Source: a virus. From it: a DNA stretch of 64,000 bases. Of this stretch, positions 1-64,000 are shown piece by piece. The stretch lies in IMG/VR virus record IMGVR_UViG_3300035180_002574, positions 64,001 to 128,000 of that record, one strand, 5' to 3'. Under the pieces are notes generated by a model. That model saw only the letters and a program-made list of their open reading frames with translations, was not told the DNA's origin and ran no database searches. Numbering within the stretch: the first letter of the stretch is position 1; each line of letters opens with the position of its first letter. The translations under genes were made by a program, and so were the position numbers.

Positions 1-86
1 ATTTTGTCGTTGCATTTTTTCTTATTGAAATCTCTCAATTCAATAAGTTTAATCATTAATTCTTGTGCTTCTTGTTCTGTTAACAT
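1..86 (-). CDS. 5' part of a gene running off the window start (MLTEQEAQELMIKLIELRDFNKKNATTK...)
   Basis: Manual translation; ATG at 86 preceded by GAGGAAAG; open to position 1. Confidence 0.7.
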   Translation of the reverse strand, partial: MLTEQEAQELMIKLIELRDFNKKKCNDK

Positions 87-153
87 CTATTCTTTCCTCT
101 AATTGAAGTAAAGGATATACTTAATTATTGATACTCAGTTTTGCGGCGAAATG

Positions 154-309
154 TTACTTGTTTATCTCTTCTTCAAGGAGTTCAATCACCGATTCAATGG
201 TTGATTTAGTAATCTCTGGGTCATCAAGAGACAAGATAAATTTTAGAAGCCCCACAACTTTCTGGAGCTTCTGATTGCGTTCGCTTTGTTTGCTGGCTTT
301 CTTCGCCAT
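154..309 (-). CDS. 51-aa hypothetical protein not in the ORF track (MAKKASKQSERNQKLQKVVGLLKFILSLDDPEITKSTIESVIELLEEEINK)
   Basis: Manual translation; ATG overlaps the upstream TAA (TAATG coupling); helical amphipathic composition. Confidence 0.75.
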   Translation of the reverse strand: MAKKASKQSERNQKLQKVVGLLKFILSLDDPEITKSTIESVIELLEEEINK

Positions 310-500
310 TACGAATATCCCTCACGAGCCCAACCGCCGCCAGTTAATATAAAAGCCCCATTAGATGCAATCAATCTGGTTACTTTTTTTGGCACCAAAC
401 CCTCTTCCTTGCATTTTGGACATTCTTCTAATTGTTCTGACATAGAGTGAATTTCTTCAAATTCGCCATGCAATTCACAATGATAAACATACGTCGGCAT
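309..500 (-). CDS. FmdB-family zinc-ribbon protein
   Basis: MPTYVYHCELHGEFEE...CPKC...RLI pattern (CxxH/CxxC variant). Confidence 0.8.
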   Translation of the reverse strand: MPTYVYHCELHGEFEEIHSMSEQLEECPKCKEEGLVPKKVTRLIASNGAFILTGGGWAREGYS

Positions 501-572
501 TTTTCCTCAAATAAGGTAGCAATATCCACTGTTTAAGATAATTACGAAACTTTGTGTGTCAATGATGGATTA

Positions 573-881
573 TTATCTTTTTTTTCTACGATCCATACGC
601 GTCTGTAAATCGTGATAACGAGACTCTCCTAACATATTAGCATACACCTTGTCAGATTTTTGCATATCCTTTTTTAATTGCTGAGTGTCTGATTTAACCT
701 TATCAATGAGTTCCTGTCCGGTTAACTCTACTGTACCGGGAGTAGCACAACTAATTAATCTTTTCACTTCTGTGTCATTGCCGTCCTCTTTGCATTTTGG
801 ACAATGAGTTAAAACAGTAGTAATTGAATGTACTTCTTCAAACTCACCGTGGACTGGACATAAATAATCATACGTTGGCAT
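573..881 (-). CDS. FmdB-family zinc-ribbon protein with C-terminal helical extension; paralog of 309..500
   Basis: MPTYDYLCPVHGEFEE...CPKC...RLIS. Confidence 0.8.
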   Translation of the reverse strand: MPTYDYLCPVHGEFEEVHSITTVLTHCPKCKEDGNDTEVKRLISCATPGTVELTGQELIDKVKSDTQQLKKDMQKSDKVYANMLGESRYHDLQTRMDRRKKR

Positions 882-1213
882 TATTTGTTGCTCCTAATAA
901 AATCATCTTCATTATCAGAAAATTGTATATCTCCAAAATCAACGGACTTATCTACATAGATCTTTATGCCTCTATAAGTGTCAAAATATCCCTTAGATAA
1001 ATCTTTGAAATTGTTAGTGAAAATAAAGCCTATATCTGTATCTTCATTGCAGGAAGATAATAGGTGAGAGAAATCTAACAAACTAATGCGAACATATTTG
1101 CTTTTATTTTCAAAAGACTGAAAAAACTCTTGCTTAGTAAAATAAATTTTATTCCATGCTTCTTGATACTCGTCACAGGAAATTTTCTTATTCCAAATAT
1201 TATTGTGCTTCAT
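881..1213 (-). CDS. Hypothetical protein; paralog of 1210..1482
   Basis: Coupled overlaps at both ends; GYFDTYRGIKIYV resembles GHYSTYKNVKLYV of its neighbour. Confidence 0.7.
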   Translation of the reverse strand: MKHNNIWNKKISCDEYQEAWNKIYFTKQEFFQSFENKSKYVRISLLDFSHLLSSCNEDTDIGFIFTNNFKDLSKGYFDTYRGIKIYVDKSVDFGDIQFSDNEDDFIRSNK

Positions 1214-1482
1214 TTCACGAAACCATATTCTTTCATAACTCCATCTTCATTTTCAGCAAAACTATATTGCCCGGGAGCCAAATATCTGGTAACATACAAT
1301 TTAACATTTTTATATGTCGAATAATGTCCGGTAAGGAGAATTGTCCTATCAGTCACATACTCCGTATCATCGCTTTTGATTTCCCTCAAGAAATCTTCCT
1401 TGAGAAGATCCATTCAATCAGATATTGGCATTCAAATAATCGAACTACCAACACAGATTTTGTCTAATAATATTTTATTCAT
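1210..1482 (-). pseudogene. 90-codon gene with two in-frame TGA (pseudogene or opal readthrough); ORF track shows only 1210..1413
   Basis: ATG 1482 with AAGGAAG upstream and ATGAATAA overlap; MNKILLDKICVGSSII*MPISD*MDLLKEDF...; TGA at 1432-1434 and 1414-1416. Confidence 0.65.
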
Positions 1483-1660
1483 TGTCTTCCTTAATTAAAT
1501 GTTTATCTTTTATAACAAATTCTATATCTTTTGTCCAATCATTTTTAATTGATTGTTTATATTTCTCGTTAGTAATTTCAAATACAAGAAATAGTCTACC
1601 ATCTTTTTCGTGGTACTCGATTCTAACTGCCTCGCCAACTATTTCTTCATAATTTTTCAT
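1475..1660 (-). CDS. Hypothetical protein
   Basis: 61-aa ORF with GGAG RBS, directly downstream of dnaB. Confidence 0.7.
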   Translation of the reverse strand: MKNYEEIVGEAVRIEYHEKDGRLFLVFEITNEKYKQSIKNDWTKDIEFVIKDKHLIKEDNE

Positions 1661-1676
1661 GACGGAGACTTCCTTA

Positions 1677-3086
1677 TTATACGTCTAATAATTCAATCTT
1701 CTGAGAAATATCATCCGGGTCTCTCATGGTAAATTCTGTCTGATCTTCTTCAACACTATTATCTAGTAAAGTTCCACACGCTAGATTCTTAATCAGGGTT
1801 CCCTTAACCAATTCACCATCACGATTCTTAATAAGATGATAAATCATGTCGGGATAATTCTTCTCATTTGGTCTGGTTTCAATTTGAATTGCAATATTTG
1901 CATTCTGTAAAATCAACGCTGAACGACCCACTCGATGCATGCCAATTCTATCTTCTGGTTCTTTGCTTTTGGCTCGGTTTAACTGAACCGCACTCAATAC
2001 CGTGCAATTGTGTACACGAGAAAATTCGTGCATCTTTTCAGAAATTTTGCCCAGTTTTAACCAGTCGTCCATGTCTCCCGTACCCTCATAGTCCATAAGA
2101 CCTAGATAGTCAATAACTACAACTTTAGGATCGTAGACCGACTTGACATCCTCATAGATCATCTCTAAGCTCTCCATGGTTGCCCCACGAGGAATATCTA
2201 CGATCTCAAACTGACTTGGATATCTATTAATAAACTTCAATGCTTTTTTTAACTTAAGAGCATCATCGTTATTCAGCTTAGCATTTCTAATCAATTTAGA
2301 TGGTGTGGAAGATAATCTTGCGAGCACACGATTTAAACAGGGTTTAAAAGGCATTTCCAAAGAGAAATATAGTACGTTCTCGCCCGGCGTAAAACCTTCT
2401 TCCATATCTATATTGTTTTGTTGAAGCCACATCTGAACAGCCATATTCATCAATAACATAGATTTACCAGAAGAAGACTCTCCGCCTATTAGAAGAAGTT
2501 CTCCGGGTCTCAAACCGTCCGTTGCGTTATCAAGAACTGAATATCTGGTTTGGATTCCTCGGTCGAAGGTTGGATTTTCCATCTTCGCATTGTATTCTTC
2601 TCGAAATTGAGGAATGGCGTCCTTCAAAGTTTTACGTTCAAATGTCTTTTTCTGACTTAAGCTTTTGATGCTTTGAACTGTACGATTGATATCGTTAAGC
2701 GTCTTACCAATATCGGCTCCTACCGGGTCAACTTTATTTAAGGAGTCTTTCATCTGAGACAATTGTCTCTCGGCGAAGCGCCTCTTAAACTTTTCTAGAT
2801 CATATTTATATTCTTTGTCATTATAGTTATGGGCTTCAAGCGCTTCCCATACTTTTTTAACATGTTCAATAAGCTTATCATTGCCGCCCTTAGATAACTT
2901 ATCGGAGATAACTCTAAGGGTTGGGAGTTCCTTATAGGTTTTTACATAGCCCACAATAAGTTTAGCAGCATTCCAAACTTCTGGAGAAAACAACCTATCA
3001 TCATACTCGTTGACAAACTCCACAGAATGTTTTTTGTTGCTGATAATTGTTTTAAGAATTGATAGGTCTAGCTCGTTAAAACTCAT
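1677..3086 (-). CDS. dnaB: DnaB-like replicative helicase
   Basis: Walker A GESSSGKS, YFSLEM, Walker B VVIDYL, SAVQLNR, KNRDG. Confidence 0.95.
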   Translation of the reverse strand: MSFNELDLSILKTIISNKKHSVEFVNEYDDRLFSPEVWNAAKLIVGYVKTYKELPTLRVISDKLSKGGNDKLIEHVKKVWEALEAHNYNDKEYKYDLEKFKRRFAERQLSQMKDSLNKVDPVGADIGKTLNDINRTVQSIKSLSQKKTFERKTLKDAIPQFREEYNAKMENPTFDRGIQTRYSVLDNATDGLRPGELLLIGGESSSGKSMLLMNMAVQMWLQQNNIDMEEGFTPGENVLYFSLEMPFKPCLNRVLARLSSTPSKLIRNAKLNNDDALKLKKALKFINRYPSQFEIVDIPRGATMESLEMIYEDVKSVYDPKVVVIDYLGLMDYEGTGDMDDWLKLGKISEKMHEFSRVHNCTVLSAVQLNRAKSKEPEDRIGMHRVGRSALILQNANIAIQIETRPNEKNYPDMIYHLIKNRDGELVKGTLIKNLACGTLLDNSVEEDQTEFTMRDPDDISQKIELLDV

Positions 3087-3499
3087 AGAGATCCTTTGCG
3101 AAATGAGCCGACAGGCACTTTTGTCGTAACTTCTAAATCTATTGTTTGGGTTGTACCAGCGCGCATATTTTTTATATTTCTTTTCTCTTGAAATTCTTTT
3201 ATTGTTTCAATAACAGAAACGCTATCTTCATGTATATTAATGTCGGCAGATTTTGCTAACTCTGCAAATTGTAATGCTGACATTTGCGAAATTATCATAG
3301 CAGCCACAGTAAGTTCAGGGCATCCAGAACCCGTCTTAGTGAGCTGACCAACATCTCCGTCCTCTGTAATAAATTTGCAATCACAAGGCTGCTTAGTATA
3401 CGAACAATGATGGGCGGCTAATTTGCAAAGATTTCTTACTAATTGATTTTTGCCTACGCTATACACATTACGCCTTCTTCTTTCTAAAATCTTCTCCAA
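3083..3499 (-). CDS. Cys/His-rich hypothetical protein (start may be GTG 3466)
   Basis: CKLAAHHCSY..PCDCKF..GSGCPE; ATGA overlap with dnaB. Confidence 0.65.
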   Translation of the reverse strand: MEKILERRRRNVYSVGKNQLVRNLCKLAAHHCSYTKQPCDCKFITEDGDVGQLTKTGSGCPELTVAAMIISQMSALQFAELAKSADINIHEDSVSVIETIKEFQEKRNIKNMRAGTTQTIDLEVTTKVPVGSFRKGSL

Positions 3500-4172
3500 G
3501 AACCGGGAATATCTTTAAGTAACCGCGCATTAAACTGTCTACACTTGCCTTGAGAGGTCCATTGAAACTCTCGACAACATTTGGGCTGTTGGTACACATT
3601 AAAGTTGGGAGTTTGTTCTGGCTCCGAGTTCTAAAAACACTCTCCAAACTTCGGGCATACAAATCTGCCGCATTTTCTGATGGCATGAATCTTGGGTCAA
3701 ATTCATCAATAACCAAAAAATCTACCATCGCCAATTCTCTTTTGGCTAAGTATTTATCTTCACCATACCCACCCGTCATTACACTAACAATATCGCTTAA
3801 AGAAGTATAAAGGCAAGTAAATCCTTTTTGGCAAGCCTTCTTGAGAATGCAAGTAACCGTCATAGTTTTACCTAAACCATGACCTCCCGCAAAGCAAATA
3901 GAAGATCCTGTCACATATGATTGTTTAAGATCCGCAATATACTCTTTATACTTAGCCATAAGTCTTGGGTCTCCTTGAAAATCTTTTTCCATTTTCAAAG
4001 TCCAATATTCAAATGGAATATTGCTTTCAGCATATCTGTTCGCCGCAATTAGTTTATAATGTTTGGCTTCTTGTGTATCCTCGCTCCCCTCAATTGTAGA
4101 AATAAAATCCTGCAACTTTCTAGTTGGAATATTATTTAGTGCTCGGCTTCTTGAAAAGTCCCGGATATCCAT
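3468..4172 (-). CDS. dnaC: DnaC/IstB-like AAA+ ATPase, probable helicase loader
   Basis: Walker A GGHGLGKT, Walker B LVIDEF, R..NKLPTLMCTN; next to dnaB. Confidence 0.85.
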   Translation of the reverse strand: MDIRDFSRSRALNNIPTRKLQDFISTIEGSEDTQEAKHYKLIAANRYAESNIPFEYWTLKMEKDFQGDPRLMAKYKEYIADLKQSYVTGSSICFAGGHGLGKTMTVTCILKKACQKGFTCLYTSLSDIVSVMTGGYGEDKYLAKRELAMVDFLVIDEFDPRFMPSENAADLYARSLESVFRTRSQNKLPTLMCTNSPNVVESFNGPLKASVDSLMRGYLKIFPVLGEDFRKKKA

Positions 4173-4560
4173 ATTCTACCTTTCTTACGTCTCCGACCTC
4201 ATGGCTACGAAGTCTGTTAACTATATCTTCCCGTTCTCGCCTATTCAATTCCTGACGAAGCTCGGCTAACATTTTAATTCGATCGGGAGCATCACTGGGC
4301 AAATCAAACGTTTCTTCAATTTCGCTTTTGACTATCGGCTGAGGGCGGGGAACGCTTTTCTTCTCTTTAAGAATCTCTTGTCCGCTGAAAAATACTTTAA
4401 TAACAGAAATTTCTTCGGAAGGTCTTAAAATGATAACTTTACCTTTTTCATCTTTTCTTGAAAGAGTTAATCCAGAGCTATCAAGCTCCTCAACCACTCC
4501 AGATATTACCCAGCCATTCTTTAGCAGGCACTCAACATATTGCCCCTTTTCTATTTTCAT
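4132..4560 (-). CDS. Hypothetical protein with Sm/LSm-like N-terminal beta barrel
   Basis: VECLLKNGWVISGVVEELDSSGLTL...EISVIKV pattern. Confidence 0.55.
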   Translation of the reverse strand: MKIEKGQYVECLLKNGWVISGVVEELDSSGLTLSRKDEKGKVIILRPSEEISVIKVFFSGQEILKEKKSVPRPQPIVKSEIEETFDLPSDAPDRIKMLAELRQELNRREREDIVNRLRSHEVGDVRKVEYGYPGLFKKPSTK

Positions 4561-5162
4561 ACAATCCTCTCCAGGACTTCTTTATCAAAACCTTCTTGTT
4601 CTGCTTTCCGAAAAGCTTCATTTAATGCTTCTGGCATATCGCTCATTTGTGACAGGAATGCTAGTTCGCCATAATTAGTAATGGTGACTCCAGCTTGTTG
4701 AAAAATAATTTTATATTTATCTGGCAACGGAGTTGATCTATCTACATTTAGATTCTTCTTGCCTTTTAATAGGACATTAATCTTATAGTCGTTTACTACT
4801 CCCTCGACCGTCATGAATGAAATTGAGGTTAATCTTCTTTTCGCCTTAATCACTTTGTTTTCATAAATCCATTCAATGTATTCTTTTAATATTTTAGGAT
4901 TAGCTGATAACATGGATGCCAGCTTTTTTATTTGAAAAACCTCAAATGATTTTGTTGGGGAAGGATTATTGAACTTGAATTGATACTTAACATTATATGT
5001 GTCATAGTATTTTTTACAAAAATATCCTAACAAGTGTGCAGGTCCCCATTTTTCAATTTCTAAAAAATTTATTTCTTCAAACTTATCAAAAAATTTTTTA
5101 TATTTTTCATTAGGCAAATCTGTTAATTTGCCACCCACATTATCATCTTTATTTTTAATCAT
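4557..5162 (-). CDS. Hypothetical protein, candidate replication initiator
   Basis: 201-aa basic helical ORF upstream of the DnaC/DnaB pair; function inferred from position only. Confidence 0.5.
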   Translation of the reverse strand: MIKNKDDNVGGKLTDLPNEKYKKFFDKFEEINFLEIEKWGPAHLLGYFCKKYYDTYNVKYQFKFNNPSPTKSFEVFQIKKLASMLSANPKILKEYIEWIYENKVIKAKRRLTSISFMTVEGVVNDYKINVLLKGKKNLNVDRSTPLPDKYKIIFQQAGVTITNYGELAFLSQMSDMPEALNEAFRKAEQEGFDKEVLERIV

Positions 5163-5165
5163 AAA

Positions 5166-5969
5166 TCATCCCTTATGGCGAATTTTACATACACCATCTA
5201 AAATATTTTGTTTTGCAGATAATGGTCTCAGATTTTCTAAAGCCCAACAGTTTTTAAAACTATCATCATCTATAGAAGTATATTTGAAAGTTGAATGAGG
5301 GATGATATGATCTATCTGCCAAGTCCAAGTTGACTGATCATTATCATCCCATGATGAAATTTTATAAGAACCATAATTAAACCAATTCATCCATGGTTCA
5401 AATTGTTTTTCTAAATGAATTTTAAGATCTTCTATAGAATATGGAAGTGCAGAAATAATAGATTTATTATTTTTTGAACCATTATTTTCTTTTAAATGAA
5501 TACATATAGCAGTTGATAATCTGGATCGTAATTTGAATTTTGGATCTACTATTTTCCTAGCTTTAGAATAATTTTTCTGCTTAACACTAATAGTATTTTT
5601 ATTTTTAATTCTATATTCTTTGTAATATAATCTCATTTTTTCTTTATTATCATCTCTATATGATTGATAATATTCATTAAGCTTTTCTTTATTTGCTATT
5701 GCATATTTTCTATTTCGCTCATATTCTTTATCTTTATTATTTTCGTAATAAGATTTCCTATATTTACTTAAATTTTCTTTATTTTTTTTGTAATATTGTT
5801 TGGTATTATTTTTAATTTTAAGTACATTATCTTTTTTGTATTTATTAGTTCTTTCGCAATAGCATTTTTTACATGTTTTTTGCCTGCCGCCATCAGATCT
5901 TAAATAAAATTCAGAAATATCTTTTGACATTTTACATATTTTGCAATCTTGATTCATATTTAACCTCAA
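5166..5969 (-). mobile_element. Free-standing HNH homing-endonuclease-like gene, copy 1
   Basis: N-terminal CxxC..CxxC, K/Y-rich helical repeats, LEKQFEPWMNW..YG...WQIDHIIP...CWALENLRPLSAKQN. Confidence 0.85.
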
Positions 5970-5994
5970 GTTAAATGCAATAATATGTATAGGT

Positions 5995-7494
5995 TTACTT
6001 TTTTCTCCACTTAACTGATGATGGAAGTTTCACATCAAATCCGTCTTCAGAACTATAGATTTTATATCTAGTTTTAGAGTGCTCTAGCAAGAATGGAGCC
6101 TGATCTATAAAATCAACTACGACAGCATTTTTCTTTGATTCATATTTTCTAATAACTCTTCCAACTCTCTGCAATGCTTTTACGGTAGATTTTCCGCCAC
6201 AAGCAATTACTAATCCAGATAAGCTTGGGATATCTACTCCAATATCAAAAATTCTAGATGCTAATATGCAATCTATTTTATGGTCTAATAGGTCTTTCTT
6301 AACTTTTTCTCGTTCATCTTTATCATTTTTACCATCAAGGATGGCGCACTTCATATGTTGTTTAAAAGTATCGTATAAAATCTTTCCGTGTTTTAAGCTA
6401 TTGAATAGGACCAAGGTTTGATAACCTTTGTCAACCATAGTTTTGGCAGCATCTAAAACTAATCCATTACGTACATCATTCTCAACCACATACTTCTTGT
6501 ATATGGATGGATACGATTTTTCTAATTCATATGGATATGGTGGAACGACTCTGAACCTAATTAGAGGTTGAGCTAAAAATCCGCCTTTGATTAGGCGAGA
6601 TGCGGAAATGTTAACAATATATTTTCCCAAAATGGCTTCTATAAGAAGATCCGCGCCATCATCTCTCCAAGGGCTTCCGCTTAGTCCATATAAATGTTCG
6701 GCAGATGAATGTTTGAATATTTGTTGAATAGTTTCACAGGCAGACATGTGGCATTCATCAATGATGTGAACTTTAGCTTCCCTCATCATCTTATTAATGT
6801 CAGTGTATTTGTTCTTGTTTAATGATTCTTCGTCATCATCTCCATCTAATAGAATGGATTTCTTATCCATACCAATGGCTTGACCTATTGTCCAAATGCT
6901 AGCTATGTTGATATCATGTATCTCACATTTACCATCACCTATAATACCAATAGGCTCATCAAAAATTTCAGAAAAAAATTGATGAAACTGATACAATAAA
7001 TCCTTGCCAATAACATAAATAATTGTCTTTTTCCCAAATTTTGCGGCAATTAATGCCGCAATTAGTGACTTGCCTCCACCCGTAGCTACTTTAATAATTC
7101 CTCGATCATTTTTGTCAACCGCGTCTAAAGTTTCTAATTGGTAGGGGTACGGAGATTTGTTTAGCTTTTCTAATTTGGGCAATATATCTTTTGGATTTCC
7201 CGTAGATTTGGGGGATCTTTTATCTATAATTTCAAACTCTTTTCCTGCATCAGAATAAAATTCTTTTACCCTATCTAATAGTCCGGTAGCAAATTGGAGG
7301 GTTGGGGTAAGCAATTTTTTCATCCCATCCCATTTAACAAACTCTCCATCTCTATTAAAAAACCCCCTGTAAGCAGCGGTGTGTTCCGCTCCTTGAACTT
7401 TGAAGGAAAGATGTTTATCGAGCGCCAGGATATGATCTAAATCAGATTCTTCTGTAATTTGGCAATTGTTATTTCTAATCGTTATTTTTGTCAT
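5995..7494 (-). CDS. Superfamily 2 DNA helicase, UvsW/RadD-like
   Basis: ATGGGKS, DECH, GLSGSP, QRVGRVIR; N-terminal SFKVQG..WDG..KLL resembles the UvsW N-domain. Confidence 0.9.
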   Translation of the reverse strand: MTKITIRNNNCQITEESDLDHILALDKHLSFKVQGAEHTAAYRGFFNRDGEFVKWDGMKKLLTPTLQFATGLLDRVKEFYSDAGKEFEIIDKRSPKSTGNPKDILPKLEKLNKSPYPYQLETLDAVDKNDRGIIKVATGGGKSLIAALIAAKFGKKTIIYVIGKDLLYQFHQFFSEIFDEPIGIIGDGKCEIHDINIASIWTIGQAIGMDKKSILLDGDDDEESLNKNKYTDINKMMREAKVHIIDECHMSACETIQQIFKHSSAEHLYGLSGSPWRDDGADLLIEAILGKYIVNISASRLIKGGFLAQPLIRFRVVPPYPYELEKSYPSIYKKYVVENDVRNGLVLDAAKTMVDKGYQTLVLFNSLKHGKILYDTFKQHMKCAILDGKNDKDEREKVKKDLLDHKIDCILASRIFDIGVDIPSLSGLVIACGGKSTVKALQRVGRVIRKYESKKNAVVVDFIDQAPFLLEHSKTRYKIYSSEDGFDVKLPSSVKWRKK

Positions 7495-7502
7495 GATAAA
7501 GT

Positions 7503-7542
7503 AGTACCGGATTAATATACCTTTACGTATATATCCGGTACT
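7503..7542. promoter_or_regulatory. Intergenic inverted repeat (10-bp perfect arms plus 6-bp inner stem) upstream of the helicase
   Basis: AGTACCGGAT 7503-7512 / ATCCGGTACT 7533-7542; ATATAC/GTATAT inner pair. Confidence 0.65.
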
Positions 7543-7565
7543 CTTTTCTCGACATTTTTTAATGA

Positions 7566-8279
7566 TTATGGCTGGGCGACAATCGATGCAATTGCGCTTG
7601 CTAAAGCGTTATCCTGACCCGAATGTAGGTTAAGAATCAATGTAGTAAGATCATTAGAAGAGCCTCTAAATACGTTATGATCCACAACACACTTGATGCC
7701 CGGAACATGATATAAAGATCCGCCTGGGGCAGCAACGTCTCCGGACTTTTGCCAAATTAACCAACCGCTTCCTTTCCAAATGGTTGGAACAAAATTATCA
7801 GGATTAGTTACATATCCTGCCAGCCATAAAGGATACTTTTGTAATGTGGCGGTTACGGTGGGATCTACCTTACCAGCATATTGATTAAAGAAAGGTCCTC
7901 CCGTGTAAACGAAAGGAATCTTTCCAGACCTATTCTCTACCGTTTGTAACCAGGTCAAAACCCACTTAACAAATACCGCTCCAGAAAGAGTTGATTGCTC
8001 AATGTCTAAGGCTAAGAAATCAAATGGAGTTAATTGCCCTACCATATCTAAAAAGAAGTTGGCTTCTTTAACTGGGTCGTTTTGAGTTAATCCATAATGA
8101 TATGTCCCGCGAATTAGTCCGGCATCTTTAATGCCGTTCCAATTATTATGAAACTGAGAGTCAACAATATTCAATCCTTGCGTAGCTTTTGCCGCCGCAA
8201 AACTAACTTGATTAGAAGCAGCCACTGCCTTCCAATCTACTAACCCTTGTGGATATGCAACATCAATCCCATCAATCAT
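7566..8279 (-). CDS. GH25 muramidase, probable endolysin
   Basis: IDGIDV..QG.VDW, KATQG, GTYHY, LDIEQ (DxE), LWLAGY, WQ.S, VDHNVF; start ATG 8279 with GAGGA RBS. Confidence 0.92.
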   Translation of the reverse strand: MIDGIDVAYPQGLVDWKAVAASNQVSFAAAKATQGLNIVDSQFHNNWNGIKDAGLIRGTYHYGLTQNDPVKEANFFLDMVGQLTPFDFLALDIEQSTLSGAVFVKWVLTWLQTVENRSGKIPFVYTGGPFFNQYAGKVDPTVTATLQKYPLWLAGYVTNPDNFVPTIWKGSGWLIWQKSGDVAAPGGSLYHVPGIKCVVDHNVFRGSSNDLTTLILNLHSGQDNALASAIASIVAQP

Positions 8280-8485
8280 GCTTCCTCGTCTTCTTTGAAC
8301 CAAAAACTTTGTATGTCAGAGATTTTAAAATAATGGAGTTTTGCTCACTTATCACCAAGGATTAGCCAGGTACAACTATCAGCAGTTCCAACAATGGTTC
8401 CTGGATGCACAGTATGGCTTCCAACCATTACTAAGCACACTTCTTTTCCTTTTAAATCTACGTCATGCCAAAAATTAAATTTCAT
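8276..8485 (-). pseudogene. 69-codon Sm-like gene with one in-frame TGA (pseudogene or readthrough); not in ORF track
   Basis: MKFNFWHDVDLKGKEVCLVMVGSHTVHPGTIVGTADSCTWLILGDK*AKLHYFKISDIQSFWFKEDEEA*; TGA 8345-8347; final TGA overlaps the endolysin ATG. Confidence 0.65.
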
Positions 8486-8495
8486 AGTTCTAATC

Positions 8496-8900
8496 TTACT
8501 TATAGTTTATTTTACACCTGCGATTAATGCCTTCTGGTTTTTGATCGTTAGATGATTTGAATGCCCATGTTTTGCCACGGCTTCTCAAACATTTAGGACA
8601 TAAGGTAATGCACATTTCATCAGAGAAATATTCGCCATCTGATTTTTCATTTTTATGAAAGCGCACGTTTGTTGAATATATTCTCTGCCTGGTTCTAAAA
8701 ATGTTATTACCCGGAATAGATGACATCATAGATGATGATGCGAAAGATCTAATTCTACGGCGCCGCGGCGCCATTTTGTATGTCCAGAAAAACATTCGAG
8801 TGATCGTGGATCCAGATAATTGTATCTTAGATCCGCATAACGGACACCTAGATTTTGCACCAAAAGTTGAAGATAATGTTATTTCTGTTTTACTTGTCAT
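8496..8900 (-). CDS. Basic zinc-finger-like protein (CPLC...CPKC) coupled to the tubulin gene
   Basis: Two CxxC pairs flanking an Arg/Ser-rich segment; ATGA overlap with the tubulin stop. Confidence 0.6.
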   Translation of the reverse strand: MTSKTEITLSSTFGAKSRCPLCGSKIQLSGSTITRMFFWTYKMAPRRRRIRSFASSSMMSSIPGNNIFRTRQRIYSTNVRFHKNEKSDGEYFSDEMCITLCPKCLRSRGKTWAFKSSNDQKPEGINRRCKINYK

Positions 8901-10261
8901 TTTCTACGATCCACGACTCCACTTACCAATTTACCAAACGATGAGGACTTGGCTGCAATTTTTTCTTTAATCTTCTGTGCTGCAGATACCGTTTCATTGG
9001 TGCCCGTATCAATCTGAAGATTGAGATTTCTCTGCTCATCTTTACCCTTAACGGCTTGCATGTGCTCATGAGCATCTTTTTTTAACTGAGTTACTCGTGA
9101 TTCGGGCAATCCCAAACCAGTGAACAATGAATAAACCTTAACAACAGGATCAGGAATATCTATCGTATAGATTCCTTTAAAAACTCCTTTTGGAGTACCG
9201 CACTGATCATTGATCATAGCTAACGCATATGTAATACTAGAACTTGGAATTTTTGACCAAACTTCTTTATTTGCCGCGATAATGACACCAACATATTTGG
9301 ACTGCTTAAGATCAAAACCGCCAGCCAACAAGTTCCCATTTAGATTATTAACGACAGCCTCAGCAATGGCTGTGTCCTCTGCATAATTATCTACGGTTAA
9401 TTCTCCGTAAACTGTCAAGCCCTCGCCGTCGGTAAATAACTTACCCCATTCCATAGGATCTAATCCTTTGACAGATGATGGCATAGAGGACAATGTATTG
9501 AAAGAATCAATTGGATCAACAATTGCCTTATTAGCAATCCCATAAAATTCTACCTGGCTTACATTAGCATAAATAGCTTCAATCTTAGCATTGTCTACGA
9601 CAATAAGATTGTTAACCTTTTTTGTCTGAGTTAACTTAGCTAGCTTAGATAATGTTTCAAGAGCATTTGCTTTGGTTTGGGCGTCTTCCGTATCCATTGG
9701 AAGAACCGTGATAACAACCAATGGTTTGCCTTGCTCAGCAAGAAGGTCAACCAAAGTCTCACAAGATCCGGCTCCAGAGCCGCCTCCCAAGCTAAGACAA
9801 AGAACATTTACTTGTGCATTTGATAGCTTATCATTAACTAATTGTGCAATTTCTCCACGATGAGCTTCGGCAGCAGCTTTACCAATTTCAATTTCTTTGG
9901 CGGCGCCTCCCAAACCATATTCTAATAATAATTTGTTTGAATCTGGGACATCAATAAACTTCAAATCCTGCATAGCGGTATTGATGACTATCGAATCATA
10001 ACCTAACTTATAGAAGGTTTCTGCGATACGTGATCCAGCCTGACCAGACCCAACGACACCTAATGCTAGACTTCTTTCCTTCTTTGTTACGATTTTAGCT
10101 GACATATTGTTCTCCTGCTGTTTCGCCTGACTTTTTGCTTTTAATGCGGCAAGTTTGCTCAAATCAATTGAGTCTTCTGATTTTTTTACTTCTGAATTGG
10201 AAACATCATCCACTAATTCTTCTTTTGATTGATTTTCTTCTGTTACTGACGTTGCACCCAT
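8897..10261 (-). CDS. Tubulin/FtsZ-superfamily GTPase (PhuZ/TubZ/CetZ-like)
   Basis: GSGQAGSRIA (T1), INTA, GLGGAAK (T3), LGGGSGAG signature (T4), VDN, LDPME (T7-like); AGGAG RBS. Confidence 0.93.
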   Translation of the reverse strand: MGATSVTEENQSKEELVDDVSNSEVKKSEDSIDLSKLAALKAKSQAKQQENNMSAKIVTKKERSLALGVVGSGQAGSRIAETFYKLGYDSIVINTAMQDLKFIDVPDSNKLLLEYGLGGAAKEIEIGKAAAEAHRGEIAQLVNDKLSNAQVNVLCLSLGGGSGAGSCETLVDLLAEQGKPLVVITVLPMDTEDAQTKANALETLSKLAKLTQTKKVNNLIVVDNAKIEAIYANVSQVEFYGIANKAIVDPIDSFNTLSSMPSSVKGLDPMEWGKLFTDGEGLTVYGELTVDNYAEDTAIAEAVVNNLNGNLLAGGFDLKQSKYVGVIIAANKEVWSKIPSSSITYALAMINDQCGTPKGVFKGIYTIDIPDPVVKVYSLFTGLGLPESRVTQLKKDAHEHMQAVKGKDEQRNLNLQIDTGTNETVSAAQKIKEKIAAKSSSFGKLVSGVVDRRK

Positions 10262-10299
10262 TAAATTCTCCTAAATAAAAATTTTCTATTTATAATATA

Positions 10300-11253
10300 T
10301 CACTTTAAAAACCATTGATTTGCTAAATACCACGAAATACATTGCTCAATTCCATCTTTAAACTTATACTTTGGTTCCCACCCTAAAGATTTAATCTTTG
10401 AAGAATTGATACTATATCTGAAATCATGCCCCGGTCTATCTTTGACAAATTCAATTAAATCATGTCCTTTGCCCATTACATTACAGATCTTTTGAACAAC
10501 CTCTATATTTGTATATTCTTGATTTGCCGTAATATTATATGTTTGATTGTCTTCGCCTTTATTAAGGACCTCCAATATGCCGGAGCAATTATCAAATACA
10601 TGTGTCCAATCTCTAATCTGTAGCCCCTGACCGTAGATAGGTATCTTTTGATCGTTTAAAATGCATTTTATAATCTTGGGGATGAACTTCTCCATTGTTT
10701 GCCTTGGTCCATAATTATTGGATGACCTAGTAATGTTATAAGTTAGTCCATAACTTTGATGAGCTGCCTTTACCAATAATTCTCCGGCTGCTTTGGATGC
10801 CGAATAAGGATTTCTAGGATTAAGTGCGGACTCCTCAGACCAAGGAGGATCAGATTCCTTGGTTAATTGACCATATACTTCATCTGTAGATATGTAGATC
10901 AATCTCTCGACATTATGTTTAATGCAGGAATTGATTATTGTTTGCGTTCCTAGCACATTGGATGTGATAAATGAGTTCGGCTCTTGAAGGGAAGAGTCTA
11001 CAAAAGTTTCCGCCGCCCCATGAATAACAATGTTAGGTTGCTCAAATTTGAAAATCGTATCAATAATATGTTGATCTCGGATATCTGCCACATAGAATAT
11101 ATGACTTTTGTTTATGTAGAGAGAGTTTTTGAACTTAGGGTCCACCCTATCCACACTGACGAATTGGTATGGTTGTTTTTCATAAATAGCTTTTCTAATG
11201 AAATTTCCAAAAATAAAACCACAAGTGCCAGTTATTAAAACTTTCTTATTCAT
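10300..11253 (-). CDS. rmlB: dTDP-glucose 4,6-dehydratase-like extended SDR
   Basis: GTCGFIFG (variant Rossmann motif), HGAAETFVDSS, STDEVYG, YSASK, SNNYGP, RDWTHV, DRPGHDFRYS. Confidence 0.92.
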   Translation of the reverse strand: MNKKVLITGTCGFIFGNFIRKAIYEKQPYQFVSVDRVDPKFKNSLYINKSHIFYVADIRDQHIIDTIFKFEQPNIVIHGAAETFVDSSLQEPNSFITSNVLGTQTIINSCIKHNVERLIYISTDEVYGQLTKESDPPWSEESALNPRNPYSASKAAGELLVKAAHQSYGLTYNITRSSNNYGPRQTMEKFIPKIIKCILNDQKIPIYGQGLQIRDWTHVFDNCSGILEVLNKGEDNQTYNITANQEYTNIEVVQKICNVMGKGHDLIEFVKDRPGHDFRYSINSSKIKSLGWEPKYKFKDGIEQCISWYLANQWFLK

Positions 11254-11255
11254 TA

Positions 11256-11526
11256 TCATCCATTCAATGCATTCCAAAATGTGACTAAAATCTCTCTAGA
11301 CTCTTCTTCACTTATTTTTGAAAATCTAGGGATCTTGTTTCCGTCCAGTTCTACCTCATCTAAGAACATAGATGAGGGGCGCACCCAATAGGCGCATGCT
11401 CCCCAATTGTCATCCACATATAACGCCCTATACATGACCATGTTGTCAAGATTTTCTGAGTGTTTTTGCAATACCCAATACCATATATAAATTACCTGTA
11501 TAGTGGCGATAAACTCCTTGAGTCAT
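11256..11526 (-). pseudogene. DUF1653-like gene broken by a 1-nt insertion
   Basis: MTQGVYRHYTGNLYMVLGIAK in one frame, HSENLDNMVMYRALY...WVRPSSMFLDEV..PRF in the +1 frame; junction is the A5 run at 11463-11467. Confidence 0.85.
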
Positions 11527-11529
11527 TTA

Positions 11530-12357
11530 TTATTCCTTGTATAAATTGTATTTGGTGCTAGTTTCATATAGCTCCCTATCAAGAACTGCTTTATTTGTCC
11601 ATTTATCTCTTAAGAGAGTAAGGTTGTGATTCATAAATAATTTATTGGCGGGATTCTTTTTAAGAGAGGCGCTTTCTTCATGAAAGATATTAGTTTTTCC
11701 ACAATATACAATTTTCTTTTTAAGATTATGCTTAATGGATAAACAAAAATCTACATCATCAAATGCCCAATGAAACTTTTCATCCATTCCATGGATTCCG
11801 GACTTATTTGTCGTACAAACTTCTTTGAAATATCCGGCTCTAGTTAAAAGAACAGCTCCAGTTACTACCTGAAATTCCCTATTTTTTTCTGCATTGCTAT
11901 CAGACTTTTCATTAAGCCTATAGTGAATAGGGGCATTATATCTAGAATCAAATACTACTCCAGCGTGTTGTAGTTTATCAGTTCCAGTAAACAACAGACG
12001 GGCGCCAACCGCTCCCACCGCCGAATCACTTTCTAAAATCTTTTTCATGGAATGAATTGATTTTGTATCATTTATAATGATATCATTATTCAATAACATT
12101 ATCATATCATCATCTTTAGGATTTGCTTCTTTGAAGAGGAAGTTTACTCCTTCTGAAAAGTTTTGAGAATTATTATGGTAAGGAATAACCTTGATGTTTT
12201 CTTTCCATTGAGACGCCATTTCTAGAGTATTATCTCTAGAGGCATTATCCTTGATAAGCCAAGTATAATCCAAATCATGCAAAGCCGGAATAAGAGATTC
12301 TTTTAATTTAGATAGTTTCTCTGCGCCATTCCAGGTTAGGGTTAATAGATAAAGCAT
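11530..12357 (-). CDS. Glycosyltransferase family 2
   Basis: LTLTWN, DNASRD, NFSEGVN, LLNND, VTGAVLL, FDDVDF. Confidence 0.9.
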   Translation of the reverse strand: MLYLLTLTWNGAEKLSKLKESLIPALHDLDYTWLIKDNASRDNTLEMASQWKENIKVIPYHNNSQNFSEGVNFLFKEANPKDDDMIMLLNNDIIINDTKSIHSMKKILESDSAVGAVGARLLFTGTDKLQHAGVVFDSRYNAPIHYRLNEKSDSNAEKNREFQVVTGAVLLTRAGYFKEVCTTNKSGIHGMDEKFHWAFDDVDFCLSIKHNLKKKIVYCGKTNIFHEESASLKKNPANKLFMNHNLTLLRDKWTNKAVLDRELYETSTKYNLYKE

Positions 12358-12376
12358 TTTGTCAGCCTTTTAATTG

Positions 12377-13381
12377 TTATAAACCTACTTTTATAGTTGC
12401 CATTACTGCCACTTCGCCACCAGTACCTACCTGAATAGATGGACCAATATATAAGTTGTTCATGAGTGGAATGTGTTTACCTACGTTATACGCAAAAGGA
12501 GTGAATGAAAACTGTGGGGTTTTACTAACCATACCATAACCAACGCCCAATTCTAAAACAGAAAAATCTGGTTGTTTTTTGAACTGTCCGTAACTCATAA
12601 TTCCTACGCTAATATTTGGAGTAAATTCAGCGTGAAGTGGTGAGGTAAGCGAAACTCCCGCATCTATTCCCATAAATAATCTCGGATTCCACCAAGACCA
12701 TTTTGGTTCTGGATACTCTTGTTTTGTTTCTGCCTTTGAAATAGGCACCACATAGGTTTTACCATCAACTGTGACGGTAAACTTATTGTAGAAATAAGTT
12801 CTTTGGTTCTCGTCCGTACCAACAACTGATGAGACCGAATATTCTCTTGCTTTAATATCTATATTCCAAGGGTCCTTTTGCCAGGCTGAAAAACCTACAG
12901 AACCAATTGGTACTTTTTGATCTCCGAACTTTTCGTTCAAAGATAGATTCTGTTGCGCTTTTAAATATCCATAAGGATCAACATTAGGGCATACCGTTCC
13001 GTCTGGACATACTGGATCTGGTTGTGGATTTGGGTTAACAGGTCCAGTATTGGTGGTTGGAATATGGTTTCCAATTTGAGGATTACTTATAACGGTTACA
13101 ACATTAACCGCCGCAACCTCTGCATGAAGTTTTTTTAAATCATCCTGAATAACTTTAATATTTACGCCATTATCTTTAATGAACTGATCGATGTCTTTTT
13201 TTGTAGCGTATTCATTTTGACTGCGAACTATACCGTCAGCCAACTGTTTTTGTGCAACTACATGAGTCTCTATTGCTTGTTGGCGATTAGCAATTTCTAT
13301 TTGTTTGTAAATAATAAATGACAATAATCCAACAATTAACATTGTTCCTAAAGCAATTAGGATTTTATTTCTAAGAGACAT
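12377..13381 (-). CDS. Membrane-anchored protein with coiled coil and beta-rich C-terminus; spanin-like candidate
   Basis: N-terminal TM (ILIALGTMLIVGLLSFIIY), coiled coil, alternating beta strands ending VAVMATIKVGL; start probably ATG 13381. Confidence 0.5.
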   Translation of the reverse strand: MSLRNKILIALGTMLIVGLLSFIIYKQIEIANRQQAIETHVVAQKQLADGIVRSQNEYATKKDIDQFIKDNGVNIKVIQDDLKKLHAEVAAVNVVTVISNPQIGNHIPTTNTGPVNPNPQPDPVCPDGTVCPNVDPYGYLKAQQNLSLNEKFGDQKVPIGSVGFSAWQKDPWNIDIKAREYSVSSVVGTDENQRTYFYNKFTVTVDGKTYVVPISKAETKQEYPEPKWSWWNPRLFMGIDAGVSLTSPLHAEFTPNISVGIMSYGQFKKQPDFSVLELGVGYGMVSKTPQFSFTPFAYNVGKHIPLMNNLYIGPSIQVGTGGEVAVMATIKVGL

Positions 13382-13395
13382 TTTTGTACGCTTTC

Positions 13396-14226
13396 TTACA
13401 CTTGCAAAGCAGGGCACCAATGAATTGTTCTGCCTTCGGGAGTAGTTTCTGATTTAATTTTGTTTCCTAGTGGATCAATCTTTTTCCCATAGACTTTGAA
13501 TTGGCTAGAATATTTGCCTTCTGCGCCATAAGCAGTCTTATAGGTTTGAATTGTGGCTCCCTGGTAATTATATGACTCATGCATTACATTTTTGATGGAC
13601 TCACATATTAAATCTATTTCAGATGATGATAAAGAGCTGCACGATCGCCACGGAGAAACCTTTGCTTGATATAACGCTTCGGCTCGAATGTAGTTACCTG
13701 TGCCTGAAAAAATATTCTGATCCAATAAAACCTGACCAATTGGCTTGTTAGATTTTGAGAGAGTTCTCTTTATCCATTTTTCATAATCTGTATATGAATC
13801 TCGAAATGGATCCCAACCCAACTCACTTATCTTGTCTAATAATTTATTTTGTCCTTTAACGAATTTAATAGTTCCAAAATGTCTGGGATCATTAAAGAAT
13901 AATGATTTTATTTCTTTATCATCTTCATAAAAGACTTCCAGGCAGGGATGTTTCCCCTCGGTGGGGGACCATTGACCAGTCATACCAAAGGTACAGTACA
14001 TATACCAATCATTATCAAATGACCAATACATAAATTTACCATGAGTTGAAATATCTTTCACTATAACTGGACCAGCCGATACTTCTTTCAGAAAATATTG
14101 AAGACCAATAATTGGATCATGAGCATATCGAGAATTTGGTGCGGCATGAGCCGTAATCATTCGCTTCCCTTTAATCAAAGGGAAAATCAAAGCCGCACTT
14201 AATCTTACTTCGGGACCTTCGGGCAT
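13396..14226 (-). CDS. nei: Fpg/Nei DNA glycosylase, Nei-type, zincless finger
   Basis: MPEGPEV N-terminus (start ATG 14226), HGKFMYW, FGMTG, DPRHFG, H2TH LLDQ..FSGTGNYIRAEALY; C-terminus GRTIHWCPALQ lacks the Cys4 finger. Confidence 0.92.
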   Translation of the reverse strand: MPEGPEVRLSAALIFPLIKGKRMITAHAAPNSRYAHDPIIGLQYFLKEVSAGPVIVKDISTHGKFMYWSFDNDWYMYCTFGMTGQWSPTEGKHPCLEVFYEDDKEIKSLFFNDPRHFGTIKFVKGQNKLLDKISELGWDPFRDSYTDYEKWIKRTLSKSNKPIGQVLLDQNIFSGTGNYIRAEALYQAKVSPWRSCSSLSSSEIDLICESIKNVMHESYNYQGATIQTYKTAYGAEGKYSSQFKVYGKKIDPLGNKIKSETTPEGRTIHWCPALQV

Positions 14227-14240
14227 TTTGCAATACACTC

Positions 14241-14595
14241 CTATATGAAAGCAATTAATTTATGCATTTTTAATAAGAAGTCGTCAATAAAATCTTGAGC
14301 TTCTTGAATTGATTTAAAGCTCAGCGGTTTATCATCCACCATCAATGGGGAGCATTTCCCCCAAAATGGCTTAACCATAAACTCCAGCTCGCCAACAAAA
14401 TATACTTGAAATACTTAATTTTTCCAATAATCAGTTCGTATTAATCTTACACCCGACCTAACGCCACCATACAAATAATTCTCGTGATTTTCTCCAGACA
14501 AATCACCGTACCACTCATCTCTATATCCTTATAGAGGTGGCTTCGCGTTTCCATTCAGCGAGTGTAAATTTTCCAATTGTTATTTCTTTTGCCAT
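14241..14595 (-). pseudogene. Probable ~117-aa small gene broken by a 1-nt insertion and a TAA
   Basis: MAKEITIGKFTLAEWKREATSI / GYRDEWYGDLSGENHENYLYGGVRSGVRLIRTDYWKN*VFQVYFVGELEF...QEAQDFIDDFLLKMHKLIAFI*; span = 118 codons + 1 nt; fills the gap exactly. Confidence 0.5.
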
Positions 14596-15317
14596 TTGTT
14601 TACAAAAATCTGTCTAGCCCGCTTATACAATTGATAAGTGTTCAACTGTTGACTGGTTTGTTTTCCAAAATGGACAACCGGAATATCCACCACCTGCATG
14701 GGAATTTGTAATTCGCGTGCCCTGAATGATAGATCAGTATCTTCAAAATACGCCAACCCAAACTCTTCAGAGAAAATTTGTGGCGGAGGCGTATAATCAT
14801 GAATCAAAAGAGGATTTCTTGGAATTTCTAATTTACTCCAAACATCTTTAGAAGCTGCCAAGCACCATCCCGACATATAGGATTTTCCATCAAGCACTTT
14901 ATTGGCTTCTTGAACGAAATTCAAATCTTTATCTAATTGACCCATGGTTGGTCCGACCAACCCATTCCCACACTTTTCAATCAATTTTTGAGTCCACGTT
15001 GTGTGGTCTGCGCGCACGCGAATATCGTTATTCAAAAATAATACATTAGGCGCACTAGCTAAAGCGTAACCCTCGTTACACGCCACGGCAAATCCTTGAT
15101 TTGCTGGAAGTCTATGATAGACGATTGCCTCGTTATCATGAAGATTTTCTTGTGTTACGTCTATGCTTCCATTATCAACTACAATGATCTCATGATTTTT
15201 AGGAAGTTTGAATAGGTCAGTTAAGCAGGCTTTGGTAAAATTCCATTTATTGAATACTGGAATCACGATAGATAATACTGGGTTCTGACGCATAGCCATA
15301 TCTGTAATATGCTTCAT
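14580..15317 (-). CDS. Glycosyltransferase family 2
   Basis: SIVIPVFN, VVDNGSID, NQGFAVACNEG, FLNND, YFEDTDL, HFGKQT. Confidence 0.9.
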   Translation of the reverse strand: MKHITDMAMRQNPVLSIVIPVFNKWNFTKACLTDLFKLPKNHEIIVVDNGSIDVTQENLHDNEAIVYHRLPANQGFAVACNEGYALASAPNVLFLNNDIRVRADHTTWTQKLIEKCGNGLVGPTMGQLDKDLNFVQEANKVLDGKSYMSGWCLAASKDVWSKLEIPRNPLLIHDYTPPPQIFSEEFGLAYFEDTDLSFRARELQIPMQVVDIPVVHFGKQTSQQLNTYQLYKRARQIFVNKWQKK

Positions 15318-16460
15318 TTATTTACATAGTCCCACAAATTGTTCAGCCACTTTTCTCCAGGTAAAATTGGGAAGAAGTTCTTGCATTTTTGGAGAAAATT
15401 TTTTGTGATAATCGCCATAATTCTGAATTAAATCTTTCAGCTTGGTGGCAGCCTCGTCTACATAAGGATCATACGCGCGCGCGTAGGGAGACGGCTCCCA
15501 ATATTGCATTTTCAAATCGGCTCGAATCTCTTTGCCGCCAATCAATATTGAGTTGTCATCATTCATGTATTCTAATTGACCGCCATAACGAGGAGCAACT
15601 ACCACCTTATTGGCGGCGAAGCCCTCTAATCCTGGCATCCAGAAACACTCGGCGTGTGCCATAGTATAAACCACGTCGCATGCGTTGTAAAGGGGCTCGA
15701 TGTCCGTAATAAATTGGTCCAGAATTTCTACGTCTGCGTGATTTTTAAATTTTGCCTCCCATTTGTTAAAAATTTCTCCGAATGGGATATTGAATTGCGA
15801 GTTGGGTCCTTTCTTAGATATTTTAAGAACCAAACAAACATCATCTTTTTTTGTAAAAGCTTTACCGTAAGCTTCCAATAAACCAGGAATGTTTTTTCGC
15901 AAATGCGGCTGCGCAATATTGGCTAATATTTTATATTTTTTTGTTGTTTTTAGTGGATATTTTCCAAGATTTTGAAATCTATCTAAATGAATTCCGTGAG
16001 GAATTACTATTTGCCGATCTTCTGGAATTCCGTTTTCCACAAATATATTTTTAGAAAACTGAGAGGAAGGAACCACTTTATCTATAGAAAAAGCAGCTTT
16101 AGCAAAACCCTTCGGTAAAACTGTTGTTTCATAATTCCAAATACCAAATCTATTATTGTTACCTCGAATAAAATAATTAGGGAAATTTACCATGGCAGTA
16201 TATGATAATTGCATATCATAAGTTGATGATAGTTTAGAGGTAATTCTGTCCTGGAAAAACTTAGGCGTCATTGCCCTAAAATCTTCTTCTTCAGCGAACC
16301 CTCTCAAGTTTGCTTTAAGATCTTCCGGAAAATGAGTAATACCATTAGTAGAAAATAAATCCACATCATGACCCATATGGATTAATTCTCTGGAAATATT
16401 TTGAGCAACCACGCTCCACGAATGATTTTTGCCTAAAAATCCAAACCAACAAATTTTCAT
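15318..16460 (-). CDS. Glycosyltransferase family 4 (GT-B)
   Basis: NIAQPHLRKNIPGLLEAY, LYNACDV..AHAECFWMPGLEGFA (Ex7E), GGQLEY. Confidence 0.9.
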   Translation of the reverse strand: MKICWFGFLGKNHSWSVVAQNISRELIHMGHDVDLFSTNGITHFPEDLKANLRGFAEEEDFRAMTPKFFQDRITSKLSSTYDMQLSYTAMVNFPNYFIRGNNNRFGIWNYETTVLPKGFAKAAFSIDKVVPSSQFSKNIFVENGIPEDRQIVIPHGIHLDRFQNLGKYPLKTTKKYKILANIAQPHLRKNIPGLLEAYGKAFTKKDDVCLVLKISKKGPNSQFNIPFGEIFNKWEAKFKNHADVEILDQFITDIEPLYNACDVVYTMAHAECFWMPGLEGFAANKVVVAPRYGGQLEYMNDDNSILIGGKEIRADLKMQYWEPSPYARAYDPYVDEAATKLKDLIQNYGDYHKKFSPKMQELLPNFTWRKVAEQFVGLCK

Positions 16461-16465
16461 ATATA

Positions 16466-16497
16466 CCTGCCCAACGTTAGTTATAACAACGGGCGGG
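16466..16497. promoter_or_regulatory. Intergenic GC-rich inverted repeat upstream of the GT4 gene
   Basis: CCTGCCC 16466-16472 / GGGCGGG 16491-16497, one G-T pair on the + strand. Confidence 0.45.
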
Positions 16498-16510
16498 ATT
16501 TCGTATTGTA

Positions 16511-19500
16511 TTAATTTGCGTAATGAACGGTTAGTCTTGCCATCTTACATACGGCGGTACTTGCCACATTTGCCGTGCTTAATATAACTTCATAAATATG
16601 ACCAGAAGTTAATTGTGAGTATAAATTAAGAGACTGAACAAATGTTGGGGAAGTATTTGTTGTGCTTAATATGGTGCTTGGACCGGCACTTAAATTCAAA
16701 TATGAGGCAGATGTAATATCATATAATTGTATTTGCGCCGCGTTAGCTCCCGTAGTCTCTAGGATAACTTCGAGAACAATAGAAGAAACTTGAGTATTAA
16801 TTATGTTGGATGTATCATAAATTAAAGCTCCAATTGTTGTTGGAACGGCAAATGATTCATTAAATACACCGGCAGCCCCGTAAATATATAATGGATTCTT
16901 ATATGTAAACGAAGAGTCTAACTTGCCAGAAGCATTCGTTTTAATAACTTTATCAGCGTCTGCAGCTCCAGTTGTATGATTTATTGCAAAGAAAATATCC
17001 GCAGCAAATTGATAACTTAAACTACTTCCATTGCTTGTTAATACAGTCCCAGTTGGTCCGACTTTATTTAATCCAGTTCCGCCATGAACAATAGGTAATA
17101 CCCCAGTAATATCTCCGCCCAAATCGACTAATGCGGATGGTCCGCCTACAGCCGCCCCACTAAATACGCTGATTAACTCTAGCATATTCTGTACTTTTGT
17201 AGAATCAACAAACAATGGTTGGTTGTTAAATCCGCCTTTTTTCAAGAAAATATTGATTTGTAATTTAGTACTTAATGTTGGGTGAACTGCGTCTTGGAAT
17301 AAATTAGTAAAATTAAGTGTTAGCAATCCGGTTGCATAATCAACGGATACTCCCATTTTCCCATCAACAATGGCGCCGTAATAACCATCAGGACTTAACC
17401 CATTTGTGTTTGGAGAAAATGACTGTACAGAAACTGAGAACCTGACCTGATCTTTTGCTAAAGCATCTGTTGTTACTAGTGAACAATCAGCAAATTTCAT
17501 TGCTGGGAAGCCAAGTTTAGTTAATCCGGTAAGTAAACCACTTCCATCTAATGTTGAAGCAATGAAATCTTCGACAACATTAAGTGTCTTTTCAGTTCCA
17601 TAAAAACCATCCGGGATTTCTAAGACTATTGTTCCAACCTCAAAGTCTACCTTGTAAAAAGATCCATCTTGTCTTTGAAGTTCGCCACCATCTCCTATTA
17701 TTAGATTATCTGGGATGTAATAATTTGTACGCCCCTTATCAAAAGCTGGCTTGGTGGGGTAAAAATTACATATAATACCATCTAAACTGCAAGAATTTTT
17801 TACAAATCCAGATGGAGAACTAAAAATGGATGGGACTAATTTTGGATTAGAGTTACTTACAACCAAATAATCATTCCATGATAATTGTTTTTCAATTAAA
17901 ATAGGAACAGGAGACGTATAAAAATCATGGCTTACAAAATATCCATCTGCCAAGAAGATGTCTGGACTGGTATGTAATCCAGCAGATCTGCCCGTACCAA
18001 GAGAAGTATAATCATCTACTCTGTCTATGAACTTCTCTAATGTAAATCTAACTACTTGAAACTTCGTGCCTATCTTAGTATATGGGTTCGTAGAAGGGGC
18101 GGGATATGTTGTGCCTGGTGAGCTAGAGAATGGAACTCTTTTTATGTACTCGTTTAATAAATAACCATCATTATACGTAATATGGAAATCGCCATCAATA
18201 TCGGCTCTCAACATTTGATTGAATGTCTCGCCATTTAGATAAACTTTTCTAAGAGTGATGACGCCAGAAAGCAGATCGCTAGAAATGATATCAAATCCAC
18301 CAAAATTTTCTACTGGAAGTGGAGTTAAGATAACTAACTTCAATGTACCAAGACCAATAATAGTGCTAAAATCTACTGAAGCACTGGTGAACTGACCTAA
18401 TCTTGGATTGTTTGGATTAGCAATTAAAATACCATCTGTGCCTTGAGCCCAAATAAGATTAGTAGCAGGATCTACGACCTGAAATCTGACAGAATAACTA
18501 TTAACAAATGGTTTTGTATAGGTAGAATATCCGTTAATAAAAGTAGTGGTACTATAACCGTCCGTAGTTACCGAACTATCAAGAGGCAGACCTTTATTTA
18601 AGTCATATCCAATATAAGTATTTAATAGATCAAGATCGGTCGTATCAATGATGCCGTCGCCATTAACATCACCAACAATCATAGAGCAAAGTCTAGCGTC
18701 CGCTATTCTATAAAAAACAGATATATTATTTGCATCTGGATAAATCTTAGCACCTACAAACTCGCCATTCAACAAATGAGAGGCAAGACTATTAACTGAT
18801 GTATCAAATCTTCCGACGTCTGTTGGGTCATCCACTAATCTAATGACCATTTCATTATCAACAATGGTGGCACTATATAATTTCGCCGTTATTTGAGCCG
18901 AAATTGAATCAAAAAACTTAATATTCTGATCTGAAATAGCCCCAATTAATAGTGGGTCTGAGGCTTTTTGAAGATTTGTAATATCAAGGGCGTTTAATAA
19001 AGATATCTGTGGCTCGGATTGTTTTATGGAATAAACATTTTCACCAGTGCGCTGATCTGGTATTAATCCGCTTTCTTGAGTAATTGCTGCAACTACGCCT
19101 CTAAAAACGTCGTTTCCATAGAATGATATGTTTCGAACACAATTGTCAATGTTGCTTTGAGTTGAAGTATCTTCAACTATCTTTGGAATAGTAACACCAA
19201 CTCCTGCGTCATAGGCTTGCCCGTCAGTTACCTTGGCGGCGTCTGTATAAATTCTAAACCATAAATCTTCATCTGGTAAATCTACCCACAGAGATCCTGT
19301 GAAAGTAGTTATTCTGGAATTAGATACTCTATCATTTCCAACCGCCAATAAGATATCACTTTTGTTAGCTGAACCAGAACGCTTAACACAAATAGCATAA
19401 TAATTACCAACTGTGAGACCACTCTTGCCAGCTATTGGACTATTACTAAATACAAAATCAATTGGCTGAGGAACAGAATCTAAAACTAATCCAGAAGATA

Positions 19501-20437
19501 GTAACGAGCTGTAATTTATGCTGGTTTGAGCGACTGGGACATTATTGGGCGCGAAATCTATTGGTAAGTTAGGTACTATATCGGTTGGACATTCAATATT
19601 CGATTGAAGAGGATATACGCTAACAATCAAATCACCATTCCAAACTAAATCAGAAGGATTATCCAGATTTCTAACTGAAAGAAGTAATGTTATTTTTTGT
19701 ATGTTATCAGTTGATGCTTGAAATTTTTGACCTATTTGAGTGGTGACATCTCCATTTAAAAGAACTTTATTATCTTTCTCCGCAGTAAAGATACTTAAAT
19801 TATCGATGTTGTAATATGGTAGGGCAGTTTTTAATAACGTTTGTAACGATGCGGTTCCACTAACAAAGAAGTCTCTAAAAAATAAATTTGGTTCAATATC
19901 TTGAGCCAACATCAAGGCGCTTCTGGACAATGTTATTGGCTTGGCTTCTTTGATAGTTATTTTTCCGCCAAGATTAAATGAAAGATCAGGATCGCCCAAC
20001 AAATCGTTAAATAACAAAACTAATATTTTGGTAAAATGTCTTGTACTTACCTGAATTTCATTTGTATGAAATACGAATGTTTCATATTGAAGATTAGATT
20101 GGAAATCAAGACCAATGATAGCTACCTTAATAGTCTTATTACCGGCAACATTAGATCCCGATAATTCAATTTCCAATTGATTTCCCAAATCATTATCGGC
20201 TGGCTGATTTTGCGCACTAATTGCAAGACCATCTAAAAATCCAGATACTAAAGTTGAATCAAATAAGACCGCTTGCTCTAAAACCTCTGGTAAAACACCA
20301 TTTCCTATATGATTATTAATGATGCCAGCCTGTATTGTATCATTATGTTGTTGCTCGACTGTAAGGTCAGTATCACTAACCTGTCTTCCATCAAACCAAA
20401 TGTTAGAGGGAGCGCTAACTGGGATGCGTTTAGTCAT
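16511..20437 (-). CDS. Tail fibre / receptor-binding protein with split dockerin-like motifs
   Basis: N-terminal WFDGRQVSDTDLTVEQ baseplate-attachment-like motif; GDVNGDG and ADIDGD loops; fibre motif GVLPIVHGGTG; follows the baseplate genes. Confidence 0.7.
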   Translation of the reverse strand: MTKRIPVSAPSNIWFDGRQVSDTDLTVEQQHNDTIQAGIINNHIGNGVLPEVLEQAVLFDSTLVSGFLDGLAISAQNQPADNDLGNQLEIELSGSNVAGNKTIKVAIIGLDFQSNLQYETFVFHTNEIQVSTRHFTKILVLLFNDLLGDPDLSFNLGGKITIKEAKPITLSRSALMLAQDIEPNLFFRDFFVSGTASLQTLLKTALPYYNIDNLSIFTAEKDNKVLLNGDVTTQIGQKFQASTDNIQKITLLLSVRNLDNPSDLVWNGDLIVSVYPLQSNIECPTDIVPNLPIDFAPNNVPVAQTSINYSSLLSSGLVLDSVPQPIDFVFSNSPIAGKSGLTVGNYYAICVKRSGSANKSDILLAVGNDRVSNSRITTFTGSLWVDLPDEDLWFRIYTDAAKVTDGQAYDAGVGVTIPKIVEDTSTQSNIDNCVRNISFYGNDVFRGVVAAITQESGLIPDQRTGENVYSIKQSEPQISLLNALDITNLQKASDPLLIGAISDQNIKFFDSISAQITAKLYSATIVDNEMVIRLVDDPTDVGRFDTSVNSLASHLLNGEFVGAKIYPDANNISVFYRIADARLCSMIVGDVNGDGIIDTTDLDLLNTYIGYDLNKGLPLDSSVTTDGYSTTTFINGYSTYTKPFVNSYSVRFQVVDPATNLIWAQGTDGILIANPNNPRLGQFTSASVDFSTIIGLGTLKLVILTPLPVENFGGFDIISSDLLSGVITLRKVYLNGETFNQMLRADIDGDFHITYNDGYLLNEYIKRVPFSSSPGTTYPAPSTNPYTKIGTKFQVVRFTLEKFIDRVDDYTSLGTGRSAGLHTSPDIFLADGYFVSHDFYTSPVPILIEKQLSWNDYLVVSNSNPKLVPSIFSSPSGFVKNSCSLDGIICNFYPTKPAFDKGRTNYYIPDNLIIGDGGELQRQDGSFYKVDFEVGTIVLEIPDGFYGTEKTLNVVEDFIASTLDGSGLLTGLTKLGFPAMKFADCSLVTTDALAKDQVRFSVSVQSFSPNTNGLSPDGYYGAIVDGKMGVSVDYATGLLTLNFTNLFQDAVHPTLSTKLQINIFLKKGGFNNQPLFVDSTKVQNMLELISVFSGAAVGGPSALVDLGGDITGVLPIVHGGTGLNKVGPTGTVLTSNGSSLSYQFAADIFFAINHTTGAADADKVIKTNASGKLDSSFTYKNPLYIYGAAGVFNESFAVPTTIGALIYDTSNIINTQVSSIVLEVILETTGANAAQIQLYDITSASYLNLSAGPSTILSTTNTSPTFVQSLNLYSQLTSGHIYEVILSTANVASTAVCKMARLTVHYAN

Positions 20438-21071
20438 ATTTATTGCCTTTTAAATTGTTTTGCTTAGAAGATAATGGTCTTAGATTCTCTAATGCCCAAC
20501 ACCTCGTAAAACTATCATCGTCCATAGAAATATACTTAAAAGTAGAGTGCGGAATAATATGATCTATCTGCAATGTCCATGTTGACTGATCATCATCATT
20601 CCATGTTTTATAGTTATATCTACCCCAATTCGACCAATTCATCCATGGCTCGAATTTATTTTCTAAATAATCTTTTAACTCATGAATTGTATATGGCAAT
20701 TTGGATATTGAGTTTCCGTTCTTAGAAGAATTATTTCTTTTTAGTCTGCACCAAATAGAGTTCGATACAATGGCTCTTAAATTAAATTGCCTATCTATTT
20801 TTTTTCTATTTTTTTGATAAGCAAGATTTTTGCTATTTATTTTAATCTTATTATTTTGATAGTAAACTATAGATGATGCTTGTATCTTTTCTTTATTGTT
20901 TGTTTTGTAATTGAGCACTTTTTGTGCTATATACTTTTTATTTTCTAAATAATATGTTCTCTTATAATTCTTAATACACGTTTTGCAAACGCCAGATTTC
21001 CTATCTAATTGAGATTTAGAAAAATCTGAATCATTTTTAATAGTAAAGCATTTGGCGCACTGTTTTGTCAT
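20430..21071 (-). mobile_element. Free-standing HNH homing-endonuclease-like gene, copy 2
   Basis: CAKC..CKTC; LENKFEPWMNW...TLQIDHIIPHSTF...CWALENLRPLSSKQNNLKG. Confidence 0.87.
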
Positions 21072-21078
21072 AGTGTTC

Positions 21079-24000
21079 TCATCTAGTATATTGTATAAAT
21101 ACCCTACTATTGGCTGGCTTTAGAGTTTTTATCAACTTTTCCAGCACCTCTTGTACTTTCGTACTGCTATTAACTATACCGAAAGAATCTAAAATATTAA
21201 TTGAAAAATCGAAATTACCATTTGCGCTATTCTTAAGTGTTGTAAAGTCATTTACTTTTACAACTGACTCAGAAAAATCAAGCAAATATGTGGTATAAAG
21301 ATCTGGCGTAACTGGGAAATTCATATCAATATTACTACTATAATTGACATCGATAGACTCTCCATAAGGAGCATATAGGGGTCTGGAAATATTGCTTATT
21401 CTAAAGTTATCCAATAAGCTAAAAACCGGATAACTTTGATTATATTGAGCGCCAATAACTAATTGATTTATTGGGTCTTTAAATCTAATGTTATCAGTAA
21501 TAACATACCCGTCTCCAGTTGTTGACGATCCAAATAATATTGGGAAGTCACCAAATAACAAGCTGCTACCAAAAACAGAGGCAGTATATTCGTACCCATC
21601 TACAAACAGTCGCATTTCATCCTGTCCAAGCCCGCCATTGAATTTATAAGAAGCTTTTACTCGGTGCCATGTACCCTTGACCCATCTCGTAGGAGCACGT
21701 ACTACAAAGTCCTTGCCAGAGGCTGAAACGCCAAAATTGATATATCCAAATTCATCTTTATAAATAGAAATCCTGTCTCCCTGAATTCCTTTTGGAAGAT
21801 AGGTGACTTTAACCACCGAATTTTGCGATGGAAGCTTTCTGCCTAATCTAATTATCTGGGAATTTAATTTATTTTTATTTTCGATTGGTTGATAGGTAAC
21901 TTCTAACAATAGTGTGTTTTGAGGGAGGGTGTTTCCTAAATAAATTGTTTTACGATCATCTCCAATAGAGCCGCTACCGAAATAATCCTTCTCTGAAAAA
22001 TCCCCAACTATTTTTACCGATATTATTTGTAAAGCGGGTTTTGAGACAACAACCATACTATTTGTAATGCTTGTACCTTCTTCCTGTATAGCATTCTGCG
22101 TATCAATTTCTAAATTACCACCAGCAAAATAATCAAGGGTAGGATCTCCGGCAGCCAAAACAACTTTTAGTATTTTGCCGGCAGGCGAGCTTATTTTAAC
22201 GGAAACATTATTAATACTCGTTACAGTTTCAGTGACAGCTCCGTATGCGTCAAAATAAAATCTATTATTTGGATCGTTGCCGGTATCAAATAATGGTGAG
22301 GTCCAGAACTCAATAGTTCCTTCTTTTCTAGTATCTAATATTCCATCATTAGATACTATTATTGGTTCATCAAGCAATACCAAACTGTTTCCAAAGTTAT
22401 CATTTACTGCTAATGAAGATTCAAATTGATTTTTGATTTCTCCTACCCTAACATAATGATCGGCTTGGTTAACGAAAGGAAAAGTTTCAAAATCAAGCAT
22501 CATCAATGTATTTGAGTCTTTTGCAACCGTTTTCAATGAGTTAAAATTTTTAGTAATTGATTTTTGATTTGCAGGTATTGTTTCACCAACCCTGGTATCT
22601 GTCAACATAGTTGAATACAAATAAGTTTCGTCAATTACGCAATTAGCATTGTTATTGCCGAACATATCATGACCCAAATGTGCCCTAGTATTATTTTGCG
22701 GGTTCATACGGATACTAGTGTAGGTGAAATATTCTATGTCATAGAATCCTGCTGACAAATAAAATGGCTTTCCTGGAGCATTTGCTTGTTCTAATGTGAA
22801 GAATCCATTTTGTAAACCACTTCTATAAGAAGATACATTTAATATTTGATATACTCCATTAATAAACACCGGCACGTTTCTATCAAGATATAAAGACTTA
22901 CGGTCCGCTGAAACTCCAGTTATTTTGTAATATCCGGCAGCCGCGCCTGGAGAAGTTATGAATAAATAATTGCCATTTACAAATTCGCTAAATAATTTAG
23001 AGTTATCACTTACCTGTGCAGAACCCGAGGAGTACAAATCATAGCCCGCATTGATCACATAACTATATTGTATCGTTGGGTAAATTAAACTTGACTCGTT
23101 ATGCGTAACCGGATATTTTTCTTTAATAGTAACAGATAATGCACCGCGTAAAACATTAATTGGTTTTGCAATCACGCTAATATAGTTCACGTAACTATAT
23201 GAATTTGCAAAATTTAATGTACCATAATTAGTAAATAAAATAGTTTCTGTGACGGTAGTGGCACCCACTATACCATGAATAGTGACGTGAACCGGTGTAG
23301 AAAAATCCGTATTACTACCATTGATAGTTGCTGATAATGTTCTTCCGGTGGTAGAAGAAATTGGTTGTGATGCTGGCAAATTATCTGAATAGAACACTCC
23401 CCCGGAATATGTTGAGTTAGATGAGCTAATCAATGTTGGAGGAAGTATTATTTTATTAATGTTCACTGCATCCAAGGATATTGGAGCAGGCATTCTTGTC
23501 ATTAAAACATTTTCATAGCCATCTGCCCAAACATAATATTGTCTCTTTATTTTTCTAAAATTAAGACCTAAAGTTCTCAAAATTACAAGATCATTAGCAT
23601 ATATGTTATTTGATAACACCAATAGATTATTGTTATTTACATCTTTAGAAACGCTGTATGATGGTCTAACAGCGCGCATACCTGGAATTTCCTTTTCCGT
23701 ATTAGGATAAATATGATAGGTAGCATTTGATAAAGATAGCGTTACATTATCTAATAATGTTAATGAGGTTCCAGAAACCTGAACTATTGTAAATATCTTT
23801 TGCAATCCAGGGGCATCTATTCTTAAAGAATATCCCGGCAATACATTATTAGTTGAAAAGTTTGTTCCAGATGATGTAACTACATTAGTTCCAGCAACAG
23901 TAAATAAATCATTGTTATTTAATGCCGAGCTAATTGTGCTAACAGTTATATTTGTCGCGATATCTATTTCAGAAGATACATTAATTGCCGTTCTATTTAC

Positions 24001-27000
24001 AGAAAATCTTCCATTAGTAATTGAAAGAGGCATCACAGAAGATAAAGTCAATGATTGTCCACTTATTGATGATATGGTATATCCTGACGGAGAGAATCCA
24101 GTCTCATCAATAAATATGGTATCGCCTGAAGAAATATTATATGCGCTAAAATTAATGGATGAAGTTACTACTGAGCTTCCAACAGAGGTTACTAAATCTA
24201 CAGAACCTACAATATCTGCCGTGATTAATCCAACTATTTCTTCTGGATCAACCGTTCTATATTTTTCATGAAGAAATGGCGATAAGTTTTGACCATATTT
24301 AATGATATTGGGGACTTCAAATCCATCGATAAATAAGTGCATTTCATCTTTATTATTTATAGTATTAAGCTTCCAAGAAGCTGCAACAAAGTGAGGATCA
24401 CCTATTTTCCAAGCAGAAACATCTGCACTTATATGATAAGATGATTGGTCTTTATCATATACTCTAAAGTTTAAATAACCACTAACATCTTTATAGATAG
24501 ACAATCTTGATTTTGATTTATCTTGACCAAAATCTAATAAATAATGTTCGACATCAGCAATGAAGGTTATTCCTTCATTTATCAATGGAATGCTATTTAT
24601 TGTAAGCGTCACTCCACTAGTTGTGGTTAATATGTGTACATTGGGAGGGGTTGGAAGATTAAAGCTTTTAGAGTCATAAATTTTGCCATCAGTATTTATT
24701 TTGATTTTATAATTTCCGGCAGTAGTAACATATCCGTCTAAAACTTCAATAAACCATCTATTAAATAACCCAGATGGATCTTTATCATAATAAATGAATA
24801 CTCCATCTTTATTTGTATTCGGTTTCCCGAAAGAAACAGATTCCTTACTAATAGAGAAAATATTTGAATTTGGATGAGCTTCTTCTGATCCAATAAAAAT
24901 TTGTAATGGATTTATTGGTAAATTGTTTCTAATGATATTGAAAGTTAGAGAGGCATCATTATCCAGTCCATTCCATTGTGGAATTATCCATTCTTCAAAA
25001 GTGCCCTCTTCTATCCTTATATTAGAATTAACTGGGAATTGTATGGACTGAGAATTGGAATTAACTAATACTCCGTTTCCAAATTTACCAGGCACCAACT
25101 CAAATGATCCGTTTGTAGTAATTTGCTCGGGAGTTAATAAACTTGTGCCCAATGTCCAACCTTGGAAGACAGATTCAGAAATAACTGGTTCTATGTGAGA
25201 TATGGTTTGCCCAATATTTTTCATAGCAGTTATGGTTGGACCTTTAATAAAGGAAGATAGTGCTGCATATAATGCATCACGATATCTCTCTCTATCAAAA
25301 TCAATATCAAAATTAGTTAGTTGTGGTATGTTTATTAGAGTCCCAAAGTTTTTTAATAAAGCATCTCTTAAGGCGCCAACCTTATATGATACATAATATG
25401 TTGTTCCAGCAGGAAGATTCTTGTTCTTTCTAAAATCTATTACGTTATCTCCGTATTCATAACTTACAATAATTTCATCCGCAACATATGTATAATCAAC
25501 AAACAAATCTCCTCGATTATAATCTACAATCACGCGAGATAGGTTATTGATTGTAAAACTGTAAACTACCGATACCAGGTCTCCAACATTTGGAGAGTTA
25601 ACGCCAGATAACACTAACTTAACTGATTCTCCGGGGACGATGACGCCAGAATTATCCCATAACTGAGCGGAATCTGAAGTTCTAACAACAGAAACTGAAT
25701 ATGTGATGTTTGGAGATAATGAAGTGAAATTTTCATTCAATACTATGAAATAATTTGTCCCGTCGTATGCTACTACATCAAATGATTGTTTTGTTATTGT
25801 GCCTACGGAGATATTAAATCCACTACTCGTGCTACTGACAGAAAAATTTATAGGATGAAGATTATTTAACAGATCCTGATATTCATATAATCCTCTTACA
25901 GATTTTATCTGGTTAGTAATCCCAGCTATAAATCCTGAATCTAAGAAAACTCCGACATTAGAATTATACAATTGATAATTTGTGGTGCTATTATTTAACG
26001 TCAATTCATCACTATATTCCAATACTTCTGGAATTATTTGACCTTCATCAAAAGAGGTATAAGAAAAAGACTTATTTTTATTTGACAGCGCATTAATGCG
26101 ATAGAAAATATCTTCTACGCTAATTATATGCGCAGATTTTGGAACAATAATATCATTTTTGTATGATATTGTTCCAATATCCGATCCCTGTGTACTAGAT
26201 ACTGCACAGTACACTATTCCATTAGAATAATCAATCATATAATCGCCAACATCGACTAATCTATTGATGTTGCTTGATTCGTTCTGATCTCTATCAAACC
26301 ATCTTTCAGACTTAAATACATTAGAGTAAGAGAAAAATACGCTTGTATTAAATGCAAATCCAATTGTATCTTCAGAGGCTGATACTATTGTGTTATTCTT
26401 CAATAATATTTTAAATATCTTTGTAGAGGATAGGTTTACTAGTGTAGAATTAACAAATAATACTTCATTGACCACATCATTAAATGAAGCTCTTTCTCCT
26501 GTTGTAGATTTTATATTTGGAGGATTGTGATAAGAGTAATAAATTTTATTATCATTCCATCTTGTTAGCGAATATATTTCTCCAGTTGTTTCATTATATA
26601 TTCTGAAAACGTTAGTGATCGGTGATTTAGCGGTTTTGAAAGCATTAAGAGCAACTTGATTGTTACCAACTCTTTCGGTTAAAATTTCCGTATGTAATGC
26701 GGCACTATAATCCGTGTCAGGAACAAGCACTCGTTCATAATTAAATTCAATAGTGCCCGGGAAATCTAATAAACTTCCTAAAGGAAGCGCAACTATTTCT
26801 TTTAAATCAGAGTCATAGACAAAATCTATTTCGGACTTATAATTAAACTTATAATTATAAGTAGCAACCGGAGGGAAAGGTCCAGTTCCATCTCTAGAGA
26901 TATCTGAGCCATATACGTACACAGTGCCAGTGGCATAATCAATAGAATATTGCCCAGGCATTGCTGGTAAAGAATTAATTCTAAACGGTATTTCTGTTGC

Positions 27001-28179
27001 AAAAGCCGAATGAGATAGTGTGGGATTATTGGCGTCTGTAAAAATTACTCCGCCAATGGTAGATATAGCCCCAGAAGAATCAATGATTGGTGCATGTTGC
27101 AAATTGAATATGTTAATGATTGGAGGCAATACTTCACGTATAGATTTTAGATCTGTATATACCTGAACTGAAGTATCATCAATTACTCTTCCCAAATCTT
27201 TAGATTCATACTTAGCTTCTACTCTAACAAGCGAATGAATCGAAAAGTTTGAGTCTTGTAAAATCCTATCATTCAATTTTATTTGATTATCACCTAGTGT
27301 TACATAAGTAGAGGCGTAGCTTTGATCATATCTTGAATTATTTATTTGATAACCAAGCGCATTAATATCATACACATATTCTGGAACAAGAGCTGATTGC
27401 ACAAATGTTAAACTTACCAATTTAGTAACCGGCTGATTACTAAGGTTCAATATTAAATTATTAATATTGAATTTGCCAAGCTCGTCCACCGAATCAATTG
27501 ATAATACTTCTGTATTTACTTGTTTTTGCAGGGTGACTGGAGATGACCCAAAGAAATCGTAGCTATCAGTTAGAGTAACTTTTGCTTGTGTTGGAGAAGT
27601 ACCCACTCTAATTATTTCATAAGCACTTTCTTCATTTAATCTATCAAAAGGACCATCACTACGAATTTTTTGCTCGTCTATTATAGTATGAGTAAGATAA
27701 TTTTCATTTACACTTTGCTTAATATCATAAAGTGCTTTTGATAGAACGGTTGATAACGCATTTAGATATTTACTAACTAATGTGTTGGGATCATCAAAAT
27801 TATAAATATTATCATGAAAATATGATTTTAAATAGTTGGAAACTGGATTATCTGATTCAAGCGGACCGTTTATTAAATACTTATTAGAGATCCCATCTTC
27901 AACAATTATTGCATCACCATTTATAGAAGTAAACTTATGATTCGTTAAAGAAATAAACTCTAAGTTATAAACTGCAAATGGGGTCAGTGGCTGACAAGTT
28001 ATAGATAATGTTGCTCCCAATATTTTTAATTGCAATACTTCTGGTATTGGAGTATTGAGCCCATCAGGATTTATCTTAACATTGGATGTTACCAAATTAG
28101 TAGTTAATGATGATGTAAAAACAACATCAATAGTGGTACTACTAGTTACATCTACGCTGACTATTCTTAGATTTTGCAT
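21079..28179 (-). CDS. 2366-aa baseplate wedge-like protein with Ig-like N-terminus and two LamG/ConA-like domains
   Basis: RERYRDAL...GPTI wedge-like motif; EGTFEEWI..WKIGDPHFVAASW..LFIDG and EGTIEFW..WVKGTWHRVKASY..LFVDG..LDNFRIS; follows baseplate J. Confidence 0.7.
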   Translation of the reverse strand: MQNLRIVSVDVTSSTTIDVVFTSSLTTNLVTSNVKINPDGLNTPIPEVLQLKILGATLSITCQPLTPFAVYNLEFISLTNHKFTSINGDAIIVEDGISNKYLINGPLESDNPVSNYLKSYFHDNIYNFDDPNTLVSKYLNALSTVLSKALYDIKQSVNENYLTHTIIDEQKIRSDGPFDRLNEESAYEIIRVGTSPTQAKVTLTDSYDFFGSSPVTLQKQVNTEVLSIDSVDELGKFNINNLILNLSNQPVTKLVSLTFVQSALVPEYVYDINALGYQINNSRYDQSYASTYVTLGDNQIKLNDRILQDSNFSIHSLVRVEAKYESKDLGRVIDDTSVQVYTDLKSIREVLPPIINIFNLQHAPIIDSSGAISTIGGVIFTDANNPTLSHSAFATEIPFRINSLPAMPGQYSIDYATGTVYVYGSDISRDGTGPFPPVATYNYKFNYKSEIDFVYDSDLKEIVALPLGSLLDFPGTIEFNYERVLVPDTDYSAALHTEILTERVGNNQVALNAFKTAKSPITNVFRIYNETTGEIYSLTRWNDNKIYYSYHNPPNIKSTTGERASFNDVVNEVLFVNSTLVNLSSTKIFKILLKNNTIVSASEDTIGFAFNTSVFFSYSNVFKSERWFDRDQNESSNINRLVDVGDYMIDYSNGIVYCAVSSTQGSDIGTISYKNDIIVPKSAHIISVEDIFYRINALSNKNKSFSYTSFDEGQIIPEVLEYSDELTLNNSTTNYQLYNSNVGVFLDSGFIAGITNQIKSVRGLYEYQDLLNNLHPINFSVSSTSSGFNISVGTITKQSFDVVAYDGTNYFIVLNENFTSLSPNITYSVSVVRTSDSAQLWDNSGVIVPGESVKLVLSGVNSPNVGDLVSVVYSFTINNLSRVIVDYNRGDLFVDYTYVADEIIVSYEYGDNVIDFRKNKNLPAGTTYYVSYKVGALRDALLKNFGTLINIPQLTNFDIDFDRERYRDALYAALSSFIKGPTITAMKNIGQTISHIEPVISESVFQGWTLGTSLLTPEQITTNGSFELVPGKFGNGVLVNSNSQSIQFPVNSNIRIEEGTFEEWIIPQWNGLDNDASLTFNIIRNNLPINPLQIFIGSEEAHPNSNIFSISKESVSFGKPNTNKDGVFIYYDKDPSGLFNRWFIEVLDGYVTTAGNYKIKINTDGKIYDSKSFNLPTPPNVHILTTTSGVTLTINSIPLINEGITFIADVEHYLLDFGQDKSKSRLSIYKDVSGYLNFRVYDKDQSSYHISADVSAWKIGDPHFVAASWKLNTINNKDEMHLFIDGFEVPNIIKYGQNLSPFLHEKYRTVDPEEIVGLITADIVGSVDLVTSVGSSVVTSSINFSAYNISSGDTIFIDETGFSPSGYTISSISGQSLTLSSVMPLSITNGRFSVNRTAINVSSEIDIATNITVSTISSALNNNDLFTVAGTNVVTSSGTNFSTNNVLPGYSLRIDAPGLQKIFTIVQVSGTSLTLLDNVTLSLSNATYHIYPNTEKEIPGMRAVRPSYSVSKDVNNNNLLVLSNNIYANDLVILRTLGLNFRKIKRQYYVWADGYENVLMTRMPAPISLDAVNINKIILPPTLISSSNSTYSGGVFYSDNLPASQPISSTTGRTLSATINGSNTDFSTPVHVTIHGIVGATTVTETILFTNYGTLNFANSYSYVNYISVIAKPINVLRGALSVTIKEKYPVTHNESSLIYPTIQYSYVINAGYDLYSSGSAQVSDNSKLFSEFVNGNYLFITSPGAAAGYYKITGVSADRKSLYLDRNVPVFINGVYQILNVSSYRSGLQNGFFTLEQANAPGKPFYLSAGFYDIEYFTYTSIRMNPQNNTRAHLGHDMFGNNNANCVIDETYLYSTMLTDTRVGETIPANQKSITKNFNSLKTVAKDSNTLMMLDFETFPFVNQADHYVRVGEIKNQFESSLAVNDNFGNSLVLLDEPIIVSNDGILDTRKEGTIEFWTSPLFDTGNDPNNRFYFDAYGAVTETVTSINNVSVKISSPAGKILKVVLAAGDPTLDYFAGGNLEIDTQNAIQEEGTSITNSMVVVSKPALQIISVKIVGDFSEKDYFGSGSIGDDRKTIYLGNTLPQNTLLLEVTYQPIENKNKLNSQIIRLGRKLPSQNSVVKVTYLPKGIQGDRISIYKDEFGYINFGVSASGKDFVVRAPTRWVKGTWHRVKASYKFNGGLGQDEMRLFVDGYEYTASVFGSSLLFGDFPILFGSSTTGDGYVITDNIRFKDPINQLVIGAQYNQSYPVFSLLDNFRISNISRPLYAPYGESIDVNYSSNIDMNFPVTPDLYTTYLLDFSESVVKVNDFTTLKNSANGNFDFSINILDSFGIVNSSTKVQEVLEKLIKTLKPANSRVFIQYTR

Positions 28180-31100
28180 TATCTGGTCTCGGTGTTAACG
28201 ATTATTGTATTTGGAGCAAGGTACTCGTCACCTTGAGCTTGGACACTTAATACCTGTCCAGCAACTCCGGTCTTGTTAAAATAAACTATTCTTGCTCTAG
28301 CCACTCCCTGAACTGATTGAGCGACGTTAATTAATGTAGGATTATCTATAATAGTGCCCATTTGAGAGGTTGTCATGGCAGTTATTAATTTATCTTTAAC
28401 AGATTGCACTACGGATGTTGCTGAATTCTTAAAACTATCAGTAAGAACTATGTTCAAAGTTAGATCCAGCAAAACTTGCTTTGCGCCCCTGACTATAACA
28501 TCAGCATTTATCGGTCTATTATTTTCTATTGCAAAAGTGACGGCAGAAATTAACTGATTATAATTAAACCTTATAGATATTCTTTCATTTTGTTTCGGCG
28601 CAAGATATCTATAGAACACAGTATATCTTGAACCTAAACTTGGCTGATTAAATGCGGTTAATGTTATCTTAGTAGCTTGTGATGTTTTGAATCCGCTAGA
28701 CACATAAACTCTATTAACTAAAACAAACTTTTTATTGCTATAAAGGGCGCCATTACGAGTATAAGATAAACTTTCACTGTCATTATCAGTTACATAATAA
28801 AAAGTAACTCTTAATTTATCTCCAATTTTAGGCAAATTAACTATATCAGTATTTAAAGTATTATTTACAGTATTTGGTAAAATAAAATCAAAAGATGTTA
28901 ATGTGCTATCTGATAATTCTTCATTTAAGTACAATAAATTATTTTGTACTTTTGTATTTTTAACATCATACGTTGCAGTGACCTCAAGCACTTCGTCGCT
29001 ATTAGCACTAACCGTTACTACTTTTTCTAATTTAGCAATTTTGGCAAGTCTAATATTGGAAGGAATTGTGGCGGCAGAGTTCAATCCTAATGATTTCCTT
29101 ACTGCCTCAGCAAGATTAAGTTTCAAACCCGTATTTGTTGCCGTGAAAACTACATCAGTGCCTTTGGCAATTGTGGTTCCAGCAATTGTTATTACCCCCG
29201 TATTTACTGTTTGATCGGTGGTGGTAGAAATCAGTCTTGCAGACCCCTTGCGCAAATTGTTGATGTTAAAAATCATTACATAAACTAAATCATTCGGTAA
29301 AGCAGCGGCTCCAGCCGGTAACAATAACTTATTATTTACAATATCTATTGTTCCATTATAATTCCAAACCTCTTTTCCATCTATTACTCTTAAAATACAT
29401 ACTTGATCTTGGGTAATATGATCTAAAATATTTTTTATTGTTATAATGTTCGTGAATGGATTATATGCAATGATATCATAAACGCCATTATTATTTGGAT
29501 CATTGGCTTGAGAAATCTGTATTTTCTTTCCAAGAATATCATTAAGAGTATTGAAGTTTGTACTTAAGCTAGTAATGCTTCCAACACCATTAGATACGCT
29601 CATATATCCATCTGTTACCGAAAACAACGAAATATTGGTGTTTGGTTCAATTATTTTGAAATTCAGTCCTGAAAGCTGATTCGTTAAATAATTAATAGGC
29701 ACATAAAGCCTTTTAGTAGTTGGATCTTGAAGCAAATTATTTAACTTAGTAGACAACATTTGGTTGCCAAAACTAAATGGCTGAAATCTTCTCACATCCT
29801 GAGCATAATAAATTACCAATACCCTATCATTAACCGCAGGTGAATTAAATCCGCTCAATATAAGATGATAATTTCCACTAATGCCAGTGGTTATGCTACC
29901 AACATTATCGCTATTCCATAATAATTTTCCATCAGTTAATCTAACAATAGCCACAACTGATGAAGGAGCGAAGATAAAGTCATTTGCCACTAATGAGGTT
30001 TCTACATAATATTGATTGCTTAAATTCTTTTGAACAATCAAATTTTCGCGGCGCGAAATATTAGATATACTGAAATTAGTAAATCCATTATTATTAGATA
30101 ATGAAAATCCATTACCAGCCCTACTAATTGGTATGCTAGTTATTGCGGAGGAAACTAAATCAGTAACTGAAGCAATATATGTGGCAAGTAATACAATACT
30201 ATTTGCTGATGTGTGTATAGAAGAAGACGGAATGGTAATTTGAGTTCCATTACTACTACCAACTCCACTTACATTATTGAAAACATCTGTATTGTTTATT
30301 ATTGCTGTGGCGTAATCTCCTGCCACAGCAGTCGTATCACTTGGAAGTATAATGGTAACATTATATAAGACATTAATTCCCACAACATTTGTATTGTTAG
30401 TAAATGATCCGTCATTTTGTGCAGTAACATATATTTCTGAGTTGGAATTTTTTAAAGTGACTGATTTGATAGAAGTTGCAGGGAAAGCGAGATTATTTAA
30501 AGTTACCGACAATCTATTTACAAATATTCCGGAAGTTACTTTCACTACTGGAGCATCTACCTCTACAAACTGTTCTATTGAGACCACAGAATTAATGTTG
30601 TGAGAAGCCGTACCGACAAAAAAGTTCCCTCCACTGTTGGTAAATAAAATTCTTTCATTCTTAATTGATGAAGAGTATCCCCAATCTACGCTATCATTAA
30701 CTGTTCTTGGATTATAAGTATGTGTCAATCCATCATAATCTGCATATTGATCATAATCAACAACCCAACTATAATCTACCTGTAATAGGTCACTAGATGT
30801 TGGGAGAGTATTTCCAGAAATTTTTATTCTACCTGTAGTATTGAAAGTTCCGGTTTTATCTGGATTTTGATCTGCAACTAAATATCTTTCTCCCGTATTT
30901 ACATTAATAACTCGTGTTACATTGGTGGCTGGAGTATGAAGTAACTGTATAATAGATCTATCAGACGTTAACTTACTATTCTCGTTTGTTATTGAGATGT
31001 TTTGTGTAACCTTAGGAATCTCTAAAACATCAGAAAAAGTTGTAGAATCTTGACCGTTAAACTGACCTTTTATACGATCTTCATTAAATGAAACATTATT

Positions 31101-32270
31101 ATTTATCCATACGATTTTATCAAATCCCCATGGGCTTCCAGAATAAACTCCAGTATCTTTAACTAGATCATAATTACCAGATACTCTGCCAAATGAATCA
31201 ACGGATTTTGGTGCAAAATTACCGCCACTCAATGATCCGGTTACTTCTAAGATTTCATTAACTGGTTGAGAAGGCAATACGCCGTTTGCAATATTTTCAA
31301 CCCTTCTCTTATTTATTGTTTTCCCGGAGTCTCCAGGAATTTGTCCAAGAACAACATCATTTTTGGAGTTAGTTGGGTCGTTATTATTACTTTTATCTAT
31401 GTATATATATGAATCTGAATCTTCAACTAACGTTGAGCCCAGTGCTACGATATCTACTTTACCGCCAGACCCTTCCGATACAATAATTAATGAGCCATCG
31501 GCATTCTGTTTGGTAACAGTGCCATCTCTGGTCATAAGCGGGTTGCCGGGCTCAATAACAGCTACATCAGAGACCCCGGAAACACTCAAAGCAACATTCA
31601 AATAACCCAATGCTGTACCAACACTTGAACCGTTGAAAGACGCTAGTATTCTGTTTCGGAAATTAACATCGCTTTCTTGATCCACACCACCAGTAAATCC
31701 ATTGATGTTGGTAACATTTGAAACACCACTAATAGAAGTCCTAGATAATGCATATTTCCCGATATTACCAATTGAACCCGGACTACTTGCGATGACTGTT
31801 ATTTCTACAGCATATTGATCTGATATTCCAGCGAAATCTAGTTGGTCCCTATATTTAGCAGCTACTGATTTGTAAAAGTTTATTGAATTTGGATCAACGG
31901 TAGCTCCGTTAGCTACTTTAAAGGTAAAATTGTTATTGGCGTAAACTATATCACCCTTATTAATTGGAATGGTGGCGTTTATACTAGAAAACGTCATTAA
32001 AGCAACTCCGCTAGAAGACGCTGCCGACTTTCTAATAACTCCAAAATTCCTTGCCAACTTATCGAGATCGGAACCAACCACTAAACGCAATGATTGCTTG
32101 TTTGATGAGTCAGACAACTGATCATATAATAAAGCTACCTGAGATGCAACTCCATCAATCATCAAATCTCTAGCTACAGTTCCAGGCTTAGTATCTAAAT
32201 CTGGCTGATTTATTTTATAAAAGTCTAACAGACTATTAATAATTTCGTTTACGCTACGAATTGTTACCAT
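28179..32270 (-). CDS. Baseplate J / gp6-like protein with large insertions
   Basis: PGTVARDL, LDKLARNFGVIRK.A..SSG, GSIGNIG, FTGGVDQESD..FRNRI, GTALGY. Confidence 0.88.
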   Translation of the reverse strand: MVTIRSVNEIINSLLDFYKINQPDLDTKPGTVARDLMIDGVASQVALLYDQLSDSSNKQSLRLVVGSDLDKLARNFGVIRKSAASSSGVALMTFSSINATIPINKGDIVYANNNFTFKVANGATVDPNSINFYKSVAAKYRDQLDFAGISDQYAVEITVIASSPGSIGNIGKYALSRTSISGVSNVTNINGFTGGVDQESDVNFRNRILASFNGSSVGTALGYLNVALSVSGVSDVAVIEPGNPLMTRDGTVTKQNADGSLIIVSEGSGGKVDIVALGSTLVEDSDSYIYIDKSNNNDPTNSKNDVVLGQIPGDSGKTINKRRVENIANGVLPSQPVNEILEVTGSLSGGNFAPKSVDSFGRVSGNYDLVKDTGVYSGSPWGFDKIVWINNNVSFNEDRIKGQFNGQDSTTFSDVLEIPKVTQNISITNENSKLTSDRSIIQLLHTPATNVTRVINVNTGERYLVADQNPDKTGTFNTTGRIKISGNTLPTSSDLLQVDYSWVVDYDQYADYDGLTHTYNPRTVNDSVDWGYSSSIKNERILFTNSGGNFFVGTASHNINSVVSIEQFVEVDAPVVKVTSGIFVNRLSVTLNNLAFPATSIKSVTLKNSNSEIYVTAQNDGSFTNNTNVVGINVLYNVTIILPSDTTAVAGDYATAIINNTDVFNNVSGVGSSNGTQITIPSSSIHTSANSIVLLATYIASVTDLVSSAITSIPISRAGNGFSLSNNNGFTNFSISNISRRENLIVQKNLSNQYYVETSLVANDFIFAPSSVVAIVRLTDGKLLWNSDNVGSITTGISGNYHLILSGFNSPAVNDRVLVIYYAQDVRRFQPFSFGNQMLSTKLNNLLQDPTTKRLYVPINYLTNQLSGLNFKIIEPNTNISLFSVTDGYMSVSNGVGSITSLSTNFNTLNDILGKKIQISQANDPNNNGVYDIIAYNPFTNIITIKNILDHITQDQVCILRVIDGKEVWNYNGTIDIVNNKLLLPAGAAALPNDLVYVMIFNINNLRKGSARLISTTTDQTVNTGVITIAGTTIAKGTDVVFTATNTGLKLNLAEAVRKSLGLNSAATIPSNIRLAKIAKLEKVVTVSANSDEVLEVTATYDVKNTKVQNNLLYLNEELSDSTLTSFDFILPNTVNNTLNTDIVNLPKIGDKLRVTFYYVTDNDSESLSYTRNGALYSNKKFVLVNRVYVSSGFKTSQATKITLTAFNQPSLGSRYTVFYRYLAPKQNERISIRFNYNQLISAVTFAIENNRPINADVIVRGAKQVLLDLTLNIVLTDSFKNSATSVVQSVKDKLITAMTTSQMGTIIDNPTLINVAQSVQGVARARIVYFNKTGVAGQVLSVQAQGDEYLAPNTIIVNTETR

Positions 32271-32285
32271 GTTTTATCCTTAGAC

Positions 32286-32717
32286 TTATATTGTAGATAC
32301 CCTAAATGCTGTGGTAATTGGTTTAAGACCTTTTGTTAACGCTTTGATTTTTACATCTATAAACCTAGGGTCTATTTGATTCCTATTTACAGATATATCT
32401 AAAATGGCGCTAATTTGTTCATCTGCGCTTACTCTTTGTAGAGATTTTACCTGTAATTCCTGTAGGGATTTAAGATTATCCAAAGCTGTATTTAATTGAG
32501 ATTTAGAAATTTGAATAAGAACCGAAGTATTTTGAGGAGACCCGATAATAGTTCTAGACAAAAAAGAGCCATACCACGGAAACATGGGATTAGACCCAGC
32601 TGTGGTTAAGCACATCTTCAAAATATCTTGAATTAACTTCTCGCTATCTTGAACTGTTCTTAGATCCCCGTCCTGAATAACTAAGTCTCTATTAATAATT
32701 TTGAGATCAAAAGACAT
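32286..32717 (-). CDS. Baseplate gp25-like protein
   Basis: KLIQDILKMCLT..GSNPMFPWYGSFL; 143 aa; directly before baseplate J. Confidence 0.85.
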   Translation of the reverse strand: MSFDLKIINRDLVIQDGDLRTVQDSEKLIQDILKMCLTTAGSNPMFPWYGSFLSRTIIGSPQNTSVLIQISKSQLNTALDNLKSLQELQVKSLQRVSADEQISAILDISVNRNQIDPRFIDVKIKALTKGLKPITTAFRVSTI

Positions 32718-32779
32718 CCAACATTCTCCTACTCTTCTGGTATGTCGGATTATTAGATAAACCGGGGATTTATTGGGTA

Positions 32780-34501
32780 TTAAGAACCGGCTACTTGAAT
32801 TTGATCTTGATATAATTTATCCATTAAATTATAGAAATTACAAACATGTTCCATAAAAGAATTTTGCGCTTGCTTGATTGATGCTGGATAGGTGGATGGA
32901 GCTACTAATAACGCTAACTCATCTTTTGTAAATCCCAAAGCATTTTGCATTCTTTCTTGAGCATCCGCATCTAAAAACCCGAGTAGATCACCTTTAGGCA
33001 TAATATACAATGCTCCAGTTATGGCAATTACATCACATAAACCTAAACCACTATACTCTCCCATTATCATTTCAACAATTTGAAGAGATCTTGCCGCCTT
33101 TTCCATAGCTTTAGATCTTTGAGAGGTCAAATAATCTAAATTTTGCTGCGCTAAATCGCCTAGAGCAGTGTTATTATTAGCCCCGAATGTTCCATTAGGT
33201 TTGGTATTTTTCCCAGTATTTAGAACATTAGGACTTCCTTTAGCTTTATTTCCCTCATTAGAATATTTATTCAAAAGATTTTTAACAACAGCCCTCATTA
33301 TTTCGGCGTCTAGTTCTGTAACCAACTCACTATGATTTTGATAAAAATCTTTTGATATAAATACATCGTGAGATTTAGAGCCACCTTCAGGACCAATGGT
33401 ACTTGGAATTGGAACCCAGTAATACAGCCCCTGCACACTTTTAATAACATCCTGAGCTTCTACTAATTTTTCAATCATGACTCTACTTAAATTCAAAAAG
33501 TATGAAAATTGATTCTTTTCTGACATGGTTAAATTATTAGACATATCCATCGCTCTTTGCAACGTATCCTCATCTTTAATAGCATCTAAGGTGGTTGCCA
33601 AATTAACTACGAATTCTTGACTGGACCCCGCATCGGAAGCAAAACTACCTGCAGTAAACCTATTTCTAATTATTGTTTCTAACAATGGCGGATTTAGGAT
33701 TTTTTCATCGGATAACTTAGCGTAGGTCTCATCCGGCACAAAAGGCACAACTATCCTATTTTCTGCTGGAGAAATAGAAAAATCTATTATTGGATCAACC
33801 ATAAATGGTCTAATATAATGCGCCTGCTTTTTCAATATAGCTATGGTTTTATCTCCCGGACCATAACCATCTACATTCGTATAATTTTCCAACCTAATAC
33901 TGTCGTTAGTTCCAACAATAGATTCTAAAACAATATTATATTGTTGGTCTTTTAATTCAAAGTCAAATGCGTCCGCGTTTTGCATATGATCATTAAATTT
34001 CCTAACATTGGTTCCAGACAAAAGTGACAACACTCCGGCATCAATGCTGTTTTGTAAAGAAAATATCCTCATTAGTTCATTAGTATATTTCTCTCTAGCA
34101 AGCGATATCGTGCGGAATTTATCTCCAACATTATTAGCAATGTTAAGTTTCTGCGCATTATTTATAGTTTTCTTTTGCGTTCTGCCAGTAACATCATGTC
34201 CAGGATTATAATAAGAAGTTTGATCCTCCGCTACCACCGGGAATCCAAGTAAACGAAAAAATGCATGGCAACGACTTTCTTGTACTAATAGTTCTGGCTT
34301 AACCGCAGAGTTAATAGTTAAATACTTATCATTATCAAATTTCACTAATTGAGAGATGCTAGAAATATTGACCTTGCTTTTAATCTTATCTATAGATGAA
34401 ATAAAGGCTTGATAGATATCATCTATATTAAAATCATTTACGTCAAAATTTTGAGCATCCAAATAATTAGATTGATTTAGGATATTGTTTATATCAGTCA
34501 T
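32780..34501 (-). CDS. Hypothetical baseplate-module protein
   Basis: 573-aa ORF coupled within the structural operon; no recognised motif. Confidence 0.6.
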   Translation of the reverse strand: MTDINNILNQSNYLDAQNFDVNDFNIDDIYQAFISSIDKIKSKVNISSISQLVKFDNDKYLTINSAVKPELLVQESRCHAFFRLLGFPVVAEDQTSYYNPGHDVTGRTQKKTINNAQKLNIANNVGDKFRTISLAREKYTNELMRIFSLQNSIDAGVLSLLSGTNVRKFNDHMQNADAFDFELKDQQYNIVLESIVGTNDSIRLENYTNVDGYGPGDKTIAILKKQAHYIRPFMVDPIIDFSISPAENRIVVPFVPDETYAKLSDEKILNPPLLETIIRNRFTAGSFASDAGSSQEFVVNLATTLDAIKDEDTLQRAMDMSNNLTMSEKNQFSYFLNLSRVMIEKLVEAQDVIKSVQGLYYWVPIPSTIGPEGGSKSHDVFISKDFYQNHSELVTELDAEIMRAVVKNLLNKYSNEGNKAKGSPNVLNTGKNTKPNGTFGANNNTALGDLAQQNLDYLTSQRSKAMEKAARSLQIVEMIMGEYSGLGLCDVIAITGALYIMPKGDLLGFLDADAQERMQNALGFTKDELALLVAPSTYPASIKQAQNSFMEHVCNFYNLMDKLYQDQIQVAGS

Positions 34502-36660
34502 TATTCAGAACCTCCTGCATCTGCAAGATCAGATGCATCTCGACGAGGTGCTTGACCATCTGATTCATCACCGATTGCTCTATTAACGACATTGATTCCG
34601 TCAAGAGTATAGATAAACTTATAATCGAACGTTTGCAATGTATGTGTTGGAGGAGTAGTAATATCTGTAGGTAAAGTATTGGTACAAAAAATGTTATTAT
34701 CAAAAGAAATCATCAACTGACCAGATCCAGCTTTATCGCTAGTTAGATCCGCCGTAAAAAATTGATATCCATCATAGGAAAACTTAGATAAGGTTCCAAA
34801 TGTTGGATATCCAACAATTCTATTAGCTAAATTGGCAGCAACGCTTGACGGTAAATTTCTAGTTAGGTTTATTTGGTTCCTATCTCTAATATCAACACTA
34901 ATTTTTATTGGCAAGCTGGTGAATTGTATGGAAGGGTTTCCAGAAAATGTGCTATTACATGCATCGAATCCGATACCAATTAGACTTAATAAAGAATTGC
35001 TGGCATCATCTTTCAATTTATTTAGACAAGCATTTATTGTGGCTTGAAATGTTGCCAAGCCTGATACAGTTAAATCATTTCTGATAGCGGTCATTGCAGT
35101 ATTTAAACACTCAAGGGCTTGAGTTGGATTTGGAAATGCATCAGAATTCATGAAATGCAAAAGCTCTTGTAATTTAAGAGCGGCATCGCCGGCAAACATT
35201 TGATTAATGAATGTTCTATTTAACGCCAAATCTGGATGACATCCTAAAGTAACTAGATTTTTATTGATCAATACCTCAATACTTGGTTTGAAAGTATATT
35301 CAACATCATTAACAAATGCATATCCATCCGTTGGGTGAAGAGTCGGGGAATTATCAACATATGTTGGGAAATGCAAGAAATTCTCAATGCGCGCTTGGGT
35401 TCCTATTTGCGTAATACCGTCTGCGGCAAATCCTAGTAATGGAGTAACTCCATCATCCTCAAAACCAAATCCGCCTACTAAGTTTAAAGAACCGTTAGGC
35501 ATACTAACCGCACTATTATCATAACCGCTATAATAGGCATTTGGAGCGTGTGTAACAATACAATTATTGAAACGAATCCATCTTGTAGGACCTAATCTGC
35601 CATTCCACTGTGAAGGATTATACAACACCCTGATATCTACCAAATACGGGGCTTGTTTGGTTGGCGTAGAAGAATTATATGCCGAATCAGTTGGGAAAAA
35701 CACAGGTTTTGGATATGTTGTAATATCATATCCGTCAACTATGTTAATAAATCTCTGGGCTATATTTTGTGATGTATCAAAAATTTGCCAGCTTTCGTTT
35801 CTTACCGTAATAGTAAAGAAAGAGCTAAAAGCAGGGCTTTGTTGTACGGCATTGTAATATTGTAATGTTCCAGTGACTCTAGTATACGGCTGCTTAACTA
35901 TCTCTGGGCATACATCTGAGGTACTACAACCGTCCACGTTAGATGGATCAGAGCTATCACATGGGGGAATAGGAAAATTTAGCTTTAAAATATCTCTGAT
36001 TGCCTCAATCAATATATTGAAAAAAGAAAAAATAACAAATAGATTTTGAAACATACATAACATTGCACCAAGCTTTTTAGCTATTGCTAGCACAGAATCT
36101 TGGTTTGCAATTTGTATAGCTTTATTGAGTGCCAAAATGTTTCTAAGCATAGCTTTAACTAAAATAGCAACCTGTTCGATTATATATTCAACTAAAGCTA
36201 TCAATAGCATAAGTATAGAAATAATCATGACTATTATCGCAAACACCGGAAATAAAGCCAAGAATTGAGGCAAACAATTTCTAAATAATCTAGTCATTGC
36301 CCTAACCATTTTAAATGGATTAGGAATAGAACATAACACTTCTATAATACAAATGATAAGATTTAATGCTGGTAAGAAAAACTTATATAGCATTAAAAAT
36401 GGCATAAATTGGTCTAGTAATTTCATAATGCCATCGAACACATCTTTTCCAAAATTTGGATTTAATGCTGGTTTTAAAGTGCCGGGAGGAATAATAAATT
36501 GTAATTTATTTAAGATATCCAGCAAGTCTTCTGGAAAACCATCTGGGAACGGGCTAATATTTGGAACATTTGGAGAATAAGGAACTCCAAAACCAGGAAT
36601 GGGAGGTCCACTTGGCACAGTAGTCGTATCAATTGTTACATCGTTTGGTGAACAGGGCAT
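34501..36660 (-). CDS. Virion-module protein with long hydrophobic helices and a C-terminal Ig (Big-1-like) domain
   Basis: Pro-rich N-terminus; three or more hydrophobic segments; C-terminal SIQFTSLPIKISVDIRD..FTADLTSDKAGSGQLMISF. Confidence 0.6.
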   Translation of the reverse strand: MPCSPNDVTIDTTTVPSGPPIPGFGVPYSPNVPNISPFPDGFPEDLLDILNKLQFIIPPGTLKPALNPNFGKDVFDGIMKLLDQFMPFLMLYKFFLPALNLIICIIEVLCSIPNPFKMVRAMTRLFRNCLPQFLALFPVFAIIVMIISILMLLIALVEYIIEQVAILVKAMLRNILALNKAIQIANQDSVLAIAKKLGAMLCMFQNLFVIFSFFNILIEAIRDILKLNFPIPPCDSSDPSNVDGCSTSDVCPEIVKQPYTRVTGTLQYYNAVQQSPAFSSFFTITVRNESWQIFDTSQNIAQRFINIVDGYDITTYPKPVFFPTDSAYNSSTPTKQAPYLVDIRVLYNPSQWNGRLGPTRWIRFNNCIVTHAPNAYYSGYDNSAVSMPNGSLNLVGGFGFEDDGVTPLLGFAADGITQIGTQARIENFLHFPTYVDNSPTLHPTDGYAFVNDVEYTFKPSIEVLINKNLVTLGCHPDLALNRTFINQMFAGDAALKLQELLHFMNSDAFPNPTQALECLNTAMTAIRNDLTVSGLATFQATINACLNKLKDDASNSLLSLIGIGFDACNSTFSGNPSIQFTSLPIKISVDIRDRNQINLTRNLPSSVAANLANRIVGYPTFGTLSKFSYDGYQFFTADLTSDKAGSGQLMISFDNNIFCTNTLPTDITTPPTHTLQTFDYKFIYTLDGINVVNRAIGDESDGQAPRRDASDLADAGGSE

Positions 36661-36681
36661 TATACTCTTTTATATATCAAC

Positions 36682-37035
36682 TTATTTAGATTCTCCAGGT
36701 AATTTAGGCTCTCTAGGACCTACATTGCCCTCTACGGACAATGCTTCTTCTACATTTGCTACAACGACTCGTGTTAAATCTTCTATAAATTCATCTAGTT
36801 TTTCAACATCTACATTATTTATGTTATGGTATTTGATTACATTAGATGCAGCAACCCATAAATTTTTGTAAACATCCTCTTCCATTTCACTAGAACTATA
36901 TTCTTTTTCAACATCTTCTGGTCCGGCAGCTAGAGCCTCTGTTAATCCTCCAGCTAATTTCAATAGTCCCTGTTCATGCGCCTCTTCTGCCTGAAGAGTT
37001 AATCTTTCAAAAATAATATGATTAAACTTTTTCAC
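36682..37035 (-). CDS. Small acidic hypothetical protein
   Basis: 117-aa ORF with AGGAG RBS. Confidence 0.65.
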   Translation of the reverse strand: MKKFNHIIFERLTLQAEEAHEQGLLKLAGGLTEALAAGPEDVEKEYSSSEMEEDVYKNLWVAASNVIKYHNINNVDVEKLDEFIEDLTRVVVANVEEALSVEGNVGPREPKLPGESK

Positions 37036-37044
37036 AATAACTCC

Positions 37045-39060
37045 TTATATAGATCCGCCTCGTACTTTATTCACAAGCCTGTCTTGCAAGATTAAGCTTT
37101 CTGCATTAACACTTATATTTCCATCCGCAGAAAAAGATATGTTTTTATTTGAATGAAACGCCATATTTCCTGGAGAAATGATAGATAAATTACCGCTATC
37201 ATCAACTCTTATAAGAGTGGCAAATCCGCCCTTATTTAATATGCGAATATCTAGCGAAGCTCCAATTTGCCCATTATTTAAGCTAGAAAATCTACTATCT
37301 GTAGAAACTCCAAATCCACCTATTTGCCAAATCACATTACCATCCATAGATACTACTGCACTGTTATTGTTACGATCTCTTCCTATATTCGCAACAATAC
37401 CTCCAGCCGTATCTAACCATAAAGACTGCCTATCTATAGTGTTGGCTCCAATATTAAGCTCTAAAGAGCCATCAAGATTAATTGATCCGCTCCTACCGCC
37501 AGCATTAGCATTATCTCCAGAAACGTTTATTTTATTACTTACGACATTTGTAAGAATTGGAATATCTGCTGTTTGAAGTGGAAAAACAGGGAAACCCCAT
37601 TCGTTTGGATATGCTAAACGGTCTAATGATTGATGAGCGTAGCATGTATTCAAAATATCATGATACACTGTACCATGCTTGATATGAACTCCAGTTATTC
37701 TATCGATAGGAGCGCCATTAGCCCCATCATTAGATAAGACAATAGAACCTCTTTCAGTATTTGTAGTTACACCATCATTGATTAAATTAATAGATGGTGC
37801 GGCAAAAGAATCGTGAAGAATATCTAAATTATCTTTTCTAAAAATTAATTTGTTTGGATTATTGTTATCCTCGTCTCCAGTTGTTGAATAATTTTCATAC
37901 CTGGTTAATAAAGAAATGTTTCCTCGTTCAGAGGATGCCGGAACATTAATTTTAAATTGACCCTCTTTATCAATATCAAAAAAGAACCTACTTCTATTTC
38001 TGGCGTAATCGGAGTTTGAATTAATATCTGGAAGAGTTAATTGATTAGTTGTTGAGCTTATCAAGTCTTTTCTAGCATTTATTTCAAAATGAAATGCTAT
38101 ACTTTTTCTTTCTAATTCCTTAATAGCTAAAAAGGCACTCTTTTTATTATCTCCCTTAAGAGTTATCGTATCTTTACCAACTGGTAATGGGACGCGATTG
38201 ATATCTAAAATGTTTCCAAAGATATCAACAACCGTTCCCTTTACCGTCTCCATTAAATGGTTTGGGTAGGCAAGAGTAAGGCTTAATGTATCTGCTCTGC
38301 TTAATCTTCTATTTGGAAATGTAAAGTTTGTTTTGGTTGTATTACTAGTTCCATAAAACAAAGATTCGGTGTAATCATCATTAACTGCGGAGTTATTATT
38401 GAACTCATAAACTAATTCTCTGTTTTCAACAAACGCCGGATTCTTGGCGGGACCCGAAACTAAAGAGTTTGTTTTTACTGTCGGGTCTAGTCCAATAATA
38501 TCAAATTTAGAATCATAAATATCGCTTGTTAATTTGGCGTTTTGACTAAAATTAGTATTGGGTTTTAGGTCTCTTTTAATCGGACCCGTTACAGATCGCG
38601 TGCCTTGAGTAAAATGATTGGAACTATCAAAATTGCTAGTAATTAAATTACTGGACGCATTAATGTGGATGAAACTATCATCATCGCCAATGATGATATC
38701 ACTAGATTTTGATAATGTAATTTTTGCATAATCACCAGCCGATATTTTAATCGTGTCAGTATCTACATCAGGAACTGCCGCTGTATTTTCTGCTAAGAAA
38801 GAAACGAAATAATTACTTCCACCATTACCCTGCCCAATAATAACTGTCGATCCCAACGTAGGAAGAGAGCCCATAAACAATCCATTATAAAATAATGGAT
38901 ATGGAATTGGTACGGGGACTGGCTTCGGGTTTTGTCCTTTGATGGCAAGATTGGTGGTCAGTTGAACCAACATTACCCCTCTGGATTTATCGTATCCAAC
39001 GATAGATCCTCTTTTTAATAAACCTACTTTCTCTTGAAAATCTTGTTTTTTATGTTGCAT
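37045..39060 (-). CDS. Baseplate central spike (gp5/gpV/VgrG-like)
   Basis: N-terminal OB-like segment (GSIVGYD..GVMLVQL..SLPTLGSTVIIG); C-terminal short beta-strand repeats; follows the hub gene. Confidence 0.7.
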   Translation of the reverse strand: MQHKKQDFQEKVGLLKRGSIVGYDKSRGVMLVQLTTNLAIKGQNPKPVPVPIPYPLFYNGLFMGSLPTLGSTVIIGQGNGGSNYFVSFLAENTAAVPDVDTDTIKISAGDYAKITLSKSSDIIIGDDDSFIHINASSNLITSNFDSSNHFTQGTRSVTGPIKRDLKPNTNFSQNAKLTSDIYDSKFDIIGLDPTVKTNSLVSGPAKNPAFVENRELVYEFNNNSAVNDDYTESLFYGTSNTTKTNFTFPNRRLSRADTLSLTLAYPNHLMETVKGTVVDIFGNILDINRVPLPVGKDTITLKGDNKKSAFLAIKELERKSIAFHFEINARKDLISSTTNQLTLPDINSNSDYARNRSRFFFDIDKEGQFKINVPASSERGNISLLTRYENYSTTGDEDNNNPNKLIFRKDNLDILHDSFAAPSINLINDGVTTNTERGSIVLSNDGANGAPIDRITGVHIKHGTVYHDILNTCYAHQSLDRLAYPNEWGFPVFPLQTADIPILTNVVSNKINVSGDNANAGGRSGSINLDGSLELNIGANTIDRQSLWLDTAGGIVANIGRDRNNNSAVVSMDGNVIWQIGGFGVSTDSRFSSLNNGQIGASLDIRILNKGGFATLIRVDDSGNLSIISPGNMAFHSNKNISFSADGNISVNAESLILQDRLVNKVRGGSI

Positions 39061-42000
39061 TGGATGATCCAGAGGTGGAGGAATTGGTGTTTGTAGGAGT
39101 TATTCCAACGTTAGTAAACGTTACCCAGCAATCTATTATGTATTTGAACAAACTTATTCTTAATTTATCATGCTCAACCTTTACATTACCAGAACTTCCA
39201 GAATTATCTTTTCCAGATGTTGGAGTTATTGGATTTCCACCATCGCTGGTGTTTGTTGGTGGTGATGCGCCGCCACCACTTACGCTGACTGAATTTATTT
39301 GATTTCTAGAGTAATCTATAGCCTTCTGTGACGGAGACCTAAATTCATTCTCAGAACTCATATTAACGAATGTTATTTGAACATACCCATCGCCAAGCGG
39401 AGGGGGATTATTTGCCTGTTTTGGATTATTATTTCCAACAAAAACTCCCCTAACAATATTTGCAAAATTTTTCAAATCAGGATCTGGCTGCCCCACGATA
39501 TCATCATAATATAATCTTAATTCTAACTTAGCTAAATAATTATTTCCTCGCGTATTGTTGCCATTGATAACGTTAGCTACAGTAAATAAGATATTATTAA
39601 TTACAGTACTATTCTCTTCAGATAGCGGAGTAGGTGGAACGCTATCTTGTCCTCCAACTGCACTGCCTGATTTGTTTGGATTTTCTGGTCTTACTAAAAC
39701 TCCCATACTAATATCGTCGGTTACTCCAGATTGTCTCTGTACTGTAAATGATGCAATGTCTTTGTTTTTATAAATTAGCTTACCAAATATGTCCAGAGTA
39801 GTAGGAATATATTCTCCTGGTGTATGACCATATGAAAGATCTAATTGAGTAGTAAAAGATCCCCCAGTTGCGGCATACGAAAAAGTATGAGTAACTTTAG
39901 TTACATAGAAAAGCATTCCTCTATCTTCGATGAAAACTACTTCTCCTGGCTGCATATATTCATTGCCAGAAATGGTAACGGTGCCTCTAAAAATGTTTTT
40001 TCTTGCCATGCTTAGTAACATAGTTGCAAACGGAGCGCACTGACTTACAGGATCTTTTAAGAAAGGAACGGTTATTGGAGCTGGGTGTTTTAAGCCATAA
40101 TTCCTCCACATATCGTAGTCTATGGCAACCGCAGAGGTCATGCCATTTCCAAAATTTGGAACATCTAGACCTTGAACATTATTGTCTGATTGTGAAGCAA
40201 AATCATTAATGTATCCATGAACTTCTACCATGCTATAATCTGGTGGGTTTTCCCAAATACTAATATCTCTTATCTGGCTTCTCTTAATAATATATCTACT
40301 GCCAGATCCCAGACCATAATCATCGTACCCTTCATCTTCAATCATATGTTCAAACACTTCCGGTATGTTTTTATTTCCAAACAAACCAGGAGCCATCAAT
40401 CTGTTAGCGACCTTTCCATTATCTTCATCTAGCGATTTGAATTCGTTTGCGTTTTTTAATGAAGAGTAAAGTAATTTTAATACTTTTTGTCTTTCTTTTA
40501 TCTTATCGGCAAGATCAGATGTTACCTTAAAATAATCTATTTTAGTATAGTTGGGCAATTCGGCGCCGGGCGCTGATTTTCCATTATTATATTCAAAATA
40601 TGTTCTTGGAATTCTTTGCCCAGATTTTGTTTGAATTCTAGATATTAAATCATCCACATATGAATTTGACTCAAAAGATTTAGTAGCTCCCAAAGAGCCA
40701 CCAACAGTAGATGTGTCCTTTAAAAACTTAACTAAACTATTATACCTATCCCCATTGGTATAAACAGCTTTTGTAGAAGATACTTGCTGTTTAAGTGCGT
40801 TAAAAGATTGATCTCTTTTACTGTCTTGCGTGTCTGGATTTGCCGATTTTAATAAGCTAGCTACATCTGATACAGATCCAGTATTTGCATCAGATAAGAA
40901 TAAGAAGGCGCTATCAGAGGTATTAGAAGAGGCTCCCGATCCGCTAATAAAACCTATGGCAGATTTATCGTCATTGAATCCTAATACAGCACAATCTAAC
41001 CTAATACCATCTTCTAGGATCTCTACTCTTTCTCTTAATGTTTTCAGTTGTCCATTAAATAAATCACTTAAGAATTCTGGAAATACTTGAATTCCCAAAG
41101 TTTGCTTCAAATACATCATACGATAAAACACAGAGCTTGGCATCCTATTATATTGTGGAGGACGTACCCTAATATGACCCTGCGTGTCTGCGAATACTTC
41201 AAGATTTAATAAATGAGCAACTTGCTGAATTCTTTGTTTTGTTGATGTAAACTCTTGGTTATAAAGGGCTGTTCCCCCAGCTATAGCTTTATCAAAAGCT
41301 AAAATATCATAATCTTTATCATAAAAATCATCAACAATAAATAAATTCTTGTCACTGTTAGCACGAACATCGTATGACATTCTTCTAGTTAATTGGTTTA
41401 TTTGACGTCTTAGATTCCTTCTAAACTCTGGGTCTGCCGATTGTTTAGATGCAGCGCTAGAATCTACAAATTGATTGAAATCAAATGAGGTATCATTACC
41501 AATATAACTTACATAATTGACATTTTTAGACTTGTTAATCACATCTTCAATTTGATTTTGTACGTCTTTAAGTAAAACGTCTTTTTGTGCCTTAATATCT
41601 GCCATAGTATCTGCAATGTTGACGCTAGGATCTAGAATATTAAGAACACCAAAAGTTTCTGCTTGAGAATTAAGATCTGATAATAATTTAAGATTTTCTT
41701 CAATCTTCTTATTAGCGGTAGTTATTTGATAGGTGTTATTTAATGCTTGAACATATGCTTGTTCATTTATTGACAAAGTCTTGAATGGAATAAAATTACC
41801 CCATAACATGTTGGATTTAGTTAGATCTTGTCTTAATGAAGTAATGAATGAGTGCGCCGGATTTTGTAATGTTTGCGGATCATTAGAGAAACCATGCAAC
41901 TCAACGGCAGCTTTCCAATAAGTAGCGAAGTTATAAGGCTGACCAGTTATCAATAAAGATAGAGTATTCATAATGTCTTGACCAGCAAGTGGCTCAATAT

Positions 42001-44092
42001 ATGTATTTGTGTTTCCTACTTTATTTTTATCATTCATAGATAATGAACTGCCAAACTGAGTAAATACGCCTATACCTTCTTTCCATTTGTAAACTAATCC
42101 GTCTGGAGCATAATACGTTCTAGTTAGGTTTCCAGTAATTGGGTCTATGCTTTGATCATGAACTATATTGTTGCTGGTCGCGGCATTTCCTGCATATGGT
42201 CCCGCTTTTAATTTAACTATAGTTCCTTTGGTATCGGCGCCCGAAGGGCTTAATAGATATTCATTTTCTGTTAATAATTTAGGAAGCTGATCAGAGGAAT
42301 TATTGGTAATGGTATCAAAATTTGTTTTGAATGGAGTTAGTGGATCATAAATTGCTCCATTAAAATTATCGGCGCCCGGCTTAAAATTGATTTGCCCTTG
42401 ATCGAAATAATAGGTATTGTCTCTTCCACTAACACTAACACTAAACTTGCCATCATGCCAGCTATCTCTAGCGGACTCTATTACCCCAGCTATGACATGA
42501 GTTCCTTCACGTTCATTAACGAATTGATTTCTCATAATTGCCCAAAGATAATTTGGGAAATCAGACCCTACATATATAGATTTTTCTAGTTGAATATTTA
42601 TATCACTTGGATGAAATGCTAAATTAAAAGAGCTTTTCAAATCCGTAAATGTTTTATTGAGATTTTGTAAAATACCATTACCAGTAAACATATTATTAAG
42701 ACCAGATAATAACTTATTATCGAATCTGCTTTTGGAGCTTAAATAAATATGAACAACGTCCATAGGCTGGATTATTTGTTTGCCTGCGAAATTGAATCTT
42801 AATTTTCTTCTAGCATAATTAGTATTTTTGTTATTTACTATTATGGCATTTCTTGAATTAGACTCTAATTGTATTTTAGAATAAATGGCAACGATTACTG
42901 ATTTAAAAGCGCTCAATTCGTCGCCCGATTCTAGCCCATCAAATCCTGCAACTTCTCCATCTTTAAGATATTCGTCCGCTATCGTTACACTATTAGGAGA
43001 TGATCCGCCCAATCCAGGAAAGCCCGTTCCTCCAGTAGAATCATAAGAAAATACTAATTCAATACCAGACCTTGCAATAACTGTAGTAACTCTTTGACCT
43101 AATAAAGTATCTGGGCTAACATAAAAATCAATAGCGCTTGCTTTCCTGGCAGCTCTCATTTTATTCAATCGAGCTTTATTACTGTCTATGATTTGTTCTA
43201 CGCTTGTTTGTCCAAATTGATAGCTCTTATGTTTATAGAAAGAATTTGAAGCATCACTAATTGCTTTTTCAATATCCCATTCAGTTATCAACATTGCTTG
43301 ATAGGGATCTACAATAGAAAATGAGAAACCCCCATCCATATTAGTGGATGTATTTGTAGTTAAACTGGTAAAATTAGTTATTTCGATTGTTCCAGTTCCA
43401 GTACCTAACGTAGTTTTATATAACCCATTAGGATCAGTGATCCAGGTAGTTAATTTGTTGGAAGAATTAAATGAATAGACCTTTCTCATACGATCTATCA
43501 CTTTTACTAATTTACCAAAATCCATAGTTAAAAATGGATTATTTGATCCAAACCCTCTAATTGATAATTGAGTTCCTGGTACAATACCACTACCATTAGC
43601 AAACGCATCTGTTAATGTATCGGTAATAGAAAATAAAATGGGCATCAGCTGTGCATCCAATTGACCCACAGCTGAGGATATTTTTTCTAACTTGGCAAGT
43701 TTTTCTAATGCTGCAATTTGATTAGATTTGTTTTGAAATAAAATGCGCATGGCACGGAAATAGAATTTTTCATCCCTATCCATAAAATCTGGTCTGAAAT
43801 TTTCCGCAACAGATGTAAACATTCTCTTTTTTAGAAGAATGGTTCCCGAAGGTTCTTGCATAAGAATTTCAAATTGTTTTGGATCTGTATTGTAAGGGTC
43901 TCTTCTTAGATATCCTTCTTCAACATATCTTCTTTCAGCAGACTGATCAAAATGTTGAGCAAAATCCCCTAATGAACCATACTTTTGTTGTTTTCCCGTA
44001 ACTGGATCAATAATATCCAAAGAATGGTTATTATTATCCCCCAAAGAATATTGAGAAGAAATTTGATCTGCTAATTTAGCCAAAAAACTCAT
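39050..44092 (-). CDS. Baseplate hub (gp27/gpD-like), 1680 aa with insertions
   Basis: IQPMDVVHIY, SVSGRD, LEVFADTQGHIRVRPP, RGTVTISGNEYMQPGEVVFI..FYVTKVTHTF. Confidence 0.75.
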   Translation of the reverse strand: MSFLAKLADQISSQYSLGDNNNHSLDIIDPVTGKQQKYGSLGDFAQHFDQSAERRYVEEGYLRRDPYNTDPKQFEILMQEPSGTILLKKRMFTSVAENFRPDFMDRDEKFYFRAMRILFQNKSNQIAALEKLAKLEKISSAVGQLDAQLMPILFSITDTLTDAFANGSGIVPGTQLSIRGFGSNNPFLTMDFGKLVKVIDRMRKVYSFNSSNKLTTWITDPNGLYKTTLGTGTGTIEITNFTSLTTNTSTNMDGGFSFSIVDPYQAMLITEWDIEKAISDASNSFYKHKSYQFGQTSVEQIIDSNKARLNKMRAARKASAIDFYVSPDTLLGQRVTTVIARSGIELVFSYDSTGGTGFPGLGGSSPNSVTIADEYLKDGEVAGFDGLESGDELSAFKSVIVAIYSKIQLESNSRNAIIVNNKNTNYARRKLRFNFAGKQIIQPMDVVHIYLSSKSRFDNKLLSGLNNMFTGNGILQNLNKTFTDLKSSFNLAFHPSDINIQLEKSIYVGSDFPNYLWAIMRNQFVNEREGTHVIAGVIESARDSWHDGKFSVSVSGRDNTYYFDQGQINFKPGADNFNGAIYDPLTPFKTNFDTITNNSSDQLPKLLTENEYLLSPSGADTKGTIVKLKAGPYAGNAATSNNIVHDQSIDPITGNLTRTYYAPDGLVYKWKEGIGVFTQFGSSLSMNDKNKVGNTNTYIEPLAGQDIMNTLSLLITGQPYNFATYWKAAVELHGFSNDPQTLQNPAHSFITSLRQDLTKSNMLWGNFIPFKTLSINEQAYVQALNNTYQITTANKKIEENLKLLSDLNSQAETFGVLNILDPSVNIADTMADIKAQKDVLLKDVQNQIEDVINKSKNVNYVSYIGNDTSFDFNQFVDSSAASKQSADPEFRRNLRRQINQLTRRMSYDVRANSDKNLFIVDDFYDKDYDILAFDKAIAGGTALYNQEFTSTKQRIQQVAHLLNLEVFADTQGHIRVRPPQYNRMPSSVFYRMMYLKQTLGIQVFPEFLSDLFNGQLKTLRERVEILEDGIRLDCAVLGFNDDKSAIGFISGSGASSNTSDSAFLFLSDANTGSVSDVASLLKSANPDTQDSKRDQSFNALKQQVSSTKAVYTNGDRYNSLVKFLKDTSTVGGSLGATKSFESNSYVDDLISRIQTKSGQRIPRTYFEYNNGKSAPGAELPNYTKIDYFKVTSDLADKIKERQKVLKLLYSSLKNANEFKSLDEDNGKVANRLMAPGLFGNKNIPEVFEHMIEDEGYDDYGLGSGSRYIIKRSQIRDISIWENPPDYSMVEVHGYINDFASQSDNNVQGLDVPNFGNGMTSAVAIDYDMWRNYGLKHPAPITVPFLKDPVSQCAPFATMLLSMARKNIFRGTVTISGNEYMQPGEVVFIEDRGMLFYVTKVTHTFSYAATGGSFTTQLDLSYGHTPGEYIPTTLDIFGKLIYKNKDIASFTVQRQSGVTDDISMGVLVRPENPNKSGSAVGGQDSVPPTPLSEENSTVINNILFTVANVINGNNTRGNNYLAKLELRLYYDDIVGQPDPDLKNFANIVRGVFVGNNNPKQANNPPPLGDGYVQITFVNMSSENEFRSPSQKAIDYSRNQINSVSVSGGGASPPTNTSDGGNPITPTSGKDNSGSSGNVKVEHDKLRISLFKYIIDCWVTFTNVGITPTNTNSSTSGSSNAT

Positions 44093-44101
44093 TAATTGCC
44101 T

Positions 44102-44968
44102 TTAAAATGCTACATTTTTAATGTCATCCAAGTTAAATGAACTTGGAGTTCCATATTGGCTTGGACCTTGTGTCGGTGTACGATGGAATGGAAAGTAATT
44201 AGTTCTATATCCTCTTCTTTGAGTTGCAATGAATGTCATATCATAGTTCCACAAAAAATTATCAGCAGCTTCAGTGACCGTCATATTTTCAAAATAGCCA
44301 CGATACACCCAGCCACCATAATACATTTCCACTCCGAAAGCTAATTGGGCTAATGAAGTTATGTTTTGTGCGCTCAAAGTATTTTGAGGCGAATTCATTC
44401 CTAAAATACTACCCAATAAATTACTTCCGGCTGAGGACCCTGAAGTTCCACCAATAAGACCTCCTACAGCGCCCCCAATGCCATTTATTAAATTGCCTGA
44501 AAGATCTGCCGAGGCGTTGTTGGCGGCTAATGTTAATCCCACAGAATCGAAGGCATATTGTTCTGAGCGATAGATTTCATAAAGCATATTTATGCCCTCT
44601 ACGCCAGAACTACCAGTAGTGCCATTGATTGCGATGCTGGTTAAATCCTCTCCCCAATATTGTAGAGTGAATCCGCCTTTAGTTCTATCTTTAGATATAG
44701 CCTTTCTATGCGTATATATTATTCTGGATGGATTAACATACATTCTTACAATTCCAAATTCTGGAACAAACCAAGTTATTATATTTCTTTTAGTTTGACC
44801 ACTATTATAGGATGGTACCTTAGTGTATGGAAGACCATTACCATCCGCAGAAAATGTAGATGGCAATAAAAATCCATCATTTTTAAATTGATTCCGCTGC
44901 GAAGGATCAAGTGGTGTGTTATTATTAATGAAGTCTTGTGTAGCATTCAAAGAGTCTAAAATGGACAT
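44102..44968 (-). CDS. Tail tube initiator-like baseplate protein
   Basis: MYVNPSRI..R..TKGGF..QYWGEDL..I.INGTTG; YRGYFENMTVTE..WNYDMTF; directly after the tape measure. Confidence 0.7.
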   Translation of the reverse strand: MSILDSLNATQDFINNNTPLDPSQRNQFKNDGFLLPSTFSADGNGLPYTKVPSYNSGQTKRNIITWFVPEFGIVRMYVNPSRIIYTHRKAISKDRTKGGFTLQYWGEDLTSIAINGTTGSSGVEGINMLYEIYRSEQYAFDSVGLTLAANNASADLSGNLINGIGGAVGGLIGGTSGSSAGSNLLGSILGMNSPQNTLSAQNITSLAQLAFGVEMYYGGWVYRGYFENMTVTEAADNFLWNYDMTFIATQRRGYRTNYFPFHRTPTQGPSQYGTPSSFNLDDIKNVAF

Positions 44969-44984
44969 ATAAGTTCCTTATTAT

Positions 44985-47249
44985 TTAGATTTTTCCATTT
45001 ATAGGTAAGACCGCTTTTGCTTGCTCATCTTCCAAACGATCGCCGCAATTGATACAATATCCAGTTATTCTAACGTCTAATGCTCCAGAAACCGGAATTG
45101 GTCTGTCAGCAGTCATTAAACCATTATCGGCACCACCAGGAGTACCAGCTGTCGCCATTCTATTTCTAACAGCAACTGAGGTTGCAGATTTCAACCCACC
45201 ACCAGGACTATAAACTTCTCCTGCAACTTGGAAGGATTCTGCGCCACCAATCGGAGGCATGTTGGCGCCTAAAACAGCTTTTGCTTGATCCAATAATCTT
45301 TCTTCCTCCACAATAGCTTTTCTGGCAGCCGCTTGCTTTTCTTTTGGAAGAGCTTTCATCTTAGCTTTTTCAATTTCGATTTGTTTTCTTAAATTTTCAA
45401 CTTCAGCCGCCAAAGCTTTTTTGTCATTTGGAGTAACAAGTGCTGCTTGTAAATGACTAACAGTTTCAGACATATTAGTTGATAAATTATTATAAAATGA
45501 TTTGAAGTTCTGTATATTTTTGATTACACTAGCTGATCTTGTGTCTCCGACCAATCCACTTTTAACTGCAGCGGCATAATTATCAACATCAGCGCCGCCC
45601 CCGGCGGCACCTTCTCTCATAAAAGTTTTAGTAGAATTTTTTGCGCCCATAGATTCAGTTGCAAGTCCATAATTAATGACGCCTGCAGTACGTTGAGTAG
45701 ATTCCATAATAGAGCGCATAACGCTAATATCAGTGCCCATTTTTTCTTGTATTTTAGTTCCCTTATCTATACTATCGCCTAAAATGTCTTCTTTCAAAGC
45801 CCCTGGTTTAATTTTTCCAGTATCCAATCCCTTCATAGCTTCTAACATTCTATAGGCGTCCTGATCTGATTTAACCATACTACCCAAGGGACCCGATTTC
45901 ATGATTTGGATTTGTCTAGTTAGTTGGGCGGCGGCGCCTTGATTAGAAGATGCCTCATCTAGAGTAACAATGTTTCCAAGCTGTTGTCTCATTTGATCGC
46001 GCATTTTGGTTAATACACCAGTAAAATCTCCGTCGCGCATCATCTTTTCAATTTGAAATGCCCCCATTAATCCGCCAGGTCCACCAGTTTGAGCGGAAAG
46101 AAATGCTTTTTGCTGAATATTCATTCCAGCAATCGCATCTTCCATTCCTCTCATAACATCAAGGGCATGTGTTCCTGACATTCCCGTTGCTTTTAATGCT
46201 TGCACATATTCATTGGTAGCCTTAGCCAAACCTTCTGCCATCCTTGCTGATTTTTCTCCAACATCAGCAAATCGAGCAAAGGCGCCAGCAGCGCTAGTAA
46301 GATTACTTGTTACTGTCTGAAGATCTACTCCAAGATTATTTGCAACCTCTCCCATTCTGGCTGAAAATTTTAAAGCATCTTCACCAACTAAACCATAATT
46401 TTTAAAGGCTACCGTTAAATCAGATACTATTTCTTTAAAATCCCTTCCAGTTCCCTGAGATAATTTAATAGCGGCTGTTAACATATTCATGGTTTTACCA
46501 GATGTTTCTGTTACATGAATCATAGATTCAAAAGCTCCTGGAATTTTCCCTAATTCCATATAATACTTTTCAACATGTTCAGCAGACAAAAGAGTTGCTC
46601 TAGATGCCGCATTAATATAGTCGCTTTGTCTATTAACGATTTCGTTTAAACCCTTTAATTCCGGACCTGCTGCGGAAAACACCCTTCCTAAATTGCCTGT
46701 TTGGGCAGACAACGCAATGAACTCTTTTTGTAATCTAGCTGCATTATCAGCAGACAGTGCCAAACGTTCAACATAATCCATAAGTGCAGCGCCACCAGTT
46801 TTTAATTTCTCAATTGGGATAGAATGACCTAAAGTTTTAGCAAAACCAGCTAATTTAGCAATAGCTCCGCCATTTTGTTGAATGTCGTATGTAAGATATT
46901 TTAATTGCTCTGAGAATCCTGCGCCCTCTAATTGAACTCCGGAAAATGCGGCACGAACACCTATCAAACCATTAGTTAATAATCCAAATTGATTAATTTG
47001 TTGCTCATTTATGTGACCAACTTTTGCAACGTTATTCATAAAACCGGAATAAGATGTTGATAAGTTGTCCATCGCATATTTTAATTTAGAAGTAGTGTCT
47101 CCAAATGCATTTAAGAAAGAATTACTTCTAGCTAATGTATCTGAAAGTCCTTTTAATGAAGTATTGGCTTGATCTGTGGCAAGCGCATAATTCTTCATTG
47201 TAGCGACATCAGAGTCGCTCATTGTTTTGAGACCATTATCATCAGCCAT
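44985..47249 (-). CDS. Tape measure protein
   Basis: Ala/Gly-rich helical 754 aa; canonical position after tube and chaperones. Confidence 0.8.
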   Translation of the reverse strand: MADDNGLKTMSDSDVATMKNYALATDQANTSLKGLSDTLARSNSFLNAFGDTTSKLKYAMDNLSTSYSGFMNNVAKVGHINEQQINQFGLLTNGLIGVRAAFSGVQLEGAGFSEQLKYLTYDIQQNGGAIAKLAGFAKTLGHSIPIEKLKTGGAALMDYVERLALSADNAARLQKEFIALSAQTGNLGRVFSAAGPELKGLNEIVNRQSDYINAASRATLLSAEHVEKYYMELGKIPGAFESMIHVTETSGKTMNMLTAAIKLSQGTGRDFKEIVSDLTVAFKNYGLVGEDALKFSARMGEVANNLGVDLQTVTSNLTSAAGAFARFADVGEKSARMAEGLAKATNEYVQALKATGMSGTHALDVMRGMEDAIAGMNIQQKAFLSAQTGGPGGLMGAFQIEKMMRDGDFTGVLTKMRDQMRQQLGNIVTLDEASSNQGAAAQLTRQIQIMKSGPLGSMVKSDQDAYRMLEAMKGLDTGKIKPGALKEDILGDSIDKGTKIQEKMGTDISVMRSIMESTQRTAGVINYGLATESMGAKNSTKTFMREGAAGGGADVDNYAAAVKSGLVGDTRSASVIKNIQNFKSFYNNLSTNMSETVSHLQAALVTPNDKKALAAEVENLRKQIEIEKAKMKALPKEKQAAARKAIVEEERLLDQAKAVLGANMPPIGGAESFQVAGEVYSPGGGLKSATSVAVRNRMATAGTPGGADNGLMTADRPIPVSGALDVRITGYCINCGDRLEDEQAKAVLPINGKI

Positions 47250-47252
47250 TTA

Positions 47253-47525
47253 TTATTCCTTTAGTTTATGTCTTCTACGACGATTGCCTTTGGACTTTTC
47301 TACCTCATGTGCATCTTTGCCAGCTTCCATAACCATGCGGGTTGATTCCTCGAATTCTTCATCAGTTGATTCGTGAGTGCCCTGGTCTAACAAACTTTTA
47401 ACAGCTTCAGGATTAAAGAAAGATCCCACTAAATATGCGTGATTTTTAGCTAGTTCCATCCGATCTTTTTGATCAGCAAGCCAATGATTGAACATGTACC
47501 ATTTCTGAACCGGATCCATATCCAC
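47253..47525 (-). CDS. C-terminal T segment of the frameshifted tail assembly chaperone (G-T product about 335 aa, 47253..48259)
   Basis: Lies in the -1 frame of the upstream gene, open from the slippery site through IIFEPDHRFIWFLCKEIFHTTPDDPKI into this ORF. Confidence 0.85.
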   Translation of the reverse strand: MDMDPVQKWYMFNHWLADQKDRMELAKNHAYLVGSFFNPEAVKSLLDQGTHESTDEEFEESTRMVMEAGKDAHEVEKSKGNRRRRHKLKE

Positions 47526-47602
47526 TATTTTAGGATCATCTGGCGTTGTATGGAAAATTTCTTTGCAAAGAAACCATATAAATCGATGGTCCGGTTCAAA
47601 TA

Positions 47603-48259
47603 TTATTTTTTTAGGTCTTCCAAGACCTCTTTCACGTCTTCTTCCGTCTTAAGAGAAAACTTCTCTCGTGCGGATTTAGATAATTCTAAATACTGATCAT
47701 ATAAATAATTTAATAACGATTCATCAAGCTCTTCGATGAATGACAATTTAGTTTCTAATGAGTCGGTAGCTAAAAATACGCTTATTTCTACTCCGGCAAT
47801 ATGAGTTATTGATCTGGCTAAAAATTGTTTTCTCATTTCAAATGGACCCTCAATGGTACCATCAAATTTAGACACTGCTTTGATAGTTTCGCGCATTTCT
47901 TTTCCACGAAGAGTTTGTAGGGTGAAAACATTTCCATTAATATCAACATCTTTAGTTAATTTGGTCATGCCAATCAACATTTCAATACGACGTTTAGCCC
48001 CTTCACTTATTTTTTCAATTCCTGTTCTACGCGCTTCTTTTGCTGCTCTAATTTGTTCCTCAACACGACTTACTTCAGGACGCTCCGCAACTTCTACCTT
48101 GTTTTGGAACTCTCTAATTGCACTTTCATCTAATGAAGGCATGCCACTTTGCTGCATTCTCTGATGTAAATGTTGTACTGTTTCATCTGGAATATCGATT
48201 TCTCGTAGTTGTTGACCAGAAAAATTCTTTTTACCTAACGGACTATCAAAATTAGCCAT
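47603..48259 (-). CDS. Tail assembly chaperone (G-like)
   Basis: Between tube and tape measure; start ATG 48259 with GGAG RBS; FTLQTL...FLARSITHIAG..LLNYLYDQY. Confidence 0.82.
   Translation of the reverse strand: MANFDSPLGKKNFSGQQLREIDIPDETVQHLHQRMQQSGMPSLDESAIREFQNKVEVAERPEVSRVEEQIRAAKEARRTGIEKISEGAKRRIEMLIGMTKLTKDVDINGNVFTLQTLRGKEMRETIKAVSKFDGTIEGPFEMRKQFLARSITHIAGVEISVFLATDSLETKLSFIEELDESLLNYLYDQYLELSKSAREKFSLKTEEDVKEVLEDLKK
47606..47612 (-). other. Programmed -1 ribosomal frameshift site A AAA AAA
   Basis: CTA AAA AAA TAA at the end of the chaperone gene; -1 frame open for 117 more codons. Confidence 0.85.
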
Positions 48260-48279
48260 ATTTAAACTCCATAAATATA

Positions 48280-48320
48280 AAACTCCCTGCAAATATATAT
48301 ATATCAATTGCGGGGAGTTT
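48280..48320. promoter_or_regulatory. 13-bp inverted repeat with (TA)n loop between tube and chaperone; terminator or promoter element
   Basis: AAACTCCCTGCAA 48280-48292 / TTGCGGGGAGTTT 48308-48320; T-rich flanks on both strands. Confidence 0.65.
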
Positions 48321-48347
48321 ATAATTATTAGGGAGTTTCGTAATTTG

Positions 48348-48986
48348 TTAGAATAACATGCCAGTTGATCCTATATCAATAAGACCGGCAGCATCCAAAG
48401 AGCCTCTTCTTCCATTTGCTCCAGTATCTGTAAGTCTTTCAATTGAAAGATTGCTGAATGGAATTCCTCTTTCACCGCCCTGTGCAACTGGAACGCCGCT
48501 ACCAGAGGTAAGTACGCTATACATGGTTTCTGCTTCCCATGTCATGTTATCGGTGATAAGCCAGTTTTCAGAGCTGTATTCATAATCAAGTCCAGTAATC
48601 CATACGTTCTTAATTACAGTAGAGATTTGATTTGCAACATCTGCCTTTTGTTTATCAATAATTACGATATCAAAAGGATATGCTTGTGATTGAACGTGTA
48701 TAAAACCACGTCCGAAAGATTCGGCGATCCTTAACCTGTCAAATCTAACTCTTCTACAGGTGCCAGTAAAATTAGATGAACTAATTGGTACTGAGTCAAT
48801 ATGACCGTCGTTTCCAACTTCATCGATCATTTTTACTGATCTTTTTTCGCTTATGTTTAAAGATTGAATTGCTCCAACAGGCGTCTTTCCTACCAAAATA
48901 AGAATGTTGGTAGAAATTGCTGTGCTAGTTTTATTAGCACCTGACCCGAAAGTCAGTGTTGATTGTGTATTTGGTGCTAAAGCCAT
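48348..48986 (-). CDS. Tail tube protein
   Basis: VGAIQSLNISEKRSV..IDEVG...RRVRF..PFDIVI..IKNVWIT; directly after the sheath. Confidence 0.88.
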   Translation of the reverse strand: MALAPNTQSTLTFGSGANKTSTAISTNILILVGKTPVGAIQSLNISEKRSVKMIDEVGNDGHIDSVPISSSNFTGTCRRVRFDRLRIAESFGRGFIHVQSQAYPFDIVIIDKQKADVANQISTVIKNVWITGLDYEYSSENWLITDNMTWEAETMYSVLTSGSGVPVAQGGERGIPFSNLSIERLTDTGANGRRGSLDAAGLIDIGSTGMLF

Positions 48987-49003
48987 TTATATATTCTCCC
49001 TAA

Positions 49004-51769
49004 TTATAGTTGACCAAGACTTACTTTAATGTAAATGAAGTTAACTGGATAGGTTGGCTGTACTCTTACAGTGATGTTCCATTGTCTTGGATCTACATCA
49101 TCTTTCTTAACGACCAAGTCCTTATATGCAGTTAATAATCCTTGAGACGCAAGAGAATTCAATAATTGAACTGCCCTAGTATTCAAGATTGCCTGAGTAT
49201 CTGGGCTTTCTGCGGTTCCAATGAATCCTGCAAAGCCAGATCTCAAGAATTTTGCGATTCTATCTCTAATGAAAACAATAGAGATTTCTTGTTCCTCTGG
49301 ATATCCACTTTGAGTAGTTGTGATTCCCCAAACAACCCTTCCGCCACCAGAAACTGGTTGAACGGTTGTTACACCAGCTGAGGCTAATTGTTCCAAAGTA
49401 AAGGTTGAGAATTGCTTGTTTCTTAAAATAGTAAATCCAGTAAGAACCTTGTTAGTTAGAGGCTCTTCAATCTTGATTACTCCAGACAAATATCCGGCAG
49501 CAGCTGATGCAAGATAGAATCCATCGATTAAAACATTCTCGGTGCCTGCTTGAACAACTATCTGATCTGGATAGAAGTATACACATCTAAATGTATTTCC
49601 AAATGCATCGGCAACTGAGTAATTTGCTAGATCTTCAATATTTCCAGCCAAAATATCAGTAATGTTTTCGCCTTGAATTCCTTCAAGAACTCCAATATCT
49701 TCAACAGCAGCCAAAGTTGCTCCCGTCAAATTGCTTGGTGTTAATCCGTTGATTGCACCACAGAACAATACTCTTTCTTTCTTGTTCCTTATATTACTCA
49801 TCGTAATACAGTGAGTTAAAGCATTCTGGAAGATTGCACTGATGGTTTGTTTTGGAAGTGGTACAACAATATCGCATTCAACAACTTCTAATGAAGCCAA
49901 AGCGGCTGCCCATCCAGCATCGTAGAATGATGCTTCCTTTGCATCAACGATGGTAATCCTTAATCCATTTCCGTTTGGAACAACATTTTTGTTGATGACA
50001 ACATAATCACTAGTATCAGAAGGGTCTAATACTTCATATCTTAATCCGCTTTCGTTAACAAGACTCTTTTCAATAGTCACTGTATTCAATAATGGATTGT
50101 AAGATGTAATATCATACAAACCATTATTTGTAGCGGTTCCATTTATTCTGATTCTACGAGTTAGAATGTTGGAAATTGTGCTAAAATCTACTCCAGTTAA
50201 TGCGTTACTTGCAAGAGTTGCAGTTGCTGTGGTTAAGATAGCCGTAACAGAGCCGTCAGTTGCCGAAGCAAGAGGCAAGTCGGTTGATGCGTCAATTACC
50301 TGGAAAGCAACAGAGGTTTGTGTGGTGAAATCAGTAAATCCGCCGTGAGTGACATATAGTTGTCCACCAGAAACCGAATCGATGGTATAGGTTCCAATGT
50401 TTGCAACATTTTGCGCATCAATTACTTTCAAAGTCTTTCCAGCATATGTAGAATCGAAAGCGATTGAAGATCCAAACACTCCCTTATTAATAAAGGCGAG
50501 ATTACGTCCAATATGTCCATCAAATCCAGATGCAATTGTTGCTAAACTTTGTTTTACTGTATAAAAGAATGAATAACCGCCTGGGGCAGGAGTATTATTC
50601 ATGATAAAAGCATCTGTAGTTGGATGTCCAGGAGTATCTAAAGTATAATATGTTAACTTATTTGGAAGTATCTGAGTTTCTACGTTAGTAGAGTTATTTT
50701 TAACGAAGAAATGTATATTGGAATTAAAATCTGGGACAACACCAACTGGCAATGGAAAAATAAAATCGTCATCGCTGGTAGAATTGGAGTTGACAGCATC
50801 ACTTAATGTATAAGAAGTTCTTCTTGGCATTGGAGGTGCTGCCTGAACTGTAAGAATTGAAGGCGCACCATTATCAAAAGCCAATTGCGCGCCAAGTGAT
50901 AAATTGTTACTAACACTTGGGGTTCCGTGTCTCTTTAATACGTCATCCATTCCTAACATTAGGACTGGATCATTCAGGTTTGCAGAGGGAATATAGTTTG
51001 CGGTTAAACTGTCGCCTCTAACCAATACGCCGCTTGCCACTTTTATAGTAAAAGCGTCGCCCTCTCTAAATGGAGAAGTAGCTATCGACAAAACTTTAGT
51101 TTCGTCTATTGAGAAACTAAGAATTCCATTGGATACAACATTATTGTTGGCAGTCCAGATAATTGGGTTTCCATTTGCGTCTAACTTTGCTCCAGAAACA
51201 GATCCAATTGCGATAAACTTAGCGGTATCTTGAATTGGTTGATTTAATGGATTTCTTTGAACAGATACACATCTTACCGACCAAGTCTCTGGTGGAGCAT
51301 TTGGATCGACTAAAGTTAGTGAATTAATGACGCCCAATCCTACGTTTGTAGAAAGTGGTACATAAAAAGAGCCGCCCTGATCTACTAAGTGCGCTCTCTG
51401 CAACTCAACCTTGCCAGATGAGATATCGATTCTATAATCATATTTATTGCTAAATGGATTTCCATCAATTAAAGACTCTAGTCCAACCAATGATACGCCA
51501 TTTTTAAATAATGTTGTTCTATTGGAGATTAATGGAAAACTTGATAATTGAAAATGTCTACCGTCAGCACCTGTGGTTGATGTGTAGCTAGAATTCAAAC
51601 CATCTTTTCCGCCACCGTTAGCCTGTGACACGATAACTTCATCAGTTGACCCTTCACCAATTATTGCAGCTAAACGAGAACCTCCTGGAATTGCTACTCC
51701 GCGAGATTGAGTTACTACATCAGTAATAACGCTTGGTAGGATGTTTGTAGCTCCTTGTATATTTGCCAT
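49004..51769 (-). CDS. Contractile tail sheath protein with inserted surface domains
   Basis: C-terminal EPLTNKVL..LASAGVTTV..RVVWGITT..EISIVFIRD..DPRQWNITVRVQPTYPVNFIYI; start probably ATG 51769 (MANIQG). Confidence 0.93.
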   Translation of the reverse strand: MANIQGATNILPSVITDVVTQSRGVAIPGGSRLAAIIGEGSTDEVIVSQANGGGKDGLNSSYTSTTGADGRHFQLSSFPLISNRTTLFKNGVSLVGLESLIDGNPFSNKYDYRIDISSGKVELQRAHLVDQGGSFYVPLSTNVGLGVINSLTLVDPNAPPETWSVRCVSVQRNPLNQPIQDTAKFIAIGSVSGAKLDANGNPIIWTANNNVVSNGILSFSIDETKVLSIATSPFREGDAFTIKVASGVLVRGDSLTANYIPSANLNDPVLMLGMDDVLKRHGTPSVSNNLSLGAQLAFDNGAPSILTVQAAPPMPRRTSYTLSDAVNSNSTSDDDFIFPLPVGVVPDFNSNIHFFVKNNSTNVETQILPNKLTYYTLDTPGHPTTDAFIMNNTPAPGGYSFFYTVKQSLATIASGFDGHIGRNLAFINKGVFGSSIAFDSTYAGKTLKVIDAQNVANIGTYTIDSVSGGQLYVTHGGFTDFTTQTSVAFQVIDASTDLPLASATDGSVTAILTTATATLASNALTGVDFSTISNILTRRIRINGTATNNGLYDITSYNPLLNTVTIEKSLVNESGLRYEVLDPSDTSDYVVINKNVVPNGNGLRITIVDAKEASFYDAGWAAALASLEVVECDIVVPLPKQTISAIFQNALTHCITMSNIRNKKERVLFCGAINGLTPSNLTGATLAAVEDIGVLEGIQGENITDILAGNIEDLANYSVADAFGNTFRCVYFYPDQIVVQAGTENVLIDGFYLASAAAGYLSGVIKIEEPLTNKVLTGFTILRNKQFSTFTLEQLASAGVTTVQPVSGGGRVVWGITTTQSGYPEEQEISIVFIRDRIAKFLRSGFAGFIGTAESPDTQAILNTRAVQLLNSLASQGLLTAYKDLVVKKDDVDPRQWNITVRVQPTYPVNFIYIKVSLGQL

Positions 51770-51808
51770 ATTGAAATCCTTGTCACTCAGTTTGGTAGAT
51801 TGTATCAT

Positions 51809-51857
51809 TAAAATGTAGTAATATTCATATTCTTAGAATATTATTTACTGCATTTTA
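51809..51857. promoter_or_regulatory. 13-bp inverted repeat upstream of the sheath gene
   Basis: TAAAATGTAGTAA 51809-51821 / TTACTGCATTTTA 51845-51857. Confidence 0.55.
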
Positions 51858-51907
51858 TTGTCTGTTTGATTCTAAACTTTATATTTTAGTCACTCAAATC
51901 CGACTTC

Positions 51908-52717
51908 TTACCCTTTTAGCAGCATATCAGTGATGCTAACGTCACTATTAATTGTAAGATTATTGGCAACTGGTGAGTCTGGAATGTCCAGATCCTGGAA
52001 ATCAACGGTAAAAAATATCGCGTCAATTAAATTTCCAACAGGAATTTCCCTTCGCCATTCAGTTCTTATATCTAATGTCAGAGATAGCATATATAATTTA
52101 TCACTTCTATCATCTGTTTCTGATGGAGCACCAATTTGTGGCGGTTTTACGATAATTCCGATGTCATAAAGACTATCAACCGAGATTTCAGAAAAAAACA
52201 TACCAATTAATTCTGCTAAATCGTCTCTTGCCCTTAAACTTCTTGATTTAATATCTATTATTATAGATCCTTCCCAAACTCCCGCAGTTACAAATGCTTT
52301 TGGTCTTTTTACTGTGGTACAATGACCATATCCATCTTCGTAAATAACATCTTCATATTTAACACTTCCCTTTTCTCTATTTATAGAAATTGGAACATAT
52401 TTACTTCCGCCACTTTTTACTAAAACAGCGGGGTAATGTATTCCGTCAAAACGATAATTTTCACCAATATAAAGCCTAGTGCTCAAAATAGACTCATCAT
52501 TAGGTCCAGAAGGTAAATCTGCTCCTAAAGGTAAGTCTGTATGATCTGTTGTATTAGGAAACCCCCATTGGTCTCTTGCATAATGATAATAGCTATCTTT
52601 AGAAAAATAATCTCTCAAAAATGCAATTATCATTTCTTTTGGATAAACAAGCATTGATGCTTGTACCAAATTATACAAGGAATATAGGTCTGACCTAAAA
52701 GCATTATTACTGCTCAT
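51908..52717 (-). CDS. Tail terminator / neck protein-like
   Basis: Directly before the sheath; YPAVLVKSGG, WEGSIIIDIKSRS..ARDDLAELI, LTLDIRTEWR. Confidence 0.7.
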   Translation of the reverse strand: MSSNNAFRSDLYSLYNLVQASMLVYPKEMIIAFLRDYFSKDSYYHYARDQWGFPNTTDHTDLPLGADLPSGPNDESILSTRLYIGENYRFDGIHYPAVLVKSGGSKYVPISINREKGSVKYEDVIYEDGYGHCTTVKRPKAFVTAGVWEGSIIIDIKSRSLRARDDLAELIGMFFSEISVDSLYDIGIIVKPPQIGAPSETDDRSDKLYMLSLTLDIRTEWRREIPVGNLIDAIFFTVDFQDLDIPDSPVANNLTINSDVSITDMLLKG

Positions 52718-52720
52718 AAA

Positions 52721-55700
52721 TTACCACCTGTATTTTACCATAAGAGGAGATATGTAGAAGTCGGTACCAACTACAGGGTTTCTAAGATATCTAATATCCA
52801 ACGTAACGCCAATTGACTGAAATCTATTAGTTGTAAATTGATCTGAAATATCAGTTCCGCCAGGACCAGCCGTTGTAGTATCAAGAACCATTGGTATTGT
52901 TAGTGAAGTAGAATTGATTTGACGTCCATCTACCATTACTGCTACCGGAGATAAATCATTAGTAATTCCAGCATCTCTAATACCAGAACCATATGGAGGT
53001 AAGCCGGATGGTAATCCAGTGAAATAATCTAGATCAACATATAAATTACTAACAGAATATCTATTCAAAGATAAGTAAAATAATGTATTTGCGTGATTTA
53101 TATCTACGATGGATTCCCAAGGTCTTAGACCCATTTGCAATTTAACAATTCTAACATTTGCTGGAAGATATTTGTCTAGATTTTCTTGCCAACCTAATAT
53201 TTTTACTGTTGGAGTATCCGTATCGTGAATCCATAATACTGGAGATTTATAAAGACCAATAATATCAGATGCAACTTTATCTACACCTGGGGCACTTGTA
53301 ACGAAGAAGGCTCCCGGGCTATATCCAGTGGTTGTTGAGAATCCAAACTCTCCAAATAAACCTGCATTGTTTGTGATTGGGATGGATAAATAACCAGTTT
53401 GATTAATATTTCTTTCGATAATCCATCTTCTAGCGTTACTGGTTCCTAAGAAAGTGATATTAACAGTTAATTCGCTAATATCGTTGTGTACAATATCAGT
53501 AATCCATGGGCTATCAAAGAAGTTTTCAGTAATAACACCATGAGAAGATGCTCCGTCCCAAGCTGGCATATCTACGGTTCCGAAAGCAACGTAAGCTAAA
53601 ATAGTCTTTCCATTTCTGTAGATTCTATTGTGGGTTACAATATTATTGGAGCCGGATACTAAAATTCCGATGTTAGCAGGAATGCCAGATAATACGTTTT
53701 CATCCATACCTTTAACAGTATTATGGCTGATTTGACATGAGCCTTGTGAGAAAATTCCCCCATACTTATAAAGATAAGTAATTGGAGTAATAGAGGTAGT
53801 ATACCAATAACCCGCACCAATACTATTTCCAGTTATGATACATGGAGAATCTGGAACATCCGTGTCACTAGAAGACGATGCCGCTTGATGGATATTAGAT
53901 GCAACTGTTATTGCATAGCCATAGGCATAGCCACCGGTAAATCCGTAACTTCCCGTTTCATTATCATTAAAATTATCAAGATATGCTTGATCATATGCTA
54001 CAAGTGAATTATTCACTACCTGTATAGAAGAGTCTGTGGTAGTAGTTATTGCGGCATGTATCCAATTTGATCTATTCTTCGTGATAGTTACATGACCAGA
54101 AGCATATACGCACTTATTAACCGTTCTATCTCCAATAAGTGTATTAATCAGCTTGATTGGATACCAATAGTGGCCAGTGTGATCCATGGTTGCAATCAAG
54201 TGACACAAATTGTTTTCGATGATAAGATTTGACGTTTTATCATTTAATGAGTTAGGAACGATATTAATGAACTTAGTATCGGCAGAAACCCAATATCCAA
54301 TTGTTCCACAAATGTTATCTCTAATAACAACATTTTGCGCAATTAAACCTGATAGCATATTTCCGGTTGATGTTAGATCAGTTTGAGAAGTTACCAATAT
54401 CATTTGATTTCTATTGCATGTATTATTTGCAATTAATACATTAGCAACGGTTGGTCTTTGAGAGCCATCAATAGTTACCGGCGCCTTATTAATAATAGCG
54501 ATTGCTGCCGCAACATCATCCGCATTTGTTGAAACATTTAAGTTGTTGAACTTACAATTAGTAATTGTGACATTACTTAATATAGACGTATTGGTTGGTA
54601 GCTCAAAATTAATAAAACTTAATCTGAACTTGCTTCCCAATGGCGGATTATAATTAAATGTAACCCTATCTATAGTAATATCTGTTATTGTACTAGCAAC
54701 ATTACAATAAATATATCCTCTTCCAGAATTAACAAAATCTCCAGGATTATAGGTAAATCCATTTGGCAAACCATTAGCCGGATCTGCTGCATAAATATCT
54801 GGTCCAATATTTGGATCATGTGTAGAGGTAACGCTCAATCTTGATAACACAAGGTTATTTGCGCTATTAACTAAAAATTGAGAGAAATTTCCAATGAAAG
54901 AAGAATCAGTGATTCTAATTCCAGAATTTGGTACGTCAAATTCTGTTTGATGATTTATTAAGAATACGGTTCCCGGTGCTTGAGAGTCAACATATGCGAA
55001 TTCAACTTCAACATGATTTCCTTCAAACCTAAAATCTTTATTATTTCCCAATTTGAATACGGCACCAGCATCGGCGGGAACTGTATAATTAACAAAGATT
55101 GTACAATCTTTAAAAGAAACATTTTCTGAATTAGTCAAATCAATAGCTATATTTCCAGACGGAGTAGTATCTACCTGCAAATGAATTTCGCAATTCTCGA
55201 AAGATAAATTTTTTGAGCTTGGTAAAATAGCTAGTTTTTTAAGGAAATCCACCCTCATGTTTCTGATGGTGAGATTAGATCCTAAGGTAACTAATGCATT
55301 GAATGTTAATTGCGCGTTATTTTCTCCTTCAAAAATTGTTGAGTGACCAAAATCCAATATCGTATTGCTGCTGATAGTTCCTGTAAGAGAATTTGCTCCA
55401 TTAAAATTTGCAAAACTATTAAATGAATTATTATACTTAACCCAATTTATTATGGCTAGAGGATTCCTAAAATTACCCTGAGATTGTGCTAGGGTTAATT
55501 TCAATGGTAAATTACTATCAGCGTCATTAACATATCTTCTAGCATCTGTAGTCATTGAGAAAGATACATATGCTGGAAGTGGGGATGTTGTTAGCGTAGC
55601 TCCCACGATGTATAATATTGTTAAATCTTTTCTAGTATTGACGATATCTGAGAAAGTATTTGCATCAACAAAATAAGATAGCCCGGTATTTGGATTAAAT

Positions 55701-58700
55701 ACCTTCATCATTCTGTTTGGATCATTTGGCGTGCCTAACGCAACATCATGGTCTAATAATGGTTGGAATTGATATTCTCCCTTTGAGTTAACACAAAGAG
55801 CCCAGTTTATACTGTAATATGTTCCGGAATAAAACTCTTGTAGAACTGGAATTGCTAATTTAGCATCATTCATTTGAATGATCTTTCCATCTACTAGAAC
55901 TTTACCACCATTAATATGAATTTGATCGTTATGAACAATAAATGGTGATGCCGACAAATCAAAACCAGAAATTACTCCATTCATATGCAATAATTTCTCT
56001 GGCAAAGAAATATAATTCAATGCAGAAGTGCTGAGATCTTTTTCTGAAGTATTTCCAAATTGACGGGCATCTTGAAGGTATGTGATTTTGTTTGTCACGT
56101 CATTTAATTGACATGTGCTAATCATCATTACTTCATCATCTAATGATAATGAAGGAAATAATTGAATATCAATATCTTGGTTCGTGAAAGAGCTTAATAC
56201 GTCATTAGGATCAACATAAAAATCTATATAGTCATTTCCTGTGCTGTCATAGAATCTGGTGATTTCACCTTTTCTGCCGGTAGTATATTGACCATAAACA
56301 GTGTGTAGAGACCCGTCCCACTGAGTTAGCCAACCAGTATATACTCCGGTGGTATCATTATAGCTAGAAAGAGTAAGTGTAGTTTTTTGGATTTGTCCAA
56401 ACTGAAAGCCTCTTAATTTTGGAGAAACTTTGATGATATTAAATTTCGCCAATTCTGAGTGAGAATATAATGGAATTGTACCGTTCACTGTGTTAGTTGA
56501 ACCGCTAATATTCATTCTGGCGCGTTCATGAGTGAATGTTTTTCCATCCTGAGTAATGTAAACCTCTATATGTCTTTTAAATGCTGGTGGATTTGAAAGA
56601 GAAATATCGGATGCGTTTTCTTTATTAAAAGACACTGAACTGCTATCAAAATATAATGCCACACTACTTCCAATTGGAAGAGTAGCATATGGAGATAGTC
56701 CGGTAGCATGTATAGCATCATACACTACGACATCTGTAGTGGGTGTTGGCGTGCATCCAGAAAATGTTACTGATTTTATAGTAAATCTTCCAAAATCAGT
56801 TAATGACCCACTTTTATTTAACGATTGAATTACTAAAGTCTTTCCAGCTTTCAAATTAGATGCAGAAAGATCTAGAGGTATTGAGTAGGTAACTTCTACG
56901 TGCCCAGATGGTGATGGCGCGGGAACCGGGTTAATTGCAGTCACGGTTGCTGTCCAATAAACATCACCATATCCATCAATGACTTGACCAATATCTGGGG
57001 CTAGCTGATCTCTTTCGGCTCCATTTACATAATAATTGTTTCTCTTTAAAGGAACAAATAATTTGGTTGCTTGAACGGCAGCGGCTGGAGAGCCATAAGA
57101 AGTCATGTATGGAGGACTTGCAATATTAGCTCCTGTCACACCAAATCCTAACGCATCTTTTATCAATCCTGTACTTCCAGCAAAAACGTCAACAACATTA
57201 TTTGGGAAGTTTGATCTGGTAGCTGAAGTATCATATGATCCATCAGATGGATTAACAACTGCATTTAAAATTGAGAAAGCGGCATTGTTGTATGAGTCTG
57301 CTAGTTTTATTCCAAAATTACCATTATAAGAGAATGCAATGAATCTATAATTAAATCCTGGTACTCTAAAAGCATTGTTAGTTGTATTGACAATATAATC
57401 AATAGTATACTTACCTGGTGTTGTTCCTTGATTTCCAGTAATATCAATTGCTGGAAGAATAGTATATCCATCACTTGGATTACCAGTTGGATAAATTGCA
57501 AGATATAAGTTATAGTGACTACTATCTAACTGATCAGGATCAAACCAAACTCCTAGCACTTCGGCGCCTCTTGGAGAGCCGATAATTAAACTTGGAATTT
57601 CTGAGAAAGAATTGTTTGCTGGCGCAACTGCCAATACTCCATATTTATTTGGATTGACTAATGAACGATCAATTCTAGCAGTTGCGTTGGCTGTATATTG
57701 TAAATTCTTTCCGTTTATTCTAATAAGGAACTTTTTAATTAGTCCATTTTGAATATATTTTTTTTCTTTTATTAAGAAAGGAACTTCTACAGTTCCATAA
57801 TTGACTCTTATGACGTCGCCAATTTTAACCAAAGCAAATTGTGCATCAAAAGAATTGGATGACAATAAACCTGCTGGTGGCAATAGTTCTACAATATCAT
57901 CTCCCTTATCAATATCATCAAATGGCGAACTCATAGTTCCAGTGCTTAATAAGTAGGCTACTGCCGGAACAGTTTGCACCAATGCCTGACCATAACCATC
58001 CGCTGTTAAAGAAGATGATCTTGATATCTTTGAAATGCCATTACTATATAAATTTTGAATTCTGCTACCAAGCAAAAAGATACTGGAACTATCGATGAAA
58101 TCAGCAAATAATTGCAAATCATTCATTGTTTGAGGAATAGTATTAAATCTGTTCGTATTTAAAAATACTCCACTTGCAGTGTGAGCATAATTAGATGGAT
58201 AGGTAGACCCATTGTTTGTTTTAATCTTACCTATTGTTCCGAAAGGAGAGCCATCTGCAAATTGATGCGCCAATAACTCATTATTTATATCGTTTATTAA
58301 CGAATAAGATTCAGCATTGTCTCTCAATAAGCCAAATTTATTCTTTAGATATCCAGATGGATCCGAAACTAAAATATGTCTTAATTCATGGAAAAAAGAA
58401 AATCCAGAAATATGTGGCTCTAATTTTATTCCAGAGTCAGAAATCCATCCAGTGTCAATATTGATTTCTCTTGATAGGTCTCTTATGTAATTAAACAAAT
58501 CAGAAGTCCTATAATCAAGACGTAGCTTTGATTCTGGAATGCCTGCATTATCAGCAATTTGTAAGTTAGTTACAGGTAATGTAACCAATCCTAAACTGGT
58601 AATTTCTGATGGTTTAATATGACCATCTGGTTGAATAGCAACGCCAAGTCTTTCAGCGAGAGAATTCATAATACCAGGGGCACCAATTCCCATTTGCTCT

Positions 58701-58819
58701 TCTAAAGTAATTACACCTTCGCGAGTAGCATTGATCGCATCGCCACCAATTTCGTTGATGTTATCATTTACGACTGGAATGCTAGAGTCATCATCAATTG
58801 CTGCTGGAAATTTTATCAT
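52721..58819 (-). CDS. 2032-aa fibre/appendage with right-handed beta-helix region (tailspike/depolymerase-like)
   Basis: N-terminal FPAAIDD..DNI.EI..DAIN..IT fibre anchor; repeated (I/V).(N/D)N.(C/I) rungs in the C-terminal third. Confidence 0.65.
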   Translation of the reverse strand: MIKFPAAIDDDSSIPVVNDNINEIGGDAINATREGVITLEEQMGIGAPGIMNSLAERLGVAIQPDGHIKPSEITSLGLVTLPVTNLQIADNAGIPESKLRLDYRTSDLFNYIRDLSREINIDTGWISDSGIKLEPHISGFSFFHELRHILVSDPSGYLKNKFGLLRDNAESYSLINDINNELLAHQFADGSPFGTIGKIKTNNGSTYPSNYAHTASGVFLNTNRFNTIPQTMNDLQLFADFIDSSSIFLLGSRIQNLYSNGISKISRSSSLTADGYGQALVQTVPAVAYLLSTGTMSSPFDDIDKGDDIVELLPPAGLLSSNSFDAQFALVKIGDVIRVNYGTVEVPFLIKEKKYIQNGLIKKFLIRINGKNLQYTANATARIDRSLVNPNKYGVLAVAPANNSFSEIPSLIIGSPRGAEVLGVWFDPDQLDSSHYNLYLAIYPTGNPSDGYTILPAIDITGNQGTTPGKYTIDYIVNTTNNAFRVPGFNYRFIAFSYNGNFGIKLADSYNNAAFSILNAVVNPSDGSYDTSATRSNFPNNVVDVFAGSTGLIKDALGFGVTGANIASPPYMTSYGSPAAAVQATKLFVPLKRNNYYVNGAERDQLAPDIGQVIDGYGDVYWTATVTAINPVPAPSPSGHVEVTYSIPLDLSASNLKAGKTLVIQSLNKSGSLTDFGRFTIKSVTFSGCTPTPTTDVVVYDAIHATGLSPYATLPIGSSVALYFDSSSVSFNKENASDISLSNPPAFKRHIEVYITQDGKTFTHERARMNISGSTNTVNGTIPLYSHSELAKFNIIKVSPKLRGFQFGQIQKTTLTLSSYNDTTGVYTGWLTQWDGSLHTVYGQYTTGRKGEITRFYDSTGNDYIDFYVDPNDVLSSFTNQDIDIQLFPSLSLDDEVMMISTCQLNDVTNKITYLQDARQFGNTSEKDLSTSALNYISLPEKLLHMNGVISGFDLSASPFIVHNDQIHINGGKVLVDGKIIQMNDAKLAIPVLQEFYSGTYYSINWALCVNSKGEYQFQPLLDHDVALGTPNDPNRMMKVFNPNTGLSYFVDANTFSDIVNTRKDLTILYIVGATLTTSPLPAYVSFSMTTDARRYVNDADSNLPLKLTLAQSQGNFRNPLAIINWVKYNNSFNSFANFNGANSLTGTISSNTILDFGHSTIFEGENNAQLTFNALVTLGSNLTIRNMRVDFLKKLAILPSSKNLSFENCEIHLQVDTTPSGNIAIDLTNSENVSFKDCTIFVNYTVPADAGAVFKLGNNKDFRFEGNHVEVEFAYVDSQAPGTVFLINHQTEFDVPNSGIRITDSSFIGNFSQFLVNSANNLVLSRLSVTSTHDPNIGPDIYAADPANGLPNGFTYNPGDFVNSGRGYIYCNVASTITDITIDRVTFNYNPPLGSKFRLSFINFELPTNTSILSNVTITNCKFNNLNVSTNADDVAAAIAIINKAPVTIDGSQRPTVANVLIANNTCNRNQMILVTSQTDLTSTGNMLSGLIAQNVVIRDNICGTIGYWVSADTKFINIVPNSLNDKTSNLIIENNLCHLIATMDHTGHYWYPIKLINTLIGDRTVNKCVYASGHVTITKNRSNWIHAAITTTTDSSIQVVNNSLVAYDQAYLDNFNDNETGSYGFTGGYAYGYAITVASNIHQAASSSSDTDVPDSPCIITGNSIGAGYWYTTSITPITYLYKYGGIFSQGSCQISHNTVKGMDENVLSGIPANIGILVSGSNNIVTHNRIYRNGKTILAYVAFGTVDMPAWDGASSHGVITENFFDSPWITDIVHNDISELTVNITFLGTSNARRWIIERNINQTGYLSIPITNNAGLFGEFGFSTTTGYSPGAFFVTSAPGVDKVASDIIGLYKSPVLWIHDTDTPTVKILGWQENLDKYLPANVRIVKLQMGLRPWESIVDINHANTLFYLSLNRYSVSNLYVDLDYFTGLPSGLPPYGSGIRDAGITNDLSPVAVMVDGRQINSTSLTIPMVLDTTTAGPGGTDISDQFTTNRFQSIGVTLDIRYLRNPVVGTDFYISPLMVKYRW

Positions 58820-58870
58820 ATCTCACCATTTATGCTTGGTTTATTGTAGTTTATATATCTTATTTCAAGA

Positions 58871-59350
58871 TTATTGCTTGTTTTGGGTAGAATTATTTGC
58901 ATCTGGTGCAGAAGGGGCGACATTTGTTACGTTCTGTGGCACAGGAATAGTTGTAACTACAGATGATACTGGGTCTGGAAGAATATTAGGGTCATTTATT
59001 TGAGCATTTGGAATTTTTGATAACACAAATGAAATAATAAATGAATTTACAATTCTATATCCTAATCCAGAAAGTAATCCTCCTGCCAATCCCCAAGAAA
59101 CTCGCGCACTTGTGGCACTCATATCCACCGGGTATGGATATTTCTTGGCAATTATAGCAAAAATAATTCCAATAATTATTGGAAGAAGTGGAAGAATTAA
59201 ATCTCTCCAAAGTTTTGATTCTTTAGCAACAAATTTGTTATTGACTAGCACATACTCGGCAATTCTTCTAATTATTAAAGTAATACCAAACACTGCAAGG
59301 CAAAAAAGGACAAACTGCCACGTAAAAAGGGCTAGCAATACATTATCCAT
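58871..59350 (-). CDS. Three-TM membrane protein, holin-like
   Basis: Three hydrophobic segments, LILPLLPIIIG, GLAGGLLSG; start ATG 59350 with GAGGAG RBS. Confidence 0.6.
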   Translation of the reverse strand: MDNVLLALFTWQFVLFCLAVFGITLIIRRIAEYVLVNNKFVAKESKLWRDLILPLLPIIIGIIFAIIAKKYPYPVDMSATSARVSWGLAGGLLSGLGYRIVNSFIISFVLSKIPNAQINDPNILPDPVSSVVTTIPVPQNVTNVAPSAPDANNSTQNKQ

Positions 59351-59398
59351 CTGAATCTCCTCTTCAGTTATGCAAAACAAGTAATATATGAGTAATTC

Positions 59399-60127
59399 TT
59401 ATGTGGCATCAATATAAAAGCCAGCTATCCCATAATCTGTATTACATGGCGTTATACAACCATTCCCATGATAAAAAGCGGCTAAATAATATCTTTTACC
59501 TGCCGTCATAGTTCCTGCCGGAATTCTTGCAATTGCATGACCCTGATTTGTTAAATGTAACGAAAAACTCTGCAAATTAACAAAAGAAAGATTGTCAGTA
59601 TATAATTTAAAATCAACAATCCCATCAATAAAATTAAAAGAGCCTAAAGACTGTGTCAAATTAAATTGAAAATACCCATCTGTTGCGGCTGATTGTGTAT
59701 GACTGTTATAACCATCACTAATTATATTAGATATAGATTTTTGAACAATACACCTTTGAGTGGCACTATATGATGATTTCCAAATATTGGATACACCAGA
59801 AAACAAAGCAAAAACGTTTCTATCTCCAAAAAAATATTCAGAACCATCCTCGCCCGGAATACCTCCCTGTAGATTTCCAGATACCATACTAATAGTAATA
59901 TCCGTTATCCCAGTGGAATTATCTGCTTGTCCGAGAATTTCTTTTGTATCATTGTCAATAACAAAAACTGTACCACCACTAATATAATCGCTTACATATT
60001 TTACGTGAATGGTAAATGTCATTGATTGACCACAATTAATTCCATTTGGATTATCCATAACAAATGTAGTTGTAGTACCTCTAACATTTGTCATATTTAT
60101 TTGCATGAATCCATTAATTATTGACAT
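59399..60127 (-). CDS. Tandem Ig-like beta-sandwich virion protein
   Basis: Two beta-rich repeats each ending VFALFSG / LAAFYHG. Confidence 0.55.
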   Translation of the reverse strand: MSIINGFMQINMTNVRGTTTTFVMDNPNGINCGQSMTFTIHVKYVSDYISGGTVFVIDNDTKEILGQADNSTGITDITISMVSGNLQGGIPGEDGSEYFFGDRNVFALFSGVSNIWKSSYSATQRCIVQKSISNIISDGYNSHTQSAATDGYFQFNLTQSLGSFNFIDGIVDFKLYTDNLSFVNLQSFSLHLTNQGHAIARIPAGTMTAGKRYYLAAFYHGNGCITPCNTDYGIAGFYIDAT

Positions 60128-60134
60128 GTGAACC

Positions 60135-61508
60135 TTAAGCGTCTGCTATGCAGACGGCTTGTATAACCATAATCCAATTAACATTAGGATAACTTCCGCC
60201 ATTAGTATATCCAGATTTAACCGTAATTGTATTTCCGGAGGAAATTATTGTAGGAGCCCCAAATAAGAAGGTGCCATGTATAGATTCACTTTCATTAACT
60301 ATATTAACTCCACCTGGAAATACTTGTACTGCGCTTCCATTCCAATAAAATGTAGCGCTTACATTTGCAGTATAAGAATCTGCCTGCCCAACAAGCTTAC
60401 CAACTAAAATAGCATCAACACGGGTAGTGGAATTAGATGGCACAGTAAAACTGTGTGTAATTGGAGTATCGCAGCTTGCTGATAAACCATGTGCTCGATA
60501 TGAATATACGTATTCTTTTGACTCTCCCCATGTGCTGGGATTTGGTATTGATCCAATTGTAAAATTGTTACCATCAGATTGTTTTATATTTAGTTTGCCA
60601 CTATTTGAGTATAGAATCGCACCACCTACTGGTGTTCCTGTAGTTGGCATGCTTGCAGCGTCTGCTATGAACATTACTAAATCGCCAGTTCCAGCCGGCA
60701 TATTAGTATTTGTTATTAAAGATGATGCGCAAAGAGAAACTATTCTACCAGAAGAGGTATCTGGTTGTATTAATTGTAAGGCTGGAGATTCACTATTAGA
60801 TAATGATAAAATTACTCCGCCTCTTTTTCTCCCCAAGGCTCCCGGTTCGCCTCCTTTTAACCAAAGATTTCCTCCAGAACCAATACCAAGACCCGTTTGA
60901 GCTTTTATTGTAAAATCAACTCCGCTTACATTGTGAGCTGGCGGAAATCCAGAACCAACAGCATCTGCCTGTGTAATTAAAGGGGTGATAAATCTTGGAT
61001 TGAATTTTATATTGGAACACAATACAGTTACAGACCCGGCGCCAGCCAAATCACCAGTAATTTGTACAATTTGTTGAACTGAATTGGTTCCTATTAAATC
61101 TCCACCAGCAGTGAAATTATTTACTGGCGCCAATGGCGACCAAGAAAAACCATCCCAAGTTAATACATTACCTACTCCTGGCGTTGAGGTATTAACTGGG
61201 TTTCCCTGTATACCAATTACCTTCTGAATGTCCGCAGTTCCTCCAAGGTCTCCGCCTAACTTTATAAGTCCTTTAACGGTGGGAGAGGCATCGGGCAAGA
61301 CCGGAGGGGAAACAAGGTATGAAATTGCTTGCACAGCTTCCTGAACGGTATGTTTTATGTGACCGTCAACCATGACGGGAGGGGACATGTCGATTTGATT
61401 TGCTGTGTGTCTAAAATTATTTCCTTGAATATGATTTTCAAAATCATATCTGTCAGTAACAAGTCTTCCTACACCTGGTTTAAAATTTGGGGACGATGGA
61501 TTGCTCAT
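60135..61508 (-). CDS. Fibre-like virion protein
   Basis: HTANQI, PDASPTVKGLIKLGGDLGG, IQGNPV..PGVGNVLTWDG.SW and GGDLIG repeats. Confidence 0.65.
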   Translation of the reverse strand: MSNPSSPNFKPGVGRLVTDRYDFENHIQGNNFRHTANQIDMSPPVMVDGHIKHTVQEAVQAISYLVSPPVLPDASPTVKGLIKLGGDLGGTADIQKVIGIQGNPVNTSTPGVGNVLTWDGFSWSPLAPVNNFTAGGDLIGTNSVQQIVQITGDLAGAGSVTVLCSNIKFNPRFITPLITQADAVGSGFPPAHNVSGVDFTIKAQTGLGIGSGGNLWLKGGEPGALGRKRGGVILSLSNSESPALQLIQPDTSSGRIVSLCASSLITNTNMPAGTGDLVMFIADAASMPTTGTPVGGAILYSNSGKLNIKQSDGNNFTIGSIPNPSTWGESKEYVYSYRAHGLSASCDTPITHSFTVPSNSTTRVDAILVGKLVGQADSYTANVSATFYWNGSAVQVFPGGVNIVNESESIHGTFLFGAPTIISSGNTITVKSGYTNGGSYPNVNWIMVIQAVCIADA

Positions 61509-61515
61509 ATTTTCC

Positions 61516-63090
61516 TCAAGGAATTATTATTTTATGCGTATGACCAAGAGCAGGCTGAACAACACCATTTACAATTGAATGGTTATGACCCTGTGATACT
61601 GCTGTTGTTTGATTTATTTGAGATACTGATAAGATCTTCTCATTTATCACAATTTCATGTGTGTGCGGTGGTATTCCTAGAGAAAATCCTATTCCAGTAT
61701 TTAATTTGGAAGGGAACATACTGGTGTCTCTGAAAATTCTAACCTGATAAGCCGGATCAGTCTTTCTAATTCTTTGGGCTCTAAACTTTTGTCCGCCCAT
61801 TAGTGGTCCAAGAGTATTGTTTCTTGTAACTCCTAAAATTTCATATCTAAATTCTTCATTATTATCTTCGTCAAACAAAACAATAACATCTCTTTGCTTA
61901 ATAATAGGTGCCGCCTGCATCCAACCATCTATTGTAAACTCTGATTCTAAACCAGCCTCATATACTTTTGTTTGTTCTTCAGCCGGGCTGACACGAACCA
62001 TAATTCTACCATCAGATCTTCTTGGGTTGAAAAATTGCTCATATCCAATAACAAATTTTGTACCATGACATTTTGGACATCTATCGTCTGGATTTTCTCC
62101 AGAAGCTAAGTAACAGGAACATATAATCCCAGTTCGTTCTCTTCTAATCAAAACTGCTGGACGACCATCAATGCTTAAGTGCAATTCTTGTCTTTGATTA
62201 TTCTGGTCTTGTAATGACATGCCTCTTAAAATTTGCATATTTCCGTAACCATCAATACAGCCCATTTCTCCACCAATGTAACTTCCGACACAAGTGCCAT
62301 TCAATAATTGAACTGGATCTGTTCTATGATATCCTGCGTAATCATAAGCCGGATAATCAAGATTGCCTGGTTCACTGGCACTTAAATCGGTGCTCAAATA
62401 GTCTTTGGTAACTTGACGATAACCATCAACCAAAGTGAAAGAATTGTTAGGATATTCAAACCTGGCTTGACAAGCGAAAATTCTATCATAAATTTTAAAT
62501 TCGGTTAATGTAAAAACGCTAACCGCTGGATCCCAAGTAAAATATCCATCATATCCGCCCACAGTATGTGAAGTTGCTATTGTATTGTGATAGCCTCTTT
62601 GAGCCAAAGATGCTAAAATCAAATTATTATTTACAGAGTCAACCGCAAGATATTGAATTAACTCCACTCCCACTTTAATTATTCCAATAGTTGGGAATCC
62701 AGTAACATCCAACAAAGGAATGATGATGTCAGTTGCCGTAATATCATGTCTTAATAAACTAGTTGGATAAACTCTTAAATTATCATAAGCAATTGGAAGT
62801 AGCGATAGATCAGTTAAATTTTTATCATACTCTACTGGTCTAACTGCAAAAAAATATTCTTGCCCAGGAGTTAAATCAATAATGTTTGCCTCCAGAGAAC
62901 CATCAATGGATACATATTTTACACCATCATAAAATACTCTATTTTTTTGGGTAGAATAATAAATATGATAAGCGATTCCATAGCCATCCGATGGAATCGC
63001 TTGAAACCACTTGACATTAATGGTCTGACCGTCGCCCAATGAGGAAACAGCGTCTGTGCCGACATTTACGTATTGCGGGTAATAAACCAT
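61516..63090 (-). CDS. Head-closure/neck-like protein with N-terminal Fn3 domain
   Basis: Fn3-like INVKW..YHIYYS..LTPGQEYFFAVRP; C-terminal CSC..CPKCHGT..GYEQF. Confidence 0.6.
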   Translation of the reverse strand: MVYYPQYVNVGTDAVSSLGDGQTINVKWFQAIPSDGYGIAYHIYYSTQKNRVFYDGVKYVSIDGSLEANIIDLTPGQEYFFAVRPVEYDKNLTDLSLLPIAYDNLRVYPTSLLRHDITATDIIIPLLDVTGFPTIGIIKVGVELIQYLAVDSVNNNLILASLAQRGYHNTIATSHTVGGYDGYFTWDPAVSVFTLTEFKIYDRIFACQARFEYPNNSFTLVDGYRQVTKDYLSTDLSASEPGNLDYPAYDYAGYHRTDPVQLLNGTCVGSYIGGEMGCIDGYGNMQILRGMSLQDQNNQRQELHLSIDGRPAVLIRRERTGIICSCYLASGENPDDRCPKCHGTKFVIGYEQFFNPRRSDGRIMVRVSPAEEQTKVYEAGLESEFTIDGWMQAAPIIKQRDVIVLFDEDNNEEFRYEILGVTRNNTLGPLMGGQKFRAQRIRKTDPAYQVRIFRDTSMFPSKLNTGIGFSLGIPPHTHEIVINEKILSVSQINQTTAVSQGHNHSIVNGVVQPALGHTHKIIIP

Positions 63091-63213
63091 ACTATTATTC
63101 TAGTTTATTAGCCTTTTTTAAGGAGATTTTTATTTCGTGTAATTTGAAAGAGTTTCTCGACAAACACATGGGGTATTATATAGGGAGAGTGTATATACTA
63201 TCCGGGTCTAGTG

Positions 63214-63732
63214 TCAGACTTTTGCCATTAGGACTTCTTTTTTCTCTTCAATTTCTTTCTTACTATCAACATTATGATGATCTAATAAGTTATCAACATA
63301 ATCTTCAGCTTCATCCTCTCCAAAATGATCAGAGATATATTCAATCTGATTTTGAAAGCCTTCTTGTTCTGCTGGATTGTCTAAATAACTTCCATCATCA
63401 GAACTTTGGGTAGGTCTATTTCCCGTTGTTTGTTGCAACCAATGAGTCATCTCATGAACACCATAAGAAAAGTCTTTGAAAAAATCACCATCTGTCAAAA
63501 GCTTATAATTATAAATGATAACGCCATGATCTGTTTTGGCGGACACATCAAGATCATCAAACATCATTGGAATATGATCAAGTTCAGCAATATCAACGCC
63601 ATACTCATCAAACATATTTTGCACAACCTTATCTTTTTTGAGATAGTTTCTCAACTTTGAAATAAGTCGGCGCTTAGTTCCATAAGATAGTTTTTTTACT
63701 TTAGATAGTGGTATTTTTTCTTCTTTTTTCAT
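63214..63732 (-). CDS. Zincin-like metallopeptidase (HEXXH)
   Basis: VHEMTHWLQ followed by YLDNPAEQEGF. Confidence 0.7.
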   Translation of the reverse strand: MKKEEKIPLSKVKKLSYGTKRRLISKLRNYLKKDKVVQNMFDEYGVDIAELDHIPMMFDDLDVSAKTDHGVIIYNYKLLTDGDFFKDFSYGVHEMTHWLQQTTGNRPTQSSDDGSYLDNPAEQEGFQNQIEYISDHFGEDEAEDYVDNLLDHHNVDSKKEIEEKKEVLMAKV

Positions 63733-63959
63733 TTTGGATAATGTATCCAGCTTTTCATAAATGTATCATTATATTTTGTTAAATCTGGCTCTTTTATTTT
63801 TGCTTTTAAAGCATTTGTTAGAATGGCTGAACCTTCTGGGTCCGGAGTTGTAGAATTATTTATAAATACATTTCCATATGGAACTTTATTTTTAATTCCA
63901 GGAGATGCTGTAATTGTTTTAACATCTTCTATGGTTGTACCATTATAGATGTCTGTCAT
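63729..63959 (-). CDS. Hypothetical protein
   Basis: 76-aa ORF, ATGA overlap with the peptidase gene. Confidence 0.65.
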   Translation of the reverse strand: MTDIYNGTTIEDVKTITASPGIKNKVPYGNVFINNSTTPDPEGSAILTNALKAKIKEPDLTKYNDTFMKSWIHYPK

Positions 63960-64000
63960 AATTTTGTTCTTATCAGCCGTTGAGAATAGCTTATTTAATA

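Follow-up and report, generated by a model that had tools for sequence, protein, structure and literature searches.

A conserved TubZ-like tubulin gene of 430–510-kb megaphages, with a predicted second translation start

The gene at 8897–10261 on the minus strand of the window, the whole 64,000-nucleotide stretch of viral DNA analysed here, was confirmed to encode a GTPase of the tubulin/FtsZ superfamily. With some reservation, we lean towards regarding the product as a TubZ-like filament tubulin of two isoforms, encoded by a core gene of 430–510-kb megaphages that have no chimallin nucleus. The window is part of a 181-kb fragment from a clade of uncultured megaphages (430–510 kb, approximately 450 kb) of sediment and microbial mats, and the public runs containing the stretch are DNA metagenomes of these habitats, with no RNA run among them. 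To our knowledge, just two phage tubulin systems are understood, partition by the TubZ of c-st and the PhuZ spindle that operates with a chimallin nucleus. The megaphage tubulin forms a large and very conserved third group, which is carried by dozens of genomes in the biggest class of phages, without a nucleus shell or a recognisable adaptor.

The ORF is open and intact, and its product consists of 454 amino acids followed by the stop. The gene and its two domains are positioned as follows:

8897–10261, minus strand: gene of the tubulin/TubZ-like GTPase, long form (ORF, Pfam, AlphaFold2 model, structural matches)
9488–10069, minus strand: GTP-binding (N-terminal) domain, approximately residues 65–258, with the T1 and signature loops (Pfam, conservation, model)
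9104–9487, minus strand: activation (C-terminal) domain, approximately residues 259–386, with the T7 loop LDPME (TubZ-like_C match, conservation)

Two Pfam families matched above their cut-offs, Tubulin (PF00091, residues 69–231, E = 1.3e-16) and TubZ-like_C (PF22453, residues 255–393, E = 8.6e-6), and the AlphaFold2 model of the 454-aa protein showed a two-domain fold with a pLDDT of 88. The elements of the GTPase core named in the initial annotation (GQAG, GGGSGAG, DN, and LDPME) were all found. The T1 loop is GSGQAGS (residues 71–77), the signature loop is GGGSGAG (159–165), D223–N224 are present, and the T7 loop LDPME (267–271) supplies the acids D268 and E271; in this superfamily, an acidic T7 residue completes the GTPase site of the adjacent subunit. 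Among 80 diverse homologues, G73, G76, G160, G161, G163, D223, and D268 were invariant or almost so, and position 271 was E or D in all 26 relatives compared. Prediction of a homodimer with GTP and Mg gave a score of 0.00 and no verdict.

Both profile comparison and the predicted fold placed the tubulin closest to plasmid TubZ/RepX by a moderate margin, then to CetZ and then to FtsZ, with PhuZ far behind. The profile of 80 homologues covered both domains of RepX/TubZ (4ei7) with E = 2.8e-52 (181 bits), while CetZ reached 133, TubZ-Bt 128, and FtsZ 127 bits (E = 1e-37 for the next family). The VIA-align Z of the model was 41.0 with TubZ-Bc (rmsd 2.3 Å, 341 residues), 40.0 with TubZ-Bt, 37.2 with CetZ2, 32.5–33.5 with c-st TubZ, and 31–33 with FtsZ; the best TubZ matches were TubZ/RepX 4ei7 and TubZ-Bt 2xka. 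The closest known proteins by these measures are the TubZs of the pXO1-type (RepX, 4ei7), pBtoxis (2xka, 3j4s), and pBsph plasmids (fold Z 40–41), followed in both profile and fold (Z 35–37) by CetZ of Euryarchaeota (4b45, 4b46, 3zid), an archaeal cell-shape protein. The plasmid TubZs and the megaphage tubulin have in common a G-x-G-Q-x-G T1 loop, the GGGxGxG signature, an acidic T7 loop, a long H11, and a flexible basic tail. However, they are only approximately 18–25% identical, and the megaphage protein differs in its additional N-terminal module of approximately 52 residues with a predicted internal start, in having neither TubR nor a centromere next to it, and in being the strongly conserved product of a giant, virulent-looking phage. 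When trees were built with five or six references, CetZ not among them, the long TubZ and PhuZ branches changed place from method to method.

Among phage-encoded proteins, TubZ of Clostridium phage c-st (3v3t, TubRZY) is also of the TubZ type. In c-st, which is a plasmid prophage, TubR lies upstream and TubY downstream of the tubulin (PMC7950403), whereas neither partner was seen beside the megaphage gene. The initial annotation had listed PhuZ and c-st TubZ as the known phage tubulins, but it left out gp138 of phage G (NC_023719, 78686–79816), which was already annotated as “FtsZ/tubulin-like GTPase” and assigned to the KEGG CetZ orthologue (PMC12484599). Its homology spans the entire core, with 22% identity in blastp (E = 6e-26) and 324 columns aligned by hhalign (E = 3.6e-38), among them the motif that follows the last strand. 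At 376 residues, however, it lacks the N-terminal extension and ends in a shorter tail. Phage G is approximately 500 kb long and carries gp138, whose function is predicted only, in a region of nucleotide metabolism and replication; it is only remotely related to the megaphage clade, the two tail sheaths sharing 28% identity across 18% of the length.

More than 1000 homologues of the tubulin were detected, the best 120 of which showed 81–89% identity and were located on contigs of up to 511 kb, and 151 clusters of a library clustered at 50% identity matched it at E ≤ 1e-30. The gene keeps a fixed synteny beside replication genes in 54 IMG/VR loci; DnaB-, DnaC-, and UvsW-like genes lie nearby. 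Across these loci, the tubulin had a median identity of 81%, compared with 69% (DnaB) and 78% (helicase). All four complete relatives carry a single copy of the gene; its product is 84, 76, 73, and 66% identical to theirs, and the corresponding tail sheath values are 65, 71, 72, and 52%. Within the clade, conservation of the tubulin equals or exceeds that of the tail sheath. The dN/dS of the core (0.036) indicates very strong purifying selection. The tubulin gene is a highly conserved core gene of the megaphage clade. No hit was returned when the tubulin was searched by tblastn in 50,697 phage records, but this blank is unreliable, since pairwise blastp and hhalign clearly identify gp138 of phage G as homologous. 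Among phages, the region gave no megablast hit, and viral scans queried with two distant members (P0205 and P0181) returned no matches.

New in this analysis is a second Shine–Dalgarno sequence and start codon at Met53, conserved across the clade at nucleotide level. The elements concerned are the following:

10268–10272, minus strand: strong Shine–Dalgarno (SD) AGGAG, 6 nt 5′ of Met1 (read from the sequence)
10112–10116, minus strand: internal SD AGGAG, within codons 49–50, 6 nt 5′ of Met53 (sequence; codon bias)
10103–10105, minus strand: Met53 as internal start codon, from which a short isoform of 402 aa is predicted to begin (codon and SD conservation)

The arrangement AGGAG-N6-ATG is identical at Met1 and Met53. 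Of 43 distinct relatives, 41 have ATG as codon 53 and the remaining two have TTG and GTG. A start codon combined with an SD was found at column 53 in 41/43 and at column 1 in 38/42 relatives, while the next best column reached 9/43; these are the only two of the 454 columns at which almost every sequence pairs a start with an SD. At the internal SD, the choice among synonymous codons is biased towards retaining AGGAG: GAG accounts for 37 of the 41 Glu codons at position 50 (27% gene-wide) and CAG for 22 of the 29 Gln codons at position 49 (28% gene-wide). The Met53 site is also kept by relatives at 39–56% identity, but only about half of the more distant representatives have a Met near this position. 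From the conserved second SD and start, we predict that two isoforms are probably produced, a long form of 454 residues and a short one of 402 residues, which corresponds to the canonical TubZ length. In principle, the conserved SD-like element at Met53 could also have another role.

The part of the protein preceding Met53 and the opposite end of the chain are delimited as follows:

10106–10261, minus strand: N-terminal extension, residues 1–52 (approximately 52–56 residues; outside the structure-aligned region, conserved motifs)
8900–9103, minus strand: long helix H11 (residues 387–415) and basic tail (416–454) (model secondary structure, conservation)

Both the 52-aa charged helical extension and the long helical tail ending in VDRRK, described earlier as atypical, proved to be real, but they are rather typical of the tubulin's own large clade. 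Residues 1–52 lie outside the regions that align to any solved TubZ, CetZ, or FtsZ structure, and the alignment to TubZ structures begins only at model residue 57–61. The extension is composed of an acidic half (net charge −7) and a following basic helix (residues 34–51) with a KLAxLKAK motif. It is in frame in approximately 50 relatives, its motifs are kept down to 40% identity, and its dN/dS of approximately 0.13 indicates purifying selection. A membrane-targeting role of the N-terminal helix was rejected because its hydrophobic moment (muH 0.18) showed that it is not amphipathic. At the other end, the conserved positions in H11 and the tail are R411, S440-x-F-G-K, and the terminal [VI]-D-R-R-K, in which DRRK reaches 98% conservation. 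The tail has a dN/dS of 0.07, its net charge is +4 in residues 427–446 and +2 in residues 447–454, and the structural alignment to TubZ-Bt extends to residue 426.

The nearest characterised relatives, the TubZs of pBtoxis, the pXO1-type plasmids, pBsph, and c-st, serve partition and not lytic organisation. The megaphage tubulin might likewise drive a type III (TubZRC-like) partition system, and the megaphage genome would then be segregated at low copy number outside the chromosome, as a prophage or a carrier-state replicon like c-st or the Bacillus plasmids, although we consider this rather unlikely. The TubZ tail binds TubR, and the basic tail found here resembles it. No tyrosine integrase was found in the four complete relatives, which fits a plasmid-like prophage, and two of these genomes carry the IMG/VR label “provirus”. 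In phage G, a small gene with weak winged-helix matches, possibly encoding a TubR, lies directly upstream of gp138; it has no counterpart here, and a search of five genomes detected no homologue of phage G gp137. The surroundings of the megaphage gene also speak against this explanation: the upstream neighbour, beyond a 38-bp gap, encodes an NAD-dependent sugar dehydratase, no TubR-like gene is adjacent (a divergent adaptor could sit elsewhere in the genome), and neither an iteron family nor a tandem array that could serve as a centromere was present in 7400–11600. A consistent ParB was not found in the genomes either. Moreover, the characterised TubZs are mutually very divergent (long branches, approximately 20–25% identity), whereas the megaphage tubulin is very conserved, and single-protein queries detected no close copy of it in 185,579 species genomes.

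A spindle of the PhuZ type, centring a proteinaceous phage nucleus as in Chimalliviridae, is far less probable still. PhuZ of the phiKZ-like phages does provide the functional analogy we favour, being a tubulin of very large phages that is active in lytic growth, and the megaphage genomes are also very large; in addition, PHROG 4733 (“tubulin PhuZ”) matched residues 133–217 only (E = 2.6e-10), and in one quick tree the long branch of phiKZ PhuZ fell within the clade. Nevertheless, none of the tubulin families compared is more distant in sequence and fold than PhuZ: it gave the weakest tubulin matches in phmmer (PhuZ-201, E = 0.05; phiKZ, E = 2.5e-4), and PhuZ structures were not among the best 50 structural matches. 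The PhuZ tail is acidic and its partner is the chimallin shell, while the tail described here is basic, and the proposed search for chimallin-like genes (Pfam PF25677, phiKZ gp054) yielded no match at E ≤ 1 in the fragment or in the four complete relatives. These results, together with the DnaB-, DnaC-, and UvsW-like neighbours, bear out the earlier view that the system is not phiKZ-like. The suggestion of a separate phage cytoskeleton holds insofar as the system is not of the phiKZ PhuZ–chimallin kind, but the protein falls within the TubZ-like radiation and is not a wholly separate kind. That the protein is an FtsZ mimic which disturbs or takes over host division, perhaps recently acquired from a host, is equally improbable: the source databases name it “cell division GTPase FtsZ” and the FtsZ equivalog TIGR00065 matched weakly, but this match scored 65.5 bits where the cut-off is 295.2, the protein is approximately 20% identical to any FtsZ, FtsZ ranks below TubZ and CetZ by profile and fold, H11 and the tail are of the TubZ type, and the deep phage-borne radiation has no close cellular copy, all of which contradicts the recent host transfer that the initial annotation had considered.

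For the TubZ-like filament tubulin that we prefer, the most likely role would be that of a cytomotive filament organising phage DNA or assembly in infection. By homology with TubZ, the protein is expected to bind GTP and to polymerise head to tail into dynamic filaments. The 402-aa short form, equivalent to a canonical TubZ, would make up the bulk polymer, while the 454-aa long form may co-assemble with it and, through its acidic-then-basic N-terminal module, dock, nucleate, or cross-link the filaments. Inside the infected host cell, such filaments could position or move large assembly intermediates or the phage DNA as it replicates, with the conserved short motifs of both tails acting as putative docking sites for cargo or neighbouring subunits. 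A tubulin that is probably made in two isoforms points to an undescribed phage cytoskeleton. More tentatively, and with considerable doubt, it can be proposed that this is a third kind of phage cytoskeleton, in which nucleus-less megaphages of approximately 450 kb use a two-isoform, TubZ-derived tubulin whose short form is the polymer and whose long form anchors, nucleates, or cross-links it to cargo by the N-terminal module, replacing a TubR-type adaptor. Should infection be organised by these filaments, very large phages in general, and not just those that form a nucleus, may need intracellular transport, and the pair of long and short isoforms, if true, would be a new way of regulating a prokaryotic tubulin.

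The gene downstream of the tubulin varies between sub-lineages. In the window this position is occupied by the following ORF:

8496–8900, minus strand: basic zinc-ribbon ORF of 134 residues; its start and the tubulin stop overlap in ATGA (sequence)

Homologues at the same position were found only in two loci (L030 and L031; 29.7% identity over 138 residues), and the ORF is missing from the other approximately 50. It was rejected as a general adaptor because only 2–3 of the approximately 54 loci carry one in this variable slot. The 181-kb fragment lacks the Sm-like and basic small genes to which the tubulin gene is coupled elsewhere, in other lineages, and scanning for promoters and terminators gave results at chance level. 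Small genes near the tubulin in relatives encode homing endonucleases, Sm-like proteins, or products of no assigned family. Homing endonucleases flank the tubulin gene and inteins interrupt some of its homologues, and elements of this sort are typical of essential conserved genes.

The analysis demonstrated that the window encodes an intact TubZ-like tubulin GTPase maintained by selection, and that this tubulin is among the core genes of a megaphage clade without a phage nucleus. All motifs listed in the initial annotation were found in its product, the 454-aa protein P0001, and are placed here together with the ORF and helix H11:

8897–10261, minus strand: tubulin ORF, 454 codons, no interruption
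Residues 71–77 of the tubulin: T1 loop, GSGQAGS
Residues 159–165: signature loop, GGGSGAG
Residues 223 and 224: D223-N224
Residues 267–271: T7 loop, LDPME
Residues 387–415: helix H11

The Pfam search of the 454-aa protein assigned residues 69–231 to the Tubulin/FtsZ GTPase domain (E = 1.3e-16) and residues 255–393 to the TubZ-like C-terminal domain (E = 8.6e-6), both above the curated cut-offs. G73, G76, D99, G160, G161, G163, D268, and G363 were invariant in an alignment of 80 homologues with identities down to about 25%, and residue 271, the second acidic position of T7, was E or D in 26 of 26 closer relatives. Median identity in the 20-kb neighbourhood was highest for the tubulin (81%), followed by the helicase (78%), the DnaC-like protein (74%), and DnaB (69%). 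The four complete relatives shared 84, 76, 73, and 66% identity with the tubulin and 65, 71, 72, and 52% with the tail sheath. Pairwise dN/dS, which is rough because synonymous sites were saturated, was about 0.036 for the core, 0.13 for residues 2–60, and 0.07 for the tail.

In a single-sequence search, the best solved relative was the pXO1-type TubZ/RepX (4ei7, E = 1.3e-13), followed by FtsZs (about 1e-9 to 1e-7), c-st TubZ (9e-7), phiKZ TubZ/PhuZ (2.5e-4), and PhuZ-201 (0.05). The 80-homologue profile matched RepX with 181 bits (E = 2.8e-52) over both domains and into helix H11, while CetZ2, TubZ-Bt, and archaeal FtsZ scored 133, 128, and 127 bits. The AlphaFold2 model built from the same alignment (mean pLDDT 88, pTM 0.81) had TubZ-Bt and TubZ-Bc at the top of the Foldseek ranking. 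VIA-align superposed model residues 61–407 on TubZ-Bc (Z 41.0, rmsd 2.3 Å, 341 residues) and 57–426 on TubZ-Bt (Z 40.0), with lower scores for CetZ2 (37.2), c-st TubZ (33.5), and FtsZs (31–33); PhuZ was absent among the best 50 rows. Against the FtsZ equivalog model the tubulin reached 65.5 bits, the cut-off being 295, and therefore the recent transfer from a host FtsZ considered in the initial annotation was ruled out. In the phylogeny proposed there, P0001 fell within a well-supported clade of cluster representatives (44 of them in FastTree), but the long-branched proteins of the small reference set (TubZ of pBtoxis, pBsph, and c-st, phiKZ PhuZ, E. coli FtsZ, and gp138, a distant tubulin homologue of phage G) were placed unstably. 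Consequently, the predicted protein was classified as TubZ-like by profile and fold scores, and the trees were not used.

The family is large: in the library clustered at 50% identity, E-value thresholds of ≤ 0.001, ≤ 1e-10, and ≤ 1e-30 gave 1,780, 525, and 151 matching clusters. Inteins or fusions to additional domains were seen in some members. Three homologues of 930–980 aa (P0170, P0184, and P0171) each carry an intein-like insert, that of P0170 matching the intein N-terminal splicing region and intein-containing proteins. The 818-aa P0235 is apparently fused to a PilM/FtsA-like actin-fold domain, which may be a gene-calling artefact; a true fusion would unite tubulin-like and actin-like modules on a single polypeptide.

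Since structural alignments to solved TubZ, CetZ, and FtsZ start at model residues 57–65, the residues up to about 56 lack a counterpart in these proteins. The N-terminal extension, described initially as atypical, is thus present, but it is the rule in the nearest clade, whose members have 51–167 residues ahead of the T1 loop. An acidic stretch (residues 1–33, net charge −7) is followed by a predicted helix at residues 34–51 (pLDDT about 80), and the motifs E-x-[IV]-x-D-D and K-L-A-x-L-K-A-K are kept down to 40% identity. A membrane-targeting role of the helix was rejected because of its low hydrophobic moment (0.18). The basic tail after H11 keeps R411, S-x-F-G-K at residue 440, and a terminal [VI]-D-R-R-K. 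These short motifs, kept in otherwise variable tails, look like binding sites.

AGGAG with a 6-nt spacer precedes both Met1 and Met53. Among relatives, 43 distinct coding sequences were compared: 41 have ATG at codon 53, and the remaining two have TTG or GTG. When all 454 alignment columns were scanned, only columns 53 (41/43) and 1 (38/42) had a start codon preceded by an SD in nearly every sequence, the next best column reaching 9/43. Glu50 is encoded by GAG in 37 of 41 cases (27% gene-wide) and Gln49 by CAG in 22 of 29 (28% gene-wide); at the nearby Gln45 and Gln48, CAA is preferred as usual. Judged by these codon counts, the putative internal SD is maintained through synonymous codon choice. 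Relatives at 39–56% identity have an ATG or GTG 17–18 codons ahead of the T1 loop, mostly behind a purine-rich SD-like element, and among representatives more distant still, about half have Met at the same position. The predicted short product (402 aa) would start within a few residues of the starts of plasmid TubZ and phage G gp138.

The parent IMG/VR record (181,177 bp), of which the window spans bases 64001–128000, was rated 42% complete by CheckV. In IMG/VR, 54 contigs, the longest of 480 kb, carried tubulin homologues at 66–89% identity, and contigs bearing homologues in a larger protein collection reached 511 kb; four relatives (434–481 kb) were rated complete, one of them with direct terminal repeats. 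Public runs containing window DNA were sediment and microbial-mat metagenomes. The tail sheath matched only two isolated phages, each at 28% identity: Eggerthella phage LE2-3, over 31% of the protein, and phage G, over 18%. On this sequence evidence the lineage is an uncultured megaphage clade only remotely related to any isolated phage, including phage G. Two complete relatives have tail-sheath homologues with one in-frame stop each (TGA in G001:C1:291737-294577, TAG in G004:C1:145991-148807), which could reflect sequencing error, an intron, or recoding.

The gene order is conserved across the clade: the tubulin is preceded by genes for a 347-aa membrane-anchored protein, a GT2 glycosyltransferase, and an RmlB-like NAD-dependent dehydratase, in that order, and followed by a variable slot, a UvsW-like helicase, two unknown genes, a DnaC/IstB-like ATPase, and DnaB helicase; an Fpg-type glycosylase and further glycosyltransferases lie upstream. 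The features flanking the tubulin, with an upstream gap of 38 bp, are as follows:

8496–8900, minus strand: 134-aa basic zinc-ribbon ORF with CxxC...CxxC pairs, its ATG overlapping the tubulin stop (ATGA)
10300–16460, minus strand: sugar-modification cluster (RmlB-like dehydratase, two GT2s, GT4-like gene, DUF1653)
13396–14238, minus strand: Fpg/Nei-type DNA glycosylase, within the 10300–16460 region

The sugar cluster and the glycosylase separate the tubulin from the large structural genes. In the window, the variable slot holds the 134-aa ORF and then a GH25 lysozyme; relatives have GIY-YIG homing endonucleases, Sm-like DUF6897, a Lys/Arg-rich protein, or GH25 lysozyme there, or nothing. GIY-YIG/NUMOD3 genes adjoin the tubulin in some of them (L002:9225-9947, L046:11365-12012). 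Homologues of the 134-aa ORF were found only at the related loci L030 and L031, in the same position; they are fast-evolving and share F-x-x-x-S-R-C, F-H-K, and a terminal N-R-R-x-K-x-x-Y. In about 22 of the 54 related loci, small genes follow the tubulin directly with 0–4-nt overlaps (L007:11362-12287, L013:11359-12429), encoding an acidic 86-aa protein, one or two Sm-like (DUF6897) proteins, and a Lys/Arg-rich coiled-coil protein. They are candidate partners of the tubulin in those lineages; none of them occurs across the 181-kb fragment.

We propose that the tubulin would polymerise with GTP, that two isoforms may be made from its gene, and that the filaments would act during infection by placing or moving the phage's DNA or its assembly intermediates. 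The strongest competing reading, TubZRC-type partition of an extrachromosomal prophage, is favoured by the identity of the nearest characterised relatives and by the absence of a tyrosine integrase from the fragment and the four complete relatives. The unusually strong conservation of the tubulin argues against it, as does the outcome of the search for partition genes suggested initially: TubR and centromere repeats were not found next to the tubulin, neither iterons nor tandem repeats lie near it, and the fragment and the four complete relatives contain no consistent ParB. A PhuZ–chimallin role is unlikely, since PhuZ ranked low and the Pfam chimallin model PF25677 and phiKZ gp054 matched nothing at E ≤ 1 in the same five sequences, in agreement with the initial view that the phage is not phiKZ-like; the equivalog score makes an FtsZ-mimic role equally unlikely. 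Close relatives of the tubulin, and of one distant family member, were not found in 185,579 prokaryote species, each represented by one genome.

In reviews, phage tubulins fall into two groups, TubZ of c-st and PhuZ (PMC7950403); for jumbo phages, Iyer et al. mentioned a pair of distinct FtsZ/tubulin representatives (PMC7824862), and for huge phages Al-Shayeb et al. named "tubulin homologues (PhuZ)" alone (PMC7162821). No published description of the megaphage tubulin clade was found in the literature. A Pfam search of the phage G genome detected one tubulin gene, gp138, which is annotated as "putative FtsZ-like cell division protein"; a 2025 study of this phage lists this FtsZ/tubulin-like GTPase, which was undetected by proteomics and whose function was left open (PMC12484599). 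gp138 is homologous to the megaphage tubulin over the whole core (blastp E = 6e-26, 22% identity; hhalign E = 3.6e-38, 324 columns). It lacks the N-terminal extension. A tblastn search of the phage collection with the 454-aa protein returned no match, yet gp138 scored 95 bits in pairwise blastp, so blanks from the tblastn mode need caution. The 98-aa gp137, for which no homologue was detectable in the megaphage clade, precedes gp138 without a gap (L065:6390-7817, the phage G locus). It gave just sub-threshold winged-helix matches (TrmB, DUF3116, DUF4364), as genuine TubR proteins similarly do, and gp137–gp138 could be a TubR–TubZ pair so far undescribed as such.
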